From positions 100,008,001 to 100,072,000 of the forward strand of contig NW_024704742.1 in the NCBI RefSeq assembly GCF_018977255.1: a DNA stretch of 64,000 nt, written 5' to 3'. This DNA is from Callorhinchus milii (lineage: Eukaryota). Every line of letters begins with the position of its first letter. Position 1 is the stretch's first letter. The translations under genes and the position numbers were made by a program. Below the pieces are notes generated by a model. The model was not told the DNA's origin, searched no databases, and worked only from the letters and a program-made list of their open reading frames with translations. Positions 1-64,000 of this stretch are shown here, piece by piece.

Positions 1-185
1 ATCCACTTCAGTTCATCTCTGTCCTTCCCTCATTTCCACCTCTGCTTTGGACTTTAGTTATTGTGCTCTTGCTCTTCCCCCACCCCCACTGTAGCTGCAG
101 TTCATATGAATGCCTCAAAACACCCCTCGAGCATTGAAACATAGGGGTCAAAATTGCAATACAGTATGCTTATACATAAGCATTG

Positions 186-428
186 TGGTAGAAATTTCAC
201 CTGGGTCTACACTTGCCCTATTATTGTATCTTTCCAGAGTGTGCAGAATTTTACCAATTGTTCAATTCAATTTTAACTTTGAAGCCCATTTTTTATAGTC
301 TTTTTAAAAAAACTTATGGAAAAATGGTTTCAAAATTAAAGACTGTGTTTCATAATTTGACAAATTCAGCAAGCTCTGAAATGCTACATTAATAGTGTAA
401 ATCTAGAAATAGGTACAATTTTACCCGA
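186..428. repeat. Degenerate foldback (palindromic) element, MITE-like
   Basis: Arms ~186-298 and ~313-428 are reverse-complementary along their length (e.g. ctacacttgccctattattgtatctttccagag vs rc ctagatttacactattaatgtagcatttcagag). Centre is tttttaaaaa. Confidence 0.7.
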
Positions 429-1711
429 TACACTCCTTAATCATCACTGGCTATCATTAAGGAAAAATGCAGTTAAAATGTATCCTTAAAACCTACCCTT
501 TAAAAAAGCAATTCTAGTGGCTAGGAATGGAAAAACCCACTACACTTGCTGTATAAAAAAGTCACAATTCAAATCTAAAATGATTAGAGTATACTTTGAA
601 ACTTGATATCTAAGACACTTAGATGCCAATTAAAAAAAAGTAGCTGCAACTTCCATAAGTGCCAGCTGTTCTTTGAATGGAATATTAATCTTTGTGTGTT
701 TGCTGTTGATTCTTCCTATAACGTCTGGCCAAATCCGAAGTAGAATTAATGCACTTGTACTAAGCTTTCATCTCTGAAATTTTTACTGGAAAACCATTTG
801 GACAGATTTCCAAGCAATTTTAGTGTGAAATAAACTAGTTTCCCAACCTCACTGTTAAATTCAGCAATTGCTTGAAAAAACAGCCAGAATGCGATGTGTT
901 ACACTAAGATCATTTTTATGGACAAAATCAAAAATATAATTTTTTTCACAAGTAATAGACATTCCATTAACTCCAGAGGAAAATGAAATTTCATCCCTCC
1001 CAGACCATAACTATAGGCAATTTTATGCCGTGGTTTGTGTGGACACTTGGAATAGGATTGAAACTGTCAAAATGTGTTTCACTTACAATCCTTACAGTTC
1101 ACAGAAATAGGAGAGCTTCATTCTTTCAATCTGTCTTACATCCAAAACCCAAGAGGTGAAAAGACTGCTCCAACCCATTGGACCGTTCAATCTCTTAATT
1201 AACCATTTGACATTTTTTTTCCAAAACAGTTATTCTGCTTATTCAATTGGGTCAACGTACTGCAAACTTTATATTATGGTTCAGGTTTCTTGGCCTGTTG
1301 GGTAATGTTCCTTGGATACAATTTGCATGGTATTACTTTCATGCTGTATATTCTCAACGCTAGACTAATCTGTCTGATAGACTCTGTCCCCAGATATTCA
1401 CATAAAGCACTTGTTCTCCACAGCACTCTGGCAATATCACTAGAGATACAATAACCTGCCTTCACTTACTTTCTTCTATCCCTAACCATTATTGTTACAC
1501 TGCTCTGAAAAGCCACCAGGAGTTGAACAACATTGTTCAGACAATGTGAAGTGGTTCTGACTTTTTCCTCCTTTGGGAGGCTTTCCCTCAGTTCTCCTGC
1601 CCTGAAAGAGAGGACTCAGCAGCTCTAAACCCCATGTCACTGCCCCTACTGGCATCAAGTGATGATGTGCACTGGATGTCCATAAGGGCTGCTCACAATC
1701 CTTAGCAGTGT

Positions 1712-2052
1712 GGAGTCCAGCAGCATAGTGGTTAGCACGCTCGATCCCTGGGTGGGGCAAAATCTTAGGCAACTTTCCTTGCTTCACAAGCCTCTGCTTA
1801 CCTAGCAGTAAGTAAGAACTTGGTTGTTCCTATTTACTGCTAGTTGATTGGAAGATCACTTTCGGGGAGTAATAATCCCTCGAAAAAAAATTTGGTCACT
1901 CAATCCACAAATATTGTGACACTGCCACAATTAGCTGCTGCATTTCACCCACAAAATACAGTCAATTCACTTTACAATATATTCTGTGAAGCGCTTTGAG
2001 ACGTCTCAATGATGTGATACGGAGCTATATCAAATGAAGCATTATTATTATT
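1712..2052 (+). mobile_element. tRNA-derived SINE, long variant, degenerate head
   Basis: ggagtcc..gtggttag head, cctagcagtaagta segment, shared 3' body, (TTA)n tail. Confidence 0.85.
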
Positions 2053-2126
2053 AGCGCCTTGGGACGTCCTCCTGACGTGAAAGGCGCTTTATAAATGGAA
2101 TCTTGTTGTTGTTGTTGTTGTTGTTG
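2053..2126 (+). mobile_element. L2 LINE 3' terminal fragment
   Basis: agcgccttgggacgtcctcctgacgtgaaaggcgc..(TTG)n matches the ends of the L2 copies at 38070 and 61468. Flanked by 7-bp direct repeat tattagc. Confidence 0.9.
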
Positions 2127-3233
2127 TATTAGCACTGGTACAAATTGTGCTACATTCCTTAGCCTTTCTTCACAGAAAAAACAAAGATCAGAAATAAAGT
2201 TTGCAAAAATATTTCTCAGCTTTGATTTCTTTATTACAAATCATATCCACTTCTCTCACTCTATTCTCACTCCAATTCCCCCTCACCCTTTCCCCAAGCT
2301 TCATGCTGGCAACTCTTTGCAGCATAACCTAACAAGGACTGAAAGCCTGTGATAAACAACAAAAACTATCTCTGCTTCAGCAGCTGAATGAATGACCCTT
2401 GTGACTTTGTGAAGTCAGCCACACAAGGAACTGAATGCAGCTACAAGTTTTGTGTCAAAGCCAATATTCTTTCTGCTCTGTAGCTGTTGCCAGGTCATTA
2501 TATTTGTTTCTCTGATCCTTCTTTTGCTGCTAGGTTTCCCTGTTGCCATATTGAATTTTTTCAAATCAACGGTTGACCTGTGTGTTCACTCTGAGTCATT
2601 TTTTTCCTCATTCACTTATATTTTGTTCTGTGAGCAGTGCTAATCAGTTCCCATTATCCACTGGGTTTAGCTTGTTAACAGTAAATGGAATCACAGATTC
2701 AGATAGCAGCTCTGCATCAATATCAGGCCTCATGTTACTCACTCTTGCATGAAGACATTTAATTTATTCACATTAAAAAGATATTGCGTTTTGTTTTTAA
2801 AGTGATACTTTTAATTAAGATAACGTTTTTGACTTTTCTGTCATGTTGTAATGAATAGCAGCATAAATCGCTATTGGTTCTATAAGTAAGAACCGCGGAA
2901 AACCAGCTTCCAAAATAAGACTGCATTTAAGCACATCCCAATTTTGAGCCCAATTTTAAATTTTAAAACAACAATCTTAAGTTGGAGACAATGAGAAATG
3001 TCAGTCCTCTAAGTGCTTGTACTGTAGATCAATGATATAAGTTTGTTTATAACAAGGTGATTTGATCTGATCCTTCCAATAAACACTGACCTCTTTTTCC
3101 CTTTGATTTACTTAAAGAAATGTTTCCAGCCTGAAACCAAGCTACTGAAGGTGAAAAAATTGTGTTACTATAAATTCATCAGTCATCCTATTTATAGACA
3201 AATACATTCCATTAACTATTTGCTTCGATCACA

Positions 3234-3447
3234 CTCCTTCCCGCCCTTGCCCTCCACCCCTCCCGATCCTGAACCCAGCTCGGGTTTGAAACACTGATTG
3301 TCCAGCTACTTGGACATCCTCCTGACGTGAAAGGTGCTATACAAATGTAATTTTGTTGTTGTTGTTGCAGTCAGGCTCTGCCACTGTTAAGCGCTCTGAG
3401 ACTCTACCTTGTGTGGAGGGAGCGATATAAGTGCAAGTTGTTGTTGT
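3234..3447 (+). mobile_element. Two tandem L2 3' ends (3234-3367 and 3368-3447)
   Basis: Two different L2 stem-loop tails, each ending in (TTG)n. Confidence 0.8.
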
Positions 3448-4404
3448 ACAAAACAGTCCTTCATATTTGTAGCTTCAGTTCTTTGTACTTGATGCTCTCT
3501 AATGTTTTCTCAACAACACAATTTCACAAGTAAAAAGCTTCTGCAAAGGGATGTTTTCCTAACATGAAGATGTGCATTAGCATTGAAATCATTTCAATTT
3601 CTGATGTACAAAGTGGAAAATTAATGGCAAGCTTTGGAACTGAATCACATCACCTCTTGCAATATGCAGGAAAATGAATTGTAATAGATGTATTCTGTGT
3701 GGAATTGGTATCAGATGATCAGTTAATCATGATGGGGCTTGCCAATGTTTTGGTCTAGACAACCACAAAAAAGTCTGAAGGATATACTGGGTCGTCTGAG
3801 CCAGCAATAGAAACAGTATACTTCAGCAGCACTGGGAGATAACGACTGCAATATGCACAGCACTGAAGCAGACAATGAGAAGCAGATGCTATTGCTGCAG
3901 ATCTTGACAGTTTTTACTAGCACACAAATCACTCTGCTTTTCCCTTTTGAGTGATCAGCATGTGGTTTCCACCTTAGCTACGTGCATATACATGGACTGC
4001 AGATGCAGTTGATCCAGGACAATGATACATTCTCTATCAGTGAGCAGAGCAATTCTTCTGTGGAAACATGGACAAGCGTTTAGCAAGACATATTGTCAAT
4101 CTCAGTACAATACTAGCATCTTTTAGACTAACCTCAGATATCTTCTTCAATGACAGATATGGCTAAATCAGACACTAATACCTTAATAACAGTGCTTCCT
4201 GCCATTTTGACATCTCCTCATACATACGCTGTAATGTAATGTAATGGGATATTAATAATGGGATATTAAGTTTCATTAATTTGGTCTTAGTTTCAATTTT
4301 GCCAATTATCACATCCTACCACCACACATTGTACTGTTACATCAAATATTTTGATGATAGTTTTATATAATAAACTATCTGCAAATTATATAAACTAAAT
4401 TTGA

Positions 4405-4461
4405 AGTGCTCCAGGACGCTACCCCACGTGAAGGGGGCTATATAAATGCAAATTGTTGTTG
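4405..4461 (+). mobile_element. L2 3' tail fragment
   Basis: ccaggacgctaccccacgtg..tataaatgcaaattgttgttg, same tail type as at 53770-53830. Confidence 0.75.
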
Positions 4462-4477
4462 TATATATTTTTGATGT

Positions 4478-4840
4478 AGTGTCAGCCTGGTTCAATTGGT
4501 AGCATTCTCTTCCCTCTGAGTCGGAAGGTTGTGGGTTCAAGCTTCATGTTGGGACTTTGAACTCACAACCTAGGCTGACACTCCAGTGCAGTGCTGGGCG
4601 AGTGCTGCATTCTCAGAGGTCATCCCATGGCACTATTCAAAAAGAGAAGGGAGTTTCTCCCCGTGTCCTGGTCAACAGTTCCACAAATAAAATTGGTCCT
4701 TCACTTAATGGCCATTTATGGGAGTGTCTGCTATGTTCTCCTAAATATACATGATCAAATTAAGCTCTTTGAGACACACTTCCGATGTGAAAGGCACTAT
4801 ATCAAAAGCAAGGATTATTATTATTGTTATTATTATTATT
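4478..4840 (+). mobile_element. DeuSINE-type (SacSINE/AmnSINE-like) tRNA SINE
   Basis: gtcagcc..ggtagc..ctctgagtc..gttgtgggttcaag head, catcccatggcactattc core, L2-type tail and (TTA)n. Confidence 0.8.
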
Positions 4841-4962
4841 GTTTAAATGCAAAATTAATTGCATTCTTTAGTTCCTTATTGCAGAATTGTCAGATACTCT
4901 ATTTGGAATGGGAGAGAGTAGCTGTCACTTGGGGAACTGTAAAATATTCTCAACAAAATATA

Positions 4963-5276
4963 GAAGTCCTGTAGCTCGGTGGTTAGAGCACTCACCTTGC
5001 ACGCGAGAGACCTGGGTTCGATTTTCAGCAGGGCGAAACCATGGGCAACTTTCCTTACTCCACATGCCTGATATTAATCCCTCAAGACAAAAAACAACAA
5101 TAATAAAATTGGTCACTTCAATCCGCTACTGTCTGTGGGACACTGCTGTGCGTAATTGGCTGCTGCATTTCACCCACAAATATACAGTCAATTCACTTTA
5201 CAGCATATTCTGTGAAGCGCTTTGAGACTTATAGAAGACGTGAAAAGTGCTATATCAAATGGAAGGATTATTATTA
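4963..5276 (+). mobile_element. tRNA(Ala)-derived SINE, short variant, full length
   Basis: gtcctgtagctc..ggttagagc (A box), ggttcgatt (B box), body, stem-loop tail, ggattattatta. Confidence 0.92.
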
Positions 5277-6128
5277 AAATTCATTTCCACATAGCACAGG
5301 GCAACCTTCTCGAAAGAAGGCAATGTTCATTTCCAATTGAATAGCGATTAATAGCGCATGTAAAGCTCTGAAGCTCTTGTCAAGATTATATTGTGCTGAG
5401 TACAGTATTTTGTAATTTGAAAGATAATATACAATTTCTCTTGTATACTCAATTCATGGAATGATTGTTTTTATCAGTCTCTGAAACTAGCTGTGGGGTA
5501 CAGGAGTAAAGGGAGTTTCTCAGGCATTATCCTATAAAACAAATAGGATAATGTGAAATATGAATGACAATCAGAGGATGCAGTAAATGAGTCATTCCCT
5601 GACTGTTGCTGCAAACCATATGAACTGCAGGATGCTTGTGACTAGTGGTCACAAATAGCTTAAGATTCTGCAAGCAAAAGTAAACTAATTTCTCTGTGGG
5701 TTCAAAAGCCATCCCCATTTCTTGTTGTTAGGGATGGCACTCCAATTATAACTGTGTGACACATTGTTAGTGAGTGGTTAATGGTTTGTGTAGCCCTGGT
5801 GATTATTCTGTTAGTCATTCTCTGCAATGTGGCTGAGCTAAACCTGTGGTTAGATAGAGGATGCATCAGCTGCATATTCCAGTGGATTTTAAAATCTTCA
5901 GTAGCTCGTAATCAGTGGTTTATTTAATTCATGTATTCTGGCTGTGTGCATGGTTTACTGTTACGAAAAGGAAAATGTGTCAGCGGGATATAAGTAAATC
6001 ACAGCAGATTAAGCTACTTATACCTCTAAGGAACTTATATTCTGGTGCAGCTGAATCATGGACATATAAGGATACTACATAAAAGCACAACAGACACACA
6101 TATATGTACATACACATATGTATAGTAC

Positions 6129-6506
6129 AGTCCTGTAGCTCAGTGGTTAGAGCACTCACCTCGCAAGCGAGAGACCTGCGTTTGATTCCCAGCAGAACGA
6201 AGTGTTGAACAAGTTTCCTTACTCCACACGCCTCTGTTTACCTAGCAGAAGTAGGAACCCAGTTGTTAATCGATTGGCGGTTCGTTTTTCCGGTGGTAAT
6301 AATTCCTTCAAAAAAATGATAATAATAAATTGGTCACTCAATCCACGACTGTTTGTGGCACACTGATGTGCACAATTGGCTGCCGCATTTCGCCCACAAA
6401 ATATACGGTTAATTCACTTTGCAGTATATTCTGTGAAGCGCTTTGAGACGTCCTGAAGACATGACAAAATGCTGTATCAAAAGTAAGGATTATTACTGTT
6501 ATTATT
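6129..6506 (+). mobile_element. tRNA(Ala)-derived SINE, long variant, full length
   Basis: Same head plus extra ctctgtttacctagcag..gttaatcgattggcgg segment. Confidence 0.92.
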
Positions 6507-7659
6507 GATACGCAACTCGAGTACAATATGCCCATTCACTTTCATAATTTGATTAAAGGCCAGATCACATCAGAGGCTGCTCTGTGTGCTGTTTGCACAA
6601 TGGTGAATGTTAACATTTCAAAGAGATTGGTATAAAGGAAGAAAAATGAAAGCAATGAATTCTATTCAGGGGCTGGATCGTGGAGAAGGGAATATTGTAG
6701 GGAAGGGAATATGGGTGACCCAGTAGCGGTCTTGATCCTCTAAAACATCAAGGTGGTGGTATATTACAAGTGGTCCTGTATTGTTCCCACCTTGCTGAAG
6801 ACAGCTGGCTGTCGAATAGCTGATGAAGAAATTCTGAGGATTAGGATAGCAGCTGCTGCAAACATTACTTGGAGTCCTGGGTTTGTGAACACTTGCTTAT
6901 ATATCTGGGACTTGATATCCACCTTAATTGGTATTCAGAGAGGAAAGCAGCTGCTGCTCAAGCTCAGCACCTCCAACTGGTGGAATCATCGCTCAATACT
7001 TAGAGACGTGTATCCAAGTCGTGGGCAGCATGATAGCAATGCTTTCACACATTTCATGCTAGGTTATGTTGCTTGCTCACAAGGAGTCCCTAGTACCAGC
7101 TATCCATCAAGCAAGGACTCAAACCCGTGCTTGGTGAGTCTCGAATGACCAACTGATGACCATCCATTTCGCCCACAAAATATTACAGTCAATTAATTTT
7201 ATAGTACTCAAAGGCACTGTTCATGACAATCCATCTAGCCTAGATCATCTGCATGACTTAGAAGGTCAGACTAGTCACAGAGGGTAGAGATTCTTTCCAC
7301 TCATTTCCTAATTTCCATGTATAGATTCTGTACGTATTGGAACTGTCAATCTGGTTTGGATACTCATAAGCACGGTGATAGATGGGTTTCCATGGGTGAC
7401 AAACACTCAGCTGACCCAAATCAAAATGGTGTGTGGATTAATAGAGGCTGTGAAGTGAGTTTTCTTTCATAAAACTACATTTATTGAAGTACTTCTCTGT
7501 TGGGTTCCTTAGTTCTTTTGTAGTTGAATTCACTTTTCCCTTTTCTAAAATGAAATTTGAATAAAGGAGAGCAGTAATGGCAGTGTAAAAGCCGCAGCTC
7601 AAAATGATCGAACGTTGGATAAATTAGTGGTATAAGACTAATGTGTTCACATTGTGTTT

Positions 7660-7954
7660 GCCTCGGTTGACCTAGCAGTAAGTAGGAAGTAGGAACAGTA
7701 AGTACGAACTTGGTTGTTAGTCGATTGTGGGATCACTTTTCCAGGAGTAATAATCCCTTAAAAAAAAAAAAAGTAATAATTTGATCACTCAATCCACGAC
7801 TATTTGTGGGACACTGCTGTGCACAATTGGCTGCTGCGTTTCACCCACAAAATATACAATCAATTCACTTTACAATATATTCTCTGAAGCTCTTTTAGAC
7901 GTGTCAAAGACGTGATAAGGAGCTGTATCAAATTCAAGGATTATTATTATTATT
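7660..7954 (+). mobile_element. 5'-truncated SINE, long variant
   Basis: Homologous to 6230-6506. Confidence 0.88.
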
Positions 7955-9454
7955 GTTCTTGACACCACAGGCACGGTCTAAAACATATTTTAATGACCCC
8001 CCCCACCCCCCGCCTCATACATTCTTGTTTTTCCAGCTCCACACACAAATACTGATTAATGTTTCTGTACAGTTGTTAACTCCCCCCACCCAGCTGTTAA
8101 AGTGTCAGTAGGTGTAAATACTGAATCAACTCTTGTAGCAGTCTAACACTCTGCCACATTTCATCCATGTAGGTGAGATATTACAGCTGTTATCAGTCTC
8201 AATTACAAATACAGGCAGACAATTTACCAGAGCCTTCCCCCTACTCCACTGACGTACTATAAAAACAATGATTAAAGAAGCTTGCACAAATATACTTCTG
8301 TCTCATCGCTTTATAACAGTGATTTTTTGCCCTATTTCCTTTTTGTTGTTAACAATTAATAACTATAAAATATTTCTTCACACTTTGTAAGTAACACAAC
8401 AGCTACCTGGCTGTTCAGCCAAAAAGGTCATTGTATATTTGATTGTTTTAACTGGAACATTTTTAGATCCAGGAAAAACGCTGACAAATGATTTAGAAAC
8501 ATATGTACCACAGCACTAGAGATTGCATGATTTTTTTAAAGTTGTATCATAACATGCAATATACATCTCACACCAGTAATTAAAGTCCCTGAATATTACT
8601 GTGCACAAACAAGTCATTCTTCCCATCAAACCTGCACTGGTGTTTTTCTTCACGTGAGCCACTTAAAATATTCCCACTTCCTCCGGGTTGGAATTCTGGT
8701 CAGGGTACCATGTAACAATTTCAATAGAACTTACATTTATATACCATAACACCTTTCACATCAGGATGACATCTCAAAGTGACCAGTTTGACAATGTGGG
8801 TTTATAATGGGGAAATCGATATTGGAGGCTGACATTGTCAATGCAGATGCACGGAATACCATCGGGAATATCAAACCACCAATCACTCCCTAATGCCTTT
8901 GATATTCCTCTTTTATCAAGTATTCATCTAATTCAGATCTGAGCCCAGGGAATTACACTGAGTACATTGTAATATCATTACTGCATCAGCCGGTGGCCTA
9001 CATTGCAAATTGATAGTATGTTGATCTAATTCACAAAGACATACACTGAAGTCATCATCATGTTTTAATTTAATGAGATATTTGTAAATTTGCAATGTGA
9101 TATGTCACACTGAACATCTTTGAAATGATGGCATGTTATTGCAACAAGTTGGGTTCCCTATGCCTTGTGAATGCCTGTTGATTCAAATGTACTTGAATCA
9201 AATTGCTTCTTAATCGTTCAACCACAAAGAGGTTACATTCAGCTTCATGCAGGATGATCAAGCTGGATATGATCACCAGAATTTATGCAGAGGGCTGCCT
9301 CAAGTCCTGTTTGATTGATGGCTGAAATCTACAGATCCTTCTTCATCCATATCTCTCTTGTGACCTTATGAAGTAACCTTAGTCTGTAGTCAGCCTGAGA
9401 TAACAAAGGTGGATTCAATTGGGAAGGTTTGCGACCCATTTACTTTCAATCCTG

Positions 9455-9570
9455 ACATAATCCTTGCATTTGATATAGCCTTTCACGTCAGAGAATTTCT
9501 CAAAGGGCTTCACTGGATTTACTGTAAAGTGACTGGATATTTTTCTAGGCAGACTTATTTTGTAGGCAAA
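9455..9570 (-). mobile_element. SINE 3' fragment
   Basis: ataatccttgcatttgatatagcctttcacgtc = reverse complement of the SINE tail. Confidence 0.75.
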
Positions 9571-11104
9571 CATAGACATATCCAAAGAAACAAATCTTTT
9601 GCAAACACACTCTGCATTCTCTTAATTACGATAATCATTGATGCTACGATTTGACTAGGAATGGGTAAAAGATCAGTCAATATTTTGCTACTGGTTTCAG
9701 TCACTATGCACTCTGAAACACTTTCCCTAAATACCTCTGTGCTTTCAAATCTACCTCTTTCATAGTCAATTCCCTCTACCCCACACCACTCCCCCATTTA
9801 CCACTTTGTTTGTATCTCGACTCCACCACTGCCCTTGTAGCTGTTACTCTACGTGAAAGACGATGTATAAATGTTGCAATCATTGGCCAGCATTGTTGGA
9901 CTCATTCGGGTCAAATTGGCAGTACTCATAACCGGGATTTGTTTCATTAATTGCAACTTTCCCTTTACGGAATTTACAACAAAACTGCAAATGAATTGTG
10001 AGGCAAACTCACAACGCCAGGGTAGAAACAGCATTGGCAGCAAGTCATTTAAAACAAGCACTGTCACAGATTTAAATGTTTANTTTTTTAAACCCTCTCT
10101 CAGCAGGACCAGGGCAGTCAGTTTCCTCAGGATATGTTGAAGAAACTATTTGCCTTGATTGTAAATTCTTTGGTTTTAATCCCACACCAAAACTACATCT
10201 GTGCTTTCCTCTTTATATGTTGCCACCCGGATATGGAATGGCATAAACAACAAATTAATTACTTTCTCAAGAAATGCATCCTTTTGAGTTCTTTGCCTTG
10301 CGATTTATTTGTGGGCTTGTTCTCATATTTTTATATGCTCCTCATCCAGCCATATGCATAACATCTCACTTTCTAGTTCGTCCAAACCACAAGTCTCTAT
10401 GTATGCCAAAAGCAGTTATCCAGACCCATTATAAGTTGTAAATTATTGACAGCTGACTCCAGTTTATAGTGAACAGCCACAACAGCAATAATATTGAGAG
10501 TTTTTCAAATTGTACGGCTTTTCTGTCCGTCTCTCTCTCTTCCCTCCTGCAGTTTTTTGGAGGTATACATTACTGCCAGCGCAATCTCTTTGTATTTCAG
10601 ATCTTAACAGCACAGTTGTCCATGTGTTCCTACAACAAACAGAATAGTTATTCTTGTGAGAAACATTTGTCAATCTCAGCGACTTTGTGAAAGATGTCAC
10701 GGAAACGTGTCATCCACACACTCAGTCAGTTTGTCTTTGCTTAATATACAATGTTCAGCTTTGCACCACAATCATAATCTTAAATTTTACCTAAGGATCG
10801 CATCCCTGTTGTATATTTAGCTCTGAATATTGATCGCACTTTCCTGCTATTCGCAGGAGAAATGAATGAATGAATAAATAGTGTCTGTAATACCAGAACG
10901 CAAAGATTTGGGTGTTCACACTGCTGAGTTGGAATTTTCAATGCTGTTTGCAAACTATGTTCAACAGACAAGTAATAAACTATAGCAAGCTGCAGAGGCA
11001 CTATGGACCTCAGAGACAACAAGGTTAAACTAATAATTTGTTATTATTAAGAATATTAATTAAAAGGCCAAAGTCCAGAGTGCAGGACACCACCAAAGCT
11101 GAAA

Positions 11105-11335
11105 AGGAAGAAAGAACTTGCATTTTTCATCGCCTTTATCAAATAATAATGTCTCATAGTGCTTCACAAATAGTTACAATAAGATGTAGTGATTGTTTTT
11201 GTAGGTAGATGTAGACTTTGGCAGCAAAATGCCACAAACAGCCATGAGGTGAGTGCCCGGTTAGTCTGGAGGATTGTAGGCCAAGACATCAGGGAATTAC
11301 TCCCTTTTCATTCCAAATAATTTCCAGGGTTCTGT
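11105..11335 (-). mobile_element. Old degenerate DeuSINE-type remnant
   Basis: aagaaagaacttgcattt..ccacaaacagccatga..ggccaagacatcaggga resemble the reverse complement of the Deu body and tail. Confidence 0.55.
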
Positions 11336-11364
11336 AGGATAAATAGGGAGAACCTAAGACTACA

Positions 11365-11494
11365 GGCAAATAACTGCATATGCTGGAAATCTGGTATAAA
11401 CACAGAATGCTGGGAACACACAGCAGGTCAGGCAGCATCTATGGAGAGAGGAAAATAAGTTAACGTTTCAAGTCAATGACCTTTCATCAGAACT
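11365..11494 (-). mobile_element. Short Penelope-like (pLTR-type) insertion with 17-bp TSD
   Basis: Flanked by gagaacctaagactaca (11348-11364) and gagaacctaggactaca (11495-11511). Body gatgctgcctgacctgctg..ccagcatt resembles an abundant chondrichthyan Penelope-type terminal repeat (recalled, not searched). Confidence 0.8.
11458..11494 (-). ncRNA. Minimal type I hammerhead ribozyme motif
   Basis: Minus strand AGUU-CUGAUGA-A-AGGUC-AUU-GACUU-GAAA-CGUU-AACU: conserved core, 5-bp stem II, palindromic AACGUU at helix III, 4-bp stem I. Confidence 0.7.
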
Positions 11495-12045
11495 GAGAAC
11501 CTAGGACTACATGGCTGAGATATAGAGAATCCTTTTGGGGAATGGAGACTTCATCCTGAGTATTAGTTCAGGACTCAAGCTATACAACAAGATTAGGGAT
11601 ATAGAGAAACTAGACTAAAGGAACAGAGGCCACACTCCCCCTTCCTCTGTTTCCATTTCAAAGACAGCTGGGGAAAATTGAGATTCTATAGGAATATCTG
11701 TATTGCTCAGTTTTTTATGTTGGACACAGCATCAGCCCATTATTGCTCGTGGCTCTTTTTGAACATGAATGTTGTCTATGTATTTGGGATGAAAAATTTG
11801 ATATTTCATAAAAGATGTGATCAAATCTTTATTTTTTTTACATTATTCAAAGACATAATAAATTAATAAATAGCAATTAGCTGATGTCAAGATTGTGGAT
11901 TGTTAGGGGAGAGGAAGAAAATGATGATGACGGGGGGAGAGAGGAGGGAAAAAAGTTCTTCAGTCTTGAGGTTACTCGACAGTTGTGAGTCATGAATTCC
12001 AAGTGCAGGCATCAATCCTTTCTCTCTAAAATCGGCACATTCATG

Positions 12046-12216
12046 TTCAATCCACAACTGTTTGTGGGACACTGGTGTGCGCAATTGGCTGCTGCGTTTC
12101 ACCCACAAAATATACGGTCAATTCACTTTACAGTATATTCTGTGAAGAGCTTTGAGACGTCTAGAAGACGTGAAAAGCTATATCAAATGCAAGGATTATT
12201 ATTATTTATTATTATT
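12046..12216 (+). mobile_element. SINE 3' half
   Basis: Body, gacgtctagaagacgt stem-loop and (TTA)n. Confidence 0.9.
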
Positions 12217-12569
12217 AAAGCACATACAATATCAGAGACGATTCCTAGATATTTTATGGGAGATTTATGACCTTTGGTGCACGTTTGTATTCAATCTTCT
12301 TTGAAATAACTTATTTGCAGTTTCATAAAAATCTCTGGAAGGGAGCAAGACACATTGCACATTACCAACTAAAGCATTTTACTCTTTTTTTAATAAGCCA
12401 GAATTCAAAACTATGTAAACATAGAGATGTACATGTAAATATTTACACATCAAAAAGTATGTGTTAATGCTGGGTCAGAGCTGGTGTTAGTGTAATGACA
12501 GGGAAAAGCCATTAAGTGCTCACAGCAGGGCCAGAACAGAATTGTACAGAGGTGGTATAGGGCCAAGAG

Positions 12570-12830
12570 CATAGAACCTATTCTGAATTCCAAATTAGGG
12601 GCTGTTGGAAACCATGAGCAGAATTGCAGAAATATAAATGGTCATAGATAAGGTAGCAGAGTGGGATAATAAGTGGGAAATTGAATTCAAAGTAAAACAA
12701 GCGAAATAGTCCATTTTGTGAATACAGAACAACAAAGGAATGACAAAGGGAGGAAGTATTGTGAAATAATAAAGTAATGCTTACAGTTGATATAGCAAGT
12801 TTCCAGTCAGGGGTATCACAGAATAGCCTT
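12570..12830 (+). mobile_element. Degenerate CR1 RT fragment
   Basis: Translates in pieces to SKLG..IDKVAEWDNKWEIEF..VHF, matching the CR1 post-YADD region. Confidence 0.6.
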
Positions 12831-14124
12831 TAAACTGTATGGTCCCAAATCATAGAATATCACAATACAAAAATAGGCCATTTGGTTTATCAAGTCCGCA
12901 CTGCGGGTTTCCCCACATGAGCCTAATCTAGTACAAATCCACTTTTCTGCTCACACCCCCTCATACCCTTTAATATTCAGGGTAAGGTCCAGTTTGCTCA
13001 AGGGTCTGAATGTCTATAGGCACTTTTCATAGAACTCCTTATATCTTGTATTCCTTACATGGTAGCAGTGATTTGTGGACAGGCTTTGATCATACTCGAG
13101 TTTTCTGACTCGCGATAGAGATATCACTGTTGTCCCAGTACTTACCAGTAATTGCAAAATCTTCTCAATTTGATCCCTTGCAAGCCCACGCTTGGACAAT
13201 CAAAGGTAAAGCTTGCTAAGTGGAAAGATTTAATGATGAGAATACTCCTTAATAAACATGTTACAACAATAAGAATAAAAGATAGCTCAAGTTTTAAAGT
13301 AACAATTCCCTAAATGTTGACATGTAGAAATCTATTTGTGTTGAAATATCAGTTCCAATGCATCCAATGAACACTTTGTTAGTTGCCATGTAAATTGTGA
13401 TTTGTATTTTATTCCCTTCCTATTACATATGCAAGCAGCAGTCCACTCAACTGCATTTAAAATGTAGAATATTTGTAGGTACATATTTGTATCACACCCT
13501 CACATTGGTTTAGAAATAATTGAAGAATGTTGTTGGGTTTATAGCCCTCGGAGATTTGATCCTTGGAGTGTTACCTCGATGCTATCAAAACCCTGTTCAG
13601 TTTCTTTTCGTGAGCATGTCTAGAAAATAAATATTTTGAGATTTCGCTTTCCTGTGTTCTGCCTCCCCCCACTCTCTCCATTAATCTTTTTTTATGAGCC
13701 TGACGTGACATTTTTGTAAAGCAGCTTCTCCAAGAGAGGAAAGAAAAACATGTTCATGTACTGAATGCAAATAAAGAGAACCATGGATTGATTAATGACT
13801 TCAGCGAACTGCATTTCCTATAAACATCACAGCACGTGGCCTATGTTTTCCATCATGTCCAGTCATTGCAGACTTTAAAATCATAATGCCAAATATTAAG
13901 AGATTTGAACAATGCAAGGGCAATGAACCTCACTGGGAAATCCAAGGATACAATTAAATCCAGCCACACTTGGAGTAACATTCATTCACGTTTAGTGGGT
14001 TTCAGCATTTCCATGCGGGAAATGTGCTGAATGTTGTTAAATTTTTAACTGCTCCTTCTTTTGTTCAAAAAACCTTTGCCAATGCAAATCACATAATGCT
14101 GGATGTGTAAATTGCGAGCAAATC

Positions 14125-14468
14125 AAGACTTGCAGGGTTTAAAAGGCAAGGGGGTGCTTTTGTAGATATGATATTTTCTATCAGATATAATCCAGAATCT
14201 GGGAGCATAATCTTAAAAATAGAGCTAGGAGAGAAATCAGGAGGCATTTTTTCATGCAAAGGGTAATGGAAACCTAGAACTCTCTCCCCCAAAAGGCTGT
14301 TGGTGCTGAATGCATTCCCATTTTCAAGCTGAGGAGGATACATTTTTATTAGGTAAGAGTATCAAGGGACGTTGTCAATATTTGGAGTTGAGGTACAGAT
14401 CAGCTGTGATCTCATAAAATGGCGGAACAGGCTCGAGGAGCTGAATGGTTACTCCTGTTCCTATGTTT
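14125..14468 (+). mobile_element. CR1 LINE 3' end
   Basis: Homologous to 29850-30226, ends ggagctgaatggttactcctgttcctatgtttct. Confidence 0.85.
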
Positions 14469-14761
14469 CTGTGATAAAAAAAATGGAAGAATTGAAAAAA
14501 AGGGGCTGCCAAAAGATAGCTCTGTTGAATTAGATTCACATAGAAGAGCCTGCAATTTACAGGAGTTTGCCTGCAGCTAGCTCCAGTCAGCCTTCCCAAG
14601 AAAATGCAATGGGCTCTGGCATCAAATGACTACTAGGATCAACAGAATACAACAACTTAGCAGATCGGTTAAGTGGAAAAGAAAATGTTTTTTGCAGAAA
14701 AATGTACAACCCATGCATTTTGTTTTCAATTTGTTATCCTTTTTGTCTAACTTGACATACA

Positions 14762-14882
14762 TATTTTCACCCACAAAAATACATATTCAATCCATTTTAC
14801 AGTAATATCCTGGGAAGCGCTTTGAGACGTCTCAATGACATGATAAGGCATTATATCAAATGCAAAGGTTATTATTATTATA
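14762..14882 (+). mobile_element. SINE 3' fragment
   Basis: ttcacccacaaaa..gcgctttgagacgtctcaatgac..ttattatta. Confidence 0.8.
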
Positions 14883-16512
14883 GTATTAATATTACATTCT
14901 CAGCATTTTCAGGATATCAGGTGATTCAGACAATCTCGGGTCAGATAATTACATAAGTTAAAATAAGAACAGTCATCATTGTGAGATAGCCCTGTTTTCT
15001 GTGCTCTTAACATCCATGTGTTTTCTGGTAAATATACTGCACTTTTATCCTCTCAGTCCTTAATCCCTTAACACTGCAATACACGCGACCATGTACCAGC
15101 AGAACCACACAGATACTGAGCAAGCAGTTTATTAACACTTGTGGAGACTTCTACAGCCTCCAGAGGTCCTAACAGAGATAAGCAAGACTTGTCACCTCTA
15201 ATAAGTAAAAGAGGGTGCAGGCATCTGGGTTTTCTACAGCCGGTGTCATGCATTGCCTCTTGCAACTCGTTCTCACTCACAGTCCCCATCCTGCTCAGAT
15301 ATCTTCATTATATCAGCAAGTAGGCTTTAGACATCCTTTGTTCTGCCTGTGGTGTGGGGGAACAAGCAGGAGAATGGGATTAGGCTGGGTGGCTTGTGTT
15401 GGAGAATAAACATTAGCAGTCTTTTCAGGCCAAATTTCCAATTTAACATTCGGGATGGTATGAATAGGTCGCCTCAAGACACCATCTGCTTCTCATGGTG
15501 TAGATCATACAAACTTACAGTAATTCAAGAGAGGAAAGGTAAAGGAAAAAAATAATGCAGGAAATCTGAAAGAATTAAAAAAAACTGTACTTCTTTACCC
15601 GGAGATAATATTTTTTTAAAAAATGAGCATTTAATGATTATAGCTTCCAGCAGCAATTAACGTATTAAAATAAATTAATTTCCTGTAATTCCTATGTATT
15701 GACATGGGTCAGATTTAAACTTGACCCAAATCGGGATCCTTTGTACGGGAAACTGCATCATTGTTACGTCGCTACCTTAATAGTTCACTCAACAATTTCT
15801 TCTATTCCATCAAAACAGAATAAGTAAATTCTATCCAGGGTATACTTTTGAAAATGTCACATAAATGTTGACTTGGACCTTGAAAAGGTAATTAGATCTG
15901 CTGAGGCACGTAGACATTTACCACAGTAACCAAACACATTCAGATTATAGTCACTGCATTCTGTGGGTTATTTTGGTGGAATTTCAAGCAGAGCAGATTT
16001 ATTTAATGACATATGCACATAGCAGCTGTCATTTCAGAGCACGAGACACAAAGACAAATGTTTCTGTCAAGAAAAAGCCTCCAAAGCCCTATTTACACTA
16101 ATGCTTGAGATTTGGATTTGTTCTGAATTGACATCTGCTTCAAATAAAATGATGCTCCTTCATCTGTGTAAATTTACTCAGTCAGGTGCTGGGCCACACT
16201 GAAATTTGTGTATCTACTTTCCCCCACTAGATGTATCATGGGATCGAAAAAGCACTCTGCAGCATAAACTGCATTTCCAGCAAGGGAGCTCATGTACATC
16301 ACACTATCCTCAGCTCGCTGGCAAGCTCGGATTGGAGCCAAGAACCCACAAGTGAACACAGCGGGTTCCCTACTGGAGATGCGTTTTATGTCGTGAAATG
16401 CTTCCTGGAGTTACGTGGTGCCAGGAATGCTACTACTTTCCTGAGATTTTTCCCATTTCACCATATTGATCTGGCTGCTTCCTTCGCTCAACAAACACTG
16501 GCCTGCTTCATA

Positions 16513-16807
16513 TAATAATAATAATCCTTGCATTTGATATAGCGCTTTTCACGTTGGGAGGACATCTCAAAGCGCTTCACAGAACACACTGTAAAGTGAA
16601 TTGACTGTATATTTGTGGGCGAACGCGGCAGCCAATTGCGCACAACAATGTCCCACAAACAGTCGTAAATTGAAAATGACCAATTTAATTATTGTTTTTG
16701 GTTTTTGAAGGGATTATTATTAGGCGTGTGGAGTAAGGAAACTTGCCCAAGAACTCACGTCTCTCGCTTGCAAAGCGAGTCCTCTAACCACTGAGCTACA
16801 GGACTCC
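16513..16807 (-). mobile_element. tRNA(Ala)-derived SINE, short variant, with internal deletion in the head
   Basis: rc head ggagtcctgtagctcagtggttag..ctcgctttgcaagcgag, L2-like CTCCC loop in the tail. Confidence 0.92.
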
Positions 16808-16809
16808 AC

Positions 16810-17020
16810 AATATCCCCCGCCCTATTCACCCCACCATTGGTGGGCAGTCCTTCAGCCATTCTGCCCCGCTCTCTGGAACTCCATCCCTCAGTCTTGGCC
16901 CCTCCCTCACCTTAAGATCTTTTTGACCATACTTCAACCATACCAACTCAGGTGCCCAGTTCATCATTGTCAAGTGCTTACAGATGTCCTCCTAATCTGA
17001 AGGGCATTACAAAAATGTAA
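16810..17020 (+). mobile_element. Degenerate L2 3' fragment
   Basis: cccaccattggtgggcagtccttcagc..ctctggaactccatccctcag (PTIGG..FS..LWNSIPQ). Confidence 0.8.
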
Positions 17021-18220
17021 ACTATAGTGCATTGGTAAATTTGTAAAGGACAAGGAGGTTTTTAGTGGGAAGGTGGTTGGAGAACCCTTCGGCATTTTGC
17101 AACTTTGATTTAATTTCTATAATAATAATAATCCTTGTATTTGTTTTTTGTGCTTTGCAGGATAAACTGTAAAGTGTATCTGTGTATACTCTGTATTTTG
17201 TGAGCGATGTTGAATCCAAATATCAAAGGAAATATCTCAAAACTATTACTTACTCAGTATTACTATAAATACATATTAAAGTCCAAACAGTCCTTAGATA
17301 AGCAAATGAATGAATCTGCTGAAGTCACCTGTGTGAGTATGGTTGATAAGACACCGCATCTGATAACCTTATTTAAACATTCCAGGGCTCCCAAATTATG
17401 GGTCAGAATGTTATAGCATTCTCTTGTTGACATACAAGCTTACATTATATAATTTTATTTAGTGAGTTTCCAAATAATAATCCTTACATTTGAGGTGCCA
17501 TTTGTACTCAATCATTCATCCTCACCTTTGTCACTTTCTAGACTTGTCTTTCTACCTGTTGATTAAATTTTGGGACTGGCTCAATGCAGGTCTACAATAA
17601 AATAGAGAGCTGCATCCTTTTTGTTGAGATTTCTGTAATACTTTCAAGGCTGTTTTTAGATATCTCAGATTCTGTATGAATGCTTTCTTATTGATGAATG
17701 AATATGACAGAAGCAAGCAATGCTTTTTTTTGTACTTCTACACAGTGTATAATAATCCTTGCATTTAATTTAGTGCCTTTTCTTGTCATTGAAACTTTTC
17801 AGAGCGAGTCATAGGATTCTCCTGTAGTTACTGTGAGTTTGTAAGCAGCCTTGTTGCATACATCAATGTCTACAAACAGTCATGCTGTCACCTAAAGCAA
17901 ACTTAGTTCCACGCCACTCAGAGAGAGTTAAACTGATAAACTAATCCATCTCTGTCTCATCTCCCAACAAAGCCCAAGAACTGTCTGTATAGCCGGAAAG
18001 AAAAATCAGAGAGATGTATCTCAGGATTCAGTATAATAGCAATCTGACGTGTCTTTTCGATTGTTTTTTTTAAACATAATTTAAAATTATGCCATATTTA
18101 ATTATGATCAATGGCAGATGAAATTCTGATCAAGTTACTGTGGTAAGAGTCCAGTTTAGATACTTCGGGGGAAATTACGCACCAAGTACAATATATGGAT
18201 TGTGCTGATGATCAATGTTA

Positions 18221-18532
18221 TAATAATCCTTGCATTTGATATAGCGCTTTTCACGTCGGGAGGACGTCCCAAAGCGCTTCACAGAACACACTGTAAAGTG
18301 AATTGACTGTATATTTGTGGGCAAACGCGGCAGCCAATTGCGCACAGCAATGTCCCACAAACAGTCGTAGATTGAAAATGACCAATTTATTATTGTTTTG
18401 GGTTTTTTGAGGGATTATTATTAGGCTCTGTGTGGAGTAAGGAAACTTGCCCAAGGTTTCGCCCTGCCTGGAATTGAACTCAGGTCTCTCGCTTGCAAAG
18501 CGAGTGCTCTAACCACTGAGCTACAGGACTCC
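18221..18532 (-). mobile_element. tRNA(Ala)-derived SINE, short variant, full length and young-looking
   Basis: Head 18460-18530 folds as a near cloverleaf with anticodon arm CTCGC-TTTGCAA-GCGAG. CpGs retained. Tail gggacgtcctcccgacgtgaaaagcgct. Confidence 0.95.
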
Positions 18533-19233
18533 ACCTTCAACCCTGCGGAAAGCAAAGAAAAACAAAAGTGACAAATGCCCCAGTATAATAATAATAAGTC
18601 CTTGTAGACTCAAACCTTGTCCAGTCATCATATGAAGAGTGTAAATGAATTGAAATTACAGTGGATCTGATATGGAAATTAAATAGAATAAAGGGCCTTT
18701 TTTTAAAAAAAATTGAACCAGCTGCAATGTCCTCATTTACAGATCTCCTGAACAGATACTCCAGTACTGAATTATGATCTAAACTTGGGTATTATCTGGC
18801 ATAAGCCAAGCTCATATGTTTGACTCCCTGTTATTACAAGAAAATGCATACAGAGAAAGATCCTGCGTAAATGTCAAATCCATGAGATTAGGCAGTAGAT
18901 ATTATTGCACAGCTATTAAAATCTTGTAACATTCAACCACAGACCATGGTTGAAGTGAAGGAGAGGGGGTGGGGAGGGGAGTGCAAGTCAGCAAGTCAAA
19001 TGGATGTGAAAGTTTGTACTATAATATTAAAGTCATTGAAGTCCAATTTGCCATATTTTTTAAAGCAGATTGCTACATAAGGAATCCCATTTGAATTTCC
19101 AGTGATGTGCAGGATCGTCATTCCGAAAGTACAGCAGAGAACCTGATATCTGCTCTAATTTATACTGGCCCCATTGTGGATATGAAAACAGTCTAGATAG
19201 CGCATTTCCATATTTTGTGTATACAGTATTTTC

Positions 19234-19251
19234 GTGTGTGTGTGTGTGTGT
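19234..19251. repeat. (GT)n microsatellite
   Basis: About 9 GT units. Confidence 0.9.
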
Positions 19252-19899
19252 ATACTCTTAAAATGGGTTTCTACATGTGTCAAAGACTATCTCTCTTACT
19301 GCCTTTTAACTGTCTGTGTTTGTGAGTGTATATTTCTGCCTCAGACATGTGGATTGTCAGGGTGCTGATACACCACATTCCAGTATAGCTTACATCGCAG
19401 CAGAGTTCACGGGTTACCGAAGAAGTTCGCAATTTCTGAACCCGATACCATAATAAAAAATGGTGTTAAGAATTGCTGTGAATTAGACACTGATATTACA
19501 TTTCTCAGTAAATCATGAATATCACTTGAGATTAGGGTAATTTCTTTCATATTATTTAAGTTTATATAGATTAACTTCAAGACTTCATATTATTTAAGTT
19601 TAAGTTGATATGCAAGTTTATATAGCATGTCAAATTTGTACGCACAAGTATATCATGTGATGTACCTTTTGTGGCAAAATAAAACCCATATGATTTCCCA
19701 GACTTGGGGCAGTAACCTATGACTGGTAAGTTTATGGGAATTGGTAGTGTTTGCAAGAGGGGTTTGCAACTATAGGTAAATGGGGATGGAGTATTTTGGA
19801 TAGCATTGTCTGCACATACACAAATTGGTGGAATTGTTAGAAATTGTTAGAAAATATAAAAAGGGCATTAAGATTCATTTAAACAGGATTTGGAAAGGG

Positions 19900-20710
19900 A
19901 GACTGCAATAACATAGATGATAAATAATCGTGGATAGAAAAAACAATTACATAGTTCAGGATAAGGACAGAAATAAATCAAAAGGATTTAAAAACTGGCA
20001 TAAATCAGGGCATAAAGGGTTAAATAAGATGTTACAGAGGATCAGGTAGTATTTTAAATTAATTCTTCACAACGGAAGACCATAAACAGCTTTTTGATCC
20101 AGTTATTTATGGTGCAGAAATCTATAACATATGGAAAAGTCAGTAAAGCTAGGGAATGTCTAGAGGGCATCTGAACCAGATGGTCTACAATCTAATATTC
20201 TTAAAGAGATGGAAGGGGGAAAGTGGAAGACTCTGGTTGATATTTTAGGAGCTCCATAAGCACAGTTGTACTTGAAAACTAGCAGATAGTCAGTGTTATC
20301 CCAAACCTTTGAAGCTGTAATCAACAAGGCTGATCAATTACTAGGATTCAACTCAAGGGCATGTGATCATAGGTTGAAACAAGCTCCTCTAACTTGGCAT
20401 AGATCTTTGGTAAAACCACATTTGCAATATTAAGCGCCCTTTGGGGGCACCCAATCTTCAAAGGAAAATTGATGCATTGGAGAGGATTTGAGGAATAGTA
20501 ACAAGGTTAATTTCAAGACTTACAGCTGAGAGTTATGAAAAAAGGTTCAGAGAACTGAGCATATTGTCATCAGAGAAAGGGAGATTGAGAGGCAGCAACA
20601 TTCAGACTTTTTAAAATGCTGAGCAGCATAAAAAATGCAGATGCAAACAGATTATTTCAGGAAAGAACTAGAATATAAAAAATGAACGTGCCTCAAGGAA
20701 GACTTGAGAA
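19900..20710 (+). mobile_element. Old, internally deleted CR1 ORF2 remnant
   Basis: Pieces translate to ASEPDGLQSNILKEM and KADQLLGF..RSLVKPHLQY, with many stops. Confidence 0.7.
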
Positions 20711-21885
20711 CAGAAGGAATTTACTACCTGCAAAACTCCCGATTACCAGCTAGGGAGGAAAAAATTCTTGGTAAAAGTAATCACAACTCTGTTATCTTTT
20801 TAGGGAAAAACACAAGCTGGATGAATTTGACTGGGAACAAAATGAAGGTTGCAAAGATACATGCAGATAGAGATGATCTAGTGCTTTATTGAATATAATG
20901 CTTCCTAAGCTCTGGGACCATATATATTTCACACAAGGAAGGCACCCAGGACAGGATCATGATATAGGATTCAAGGTTAAAGATATATGCTGAAGGTTTG
21001 CTCCAGTTCATTGGGAATGGGGTTAAGAGGCATTTTGCAGAACTTTTACACAGGATATTAACGGTTTTAAGTAGCGATGGCAGCAGAGCAGATAATTTTG
21101 TAAATGGTGTCTGGGATGAATGGACTTGATGAACCATAAGGTTTCTTGTTATGCTCTTAGTTGTTGGTTTCTTGCAATTTAAAAAGCGTACAAAATGAAT
21201 CACATCTTCAGAGGTGTAAGATCCTTCAGGATCTGACATTACAGACCTTTTTATATTTACAAAGCATGATTTGTGAGCATGTATTAGGATAAAAACATGT
21301 CAGTCTGAGTACAGTATATGTTTGTCGGCATTATCAGAAGATTATTAACTGGAAACATTTGTAGCTGCTATTTCCCGAGTGTACAGCTTTACAAATGTGC
21401 TTTGCAGCTGACTAACAACTGTTCCTGGGAAATAGCTAAATGGTGCTGCCTCCCAAATGACTTTGTTAAAGGCCAACAGGCAAAACTAACAGGAATTCAA
21501 AGTAAAGATCTCTGTTTTGTCTTCTATGCAAACATTGAAACATTCACCGTTTGAAAGCTGGTATGTTTCCAAACGTTTCCCCTATCATGTTTCCATTTGC
21601 CCAGCTGTGAACAAGCTACCTGTGGAAATCATTGACACATATCTGCCCCTGGTGTCAATGGGTCACTATAAGCCTTTCCATCTCTGGTATGTCATATGTG
21701 TAACAGTCCTATCTTCCCTTTGTGGGCCCTATCTGCATTAACATTTGTGGAGTTTGCTTTTTCCTGACACTAGCTCTGAATATTTTCTCCCATTTGAAAA
21801 TCTGGTGCAATTCAATTGCAGATAAAACTGAAGAAATCAACCAATTCTTAAATGTCAAGTTTTTTACTTTTTTTTAAAACAAATA

Positions 21886-22068
21886 AAATAATAATAATGC
21901 TGCCTTGGTATTTGATATAACGCCTTTCACAACAGGAGGATATCTCAAAGCGCTTCACAGGATATACTCTAAACTGCAGTGACTGTGTATTTGTAGGTAA
22001 TGCCAATTTGCACTCAATGATGTCCAACAAACAGCCATGAAGTGAATGACCAATTTTATTTGGGGGAA
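21886..22068 (-). mobile_element. SINE 3' half (Deu-type)
   Basis: Reverse complement of tail and body, homologous to 58581-58745. Confidence 0.8.
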
Positions 22069-22429
22069 TTGTTAGTTCAAATAAAGTTATTTGAATTTTA
22101 AAATGAATTCTTGAATTCACCAGATGCAGTGACTCACTTTAAGAGGGTATCTCATTTTATTTTCGTCTCACAGTAGTGAAAACATCTCTTCAACTTGAAG
22201 TCACTGTGAATGTTTCATCTGACAGAAATTAAACTGCGTGACATAACATTTCTAAAAAAGGAGAAATGGTTCATAACTAAATGATCAACTTTAAAGTACT
22301 TATACTTCTCACAGCATGAAACAATCTGCCAACAATGACTCAGTGATTTCATACCCAGAGAATTGACCAACCAATGGAAATTCAGCTATAAAACCATCTG
22401 GTTCTGTGGCATTTGTACATCACGCTTCA

Positions 22430-22710
22430 ACCTATCAGCCGCAAAGTTAAACCGAGGTCCTGTTTGCCCATGTTGGTGAATCACAGGAATGTTGAAGATT
22501 AAACAGATGCACTCTTAAATTCTGTCCAATATTACTCACTCATCCAAATAATCACCAAAGACAACATTAACCTGCCATTCATCTTTTTGGGAGTTTGTGG
22601 GACTTTGCACAGATTAGCTGCTGCATTTGCATCTTCTACACTTTAAAATAAATCATTGTATGAAGCACTTTAAGCCGTTTCAATGAGATAAAGTGCTCTA
22701 TTCAATGCAG
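22430..22710 (+). mobile_element. Degenerate DeuSINE-type remnant
   Basis: gttaaaccgaggtcctgtttgccc core, gtttgtgggactttg body, eroded tail. Confidence 0.6.
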
Positions 22711-22739
22711 TGACTAATTCACAATCTGACAAAATACAT

Positions 22740-22962
22740 TAGGGTCTAATGTGTGGGTTGGGTTCCTGTGTGAAAAGCATTCAGGTCCCCTTAATTACAC
22801 AACTATGAAACAATGTAAATCACATGGAATCCATATCCCTGGCTGATAATTTACATAATTAAAGATACCTGTAATTACTTCCTTATACTTTTTTGCTCAT
22901 GGTTAACCCAACCCTTATATTTTGTACATGGATTGTTAACCCGACCCGCAAATTAAACCCTA
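22740..22962. mobile_element. MITE with ~25-bp terminal inverted repeats (hAT-like TAGGG ends)
   Basis: tagggtctaatgtgtgggttgggtt vs rc of right end tagggtttaatttgcgggtcgggtt (21/25). Confidence 0.7.
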
Positions 22963-23084
22963 TTAAAACATCACAATAAGATTACGGATTATATTGTTGA
23001 TCCATTAGGTGATTGCTGTGTCACAATAACTCTCTTGCAACAAAGACTAACCCTTAGGGTTAAAATAGAGCAAACAGTTATAAC

Positions 23085-23195
23085 ATAATAATAATCCTTG
23101 CATTTGATATAGCGCCTTATCATGTCTTCGAGATGTCTCAAAGCACTTCACAAGATACACTGTGTAGTGAATTGACTGGGTATTTTGGGGGCGAA
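23085..23195 (-). mobile_element. SINE 3' fragment
   Basis: taataatccttgcatttgatatagcgcc.. Confidence 0.85.
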
Positions 23196-23902
23196 AAGCA
23201 TTAAACAGTTAAACAGTTAATCCAGCATTTACAATAATAGCACCAGCTTTCCTCTTCTTTACCTGTACTATTCTTCTTAAATGCTTATTTATTCTGATGA
23301 AGTTAACTTGCAGCATAAAGGAGATGAAATTTGCAATCTTGAAGCTGTTTTGTCATCAGACAAAACTCATATTGCCCGGCCTTCATAAAATGCAAAAAGC
23401 GTTGAGAGGGTGATGTGCAAGACCCAGTGTATTCTATATAGGGACCTCTTCTATTTGTAATACTATCATACACCCCATAAGTTCAGAAATTAAATGGGCA
23501 AAGTTCTGGGAGATGGTTGGTTTCACTCCGACAACCAACGCTCCAATAATAGCTGAATAATTCAACTGGATTTCTTTTTTTAAAGAAAAACAATTGGAAA
23601 AGGTTCTGACCTGTGCAAAATGTAACTATTTTTATTACAATAAATCTATTGCAACTCGGCCCCCCCAATCAGACTTAAATTTCAATGCAGAATTTTTGTT
23701 TTTCATTTCAGTTTAATTTTAAGATCTTTCACAGATTAAGATAACATTACCCCAATTTATTTAAGGCCAGAGTGTCCTCAGTGGCTTCTAATATTACCGC
23801 AGCTTTCCTCAGCAAATAATGATATTTCTTGGCATCAACTGATGTACAAGCTGAAGGTTTACTGCCCCTCCAGTTAAAAAACATTAATTATCTGAGTTAT
23901 AA

Positions 23903-24320
23903 AAATAATGCTTGCATTTGTTATAGAGCTTTATCATCTCATCGAGACATCTCAAAGCACTTCACAGAATTTACTGTAAAGTGGATTGATAGTGTATTTT
24001 GTGGGCAAAACACGGCAGCCAGTTTGCGCACAGCAATGCCCCACAAACAACCACGGATTGAGTGACTGATTTTATTTGGAGGATTTGTTGTCCAGGACAC
24101 TGGGAAAAACTCTCTTTTTGAATTGTGCCATGGGGTCTATAGCATCCACCTAAACATGCAGCTAAGACCTCAGTTTAAAGTCTCATCCGAAGGACGGTAC
24201 TTCTGATAACGCACCCCCAGCACTGCATAGTCAGCTTTGACTATGTGATTTTGAGGCCCGACATGGTGCTTGAACCCACAACCTTCTGATTCTGAGGCAA
24301 GAGTGCTACCACTGAGCCAC
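23903..24320 (-). mobile_element. DeuSINE-type SINE, near full length
   Basis: rc head gtggctcagtggtagcactcttgcctcagaatcagaaggttgtgggttcaag, Deu-type core, shared tail. Confidence 0.85.
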
Positions 24321-25294
24321 ACAAGGAATATAAAATCGTTTCATGCCCCCAGATAGTGAACCAACCACTTGTATAACACTGTCTGCATTGGAAACCTGCA
24401 ATACATATTTCCCTCTTCAGATTCTGAAATGAGGGGGTAATCAAATGTATAGTCAAAGACAGTTTTTTCTAGAAGGGATTTGAATCGGAGGCAATGCTGG
24501 TTTCTGGAGATTAAACCATTCACTATGCCATTATGTAAGTCAATATATTTATTTCTCTTTGAGAAGTTAAATCACTGTGTGGACATTTCTAACATTTTCA
24601 CGAGAGGTTTGTATGAAGAAGCCCATTTGATCTCATCCTTCCTGAATACCCATCCTACTGTCTTCCTATCACTGTTAAATGACTCCAGAGTCAAGAAAGA
24701 GTCAGCCTCTCACATATTCTCAGGCACATTACTCTAATCAAGCCATTTTAGTCTCTCACACCCACCACCACATTCCCACGATCAGTCCTGATAAATTCAT
24801 CACATACATACATTGCCAGTAAGATTTAAATAATCAGGTTTCATGGTCTCTTGTCAAATTTACTGTACACACATTGATGAACAATGGAAAGTTGCATAAC
24901 ATGAAACCTAATTCAAACATCAAACCTTAAAGAAAATGGACAATGGACTCTTGACCAAAGGTAAAAGGTGGGGGAGTTTCAGGGATTAGTGTCACATTAA
25001 AATGGGATTAAGGGTAGGAAGCAGATTTAAGTGTTGTATGATTGACTAATCGGCCAATAGCAGGATTACAGTAAACACGGTGATGACCTTACCAAGATTG
25101 ATGGTGTGTTCAGTGATGTGGAAATGAGAAATTAAACTTAACTGATTGCACAGTTTGCAATAAAGGTCTGATCAGTAATACTTAGCTTGAAGTAGCCAAG
25201 TAAAATCACCCCAACTCCTTTCCACCTTTGAGAGATCAGCAAATACATTTCTATAGAGTCTTTCAAATTAAAGTTACAGTACCTTGCACAACAC

Positions 25295-25530
25295 CAATTT
25301 GCATTTATATAGTGTCCTTCACCGAGGATAATGTTTTGGAGGGCTTGCAATGATGGATCAGAGGGCGAGCAATGGAGAAGGGAGCAGGGATGGTGGAAGG
25401 GGGAGGTTACCATAGAAGAGGTGGGTTTTAAAGGTTGGATTTATAAATGGATAGAGAGGAATGGATGGAGAAGTAGAGGGAGAGAGCCCTAGAGATTACG
25501 TTCGCTATAGTTGAAGGCTTGGCCATCAAT
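25295..25530 (-). mobile_element. Degenerate L2 3' fragment
   Basis: Purine-rich 3'UTR complement, tgaaggcttggccatcaatg, tail ttgcatttatatagtg. Confidence 0.6.
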
Positions 25531-25532
25531 GA

Positions 25533-25830
25533 TAATAATAATAATCCTTGCATTTGATATAACGCTTTTCACGTCTTTTAGACATCTCAAAGCGCTTCAC
25601 AGAATATACTGTAAAGTGAATTGACTGTATATTTGTGGGTGAAACATGGCAGCCAATTGCGCACAGCAGTGCCCCCCAAACAGTCATTGATTGAGTGACC
25701 TATTTATTTATTTATTTTATTTTCTTGAGGGATTATTATCAGGCATGTGGAGTAAGGAAACTTGCCCAAGATTTTGCCCAGGTCTCTCGCTCGTGTGGCG
25801 AGTGCTCTAACCAATGAGCTACAGGACTCC
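25533..25830 (-). mobile_element. tRNA(Ala)-derived SINE, short variant
   Basis: Head ends gagctacaggactcc on +, with a deletion in the T-arm. Confidence 0.92.
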
Positions 25831-27849
25831 ATATTATCAGAAACATACTCAAGCATCAATGCTGTTTGTAAAGATTGTTCAGCGGTACTGACAATTGATC
25901 AAATATGGAACACAAATGGAGGAGTAACTGTATTTCTTCACTGCGGGAGGAGTGGGTGATAAAATATCCCTTTTGTATCAAGTATGCCTTTGAGCCTGGA
26001 AGAGATGTGTCAAAGACATGAACCGCAGCACAGAGTCTCAGTTTGACCAACACAAGGAAGAAAAGCAATCCTTTCAGAACAAACAACTGCCTGGCTCACA
26101 GACCAATGAATCAGTTTCAAACTAAGTACAGTACCTGAAAGAGAAGCTAGCCATTAACAATGCAATGACAATGGAGTTGAGTAAATGGTAGCTCACCACC
26201 AGCTGGATCAGAGCATTTGCACTTTATAATCCAGCTGGTTAGAGATAGAAAGGGAAATTCATAAAATAGTGTATTTGTTAGTAAAGATGTTAAGAAAATA
26301 GAGCAATTATGTTGCCAAGTGCTGACAGGTGTGTTATTCCTTGTTGTTTTGAAAGAAAGCCAGATACCACAGTTGAATAATTGTATGCCTGCTCAGAGAT
26401 GAAAATAAAACAGCTGCCGTTTCTGGCTAAAGATGTGAAGAACAGTTAGCAGCTCAACTTATTCTTTCATGAGTTACATTTGCATGACTTTGCTTGATTT
26501 ACCACATACGTATGTGGTTGAGGGAAATATGTTGCGTTCTGGATCATATCAATGTACTTTCTCACAGTGCCTCAGTGTGTTGGGGGAGGCAGAATTTAAA
26601 CAGCAAGTGGAAAGCAGTCGTCCCCAAAGCAAGTCGGGGTTGTCATAAAAACGCATCAAGAATCACATTATTTCACAGGCCCACACTGTAACCATTTTCA
26701 AGGTGCCAGACCAGGGTAAAGGAACATTAATCATTCACCTCCACAGTGTATATAAAGATATTTGTGAAAAAATCTTTGAATAGAAATTACTTCCTCATTT
26801 GGAATGACAAAGTGAGCTTTTTCTGTTTCACATGGTAAATTGATATTTCTCAAGTCTTCGTACCAACAGAGACCAAAACACTCAAGTCCTAAAAGATACC
26901 AGATGCAACGGGGCACAGTTTGCATTTCAAAGCTGCACTCTAAAAGCAAATGCAGATGAATGAATCAACAGGCAAAAATATCCCACAATATTCACAGCCT
27001 AAATTTGCATAATATTTGGAATTTATGAAGCCTGATGAGAAACAGCAAGTGTGGACGGAGGGCAGTAATAATTGATCTAGTTGGAAATAGATCACATCGA
27101 AGCAGAGTTCCGATAGGTCAACCTGACATACTCCCCATTTCCGGTGGAACTCAATGTTTCCAAATTCTGACTCTAGGTTGCAAATACAGTGTTGGTTTTT
27201 GAACCTCCTGCTAACTAGTTTGTCAAGAAATGTGACTTCAGTCAAGAATTCTACCAAGTGCAGATAAAAAAAAATGAGAATTGCTGGTTATGGTTTTAAA
27301 GTCTGCTGACTGTGAAATCTGAAATATATTCGGTGTTCAACATGACACAGGAAAATTGGAGAAAATATGTTTACACATAGAATTTGGATCCTAATTGCTT
27401 TTGAATCTGAGTTTGATATGAGGAAAGTGGCTAGACAAAGGTTTGGCACAGTGTAATTTAGCAATACAATTTGCACAAAATGCAAAATGATTCTGAAAAT
27501 GGTTCACAGATTATCATGAAAAAAGAGACACCGAGTTACTCTGGCTCTGGTCTCTCCAGAACAAAACACAATCTCTTTATTAAACTTGCTATGAACACTA
27601 GTCTGGTATGCATTAAGTAAATTGCACATCAATGGGACTTGCTCTAACATGAATTGTTTTGATCTTTTATTTCACTGATAAACCATGTTGTGTTTAGTTT
27701 CCTTTGGGGAAGGGTGTAAAGCAGTCAGTGTTAATCAACTGCAAATCTTATACTGGATTTTAACTCCTAGACAGACAGATCAAATGAAGTTCTGTCTCAG
27801 GCACTTTTTGTTATTAGGTACCAAAGTCTGTGCTTCACACTCAGATCAA

Positions 27850-28395
27850 AACCATACCTAATATGAAGCCCAAAATCTGCTGTCTCAACCCTCTTTCCAC
27901 CCATCTGTTGGTCACCCACCTCCCACTCCTCTGTCTCTCGCTGGCAGACACTGTTAATCTGTTCCTCTCCTCAGGATCCGTCCCACTACCATTCAAAACC
28001 ATTATCATCACTCCCCTCCTGAAAAAACCCACCCTTGATCCTTCTAACTTTGCAAACCACTGACCCATTTCAAACTTGCCCTTCATTTCTAAAATCCTGG
28101 AACACATTGATGGCGACCAACTTCGCTCACACTTCTCCCTACACTCCCTATTCGAGTCCCTCCAGTCTGGATTCTGCCCTACTTTCAGCACCGAGACATT
28201 GCTTGTCAAATTCACAAATGACGTCCTCTTTCTCTGTGACCAGGGCTCCCTTGACCTCCTTGTGATCCTGGATCTCTCTGCTGCCTTCAACACAGTCGTT
28301 CATTGCCATCCTCCTCCACCACCTATCCTCCCTCAGCTACCTCAGTGGGATCGCACTTGCCTGGTCCGAGTCCTCCTTAACCAACCATCATATCA
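27850..28395 (+). mobile_element. L2 ORF2 (RT) fragment, 5' part of a split element
   Basis: SSGSVPLPFKTIIITPLLKKPTLDP..PFISKILEH..QSGF..STETLL..LDLSAAFNTV (ORFs 27830 and 28076). Confidence 0.93.
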
Positions 28396-30226
28396 AGACA
28401 GATTGTAAGAACTTTTACAAGTATATACAGAGGAAGAGATTAACAAAATTAAATGTGGGTCCCTTATAGGCCGAGACAGGAGAAATTACAATGGGGAATA
28501 AAGAAATGGCAGAGTCGCTAAACAAATATTTTGCTTCTGTCTTCATGTTAGAAGATGCTAAAAGCTTACCAAAAATAGTGGGGAACCAAGAGACTAATGT
28601 TAGTGAGGAACTTAAAGAAATGAATATCAGTAAAGTAATAGTACTAGAGAAAATGATGGGACTAAAAACTGATAAATCCCCTGGACCTGATGGCCTGCAT
28701 CCTAGGGTTTTAAAAGAGGTGGCTGCAGAGATAGTGGATGCATTGTTTTTGATCTTCCAAAATTTTCTGGATTCTGGAATGGTTCCCGTTGATTGGAAGA
28801 TCGCAAATGTAACACTGCTATTTCAGAAGGGTGGGAGAGAAAAAATGGGGAACTATAGACCAATTAACCTGACATCGGCGGTAGGGAAAGTTCTAGAGTC
28901 TGTAATTAGGGACGTCGCCATGAGGCACTTAGAAAGTCATCATATGATTAGGCAGTCAACACGGTTTTATGAAAGGGAAATCATGTTTAACAAATCTTTT
29001 AGAGTTTTTGAAGATGTAACTAGCAGTGGATATGGTATATTTGGATTTTCAGAAGGCATTCGACAAGGTGCCGCATAAAAGGTTGTTACATAAGATTAGG
29101 GCTCATGGAATTTAGGGTAATATATTAGCATGGATCGAAGACTGATTAACAGGCAGAAAACAGAGAGTAGGGATAAACGGGTCCTTCTCAGATTAGCAGG
29201 TTATGACTAGTGGGTGCCACAAGGATCAATGCTTGGGCCTTAATTGTTTATAGTCTACATGAATGATTTAGATGAGGAAATAGAGCTTAATGTATCTAAA
29301 TTTGAGGACGATACAAAGCTAGGTGGGAAAGTAATCTGTGAGGAGGACACAAGGAGGATGCAAAGGGATATAGACAGGTCAAGTGAGTGGGAAAGAAGGC
29401 GGCAGATGGAGTATAATGTGGGGAAGTGTGAAGTTATTCACCTAGGTAGAAAAAATAGAAAAGCAGATTATTTTCTAGAGGGGGAGAGACTAGTGTAGGT
29501 ATTCAAAGGGATTTAGGTGTCCTTGTACACCAATCACAGAGAGTTAGTTTACAGGTACAGCAAGCAACTAGGAAGGCTAATAGCATGTTAGTATTTATTG
29601 CAAAGGGGTTAGAGTACAAGAGTAGGGAAGTCTTGATGCAATTGTCCAGGGCCTTGGTGAGACTGCACCTAGAATATTATGTGCAGTTTTGATCTCCTTA
29701 TCTAAGAGAGGATATACTTGCCTTAGAGTGGGTTCAACTTAGGTTCACTAAGTTGGTTCCTGGGATGAGGGGGTTGACCTAAGAGAAGAGGTTGAGTAGA
29801 CTAGGCCTATGTTCTCTAGAATATAGAAGAATTAGAGATGATCTTACAGAAACCTATAAGATTCTTAAGGGTTTTGACAGGGTAGATATTGTGAGACTGT
29901 TTCCCCTGGTTAGAGAATCTAAAACTAGGAGTCATAGTCTCAGGATTAAAGATCAGCCTTTTAGAACTGAGTTGAGAAAACATTTCTTCACTCAGAGAGT
30001 AGTGAATTTATGGAATTCTCTACCCCAGAAAGCTGTGGATGCTCATTCATTGAACATATTCAAGACTGAGATTGATAGATTTTTAAAAACTAAAGGGATT
30101 AAGGGATATGGGGATAGGGCAGGCAAATGGAATTAGGTTAGAAGATCAGCCATAATCTTATTAAATGGCAGGGCAGGCTTGAGGAGCTGAATGGCCGACT
30201 CCTGCTCCTATTTCTTATGTTCTTAT
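28396..30226 (+). mobile_element. CR1 LINE, 5'-truncated 1.8 kb, disrupted RT ORF2
   Basis: KSPGPDGLHPRVLKE..NYRPINLTS..YMNDLD..SKFEDDTKLGG..FFTQRVVNLWNSLP, frameshifts and stops, 3' end cctatttcttatgttcttat. Confidence 0.96.
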
Positions 30227-30740
30227 CACTTTGCCTCTGCAAAGTCTTTTCCTCCTGCCCCGCACAGTTACCTGCAGCATACAAATGCTATTATTGCATT
30301 TAGAACCTCCTGCTAACTAGTTTATCAAGAAATGTAACTTCAGTCAACAATTCTACAAAATGCAGATTAAAAAAAAGATTCCATCCTCTGCCCCTTCTTT
30401 TCCTTATTTACATGCTCCCTCTCGGTAATGTCATACACAACATCCATATGTATACGGACGACACCCAAATCTACTTTTTCTCCTCCAGCTGTGATCCCAG
30501 ATCCTGATGATCAGTCCTCTTGCTTGTCACACATCAAAGCCTGGACGAGTGCCAACTTTCTGTAGCTGAATGTTGACAAGACGGAGGCCATACTTCTTGG
30601 CTTCCGTCAATGTCTTCTCACCTGTGGCTCTGACATCCTTAACCTCCCCAGCCTATGCCTCAATCCCTCTACCTTGCCTCTTCCTTCCCCGTCTTCCGAT
30701 CACACCTGAAGATCTTCCTCTTTGACCATGCTCTTTGACC
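30227..30740 (+). mobile_element. L2 continuation (3' part of the element split by CR1)
   Basis: SILCPFFFLIYMLPLG..HMYTDDTQIY..IKAWTSANFL*LNVDKTEAILLG. Confidence 0.88.
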
Positions 30741-30904
30741 AACCTTTCATCCCCTCATCCATGGCATGCTACCCTGTGAAAGTTGATGTCAAAAAATATT
30801 AAATCAATTCAAATTCTGGCATCAATAAAATAAAATGGGGGAGAGATAAAAAAGCATCATGTAATGTGATAGTTTTCCCTATGATTTGCTATAATGCTTT
30901 TCTC

Positions 30905-31298
30905 AGGTATCAGTTTGCTCAGTTCACCTCTGGGTCAGAAGCCTGCGGATTCAAGCCCCACATTAGGACAGGAGCTCATAGTCTAGACTGATATGGCAGT
31001 GCTAAAGCTAAGGGAACAATACATGTTTGAAAATTCTGTCTTTTGGATAAGATGTTAAGCCAAGGTCCCCTGCCTGTTCTTCAGGTGGTTGTTAAACATC
31101 CCATGATATGAAAACAGAAGGGAGCTTCCTGGCCAACAATCCTCCAGAAAGATTAATCATTCACCTTGTGGCTGTTTGTGGCATCTTGGATGTGTACAAT
31201 GCCTGTGCATTTGGCTGCAAAACAAGTCACTTCACTTACCAGCAATTTCTGTGAAGTATTTTTGACCTGATAAGGTGCTATAAAAATGGCAGTTCTTT
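30905..31298 (+). mobile_element. Degenerate DeuSINE-type SINE
   Basis: ctctgggtcagaag..ttcaagcccca head, gatgttaagccaaggtccc core, tail. Confidence 0.7.
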
Positions 31299-33933
31299 CA
31301 GTCTTTCTAATGTTAGTTTTTTTTTGTTTGATTACTTATGCAGAGTATTATCCTTCCTGAACTGTACAATTATGTAAAAGAAAGGTTGATTTAAAAAAAT
31401 CTTAAACAGAAACCCGCAAGTCAGATATAATTTTATACTTGAAAACATGGTTCACGCATTCAAAATATTTTTCTTGGATGGGATAACTAAGAGAGACATA
31501 CAGCATGCAACAGAAGATTTCTGTGAAAATGCATTTCCATATCCCCTTGAGGGCTCTTTTCATCCGGTAAATGTGCAGACGTGTGACATAATTGTTAACA
31601 TAGCTGGCTACCAGATGAAGTGAATGTCTGTAAACTGCTAAGGCCTCTTCTTTCAATCCAGCTAAAGATGCATTTAACACAGAAGCTTCTCGTGACCTGT
31701 GATTTACAGTTCAAAAGGTTTGTGTAAAATTATTTGGATGGACAGAGAGCAAAGGGGGAAGAATGGAGAGGGAAAGGCCAAGTGCACACATTATAAACAG
31801 CTCGTGTAATGAATTGAAAGGAGGTGAGATACCCTTGGACATTGCACAAGGATCACTTTAAATTGTATCTGAACACAGAAACAAATGCTTTATAAGAAAC
31901 TAGGTTATCATGTGTGCGAGAAACTCTCTTAGGCACACAGAACTGAGGAAATGATACACAGGGAAAAAAACAGACATTAACCTTCATATAATGAATGACT
32001 TCCGTTAGAGTTGAAGTCGGCACAGCGAGAAATGACAACAATCCCCTTCATCTAAAACATAAAAAATTGAAAAACTGAAAGGCAAAATTATGGGAGTATA
32101 TGAAGAAAATACAAGCAATGGACTATGAGCGTGGCAAGCTTGCTGAGTTGGGTCAGAGCAAAAACAAGAATTATTTATACTTTTACAGCATCGCCAGCTG
32201 CCTTCAACTTGTGTCCTGTAATGAAAACACCGCAGAGATGATTATCTTTCAAACCATCTGTTGACGTTGGCCTTGGTAAACAAATGGCTGCTCGCAGCAG
32301 GAAAATGAATGAGGCGCACTGAGGTGGCTAGTGGTGCATACTGTGAGCCACCACCTGACAGGTCTCTCTAGTAGTTGCCAGCATGGTGCCTCCCCTAAGC
32401 TGTGAGAGTGATAAAACAACTCAGCATCTTGTTTGCAATTTGTGGCAAGAGCAGGACCTTGTCTCAAGTTGTTTGTTCCCAGTGGTCAGACTGCTCCTGA
32501 CATACTCTTTTATTGTAATTGAAACAATGCAATAAAAACTGAAGCAACGGCGGATGAGACAGAGAGAAGAGGAACAGAATTGTTTACCAAGGACATGCTC
32601 TTACGCATGTTGCAAGGCTCACTTGTGTGTGTCTTTGTGCATTTCCATTATAGGCATAACACCCGTTAACCTGAAGAGCATAATAGGCAACGGATTGAAC
32701 CAAATATATACACAGACATATCGCATTTACGGTAGTTATTAGACATATCAAGCATAGGGTGGTGAAAAATAAGACTTGTGATATAATAATCATCAGCAGA
32801 GGTATCACAATGTCAGAAATTACAGCCCAAAATTGTAGTCTTCACTTATTCACTAGTTTCATTGCAAGGTTTTGAACAAACGTCTGCGACTCATATCAGC
32901 ACAGCTGCTGTCCGCATGCCCAGTGCAGCCTCCAAGGATACCATCCAAGTTTGACAAAACTCATAAATTGCAAAAGTCCTATTAAATGCGTGGTCCCATC
33001 AAATATGACTTGTGAGGTTTATCGTACCACATTCCAAGTCAACTTGCTGTTTTTGTATTCCTGTCTAGTTCCAGATCTGTAATATTCATTTCAAACAACT
33101 ACAGTAGTACGCAGAAAAAAGAATTAGCTGATATGAGATATACCAAGTGCATGAGTGGAACATCAATTGTCGATAGAAATGTAACCACCAAGTCGTTCAT
33201 TCTGAGACAACTTTAGAGAAGAAGCAACCATCCCAACCAAAGCAATGAGGAGAGTGCCTAGAAGAGATGAATTACCATCTTCTCCCTCTGATTACACCTC
33301 TACTATAAGTTTTATATGGAGGTGGGAAGGAGGCAAATGCGACATGTGAGTCGATAATTATCCCAAAAAAACATTACCGTATTGCTGAATCTCACAGACC
33401 AAAACGATCTTCAAATTTGTCACTGGTTTGGGGTGTGAACATTTCCTCCCCCTTGGTCCAAGCTGGCAGAAGCCCCTGACTGCCAATCCTCCCTCTACCA
33501 CCCCATCTCACCCCCTCTCTTTAGAAAGGATTATTATTATTATCTAATCTCTTGACCATTCCTAAGTTTATTTCCCCACCTCCCCTTTCTCCCTTACTCA
33601 GGGTTTGACCCCACCACCCCATCTTTGTGAAGTGTTATCCCACATGAAATGTGCAATATAAAAACAAATTGCTTTTGTTTGTGTTCCTGTTGTGCCACCC
33701 ACAAAGTGTTTCAGTGTCTGCTCTTCAGGAGTTCTCAACCTGCTGACTCTGGTTGTATATCATATGGTGTCACTCCACGTGGAGGACGAGGGTCAGAGAG
33801 TGGGAGGAGCTAACAAGGCAACCATCAGAACCTTTATCAGCTGGTTTTGAGCGAATAATCGTATCGAAGTCATTGGTTTCAGGTTGGTGGGGGGGTGTTC
33901 ACAACGGAATCAGTTTGACTCGTATATTTTGGT

Positions 33934-33997
33934 GAGCGCTCTGAGACATCGTCCGGCGTGGAGGGTGCTATATAAATCCAAGTTGTTGTTGTTGTTG
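33934..33997 (+). mobile_element. L2-type 3' tail (third variant)
   Basis: gcgctctgagacatcgtccggcgtggagggtgctatataaatccaag(TTG)n, near-identical to 62815-62860. Confidence 0.8.
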
Positions 33998-34224
33998 TGA
34001 TGTGATAATTCTCACGATACATTTTCATCAGATTTTTGCCCATAGTTTAATAGGGTCATCATGTCCAAATCCTTTGCAAAAGCTAGACGTAAGGGTCACA
34101 AGTAAACTTGAATTACATTCCCCAAAGCCTCAAACCCACAATCTTCTGACCTGAGATGGGAGGTTCTTACCATCTGACACCTAAAATGAAATATTAAATG
34201 TCATTTTAAATGACAAATGAGTTT

Positions 34225-34465
34225 TGAGGTTAACGAATGATCTGATTTAGGTTTTCAAAAAGAAATTGACAGCTTGATAGGGAATAACCCTTCCCTCTAG
34301 TAGAGGAATCCAACACAAGAGATATTCAATAAATTAAAGAGAAAAAGTGAGTCCACAAAAATCATTTCTTCACTTGAAGGGTCATGAGAAGGTATGATGG
34401 ACTCACGGCCACAAATAGAGAAACAGTTGAGATGTTGAAGATGGATTTAGATAGGTGCTTGGAAA
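34225..34465 (+). mobile_element. Degenerate CR1 3' fragment
   Basis: gatctgatttaggttttcaaa..ttccctctagtagaggaatcc..tttcttcac. Confidence 0.6.
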
Positions 34466-34489
34466 GTACTACCACCTATAAATCCATTC

Positions 34490-34803
34490 AAGCTCCAGCA
34501 CCTTCCTACCTCTGTAGTCTTCTCACCGTCTCTGCTTAGCAAATTCGGGCTTCCTATGAGTCTCCCACCCCCCACTCTGTCACCATTGATGGCTGAGTCT
34601 TCAGCAACTGTACCCCTAGTCTCTGAAACTCCCTCGAACCCTTCTGCCCCCCTCTCTATTTGTCTTGAAATCCCATTTAAAAACCTATGTTTTCAATCAC
34701 CATTTCCCCCCTTTTCCTTGTTCGGCACCTGATAGTCTTTCTGAAGTACTTGAGCCATATTTATATAGCGAGTTATATATTTAAACGCAAGTTATTGTTG
34801 TTG
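34490..34803 (+). mobile_element. Degenerate L2 3' end
   Basis: caccattgatggctgagtcttcagc..ctctgaaactccctc..tail ttattgttgttg. Confidence 0.7.
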
Positions 34804-36702
34804 TGAAGCTACTAAAAGACATGCAGAACAGGAGGAGAAATGGGATTCGAAAGATAAGGAAAGCTGAGATTAACTAACAGAACGGCCCAGAAGGTTCAAC
34901 CACACAACGATGCTGTGGCCCTAGCTGACAGTCACACTGCTCTCCTATCCTGTACGCATATTTTATTAAGGATATTGAACACATCAAAACCAGGCTTCTT
35001 AAAAGCTAATGTCCTGGAGTTTCTCTTGCCTCTTTGGCCACATTATGTTTTGCCTTCTGTAGACTTGCATGGCGATTTAAGATGTACTGTACTTTATCAT
35101 TATCACTAGCACTATCTTTGGAGTCGAAGGCCTCGCAAATTGATTACAAAAGAGGCAGCCTCTGGAACAAATCAGCATTAATTATGTATTTTCTAATAAC
35201 TTTCAATAAGACATGTAGGAATACTGCACTCATTACAATACAGAAGTACAATAATCCACTACAGAGTGATTAGGTTACTGTAATTTATCAGAAGAACTTC
35301 CAAGAATCACCCACCAGATCGGAGCAAAGTGTGGAAAAAGTAATTAAACATTAAATTAAAAAGACAATGTTCAATAAATTAAAAAATGTTCGTACGTAAG
35401 GATGCTAGCATTTAACTTGTGGTTATATTGACAGAACAAAGCTGGTCATCAGGGCTCTCTTTATTCAAACCACCCTTACAATCTCTTGTGATCTTGAGAT
35501 GTCTACAGGGAAAAAAGGTTATTAATATTTGTGAAATTACAGATCACACACAAAATGTAGCCATGCCTATCAANTTTTTGGTGACTTAAAAATGCACAGT
35601 CACTACACTGTATAGCAAATCCTGTGAAGCGCCTTGATGGCCTCCTGATGCGAAATGCCCTAGATTAAATGTAAGGATTATTATTATTATACNAAAAAAC
35701 TTCAGTTTACTATTTACTTTTATTATCCTTATATTGAAACTAGGATCTTGGGTTTTCTACACTTCCTCACAGACCAAATTTTCTCAGCTTTTCAGAATTT
35801 TAAATGCCTCGTTTCCCCTCAGTCTACTCTTTTGCCAATGTAAATGTAAATTCTATTGTAATCTGTCTGATAGATCTTCCCATAAATTCTGGAATGAATC
35901 TCGGAATACTTGACTGCATTCAGTTCCACCAATGAATGCAGTGATTTTTTTAAAGAAGGGAGGCATTCAACTTACATTTTTGTAGCCCTTGGCATAAAGT
36001 AAACAATCCCAAAGTGCTTCAACTGAATAAGATTAGATAGAAATAAAGCGAATGCTGTACTTGAGGCAACTAGACCAAAATTGAAGGCTGTTAATCCAGC
36101 AGATGTGGTCTCACCAAGGCCAACAGCAACTCCATTGGAGTTAAATAGGATAAAATGAAAGCAATGTTTTTGACTAAAACTATTTCAAAAGTGTTAAAAA
36201 AATAATGGAATAGACAAGCTACCACCTGTGTATATAACATGAGATTGCTTCACAAACCCCCATGAGTATCTGATGGTACAAAGCCAAAAGGATGGTAAGT
36301 GACCTTAGAAAGCACAAAATGCTTCATTATACTGTAATTTCAAGGTGAGAACATACATCAGTATAATGGGATACTGAAGAATGAAAAAGCTTTATGCCTC
36401 TAAATCTTTGACAATGCTAATATTGTTTGCTTCTTTATTTGATCCCTTGTATTTGCCTAATATAAAAGCAAAACAAGATCTTCAGGAGAGCTGAGGCACA
36501 CATCCCCCACTCTGCTTACAAGGAATTGCTTGCTGTATTTTTCCATTAAAACATTTTGACTAAAAATGTTACATTTTTTCAGGTTTACTTGCAATTCCCC
36601 CCATACATGGAAAATGTCGATTTATTCTTGAATGCTGGATAGATATTCATTTAAAAGAATATATTTCTTCATTTTAAAATATGGAATAGGCAGATGTCAG
36701 AA

Positions 36703-36995
36703 TGTTGGGCAGGTTTCCTTCCTCCACATGTCTCTGTTCACCTAGCAGTAAGTAGGAACCCGGTTGTTAGTTGATTGACGGATCGTTTTACCGGAGGTAA
36801 TAATCCCTTCAAAAATAAATGAAACCATAATTTGGTTACTCAATCCATGACTTTTGTGAGACACTGCTGTGCAATTGGCTGCTGTGTTTTGCCCACAAAA
36901 TATACAGTCAATTCACTTTACAGTATATTCTGTGGAGTGCTTTGAAACATCTCAAAGACATGATAAGGCGCTTTATCAAATGCAAGGATTATTAT
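36703..36995 (+). mobile_element. 5'-truncated SINE, long variant
   Basis: ctctgttcacctagcagtaagtaggaacccgg segment, body and tail. Confidence 0.9.
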
Positions 36996-37099
36996 CAATA
37001 GGTAGGAAATATTACATTTCACTTACAAAGAAATGACCTTGGGTGGTGAAAAGAAGTGGATTTTTACATCGGTAAAGGAAATAAAAAGCCTTAAACCAG

Positions 37100-37300
37100 A
37101 AATGGTAGTGCGGTGGGAATGATACAAGACTAGAAACCCAGTGGTCATGAACTTGAATCCTGCTATGGCAGTTGCAAAATCTGAATTTAAAATTCATAAG
37201 GAGTTTGAGCAGCACTAGAAATGCCAAGAATCCCAGTTGGTTCAATAGGGAAGGAATAGGCCAGCGTTACCTTACATGTGACTCAATCCCACACTATAAT
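37100..37300 (+). mobile_element. Old SINE-like remnant of a different family
   Basis: gactagaaacccag..ttgaatcctgctatggcag..agggaagga..tacatgtgactc resembles a common shark repeat (recalled, not searched). Confidence 0.45.
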
Positions 37301-38069
37301 GCTTAAAATAAAATCAGTTTGGATGAAAAATACCCTTTGGCCCAAATAATCTCATCCATCCACCACACCCAGGTTACAATCCTCTCATCACAGCATTAAG
37401 AATTTTTAAAAAATTAATCTCAGTGGCCTGGCCTTAACCAGTCTTCCTGGCAATTTGTGCCAGTCGTTAATTATATTCTGGGTAAACTTGATCTGTCCTG
37501 AAATTGCTGAGCTCTCTTTGGAAGATTGTGTTGCCTCCCCTGACAGCATGATAAGGTGCTATATCAAACACAAGGATTATTATATTATTCTCTGCCTGTG
37601 CTTGCCTCTGCCTGTGTGAGTAGATGTAACTCTTGCAATATAATGAAGGCTAGTAGATACGCATTAGATATACTGTATTCAGAGAAGTTTGTACAAGTAT
37701 GTTGAACATCAGTAACATGCCACTGGAAATCAAGGACAAAGCATAAAGATAAAGTGAAACCATGACTGTGTGTGAGTGAATCTAAGTCCATCTAGGCAGA
37801 CTGCTGGGTAGAGATATTGTGTTTACTGCTAATGCCCACAAGGCTAGAGACTGCGGGTGGAATAACTTTCTTAACACAACTCCCATAATAGGCCGATATA
37901 TTCTGAAAAATAGTGTTCTGTCTAGAACTTCACACAAGTCTCTATTCAGAAGTAATTCACTTCAGACAAAATACAAACAGCCTTGGCAATGGTCTTGAAA
38001 ATGAGAATGCAGAAATATCAAACAATCACTAAGGAAAATAATTCTACATTCATCAATTCAGAATTATTA

Positions 38070-38428
38070 CTATCCCCCTACCTACCTTCCTCTGGCTCCA
38101 GTCTGCTCCACATCCCCTGCCCCAACCGCCCTACCATCGGTGGCCGGGCTTTCAGCCTCTCAGCCCCCAGGCTCTGGAACTCCATCCCCCAGTGCCTTCG
38201 CCGCTTCTTCCCTTTCCTCCTTCAAGGCCGGTCTCAAGACCTTTCTCTTAGTCTGTGCCTTCAGCTCCCCTCTCGACTCTCTTCCCCCTCCTCGCTCCCT
38301 CCCTTCCCTCCCCTCACCCTGACCATTTCCCCCCTGCTCGGGTCCTGACCCAACTGTCCAGCGCCTTGGGACGTCCTCCCGACGTGAAAGGCGCTCTATA
38401 AATGGAATCTTGTTGTTGCTGTTGTTGT
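38070..38428 (+). mobile_element. Young L2 3' end
   Basis: RPTIGGRAFSLSAPRLWNSIPQ, C-rich 3'UTR, stem-loop, (TTG)n. Confidence 0.95.
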
Positions 38429-41367
38429 TACAAGAGGCGTTCATTCCAATTAGAGTATAGTCTCAAGATTTCCTTGTGCATGGGAACTGTGAGGGGTTTG
38501 CTGAACTGCTGTAAGCGAAATATGTGAAAGATTTTGCTCAGAAATGAAGTAACTGCCTACAGTTTTCTGTTTGAAGATTTTTTTGTATAAATTGTGTTTT
38601 GTTTTTTGATTGCCTATGTAAATTTGGTGTTAAACTTTTTTTAATCAGTAAGGGAGTAAAGGGGTGGCAATTAGTAAAGGTTTTTAAAAAAGTAATACCC
38701 AAATTTATGATGCTATTTGAAACGAATCCCATCAAAGGCTTGCCAATGGCTGGAATCGGCTGCTTTTAACCTTTTTTCCCCAACTCTGGAATCTGAGTAA
38801 AAGCTCAAGTCAAGGGGTAGTAGTTAGCTTTAATAGATTGTAGAATACCAAAACAAATCATTCGGCCCAACTAGTCCATACCGGTGTTTATACCCCACAT
38901 GACTCCACACGGTGATCAAGACAATTTGATTTTTTCTAACATAGTGACTGCTTAAACGTGGCAACCACTTTCACCAGCAAGATCAGTCAAACAGTGAATG
39001 ACACATCACATACTATATTTTTCGCCCCATATCATTCTTGTGCAGTCTTCCTCAATCATGCATTCCAAATTTTATATGTCCATCATCGAGCATCATAAAC
39101 CATGAATATAATTTTTCCAGCAAAAGACCTTGATCCAACTGGCAGAGCAAGCATATTTGCATCCAAACTATAAGTGTATTGTTTTGATAAGACAGCTTTA
39201 GTAAAGGATGCAAATCAGGAGGTTTGTAGAGAGATTATTTCCCATTTTGCAGTTGGTATATTTCAACCCTTTCAACAGGATGTTATTTTTAATAGGAGGA
39301 GCGGTAGATGTCAAAGAATTTTTTTTAAAGTTGCAATAAGCAATGTAAGAAGGCAATGTGCTACAAGTTTCAACATCTTAACACTAACACTAAGGTATGT
39401 TAATAAATATTCACCCAATAATGAAATAAGAGCACGGAGTATGAACGACATTGAAATTGAAGAAATTATCTAAATTCAACAGTTCAGTCAATTAACCATT
39501 TAAATATTGTATATACATTTTCCACACGTCAAAACATCAGTCTGTAGTTAAACTCACTTGAAGAAATTACTTGTAGAAACAGGATATTAAAAACACATGA
39601 ATAATAAACAATGTATTTATTTTTAATGTGTTAAATGTCAAAGCAATCTGTTCACAACTTAAAAATATGTACACGATTAATGGGGAAATAAAGGAATAAT
39701 GTCAATGTCAAAGAATATATAACAGCACAAATAATGTTAAACTATAAGTGTGCATATTCGTTCGCTCGCAGAACTTACACAAGGCTGGCTGCTGAGGTTA
39801 CGGAGAACTTGACTGTTTAAGGCTGCTCTACAGGTTCACAGTCTAGCGTAGGTGACTTATCAAGCAGAGAGGAAACTGAGCCTGTCTTACAAACACCTAC
39901 AGAATGGCCTTCAGAGGAGTCTGGGGAACTGAGAACTGTGATATCCCTGACTAAACAAGATCAAGACTTGTTGGCTTCTGAATAGCACGGTGAGCAAATT
40001 AACTGGAAAGCCAAGCTGCATAATAATAGCAATACTGGCCTATCAATATGTCCGTGTGGTCACAGTGTTATAGACATTCTGAATGACTTAATAAAACTGT
40101 ATCACATTAATTGTATTTAGGTGGCATTGTATAGACCATGAGCATATAGCTTGAAAGGTATATCCACCACAATTGCCTATGTTAACGGATATTCATCATT
40201 TACAATGGAGGTAGATGCTGATGGTAGAAAGCAAGGCAGAGGCTTATTTTATATTTTCAATAAACTTGTAGCTGTTGGGTTTTTAGATTTTTTTTGCCAG
40301 CAGAAAGGGTAGGAGTAATGGACAAGTTCAAGTGGGTCAAATCATATAGTTTAAAATATCATAGAATTTTAGTCATGATTTAAAATGGTTTATTTGGTTA
40401 CATCATATAATGAAATAGCCCACCAAATACTCATTATACCTCATATTATATAGGACTACACTATTCCCCTGTAGCATTTTAAGCCCAATGTCACTTCAGA
40501 TCAAGTCACATGATTTGAGAACAAGAAGTTGCCAATCTGTTCCAGCCTGCCTTGATGTCTGCTAGGGTGATGCAAAATTAATTGTGAAAATGGAAATAAA
40601 ACAGCTTCTCCCAACTCATCCTTTATAGCACACAGGATAACACAGGCTGCAATTTGTTTCAAATCTTAACATGTCTCAGGATTCAGATAACACTAAAGGA
40701 AAATTAACATTACCACATGCAATTCCTAATGTGAATGAATCCCTCAACATCCTGCTGCCTTTTATCACATTTAAGTCTAGGCGTTAGATCTAGGTGTTAA
40801 CCTATATGTAACAAACTCAGCTGTACCTTGTAGCATTCTATGGGGGCAAGGAAGCTTTGGAATTTGCTCAGTTTCCTTTCTTGCTACTGTAATAGTTTCT
40901 TCCCAGACCTACAACTTGTATCATCCCCCTCCCTGTTATTCCCATGTCTGAAAGCACATTTTCCCTTCCGTACACAATTAAACCATGTTCAAAATAGACA
41001 ATAAAATGTCAGTTTGGGTAAGAAAAAAGAGAGGAATCTTGTTTTCTTGTTGCCTACATGTGTAGAATTCTTACTGACTATGTACGCTAGGCTAATAATC
41101 TTGTACTTTGATGAATGAGCAAAGATAACAAGAGGCAGTCACTGAATAACCTTTACGTATTGTGACAGGTATGTGTAATATCTGTGGCAAGCACAACTAC
41201 TCAGATTTTTATGAATCTTAATTTTACTGTCTTCTTTTCCCAATTTGCTTTCCTGACATACATTTTGCAATAAACATCAGTGGTTATTTTCCAGATGTCT
41301 GGAGGGAAGACACTTTTAGTGAAAAAATGTGATTTTTCCTTGAATATTCTGACACAACAGTGCAGGA

Positions 41368-41732
41368 TAATAATAATCCTTGCATTTGATATAGCGCCTT
41401 ATCACATCTTCAAGACTTCTCAAAACACTTCACAGTATATACTGTAAAGTGAATTGACTGTATATTTTGTGGGAAAACGTGGCAGCCATTTGCACACAGC
41501 AGTGTTCCACAAACAGTCGTGGATTGAGTGACCAAATTTTTTTTATATATAAGGTAGTACCCCCAGAAAAGGGATCCGCCAATCAACTAACAACCAGGTT
41601 CCTACTTATTGCTAGGTAAACAGAGGCATATGGAGTAACGAAACTTGCCCAACATTTTGTCTTGCCCGGGAATCGAACCCAGGTCCTCTCACTTGTGAGG
41701 TGAGTGCTCTAACCACTAGGCTACAGGAATCC
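41368..41732 (-). mobile_element. tRNA-derived SINE, long variant, full length
   Basis: rc B box ggttcgattccc, extra cctagc segment, tail. Confidence 0.92.
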
Positions 41733-41752
41733 ACAATCTTTTACTAAGGTAC

Positions 41753-41842
41753 AATCATAGAATCATACAATCATAGAATCGTACAGCAGAAAAAGAGGCC
41801 ATTCGGCCCATCGAGTTTGTGCCGGCTCTTTGAATAGAGCAG
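41753..41842 (-). mobile_element. CR1-type 3' tail with (ATCATAGA)n repeat
   Basis: aatcatagaatcatacaatcatagaatc..gaggccattcggcccatcgag. Confidence 0.75.
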
Positions 41843-41949
41843 ACCCTTATCAAGACCCTGATATTTCAGAGCAGGAGAAAAAACCTTATGGTCTTGTATT
41901 CAGGTTGAGTTTTAAACTAAAAACAAGAACCTGACATCTTTCTCCTGCA

Positions 41950-42335
41950 ATACTGAGAAGTGTCTTTTTTCAGATAAGACATTAAAGCAAGATCCCATTT
42001 GCCTGTTTTCAGGTCTGCATTATAGATTAAATAAATCATCCTTGGATTTGATATAACACCTTTCATGTCAGGAAAATGTCTCAAAGCTCTTCACAGGATT
42101 TACTGTAAAATGTAATGACTGTATATTTTGTAGGCGAGATCTGAATTTCAAAGAGAAATGAATTTCTCCAAGTGTCCTGGCCAACAATCCTTCCGACCAA
42201 TTTTCAGGACCTGTTTGATGCAAATGGTTGCCGTATTTGCTTAGAAAAACAGCAGTGCACTTAAATATGCTTGCTTGATGCCTTATTTGAGATGCATCGC
42301 TGTGATAAGCTGCTAGGAAAATGCAAGTAACTTTT
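41950..42335. mobile_element. Degenerate Deu-type remnant (+) interrupted by a SINE tail (-) at ~42030-42135
   Basis: cagataagacattaaagcaagatccc core and gtgtcctggccaaca on +, rc SINE tail in between. Confidence 0.55.
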
Positions 42336-43194
42336 TTCTTTACATTATTAATGAATACTTGAATATATGTAACTTGTTGGTTTAGAGACTGTCAGCATTG
42401 ACAGCAGAGGTGAAAGAAACCTTTATCGTAACTGGACGTTTTACATTATAGAATACTAATGAAATTAGCTTCAGGTTTGGATGCTATGAAATCAGGTATA
42501 GTAAATTTAAATTACATTAACCTTTTTATCTGATCATTTGTACATTGATGTTTTCTAATGAAGCTTCCAGGATCTCTTTAAGTGTTTCCACATTTCCGTT
42601 TTATGCTACCCACATCAATCCCCATCTTCGATTGCTCTCAGCTCCTCTCTCACCAATGGCATTGTCTGATCCTTTTATCCCAACCCAGAGCACGTATCAC
42701 ACCAGCTCTAAAATGAGCACATTAAATTAAGAATCAATATGACAGGAGGACTTTTCATGAGAAATAATGAGACGTGAAGTGTGTTTTTCTAAAAAAAAAT
42801 CTTTCCCCTTCAAGGTTCCTCAGTAACTCAAACACAAGTTCTAAATCTCAACTCCAGCAGGTGAACATAAAAGATTTCTTGACACGGTTTAAAAAGAGAA
42901 GCAATTTTTTCCTGATGGCTTGCCCAACAAGCCTCCAGATTAGTCGGTCATTCATTTCACTGCTGTCTGGGGATCAAACAATTTGGGCAGTTGCCTATAT
43001 CAACACTTGATAGTAATTATCTATGAAGGACTTTGAGACAATTTGACATAATGAAGTGTTATAAAAATGCAAGTTCTTTCTTTCTTTGTCCCCCATAATC
43101 CAACCAACTGATTAGTGAATAATTCTGGATTATCAACAAGAACATTTAGCGTATTACTGCCTATTATAATTTGGCATACTAATGCTCTGTGATT

Positions 43195-43570
43195 AATAAC
43201 TTGATATAACAATTTATCACTTTGAAATGTCTCAAAGCACCTCACGTAGTTTCCTATAATATGTGATGAATGCGTATTTATAAACAAATGTATCAGCCAA
43301 TTTATGCGCAGGAATGTCCCACAAACAGCCATGAAGTGAATGAATATTTTTTTTTACCTGGGCAATTGTAAACCAGAACAATGGGAGAAAATCCCTTCTC
43401 TTTTCAATTAGTGCCATGGAACATCAATATCCACCTGAACAGATAGGTGAGACCTCATTTAGCATCTCACCCAAACATCGACACCTCCCCCAGCACTGCA
43501 TTGAAGTGTCTGCCTAAACTCACAGCTTTCTGACTCAGAGTCACGACTGCCATCAACTGAGCCAAGTTGA
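43195..43570 (-). mobile_element. DeuSINE-type SINE
   Basis: tagtgccatgg..atccacctgaacag core, tctgactcagag head complement. Confidence 0.8.
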
Positions 43571-43869
43571 GCAGCAGTCAGACTTCCAGAATGGTCCTGT
43601 TTCAGTAATGACGAGAACCGACATTTTCAGGTTGATATTTTCTGATAACTGATGTTCAGTGTTTGCTATACAAATGTAATTTTGTTGTTGTTGTTGATAG
43701 ATTGTACGTGAAGAATATGCCTACATAGATTCATTGACCTCATGCATACAATTCAGTGTGTTTTTTGCAGTGACTGTATAATTGAACCACAGATATTTAA
43801 ATAGACCCTATAATAAAACCACAATAAACTGGATTTTTATAGTGCTTTTCATTTCGGGAGAACGTCCAA

Positions 43870-44105
43870 ATGCGGTAGACATTTAAGGGTTTGCGCCCAA
43901 GCTTGGGGGCGGATTTGGGAAAAATGGGGCATAGGGGGTGGGAAGATGGTGGGAAGGTGCAGTCAAAGTGGGGCCAGAAAGGCTGAAGCCACGACCGCTG
44001 ATGGTGAGGCAGGCAGGGGAACATGAAGCAAGCCAGTGCCTGCCGAACAGAGAAAGTGGGTTTAGAAGGTCACAGAGGTAATGTGGAGCAAGACCGTGAA
44101 GACAA
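43870..44105 (-). mobile_element. Degenerate L2 3' fragment
   Basis: ggctgaagccacgaccgctgatggtg..gaagcaagccag. Confidence 0.6.
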
Positions 44106-45084
44106 CAAGAAAATCAGGCAATGTGTGACTTTCAACAACAGCAACTTGTAGTTATATAGCGTCTTAGAGCGCTTTCAGTGTACAACAAAAGCATAGTGGG
44201 ATTATAGAAACATGAGACAATTGAACCTCATACCACTGTGACAGGGAAGTGAAAAATAGATGTTTCTTCAAAGGCATTTTGTCGGCTATGATGGGATCCT
44301 GAGAACCAGCACTGGGATCAGACTGTCAGTGCTTATTAAATTGGTGCTTCAATATTCCTCTGGAGACATCATCATCTGAAGGAAAAAGTTAGCCCATTCT
44401 CGAACACAATCACAGATTTCATTTTAACATTTGCCACCTTCACTTTTTTTTATTTACAAGAATAGAATCTCAATACTTCCGGGAACCAAAGCTAAAGGAA
44501 GCAGTGGACATCTACCTTGCTGAAGAGAAGCTTTCTTGACAAGCAAATTAAACACTGTGTGAGCACTCAAAGTCTATTTTCCAATTTAGTTGGCCTCCCT
44601 GACAGGGCAGCTCTCTGACAAAACTGCAGTCTCCATGGAGTTCGACATGAGCTAGGCTGACCTTTCAGCTAACAGAGGCAATCACTGTGCCTAGAAGGAA
44701 GAGGATTACTTGCATTTTTTTCTATTAAAATCTCTATAGCAGTTTCTACACAATATACATAATGTAGCACAAGAGGGAACAGATGCCGGAGCGATGGCCT
44801 CCTTGGGCTCCCCTGATGCGAGGATGTCCAAGATGTGCCTGCCACTGATGGTCAGCTTGTCTAAGAAGGTTTTGTTACAGGGGCTCCACCAGAGACTTGA
44901 CTGCACAGTCTCGAGTGCCGATCCCACAAGGCGAAATGAGGCGACCTCAAAGGACCCTCTCTGAATGAGGGGATTCTTGTCAGAGCGAGGGGCAAATCAG
45001 AGGCATTAGCTTGTAGTGTCGAGCGACACTGTGACTTTCCGCTACGACAGTAGCAAAAGCCCGAGGCCTGCAGAGAGGCCTGAT

Positions 45085-45230
45085 TCAAGACCTACCTCTT
45101 GACCACGCTTTCAGCCATCTTTCCCCTCCTCATCCCCTCTTGGCCCCAACAACCAGCTGGGATGCAGATTGTTAAGCACCATTGGACGTCTGCCCAATGT
45201 GAAAGGTGCTATTTAAATGTAAATTTATAT
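45085..45230 (+). mobile_element. L2 3' end remnant
   Basis: tcaagacctacctcttgaccacgctttc..ggacgtctgcccaatgtgaaaggtgcta. Confidence 0.7.
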
Positions 45231-46038
45231 TGTATCGTATTAACTGTGACCCAAAGAAACAGAGCTCTGACATTTTACGAATGGTGTGTTTCCCGTCTAG
45301 CGTAAGTTTGAGTTGGGAGCTGATGGAGCACTGACATCTCCAGCAATTGTTCGTCCAACACATAGTTTGGTTAGTTTTATTAAAGTTTCCGATTTTAACA
45401 ATGGCTAATTATTATCAATTCACTTCTTCAACATCAAGTCCTTCTGCAATATGGTTGTACGTTATCTCACTCATCGTAATAATTATCTGTAAATGGTTTG
45501 CATATTCTTAACTCACTTGTTTATTAAGCATATGTGACATAGCACCCCTAACTGAGCCATGTAGTGTGAAATCTACATATCCTTTCACGAGGGATGGAGT
45601 TTTCATTGTGCCAGCCTGCAGTTCAGCATGTCCAATTGTCTCAAAGATTCATGATTCAATGTCAAGAGACAGACGTTTACAGAGAAATGGCATACAAATG
45701 CGCAAAGGCTCCTTGGGTGTGGCAACAGTTGGTGACTGGATCTTGTGGAACTTTTTCCTAGAAGGAAAAAAGCAGCCAAAATATCAGCAAGTAAAGAGAA
45801 CAGAACAAATTGGTGTAAAAAAATTGATGAGAAAATACTCAACGACAGGATAAGGTTACCTAGCCTTCAAAGCTCATTATTTCCATTTTTATATCTAATT
45901 GTAATTTTGACGCCTTCCCCAACAATATTTTTGCTTTTATTTATTTTTGTGGTAAATTTGTGTCAACAACAAATACTCATGCAACCCTTGAGATGATCAG
46001 CGAATACCAAAACATTGATCACCAAAACATCAAGCTGT

Positions 46039-46306
46039 AATAATAATAATTTTTGCATTTGGTATAGTGAATTTCACATTGTGAGATTGTCCCAAAGCGC
46101 TTCAAGGATATTCTGTAAAGTGGTGTGACTGCATGTTTTGTGGGCAAATGTGGCATTCAATGTCCCACAAACATCCATGAGTGAATGACCAATTTCATTT
46201 GGATGATTGTTGACCAGGACACCGGGAAAAACACCCTTCTCTTTTTCGAATAGTGCCGTGGGATCTTTAACATCCACCTGAACAGGCAGACAGGACCTCG
46301 GTTTAA
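46039..46306 (-). mobile_element. DeuSINE-type SINE, 5'-truncated
   Basis: tagtgccgtgggatctttaacatccacctgaacaggcagacaggacctcggtttaa. Confidence 0.85.
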
Positions 46307-48111
46307 TCACCAGCAATCAGACCACATTTCCTTCCTGTCGTCCAGAGGACAACCAGCCATTAAGTTTAAACCATTTCCCTAATGACAATGTAGTTGAATA
46401 TCCATATTTCAAGCTGAATACTGATCCATTGTTCAGACATCCTGACTCAGTGGGGAGCACTCCTGCCTCTCAGTTAGGGTCACAGATTTTACCTTTAACA
46501 TTTTACCAAGATAACAAGAGATTCAGATAAAGAAGGCTCTTTAGTTCATTTGATCTCAGCCTTACAGAATATCAACCACCCTTCATGACAACCTACTCCA
46601 GACCTTAATTGCTCTCTGGGTAAATAAATACTTCCTGATGTCCGGCCTAAAATTGCACTTTGCAACTCTATGGTCTTGGTGAACCCAAAGTATTATTCTG
46701 GGTTTACCTTTTCAATCCCATTGAAAAATGTTCCATACGATTTCAGATTTTTCTAATCTACTTAATTTCATGTCATAATCTAAGGCTGTTTCTTTCCCAT
46801 AGTCTTTGCTAACTATCCTCGATCAGGATCTTGCTCTTGCTACTATTTATCTCCAGATTTGCCAACAACATACACAAGTTTAGTTAACCCTTCCTCCCTG
46901 TCTGCTTTAACTAGCCTGCATTTATGATGAATAGTGTTGCATTATAATAATAATCCTTGCATTTGATATAGCGCTTTTCACGTCTTCTAGAAGTGACGTG
47001 AGAAGTGACTCTGTGCCTTCTAGCCCACTAGCTGGTCAACAATCCAGTGCAGTGACCATCTACCAATGGTGGTAATTTGGTGATTGCAAATAAATACAGG
47101 GCTTTTCAAAGTCCCGTTACCCCCCATGTTTTTTTCTTACAATGAATTTTTGTTTTCTGTTGTAGATGAGTCAAGTGTAACAATGTCTGATACCAATAAC
47201 TTCCTCATCACTCCATCCATGTTACAGAAGATATCATTATCTGCCATGAAAATGATGGCGCTCACACTAATCTTCTGGACGTCTAAATACAGTTAAACAC
47301 AATTAATTACTTCTAAATACAATTGTCATCATTCAGGTGTTGGTCAGTGGAGGGAACAGGACTTTGTAAACACCCTGTATAGTATTATTTTAAGGAGGTT
47401 CAAGGAATCCACAACACTGACGACTAGGGTCTGCATCTAAAAACCTTTCTTATTCATATTATTCCAATATTAGCAATGTTCCTGATGATCAATTTTACCA
47501 GCAGTTTAACAATGTGACATTTTAAATATTCATACAAATGTTAAGACAAAGAACATAAGAAACAAAATGAATAGTTTGCTGCAATATGTTTTTACAGCCC
47601 AATTCAAATGCATCCTGCTAGTTTTTAGTCCTTAACATTCATTAGCCTGCTTTCATTATTAATGGAATTTCTTCTCAAAAGCCATTGCGAAGTAAAGAGC
47701 ATAACATGTGGACCCAAGTATGGAGGAAGTAATTGGTCAGACACATTTCACACTGAAACATAAAAACAATATTTATGTTCTTCTGCTGTTTCCATTAGCT
47801 CAAGGAATGCCTCTTGGCCTTATGCTCATTAAAATTTATTAGTAGTCACACACAAAGATGAGGAACATAGATGAGGTGAAGGATTGAGTCACTATTTTGC
47901 TATTTTTTTTGAAGAGTTAAAATGTCAGGGCTTTGAATAAAACAGGACTGATTATTTCCATCCTGCTAACTGTACAAATGAGAACAAAATGGGACATTGC
48001 GAATTAGCTAGTGATAAATCAGATCAATGCAGCACATTAAACTGGGAAAAATGTTAAAATGGACATGAGGCCAACATTTCATATCTTAGTAGTCTACACA
48101 TTTAAGTTTGC

Positions 48112-48219
48112 GCAGAATTTTGGAAAAAATTCCAAAAATTCAATCTTAACTTGAAAGCAGGTCTTTTGAAGAACTGGTTCGAAATTAAGACTGAATTTAC
48201 TAATCTTCAAAAATTCTGC
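48112..48219. repeat. Foldback element related to 186-428
   Basis: gcagaatttt..aaattcaatcttaac..cag / ctg..attaagactgaattt..aaaattctgc inverted arms. Confidence 0.65.
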
Positions 48220-48366
48220 ATGTTCATACATTTGAAGGTAAATATCCAATTCATGACCTTAAGGTTAAGACCATAAGAAAATGTGGGCCTCAGGTTGGCA
48301 AGTCATTATATACATGTTTCCACTGCTTAGAATCAGGATATCACAGTAATTCCTTTATATGACTAC

Positions 48367-48801
48367 AACAACAACAAGATTGCATTTAAAGAGCGCCTTT
48401 CACGTTGGGAGGACATCCCAAGGCGCTGGACAGTTCAGTGGAGACCCGAGCAGGGGGCAAATGGTCAGGGTGAGGGGATGGAAGGGAGGGAGCGAGGAGG
48501 GGGTAGAGAGTCGAGAGGGGAGGTGAAGGCACGGTTGAAGAGAAAGGTCTTGAGACCGGCCTTGAAGGAGGAAAGGGAGGAAGCGGCGAAGGCACTGGAG
48601 GATGGAGTTCCAGAGCCTGGGGGCTGAGAGGCTGAAGGCCCGGCCACCGATGGTAGGGCGGTTAGGGCGGGGGACGTGGAGCAGACCAGACCCAGAGAAA
48701 CGGAGGGTACGGGCAGGTATGTGGGGGGATAGTAGGTCGGAGAGGTAGGAGGGTGCAAGGCCGTGAATGGCCTTGTAGGTGAGGATGAGGATCTTGAATT
48801 C
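48367..48801 (-). mobile_element. Young L2 3' end with 6-bp TSD gactac
   Basis: FKILILTYKAIHGLAP.., highly similar to the 38070 and 61468 copies, gactac at 48361-48366 and 48802-48807. Confidence 0.95.
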
Positions 48802-49454
48802 GACTACTGCTGCTTGATTCTGATTGTTTAGTATTTAATCTGTCCTGTGGTTAAATGGAGATCAGCAATATTCATTTCATATGTTGATCTCTGCAAATTG
48901 GCTTGTAAATGTAAAATAAGCGATCCATCTGGGCAGAAGGAAGTAAACATCCCCTCTCCCCACCTCCCAATCCATTCTTCCCTTCCCTGTATTGCCCCAT
49001 TTTTATTCACTTTAGAAAAACACTGCTTTTGGCAGAAGGATTCAGCATTCACAGAAATGGAAATGGTCATAATCAAAACTGATATCTTGCTTTTGATACT
49101 GATGTAACATTGCTGATCTCTTCCCACTTGTCGGTCCAGGTATTATTAGGCTCTGCAAACATCTAGGGATTGAGTTCATTGAGCAATCTGTAATTACACT
49201 GTAACATCAGCGTTTTACATTTTCCCTTATTTATTCTTCAAAGCTCAAATCCCAAATTAGCAATAGGTGGCTGTAATATTTCTGTGAGTATTCTGTTCAT
49301 GATGCTAGCAGGTTCCTACAGTAGAAAATCAGCTGAAACAAGCCTCATAGCACAATTTAGAAGATATTTTTAAGTCTTACGACAACTCTTTATTTGGGAT
49401 CTGTTAAATGTGTAAATGGATGGAGTAATATCATAACATAGGAACAGCAGTCAG

Positions 49455-49768
49455 CCATTTATTTTGCGTTTTGTCCACAAAATACAGACACTACATTTTA
49501 CAGTATATTCTGTGAAGCGCTTTGAGGCATCTCGAAGACGTGATAAGGCCCTAAATCAAATGCAACGATTATTATTATTTAGCCCATCATGCCCATTTGC
49601 CCTTTAGACATTCAAAATTCATTTTGACATTGAAGAGTTTGAGGGATATATTGCTTCTGATCACCTAAAAAAATATCCTTTACAGTGAATCATGTGAAAC
49701 ACTTTGAGACATTCTCCCTTAAAATGAAAAGGCGCTATATCAAATGCAAGGATTATTCTTATTGTTAT
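49455..49768 (+). mobile_element. Two SINE 3' fragments (~49455-49578 and ~49680-49768)
   Basis: Each has gtgaa..ctttgag..tcaaatgcaa-gattatt. Confidence 0.75.
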
Positions 49769-49894
49769 TTCTGTTGTCTTGCAAACACCTCTTTCTATTT
49801 GCAACCTACAAGATGCTTTAAAAATGCATTTTGTAAAATTTTACAATGGTTTTACAATATTTACCAGCAATGAAATGAACAGAAGTCGTGGGTT

Positions 49895-50325
49895 TGATTA
49901 ATACAAAGGCAAAACCATCAATGGGATTCAGAAAGAAAACCGGAACAATAATTTAAGACATTCAGCAGGATAACTGACAGAGCTTCAAAGCTGTGAGGAT
50001 AAATTGAAAGCAAACAACAAGAAATATTTCTTCACACAGAAGGTAATATACAGTCAATTCACTTTACAGTATTTCTGTGCAGCACTTTGAGACGTCTCGA
50101 AGACTGATAAGGTGTTATATCAAATGCAAGGATAATTCTTATTATTTTTATTATTATCATCAGCTCAAACAGGGTACCAGGAAGGGTTGTTGAGAACAGG
50201 ACACAATAAATATTTTTACAAAAGCTGCTTAGTACTGGAATGGAAATCCAGTAGGAAGGGTATTCCATTAGGATGAGATCAAATGGGCTAAAAAATTCTT
50301 CATCGAATCTCTCTTATGTTCATTT
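49895..50325 (+). mobile_element. Degenerate CR1 3' end interrupted by a SINE tail (~50047-50158)
   Basis: tttcttcacacagaaggtaa | SINE | ..ggatgagatcaaatgggc..ctcttatgttc. Confidence 0.7.
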
Positions 50326-50454
50326 TGTGATGTACGTTTTCAAAATAATAGTGGATGCGCAATATACCTTCTTGACTTTCAGACAGTTCTGTCACTTCCT
50401 CGCGCCATTTTTCAAACCTTCCACACTAAGTATTCCTTTTTATTTCTATTCCTC

Positions 50455-53400
50455 ACTTCTTCCCTGACCTCCTCCATTGCCCCCCGTCCAACCACCCCTC
50501 CCTCCCTCTCTGGCTTTGATCCAAGTATAGGCACAAGCACCATCCCTTCTGTCTCCCCTCTATGCTGTCCCCCCTAGCCCCCACCATGTCTGTGGGCTGA
50601 TGATGCCCCACTGATCGCCTTGCTCCCAGCCTCGAGGTGCATATTTGGCTGTCGCCCCGACCCGAGCCACCCCGTCCCAAAATGCCCCCACTCGTACTCC
50701 CCACCCTTTGTTACTCACACTCAATCCTTCTCTCCTCCTGTCCTCCCCGTCTTCCTCTCCCACCTGGACCCTCCCACGGCCTCCCTCTGCTCCAGCATGG
50801 GCATCCTCCGTCGGGCTCACTGCGGCACTTGGCAATGGCGGTTCCAGAGCAACCACCCTGACTGCCACATCACCCACACACTCCACAAGGACTGCCTCCC
50901 TCGCCTCTGACAGGTAAACTCCCCTTCTCTCGTCCACATCCTTCCCAACTCTCATATTTCCTGTGTCCTGTCCACATCCTTCCCCTCATACCCAACAGTC
51001 GTTTTCCCCCCACAATCTAGAAGCCCCCAACCCCTCCCCCGCCTGTGCCCTCACTCATATCGCCTTCAAAATGTCCACTCCCTCTCAAATAAAGCTCTTA
51101 CAATTGTCCACCTCATCCTGGACAAATAATTCGATGTTCTCAGGCTCACGGAAACCTGACTCTCCCCCGGTGACCCCACTCCCCTCGTCGAAGCCTCCCT
51201 GCCTGGTTACATTTCTCACCACACCCCGCTCATAATGGGTTGATTTCAATCTTTATCTGAATTCTCCCTGCCCCATCTCCTCTGACTTTGCCACCTTCCT
51301 CTCCACCCTAAATCTCACCCTCCATTTAAACTCCCCGACGTACAACCATGGCCACCCCCTTGACCTCAACACCACCCATGGCCTTGACATCTCTGATTTG
51401 ATCATCACAGACAAGGCCATCTCAGACCACTTCCTCTTCTCCCTCTCCTTTCATATCACCCTCCCCTCCTCCATCTTTATCTGCCAATGGAAAAAGCTTC
51501 CCCTCACTTCCCTAACAAATGCCCTCTCATCCTTGAACCTTTTCTTCGTCTGGCCTCCCACCCACGGTGATCCAAACGCAGCTATCAAGCTGCTAAACAA
51601 TCACCTCTCCTCAACTTTCAATTCCTTGTCCCTTTGATAGCCAGGTCTGTCGCCAAGACTCCGCCTCCCCCTTGTACAGCATTCATCTCCGCTCCCTCAA
51701 ATCCCAAACCCAGTTGCTTGAGCACAGATGGCACAAAACCAGCCTCACGGTTTACCGACAACTGTGGCTCCAGCATCTTCATACCTACTGCCACTCCCTC
51801 GTCTAAGCTAAAATCACCTTCTATTCACAGGTCATTCTCGGGGCCAAAAACGAAAGTCCTGTTCTCACCACCTCCTCCACGCCCACTCTCAAGCAGCCTC
51901 AATCCTCACTTCCTCTGCCCACTGCTGACTGGCACAATCAACCAGTCCCTCTCCTCAGGTTCTGTCCCATTCCCCCTCAAAACCACTCTGCAGCCCGTGT
52001 CCTCTCCTGCACCAAACTCCATGACCCCACCTCCCCCACTCTCACCCGACTCCATTGGCTCCCTATCCTTCAGAGGATTCCAGTTCAAGATCCTGGTCCT
52101 CACATATAAAGCCCTCCATGGTCTCGCCCCACCCTACCTCTGCGACCTCCTAACCCCCTACCAACCTGCCCGTTCCCTCTGCTCGGCCGGCTCTGGACTG
52201 CTCCACGTCCCCCGACTCACCCGCCCCACCATTGGCAGGAGAGCCTTCAGCTACTCTGCCCCCAACCTCTGGAATTCCATCCCCCAGTCACTCCGTCTTG
52301 CCCCCTCCTTAGCCTCTTTCAAGTCCTGCCTCAAGACCCTCCTCTTCGACCATGCCATTGGCCACCCCCCTTCCCCTCCCCCTCCTTACCCCCCAACCTA
52401 GCTCAGGTCTGAAATGCTGTACTCTGTCCAGCACCTTGGGAAGTCCTCCCGACGTTAAAGGCGCTATACAAATGTAATCTTGTTGTCGTTGTCATCACTC
52501 CTCTCCTTAAAAATCTACCCTGGATCCCTCCAACCTCACAAACTTTAGACCCATCTCAAACTTGCCCTGGCCAAAGTTTTGGAACGCGTTGTTGCAAATC
52601 AACTTAGTTCACACTTCTCTCCACTCCCTACGCAAACTCCTCCAGTCCGGTTTTTGCCCTGCTCACAGCACAGAGACAGGACTCGTCAAGGTAATAAATG
52701 ATGTCCTCTCTCTGTGACCAGGGCCCTCTCTGCCTCCTCGTTCTCCTGGACCTCTCCACCACGTTTGACACAGTCGATCACCACATCCTTCTCCACTGCC
52801 TCTCCTCCCTCATCCACCTTAGTGGGATCACACTTACATGGTTCAAGTCCCACTTAATGAACTGCCAAAAATACATCTCAGCAATTGTTTTTTCCTCCTG
52901 TTCCCCCAGTCATGTGTGGACTATCCCAAGGCTCCACACAGGTACCCCTTCTTTCCTTACCAGGAACATGGAGACAACTTCCACATATATGTGGATGACA
53001 CCCGAATCAACTTCTCTTCCAGCTGCGACTCTCATTTCGCTGATATCCTGTCAGCTTGTTTGATGGACATCAAGGCCAGGATGAGCGCAAATTTCCTGCT
53101 GCTGAATGTCAGCAAGACGGAATCCATACTTCTTGGCTCCCATCAACATCTTCTCTCCTGCGGGTCTGAACTTCGCAACCTCCCTCAGAATCACCGAACC
53201 CATGTTCAACTTAGGCGTCAGGTTCGATCCACAGCTTTTCTTTCTGCACCACACCCATTCCCTGACCAGAATTACTGTTTTCCACCTCCGTTATGTTGCC
53301 CGCCTCCATTTGTATCTCACAACCAACGCAGCTGAAATTTTTGTCCACACCATTGCCACTTCCCAGCTGGACTATTCCAATGCCCTCCCCGCTGGTCTCC

Positions 53401-53830
53401 CCAGCTCCACCGTACATAAAATGCAATTAATCCCAAGTTCCACCGCCTACATTCTCAGCCACACAAAACTCCATACCCCCATCACACCAGTCCTTGCCAG
53501 GCTCCACTGGCTCCCAATTACCGAAAGGCTCAATTTCACGATCCTCTCACTCATTTTTAAATCCCTTCATGCCCTCGCACCTCCTTACCTATCCGATTTA
53601 ATCATCCCCCACTCCACCACCCACTGCCTCCACTCGGCTGGCTCCGGGCTCTTGTTTGCCCTTGTCCACACCACTCCACCATCAGTGGCTGTGCCTTCAG
53701 CCACTACGCCCTGAAACACTGGAACTCTCTCCCTCAATCCCTCCACCTTGCTCCGCCATAGTCAAGCACTCCAGGACGCTACTCTACGTGATGGGCGCTA
53801 TATAAATACAAGTTATTGTTGTTGTTGTTG
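50455..53830 (+). mobile_element. Near-full-span, internally deleted L2 LINE (APE endonuclease and RT remnants)
   Basis: LQNVHSLSNK..LTET, G-DFN, TYNHGHPLDL, ISDHFL (APE motifs 51060-51440); LLDLSTTFDTVDH, IYVDDT, LDYSNAL..LHWLPI (RT and C-terminus); tail (TTG)n. Confidence 0.92.
51988..52490 (+). mobile_element. L2 3' fragment nested inside the older L2
   Basis: FKILVLTYKALHGLAPPYL..LWNSIPQSLRLAPSLASFKSCLKTLLF with its own tail. Host sequence resumes at 52491. Confidence 0.9.
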
Positions 53831-54454
53831 TGATCTCCAACCTGAAACTAGACACACAGGAAAACACACATAGAAAGTATGCTTAGGAAAATCCATGTTG
53901 AATATCCAGCAACTCCAAAAATACCAGGTTAAAACAAGTGCTATCACACCATAAACAGCTCAGTTAAACAGTAAACTTTACACTAAAAGAATGTAAATAT
54001 ACTGCAAATATCATGTTTGGGAAATGCAGTTTAAACATTAGTTATTTTAATAACTGTTCGCAATTATTCAATATCTTATTATCATTTTTATTAAATTATT
54101 ATCTTAGCTATGTCAAGGGCTTCATCGTGTTAGTGTAATGGCAGAAAGTGCTGGTTGCTGTAAAGCTGCATTTTAAACTTTGTTTACGACTGCCATTTGG
54201 GTGTTCTGAATTGCATATATATTCAAAACTGAATTCAGTCACATCTGGTTTATGCATGTTTCATACGGAATGTATTATACACATGTGAACTTTCACCAAT
54301 TTTACTACTTATACTGCACAGGCAGCATCAACTGGATGTTTTCACAGAATAAATCAGGATCAATTTGATTCTAGACCTGCTCTCGATTCACAAATCAAAC
54401 ACGCACACTGGAAGCAATGTAAAGCGTCTTTGTACTCCGGCTGATTTAAAAAAT

Positions 54455-54645
54455 AACAACAACTTGCACTTAGATAGTGCCCTCCACGCAGGGCAGCGTC
54501 TCAAAGAGCTTAACAGTGGCGGAGCCTGACTCTGAGGGGGTGGGGGGAAGGGGCCGTAAGCACGGGTGAAGAGGAAGGTTTTCAGGCTGGACCAGTTGAA
54601 AGAGCGGGGAGAGCGGGGGCAAGGCGGAGGAATTGAGGGAAAGTA
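54455..54645 (-). mobile_element. L2 3' end
   Basis: aacaacaacttgcacttagatagtgccctccacgc.., same tail type as 3368-3447. Confidence 0.8.
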
Positions 54646-57600
54646 TCATTTTTTAGGTAGAAATAACCTTTGAACCTTAACAGTAAATCAAGCTCAAAAG
54701 TTCTTGAATAGTCCATTGGGCCTCCAGAAAGGTTTTTGATATCAGGATTGGGCTGGACGTGCAACCGAATACTAAACTGTTGCTTCACATTTAGTTCTAG
54801 ATGTGCAGAGCTCTCCTCAGCACTTGTACAATGCAATATTAAAGCAGGAAATATAAGATTTGTTTCACACTGAAAACTACTTTACTGCTGGGATCAAGGG
54901 CAAGTCACTTCAGTGATAAAAATTCAGCATATAGTTAATTAATTGAGATGAGAGTCGATATCCCCCTTCTTTCAGTTTTATCTTGGTGGAATATAGTCAT
55001 TGAACCAGTTTTATCATTACAAATATTGAGATTGCTACAGCCAAATAAGAAAGTAATTCCAATCTCTCCACAGGGACCATTCACTTAAGAACAGATCTAC
55101 AACTTCTGAATTTATTCAGCCTCCCGACTGAGCAAGTGAAATTCACAGGCGAGAAACATTAACACGCTATTCTCATCACTGGGGTTTCCCCAGATGGAGC
55201 CATGAACCAAACTTTCATCCGTGTTACTATCGACTCCCAGAGTAAAGCTCACACTCACATCTACTTCTGCCTGGAACTTACTTTCCATCGCTACGTTCTA
55301 ACATTTCACAACTCCATCGAAGGAAAGCTTTCTATTTTGCAAGTTGAACAACCTGCACAAGATATCTTTAAAGAAATAGAAACATAAAAATGTGTGGGAA
55401 AGAGCAGGAATTAGGATTCCCAGTGGAGGAACGGACACTAGTTTAGGCTGAAGGTGGCTCTCCAACACTCTCATTTCTAAGATTCAGTAAATATGTAGGA
55501 CCAGGAAAGACCATTGCAATCTATGGGAAGTTCTCATTTTCAAATACCAGCTCACGTAACGCCAACACCCTCCTGTCATGCAGCTTCTAGATCAGTCGTA
55601 GATAAATAACGGCATCATTTGCATATGTATAAAATATACCAACTTCTACATTGGAGAAACTAGCTCAGGATAGTGTGGGGCCTGTGTAAACAGATGACCC
55701 CCTCCAGGCCTGTTACCCCCCATTTCACTTCATCACAATGTTTTGGGCGGGCTTTCGTGATAAAATATCTAATCACCAAACTATGCTCATCATTCACTTT
55801 ACAGCCTATAATCCAATAGAGTTTAATCCAATAGAGGCCTCAATAGTTTTTATCCATTTGCCAGCACATTAACACAGCTTTAACTCCTCACTTTCCAGAC
55901 AATCAAGATAGTTTCGCTCCAATATTGGAGGCTTAAGTCTAATACTGCATTTTATGTGAGTGTGAAATAGATACATGGGTGAACAGTGTGACATGCGCTG
56001 TGATAGTTACCACTGGTGATAATTAGCCCACGTCACATTTTGTTCACCCCATAGTTTTCAGCACGTTTGATATCTCTACAGAAGCAGCGATTTTAAATGC
56101 AGCAGTAACTTGAGTTGACTTGCAAGTTGCAGCATACTCTGTGCCCCAGGGACTGACTGCAATCTGTCTGGAGCGTAAAAGTACCAAATTGTACATGATA
56201 TGACATGAATGTCAATAATTAGGCATATTATCTTCATAAAGAATCTTGAAGGCTGAATGGTAATTCACTCATGTTGTTCAATATTTTGTAAGGATGTGAT
56301 TCAGGACTGTTAAAGGTGGCTTGTCCCCTGAGGACAGCGTTTTAATTAATATTTAAATTTATGATAATAGCCCATCAACTTACCTACAGCATCAAACAGA
56401 TGTTGCATCATTTCTATTATCTCATTTTCTTGTCAGCTTCGTCCAACAAGGCAGAATCACGAAACCATTTAGTTGCGGGATTCAAGTCTTTGATTTGCTC
56501 CGTGTCCTGGCTTGAGACCTCTCCTTGGCATATGAAGCCATTTCTCCAGTGCATTTAGGAAATATGAAAACAATACCCCGCCCCCCAATCCCCCCCAGTA
56601 AAATCAGAGTAATCACTAAAATTTGCCAGCTCAAAAAGCACGTTAAATGAAATTAAATTTCCATGCCATTGTGTGCGGAAATGAGTTCTGTCAGATGTTT
56701 CAGGGTAAGCTTGTACTTGCTGGAAGAAGGAAAACAATTTATCTGTGAACTGTACAAACACAGCGCGAAAAATGATTTCAGTTCTAAACAACACTGTGTC
56801 AGATCATCTAAATGGCTTTGTGATTAATAACCCCTTCAGCAATTTTAAGAGTCAGAACAAGGGCAAAAATAGAAGACTAAATATTTTAGAGGAAGTGTGC
56901 TACATTCTAAAAACCATGTTTCACTTTGAGCTGAATAACATGATAGAATTACATGTTGCTCGTAAGTGTCAAATGTTTTACATTAGATTTCTGTTGTTAT
57001 GGCGATGGCCCATATCAGACACAACTATGCAATTAAACCAATAAACCACAAAGGATAGATTCTGCCCTCGACCCCCCCCCCTCCTCCACCCCCAAAGAAA
57101 AATAGCACACAAAGCCTAACGTGATCTGTTCAAACTCATCACAACGATTCGGTTTGACAAGCTTTGCTTTCCTAATTCACAGGATTACATCAGAACTGTC
57201 AGCATGCATAAAACAGCAATATCTGGAAATCACGTGGCAATCACGAGGGGAGACGGGAGCAAATATGAAAGATGAAGTAAGTAAGACATTTTTAAAACAT
57301 GATTAATTGGCCAGATTGATCAACAGTCAAGCAATCTGAAAGGAGAGTTAAACCCCATTGGCAAAGCAAGCTCACTTCCTATTTTTCTCTTTACTCCCCT
57401 CCATTAGAGTGAAAAATGTGATTTTCAATGTGATAATTAATATACTGTTTTATCAAGAATTCTGCTCTGAGAAATCTCCCAATTGATGATCAGTTAACAC
57501 TTTCGTAAGCTGACTGTTATTGATCCTGCCACCTCACAGATACCAGATTTGAAAAGCCAAGTTAAGTCACCAACAAATTGTCTTGCTATAGAACTTAACT

Positions 57601-57869
57601 CCTGATTTTTTACAATCTGTTTTTGAATCTTCATTATCTGTGGTTCACATGGACTGCACTGGTGTCTTTAAAGCCATTCATTCAGCCAATGAGAAATCTT
57701 TTGAAGTAATTCCAAAATGAACAGTGGGCCCAGGACATGATGAAGTTAAAGTTAAGTTATAGCTTTCAATGTGTATAAATATAGATTAGATAGAATTGTA
57801 GAAAAGAGAAAATAATCAAAGATTCAATGGAGAAATAAAGGCAATAGGATGAACACAGGCGTAACAGGG

Positions 57870-58516
57870 AGGGTGGATGAAGGCAGTGCAGTTGGTGTAG
57901 TTTATATGGATTTTCAAAAGTCGTTTGATAAAGTGCCATATAAGAGACTTGTAAGCAAAATAGAAGCCCACGGTATTACAGGGATGTGACAGCATGGATA
58001 CAGAACTGGCTGGGAGACAGAAAGCAGAGAGTGGTGCTGAACGGTTGTTTTTCTGACTGGAGGGAAGTCTGCTGTAGTGTCCCCCAGGGATCAGTAATGG
58101 GACCACTGCTGTTTTTGATTTATATAAATGACTTGGATTTGGGGCTAGGGACTACAATTTCCAAGTTTGCATATGATACTAAGCTAGGAAAAGTAGTAAG
58201 CAGTGTGGAGGATAACAGTGAGGTCAGTAACCCAAGGACTCTGATTTAAAATAGTTGTTAAAAGAAACAGAGGGGAGGTAAAGGGAAATTTTTTTACACA
58301 GCGAGTTGTTTGGATCTGGAATGCATGGTCTGAAAGGGTGGTGGAAGCCGATTCGATAACAGCTTTTAAGAGAGAAATAGATAATTATTTGGGGAGGGCA
58401 AGTGTGCAGGGCTATGGGGAGAGAGCGGGGGAGTGGGATTGAATTGGATAATAGATTTGAATTGGAAAGAGCCGGCACAGACATGATGGGCCAAATGGCT
58501 GTGTAATTCTATGATA
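57870..58516 (+). mobile_element. CR1 LINE fragment with an internal deletion near 58220
   Basis: MDFQKSFDKVP..WIQNWLGDRKQRV..VPQGSVMGPLLFLIYINDLD..SKFAYDTKLG, then jumps to the 3' end. Confidence 0.93.
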
Positions 58517-58580
58517 TTTTATAGTTTCAGTTTTATTTAAAATATTATTTGTAGAGCTTATTTTACAACATTACCTTACC

Positions 58581-59002
58581 ATCCTTACATTTGGTATCAC
58601 GCCTTTCACTCAGGAAGAAGTCTTGAAGCCCTTCACAGGATATATTGTGAAGTAGTCACTGTGTATTTTGTGGGCGAACGGGGCAGCCAATTTGCATACA
58701 GCAATGTCCTACCAACAGCCATGAAGTAAATGACCAATTTTATTCGGGGTCAGGACACCAGGAGAAACTCCCTTCTCTGTGCAAACAGTGCCATGGGATC
58801 CTTAACATCCACCTGAACAGGCAGACGGGACCTCGGTTTAACATCTCATCCGAAGTACATCACCTCCAACAATGAAGCACACTCCAAGCACTGCAATGGA
58901 GTGTCATCTTAGACTATGTAAATTGAAGTCTCGAGATGGGGCTTGAACCCACATCCTTTTGACTCAGAGCAAGAGTGCTACCAACTGAGCTAGGCTGACA
59001 CT
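58581..59002 (-). mobile_element. DeuSINE-type SINE, full length
   Basis: rc head agtgtcagcctagctcagttggtagcactcttgctctgagtc..gggttcaagccc, core, tail. Confidence 0.9.
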
Positions 59003-61467
59003 TGACTCAACAACGTTGCCAATATGCTAAAAATTAAACCTACAGTGTCAAAGAGAAACAAAACTTGAGCAGAATTTTTTTAATGAAATTAATGTTTCTG
59101 CTGAATAATTGATCTGCAGTATCCTTGACTTCATCTTACAACATTAGAAACCTAGGAAGAGTAGCCCATTTGACTTGCTCTGCCATTGCTTGCGATCATG
59201 GCTGCACTTCATCTTTTTAATCCCATTTCATTGCTCCATTATGTGCCATTAAGCTCAACCTCCAGTTTTCAGTGTGTAAAAATATCCTTGCTAGAATGCA
59301 TTTGCGTTTATGTAAGTTACTTGATCAGCGGCTATCTTTTCAAATGCATAGTGTGCCTCTTATTAGCTGATGTTGAAAAGTGCTTTGTACAGAAATGAAT
59401 TGATATTCTGATCAGACACTTCATTGAGGCAGGACAAAGCTGCATTCTGGAGCAATGTAAATTCTCATCAGTGTTACAATCAAGAGGTCAAGTATAAAAT
59501 TAGACTTCAAATTTGTGACAAAGGGATCTGTAATTTTAAGTAATGTGATGTTATCATATTGACCACATTTTCTATTGTAACTGTCCTTTCACAATCTAGT
59601 AGATAGCTAAAAGCTTCGACATTTATAAGCATTTGACGTTTATTATGTGACTGATAAGGTTTGGGATTTACATGACCATGTATAAATTAAATGTCATAGC
59701 AATTACTGATAACAAAGGAGTTTCGCTTTCCTAATGAAATTCAAAGGGGTCACAGACCCACTAGGGGATAGAACAATAACAATCAGCATGGCTGTAAAGG
59801 CACTGAACCTTACTCTGCTGCTAAATAACGTGACAGATGCAAAGCAAGGCACCGACATGACGGCTGGCTGGAAATCAATACCATAGCTGTGAGATTGTAT
59901 GGATCAAATTGTTACTACATGCAGAAAATTATGAGTTACCATACAACGCTGTTCTGAGGAGCGGTGTCGAGGCTGCAAAATCAAATCTTAAAGACAAGTG
60001 TATGCATTTCTCACACGTGCTTAAGCAGATCAGAAATGTCATGTCATTCGCACCAGACCTTACGAGAGCTTCAAGCCATACTGGTGTCACATTGATTAAA
60101 GGTCATGATCTTTTACCACTGTGCCGCCAGATCCATTCTGAAAATAAATGCAGCGACAAAATTGGAAAGTAACAAATCGCTCCAGCTGCTGAAAACCATC
60201 AGAGTCAGTGGCAACATTAGAGGCATTTAATACCAACAATGCTCAATCATTACTGATAAAGCAATGCTGACATCCATTAAACCTTGTCATGACACTTTTG
60301 TATACTTCATGCACAAGGACAACTGCAGTTCTATTCTAGTTAAAGAAAATTGTGATTTAATTATCAGTAACATAATTGTTTTGAAATTAATGAGTTTGAT
60401 TCTTTACAGGAAATGTCTTTCCTTCTTGAAATGGTATGCTTTGTGCACCAAAGGACTTCTCTTTCTTTTAAAAAAAATTATGAAAACAATTTGTGGCTTG
60501 GCTCTGAAATCATAGTGATATATAATTGGATGTCAGAATACCAGAAACCACTTTCAGAAATCATGATTTTGTAACATTTCCAGAAAAAATATAACAGTGC
60601 CATGGTTTTCAAAAAAGGTCCAGTTTGCTCTCTTTTTTTTGGCTACAGTCTCCTGTTGTGTCAATCAGGCTCATTTTCAGCCAGAGACTACTCATTTACT
60701 GATCAATACCGAGGCTAATTGGGGTGAGAGGTGACCATATTCAGCAGTTATAAGTGCATTTCGCATGCTATCAATCTTTTACATTAACACTGCTATAATG
60801 AAGTAAAAGAATGTAAGTGAAATTGGCCTCACCCACATTTTCTTGTCACTGTGCTCAGCTGTTAGCTATAATGCGGCAAACATTGCCCTCTAGAGGAAAT
60901 TGCATGCAAACTCTTTTTAAAAAACGAAATGCAATCATTACATTAAAGGTCCAAACTATACTTAGGTGCAGCATTAACGAAACAACACGTGGCACCCAAT
61001 AACTGACCTTTGAGCAAACAAAGCTCACAATCTTGCTTGTCTGGCATAGAATCCATGTATTGACGCTTCCACGGCAAACATTCTCTGCAGAAGGATCCCA
61101 AACACAACAAAAAGTGGAAGGATGCAACAAATTGTGGCTTTGTCAATAGCAATCCAGAATGACAACTCAGAACAATTCTGGACCAACACAAAGAAGGGAA
61201 GTCAGAGAGCTGCAGGAAGCTACTTTTGCTGCAGTTATTTAGAAAGAGTATCCGATGTACATTAATGAATGAATACTATATTATTCAATGGATAAGTTGC
61301 TATTGAATGCTTTACAACAACAAAATTACATTTACCACTGAACACTGCACAGCATTTTTAACCTTCTTGATCCCACAGCACAGCAGTTACAACATAGACA
61401 AAGCCCAACAAAATGAATCAATATCTGGATCTGTTAAGACTGACATATAGAGGTGGCAGAATTAAAT

Positions 61468-62155
61468 CAACAACAACACAACAACAACAACAAGATTCCA
61501 TTTATAAAGCGCCTTTCACGTCAGGAGGACGTCCCAAGGCGCTGCACAGTTGGGTCATGACCCGAGCAGGGGGGAAATGGTCAGGGTGAGGGGAGGGATG
61601 GGAGGGAGCGAGGAGGGGGAAGAGAGTCGAGAGGGGAGCTGAAGGCTCGGTCAAAGAGAAAGGTTATGAGACCGGCCTTGAAGGAGGAAAGGGAGGAGGC
61701 GGCGAAGGCACTGGGGGATGGAGTTCCAGAGCCTCGGGGCTGAAGGCCCGACCACCAATGGTAGGGCGATTGGGGCGGGGGACGTGGAGCAGACCGGAGC
61801 CGGAGGAGCGGAGGGTACGGGCAGGTAGATAGGGGCATAGTAGGTTGGAGAGGTAGGAGGGAGCAAGGCCGTGAATGGCCTTGTAGGTGAGGATGAGGAT
61901 CTTGAAATCAATCCTCTGGGGGATGGGGAGCCAGTGGAGGCGAGCGAGGGTGGGAGTGATGTGGTCCCGAAGCCTGGTGCGGGACAGTACACGAGCTGCA
62001 GAGTTCTGAATGACCTGCAGCTTGTGGAGGGAGGTGGCGGGAAGGCCAAAGAGGAGAGAGTTCCCATAGTCCAGCCTTTAGGTGACAAAGGCGTGGACCA
62101 GGGTTTCAGCAGCATGAGGGGTGAGGTAATGGCGTAGTCTGGCGATGTTCCGGAG
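61468..62155 (-). mobile_element. Young L2, 5'-truncated (~690 bp)
   Basis: LRNIARLRHYLTPHAAETLVHAFVT*RLDYGNSL..LHWLPIPQRIDFKILILTYKA.., CpG-rich, (TTG)n tail. Confidence 0.96.
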
Positions 62156-62814
62156 AACATCTTCTCAAAGTTAAGAAGATGCAAAATATTTTCTGTTTTA
62201 AATATATTTTATGATTTTATTTGCTGTGAATCTTCATTTTCAATACAGGATAGGTTTGCACATTTGGTTTTATATTGTTAAATAATGTGTGAGATATTAC
62301 ATAGCTCTTCCTTGAACATGCAGTAGTTGAAAGAACAAATGCTACACAAGGAAAATAGATGGCAAGCCTGCTTTATAACGATGAGTGAAGCTGATCTGTT
62401 ATTGACTTCCCGTGCGATATGCGCCCTTATTGAAGGGCATTTTCCATGAGTGCATAACCTGGAATGTACCTGCACACTTAATGGAAATCACCTTTAAGCG
62501 ATTTATCCACAACATAAAAACTGGTCCTTTTCATTGCAGATTTCATGCATCTGCCCAGATTTTCAATTCCGTAAATTGCTAGGAATTTGTGGAGAGTAAT
62601 GCAAAGAAATCCAAGTTGCTCTCAGTTCAGAACAGTACGTTATATGGATACAGCCACCTTGTTTAAAACCTAATCAGGATGAATATGAAATTAGGAACAT
62701 ACAGGATTGGAAAAGATTCTTTTGGCCCATTTATCTTATCGATTTCCAATTTGTTGTCACAATTTGGCTCCACATGCAGAAACATTTCAGGCATGAGTAG
62801 ACCAGTGATCTATC

Positions 62815-62860
62815 CGTCTGGCGTGGAGGGCGCTATATAAATCCAAGTTGTTGTTGTTGT
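62815..62860 (+). mobile_element. L2-type 3' tail (third variant)
   Basis: cgtctggcgtggagggcgctatataaatccaag(TTG)n. Confidence 0.75.
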
Positions 62861-64000
62861 ATCTGGCCTACCTATCCAACGTCGCAAAAGATTTATTTTA
62901 TCCATCTCATCACCTAATAACCTTGAAACATTTTAATTTCCAAGCAATTGTTTAGTTGCTTTTTGAAACTCTTTGCAGTTGTTAGCCCCTCGTGTTTGCA
63001 CCACTCCCACTTTTGCTATCCACTCTAATCCTATTCCCTTGTTTTCCCCATAGACTTTAAATATTATTTTACTTTAAGTATTTATGCATGCTGTATTTAG
63101 AGTAAATGCAGGGAATCTTAAAGCAAAATAGATTCAGCAGATTTACCAAATCTTAGCTAAAGAAAGCATTTTTAAAGTAAGTGAGTGGTGATAGATAGAT
63201 CTATAAAGATAGCACTGTGGCTTTGTAGAAGACAGCAGACTGTTGAATCATTCCATTTACAAAGTCAATTCACTGTATGCAGCTCATTAGAGCAGGAAAG
63301 AGAAAATATTTAATTATGATATTGCATTGCTTGTTATATATTTATTTTGTAAGTACTGTATTTGCTCCTTTTTTTGTCTAATATGACAGATTAAGGTGAC
63401 ATGTGATGCTGACCTTGCAGTGTAATTCCTTTTTAATTAGTTGATCTTTAAAGGTTGTTAGTGGTCTTTAACATTAATTACATTCAGTCAGGCCAGATTC
63501 TGCAGCAATTAGGTTCCTCTGCAGAATCTGTTACATCAGTGCCTGCAGGCACATGCAATAGAGTGAGGTCAGAGGGATGTATTTGCTGGTAGAAGAGGAT
63601 TGGGGTAGTCAATTCAATGTGCTTTTGTTACTTATTTTCTTTCAAATTCATAACATTTAAATCTACCCAAGCTGAAACAAAGATTTGGCTAGTAGATTTA
63701 GAATTAGCTGTCAGTTTGTATATTAAAATACTGGTATACTCTCTGCGATCTCAATCTTTATTTGGCTCAACATTTAAAAAAAACTCTTCCCACTTATTCT
63801 CCACCAATTCTCTCTCGTTTCCAAAATTATTGTTCTTTCTGTTCAATTTAGTTTAGGTTTGCCAAAACAAAGGATGTAACAGTGGCACCGGCGATATATA
63901 CGAAGTACATAGGAATGCATTGGACTGGCTGAAAAATACCATACGACACTCAATTTCCTTACTGTCAAATTACTTCTTTCACCAGAGCAGGTGAATGAAG

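Follow-up and report, generated by a model that had tools for sequence, protein, structure and literature searches.

A solitary hammerhead-bearing repeat copy, probably the truncated 3' end of an old Penelope-like retroelement

Positions 11365-11494 of the window, by which we mean the whole 64-kb stretch of DNA that was analysed, hold an old, solitary 130-bp copy that is likely to be the 5'-truncated 3' end (part of a pseudo-LTR and the tail) of a retroelement of the Penelope-like kind (PLE), and the ribozyme that it carries is predicted to be inactive here. The feature is real, and most likely it is an old truncated PLE end of a kind already described. Its parts are the following.

11348-11364, no strand: left 17-bp direct repeat, likely a target-site duplication (16/17 against 11495-11511)
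11365-11494, minus strand: 130-bp member of an abundant repeat family, interpreted as a PLE 3' end
11495-11511, no strand: right copy of the 17-bp direct repeat (the 16/17 pair, with a drop in X1 contig depth)
11458-11494, minus strand: minimal type I hammerhead motif (from the sequence, a descriptor test and comparison with 56 published motifs)
11494-11491 with 11461-11458, minus strand: helix I, 4 bp
11490-11484, minus strand: core CUGAUGA
11483, minus strand: one unpaired (bulged) A
11482-11470, minus strand: stem II, 5 bp with a 3-nt loop
11469-11466, minus strand: GAAA
11466-11463, minus strand: palindromic ACGU (positions 15.2-16.2, replacing helix III)
After GAAA, minus strand: CG, then U16.1 and U17 (U17 = 11462)
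Between 11462 and 11461, minus strand: predicted cut
11365-11416, minus strand: 3' terminal part, likely the PLE 'tail' where reverse transcription starts (from an internal repeat and stepped ends)

The insertion site and its repeat family

Comparison of the 17-mers around the 130 bp gave a match at 16 of 17 positions, which confirms the direct repeats that an earlier, sequence-only reading of this DNA had placed on both sides of 11365-11494. Pairs of this quality (16/17 or better, spaced by 50-500 bp) number six in the window vs four in 20 simulations; by their coordinates, four of the six belong to SINE copies or their tails, one is the pair of the insert and one is unexplained. A second 16/17 pair outside the SINE copies, at 6843-6859 and 6941-6957 (98 bp apart), lies inside a 134-codon stop-free frame (6744-7148, plus strand) without a Pfam match and could be a small insertion or chance.

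Public contigs were aligned to 11000-11900 at 80% likeness in four runs, of which X1, X4 and X14 come from organism A, the species that carries this window, and X8 from organism B; X14, presumably RNA, has no coverage of the unique flanks. For X1, with 5,474 records aligned, the summed contig depth (which is not copy number) was 6-9 over the unique flanks, 14.4 at 11310-11340, 1,510 at 11341-11371, 15,694 at 11372-11402, about 3e5 at 11403-11464 and 14,753 at 11465-11495, and then fell to 24.7 at 11496-11526. The three other runs showed the same shape, and the edges of the family fell at the 17-mers in all four. The insert clearly belongs to a very abundant repeat family with these edges. In the contigs of the four runs, the 17-mers are specific to the locus and stand outside the family, exactly at its edges, as is expected of the target-site duplication that had been proposed. 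We infer the duplication, since an empty site did not turn up: X1, X4 and organism B all contain the insert, and no joint that skips it occurs among the best 15 of 42 joints. Paralogy offers no empty site either, the left flank being a decayed SINE up to about 11336 that the right flank does not continue.

The pieces of the family begin at 11364/11365, and one paralogous X1 contig spans 11365-11494 from end to end with 18 differences and two gaps. Six X1 paralogues among the matches listed differ from the insert by 12-22 letters in 115-130, and judged from this copy the family is therefore old. Within the window the insert is a single copy by self-comparison, and no tandem array was found over it at the locus.

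The window has 35-43% G+C save for one pyrimidine-rich stretch, and the target flanks, with 57-63% A+T, are not above its average. In its repeats the window resembles the DNA of a cartilaginous fish, which is the likely host group. SINEs with tRNA heads are abundant, and a decayed one at 11116-11336 (E 1e-15; about 64-66% identity to other copies in the window) ends 12 bp before the left 17-mer and accounts for a second peak of contig depth at 11217-11278. A Pfam scan of the 227 open frames of at least 62 aa in the window returned three weak RVT_1 matches (28064-28405, 52823-53332 and 57944-58246), which we take to be LINE-like debris, and one chance match; among these frames there was no GIY-YIG or PLE match and no host exon; the site may lie in a host intron. 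LINE-like fragments, presumably L2/CR1, were noted from weak RVT_1 matches or shared 3' ends at 50400-53720, 28064-30136, 57944-58249 and 61478-62208, and a CR1-like piece at about 28430-30140 apparently interrupts an L2-like piece that resumes near 30299.

The hammerhead motif

On its minus strand the insert has the CUGANGA core followed by a single unpaired base and stem II, then GAAA and UH; helix I is short, and a palindrome at positions 15.2-16.2 stands where helix III would be. This layout had been described from the letters as a minus-strand hammerhead core with a 4-bp stem I, stem II and a palindrome, and it is upheld both by the arrangement of the sequence and by a minimal-hammerhead descriptor, which matched one site in the window (both strands) vs none in 200 simulated windows, the simulations being first-order Markov versions of the window. 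The architecture thus stands, and the departure from it lies in stem II, which is closed by A-U followed by G.U rather than by the usual G10.1-C11.1 pair. Outside the window, the pattern had no match in viral contigs, five matches in metagenome contigs and three in prokaryote genomes; these eight loci were rejected as chance, with only 20-21 bases matched at 57-72% G+C.

In the minimal hammerheads of metazoan PLEs, as described in PMC4209133 (Cervera and De la Pena 2014), helix I is short, stem II is preceded by an unpaired base and positions 15.2-16.2 are palindromic. The insert resembles them in being of type I, with CUGANGA plus one unpaired base, a 4-bp helix I and a palindrome only, and its GAAA-CG-UU is that of 15 of the 56 motifs given there. 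It differs from their consensus in its 5-bp stem II closed by A-U and G.U, not G-C; the G10.1-C11.1 pair is reported there at above 80%, not as invariant, and A-U at this position occurs in at least two of the 56. The proposed Penelope-type minimal hammerhead of type I therefore fits that consensus save for pair 10.1-11.1. None of the 56 motifs comes from a cartilaginous fish.

The sequence-only reading had also proposed a search with the Rfam hammerhead models as a check. No hammerhead came up, either over the window with the gathering threshold applied or over 10500-12500 with E<=10; the matches were instead six chance ones (10500-12500, E<=10) and four tRNAs in SINE heads (window). The Rfam hammerhead models expect helix III, and for this reason the missing match does not count against a minimal hammerhead.

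Other members of the family were seen through majority strings of loose ends, that is, of contigs that failed to align (best 24 of 859 loose ends, with an agreement of only 0.5-0.6). In these strings stem II is G-C rich, and G-C replaces the A-U and G.U of the insert; pair 10.1-11.1 is hence changed on both sides, in the majority strings among the matches listed. One core letter is changed in two of the three majority strings that cover the core (G8 in X4 and G5 in X14).

Age of the insertion

In organism B the insert sits at this very site with its orientation unchanged, since contigs enter it from both flanks. One of them covers 11010-11407 with 65 differences and eight gaps, and a second covers 11462-11587 and 11731-11895 with 12 and 19 differences; coming from the unique flanks, they reach 43 and 33 bases deep into the insert before they end. 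Divergence is about 14% (96 differences in 689 aligned bases). Of the 12 differences in 11462-11587, the eight that are listed fall outside the insert, the other four being unlisted. The insertion is old, because a species about 14% diverged has it at the same site, and the single mismatch between the 17-mers fits such an age (chance of one mismatch or fewer, 0.29). An insertion common to two species about 14% apart is also usable as a presence/absence marker. Elsewhere in this alignment, organism B (X8) has 144 unalignable letters in place of the 143 at 11588-11730, between well-aligned flanks.

Ends of the copies, inverted partners and tail

Among the best 15 of 42 joints, 11 connect opposite strands inside the element, and in 10 of these 11 one arm starts at 11484-11496 (six at 11491-11496), the remaining one at 11463. 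The listed opposite-strand joints are head-to-head inverted copies, an arrangement described as typical of PLEs in PMC8557442 and PMC3846280. The 5' boundary of the element, which had been said to coincide with the start of the ribozyme, does lie where helix I begins, which is an end point of further copies as well. Among the matches listed, 60 X4 contigs end at 11493 with unshared flanks (agreement 0.35), and 57 X1 contigs run past 11495 with shared sequence (agreement 0.49). Longer versions exist, because these 57 share sequence upstream of 11495; the unit is a preferred end point and also the end of something longer.

Between the 5' edge of the insert and the predicted cut downstream of it there are 33 nt; this copy would therefore have come from uncut RNA. 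Two inverted joints, one in X8 (11407->11463) and one in X14 (11406->11462), fall within 1-2 bases of the predicted cut; they could be rare copies of a cut RNA, or the AACGTT palindrome could have shifted the alignment.

Toward the 3' end, a 10-nt sequence at 11380-11389 is repeated at 11407-11416, 27 nt apart, and the left ends of 25 listed paralogous pieces are stepped: 11364/5 (five), 11373-5 (six), 11380 (seven), 11390-8 (five) and 11408 (two). These are the longest pieces only, from the best 32 of 22,357, and the steps may be alignment drop-offs. The stepped 3' ends resemble the optional tail of 30-40 bp of PLEs, and our reading of 11365-11416 as a putative tail draws on the descriptions in PMC11167929 and PMC8557442. 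From the start of stem II to the 3' end there are 118 nt (11482 to 11365).

The shared sequence upstream of helix I is pyrimidine-rich on the element strand and has CAG right at helix I, as read from one X1 majority string; inspection of the minus strand showed a second acceptor-like tract, at about 11457-11441 and immediately ahead of an ATG. A pyrimidine tract with CAG at helix I recalls a 3' splice acceptor, and in the Penelope of Drosophila virilis an intron ends at helix I (PMC4209133). Candidates for the clustering of 5' ends at helix I would be the 5' end of the RNA, a structural stop and a splice acceptor.

Folding and ribozyme activity

Minimum-energy folding does not give the hammerhead, and shuffled versions of the insert are as stable as the insert itself (z 0.09, 130 nt). 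Stem II pairs with a probability of about 0.84 when the 37 nt stand alone, of about 0.2 (0.22) in the 130-nt insert and of 0.01 in genomic context (120 nt). A double-hammerhead dimer is predicted at -4.3 vs -18.9 kcal/mol for the best dimer fold; nearest-neighbour folding models ignore the tertiary core, and such energies are a guide only. Cutting of host RNA by this copy is predicted to be unlikely, since the copy is solitary, its stem II is weakened and the hammerhead fold is not predicted in context.

What is described of related motifs points the same way. Monomeric minimal hammerheads showed no cleavage in the assays cited from PMC4209133, the anole hammerhead did not cut without its protein (PMC11167929), and of nine frog dimers one was cleaved and eight were not (bioRxiv 10.64898/2026.07.22.740005). 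A search of PMC1636495 for cleavage rates at GUU found no passage on them. The earlier suggestion that any minus-strand host transcript would contain a potential self-cleavage site thus fares poorly where a working site is meant: the copy is solitary and weakened, no transcript crossing the site was identified, no host exon was found among the open frames scanned in the window, and the inactivity of single minimal hammerheads in PMC4209133 counts against it.

Discussion

The reading of the insert as a PLE end rests on several features together: a hammerhead in a terminal repeat near the 3' end, with stem II 118 nt away from it; 5'-truncated copies with inverted head-to-head partners; and, among the matches listed, copies that both stop at and run past 11493-11495. 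The insertion would have been made by the parent element's own protein. Its GIY-YIG endonuclease would have made staggered nicks 17 bp apart, and the reverse transcriptase would have begun within the RNA of the element, in the tail region some 118 nt downstream of stem II, copied through the uncut hammerhead and stopped at the 5' edge of helix I; repair would then have duplicated the 17 bp. In an intact element, two motifs may pair through the ACGU palindrome and cut as a dimer, probably with help from the protein.

The closest experimental parallel is PAc, the Poseidon element of Anolis carolinensis (Frangieh et al. 2024, PMC11167929), in which reverse transcription is reported to start inside the RNA, 111-118 nt away from where stem II begins, the genomic ends fall on those start sites and uncut RNA is the main template. 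The insert is like PAc in its hammerhead about 110-120 nt upstream of the 3' end, its apparently stepped 3' ends and a template RNA that would be uncut at the ribozyme; it fits both the start distance and the uncut template, because its 3' end lies at 118 nt and its 5' edge upstream of the cut. It is unlike PAc in that no open frame starts in the copy and the target flanks are no A+T-richer than the window. The copies described in PMC4209133 are mostly solitary ones of truncated elements, with thousands in coelacanth and Xenopus, and also occur as opposite-strand pairs, as in the family of the insert.

Several observations speak against a PLE origin. The duplication of 17 bp is longer than the 8-10 bp of the rotifer examples in PMC3846280, Rfam has no hammerhead match, two of the three majority strings that cover the core have a changed letter, and the 5' ends cluster at helix I too sharply for random truncation. 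There is also no link to a PLE reading frame among the window frames and the read-through frames of the insert, which are weak tests. The insert has no open frame, with stops in all three minus-strand frames, and its three read-through frames found no relative among longer proteins. A full protein scan with one read-through frame gave two matches, both to tandem-repeat proteins with weak summed matches, and these were rejected as chance.

The clustering of 5' ends is the point at which other readings enter. We hold it as a tentative idea, rather unlikely as it stands, that the 130-nt unit is a defined product, the uncut hammerhead setting the stop of reverse transcription or the start of the template, so that the element would mass-produce fixed-length 'strong-stop' copies bounded by the tail and by the 5' edge of helix I; such a product might possibly be a self-propagating non-autonomous mini-element. 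A dedicated mini-element, a unit of about 130 nt with its own short RNA copied in trans by PLE protein over generations, seems to us improbable. It would account for the 5' ends at the edge of helix I (the six of 11 listed inverted joints), for the 60 X4 contigs among the matches listed that end at 11493 with unshared flanks and for the one paralogue with exactly the same two ends; pLTR sequence alone is described as mobilisable in trans (PMC3846280), and non-autonomous PLE derivatives are described in bioRxiv 10.64898/2026.07.22.740005 and PMC8557442. However, the upstream sequence shared by 57 X1 contigs among the matches listed points to a longer parent, the insert has no promoter, Rfam placing no tRNA head there, and internal initiation with an early stop on the parent RNA yields the same product (PMC11167929). 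Of the solo unit mobilised in trans that the sequence-only reading had proposed, it is the independence that is doubtful: with that shared upstream sequence, the truncated end of a longer element is simpler. Still less probable, indeed very unlikely, is a monomer of a non-LTR retrozyme, in which a tandem repeat cut by hammerheads gives a unit-length circularised RNA that reinserts. Such retrozymes, with minimal or canonical type I hammerheads and solo monomers included, are reported across vertebrates, one chondrichthyan being among the hosts, and tandem retrozymes are derived from PLE ends (Li et al. 2026, bioRxiv 10.64898/2026.07.22.740005); the insert shares with them (Cervera and De la Pena 2020, PMC7229834, and the same preprint) a non-coding sequence, a type I hammerhead, a pseudo-LTR origin in PLEs and possible dispersed monomers. 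It differs in having no tandem array, with no second copy in 64 kb and no head-to-tail hammerhead units at the locus or among the listed joints, those among the best 15 of 42 being inverted. Nor are its ends set by self-cleavage, the 5' edge lying upstream of the cut; the duplication is of 17 bp, and the loop 1/loop 2 architecture of canonical retrozyme hammerheads is absent.

That the host has retained the motif for use in a minus-strand transcript, as a ribozyme that works or regulates, is extremely unlikely. All core letters are intact in a copy common to species about 14% diverged, but among thousands of copies some intact cores are expected by chance; the copy is solitary, and stem II pairing in context (0.01) or in the insert alone (0.2) and the dimer energies argue against it, as do the inactive single minimal hammerheads of PMC4209133, the anole motif inactive without protein (PMC11167929) and the eight inactive frog dimers (bioRxiv 10.64898/2026.07.22.740005). 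A chance origin of both motif and flanking repeats in unique DNA would agree with the missing Rfam match, an unremarkable folding energy and the rate of 16/17 pairs, about 0.2 per simulated window. Against it stand the 200 simulated windows with no descriptor match, and it is refuted by the coincidence of the family edges with the 17-mers to within a base; we give it almost no probability.

Read as a PLE end, this single copy matters little, solitary minimal hammerheads of truncated PLEs being known by the thousands in fish, coelacanth and frog (PMC4209133). For the family in cartilaginous fish, a full-text search found no paper, and the supplements of the 2026 preprint may list it. The family is a large natural record of the points at which PLE reverse transcription starts and stops. 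If its 5' ends pile up at helix I and not at the cut site, this would support the in vitro result of PMC11167929 on the uncut template and would be a genome-scale test of the role of the ribozyme. Were the fixed-length, strong-stop reading true, the ribozyme fold would be a boundary signal and not a cutter, which would bear on what PLE hammerheads are for.
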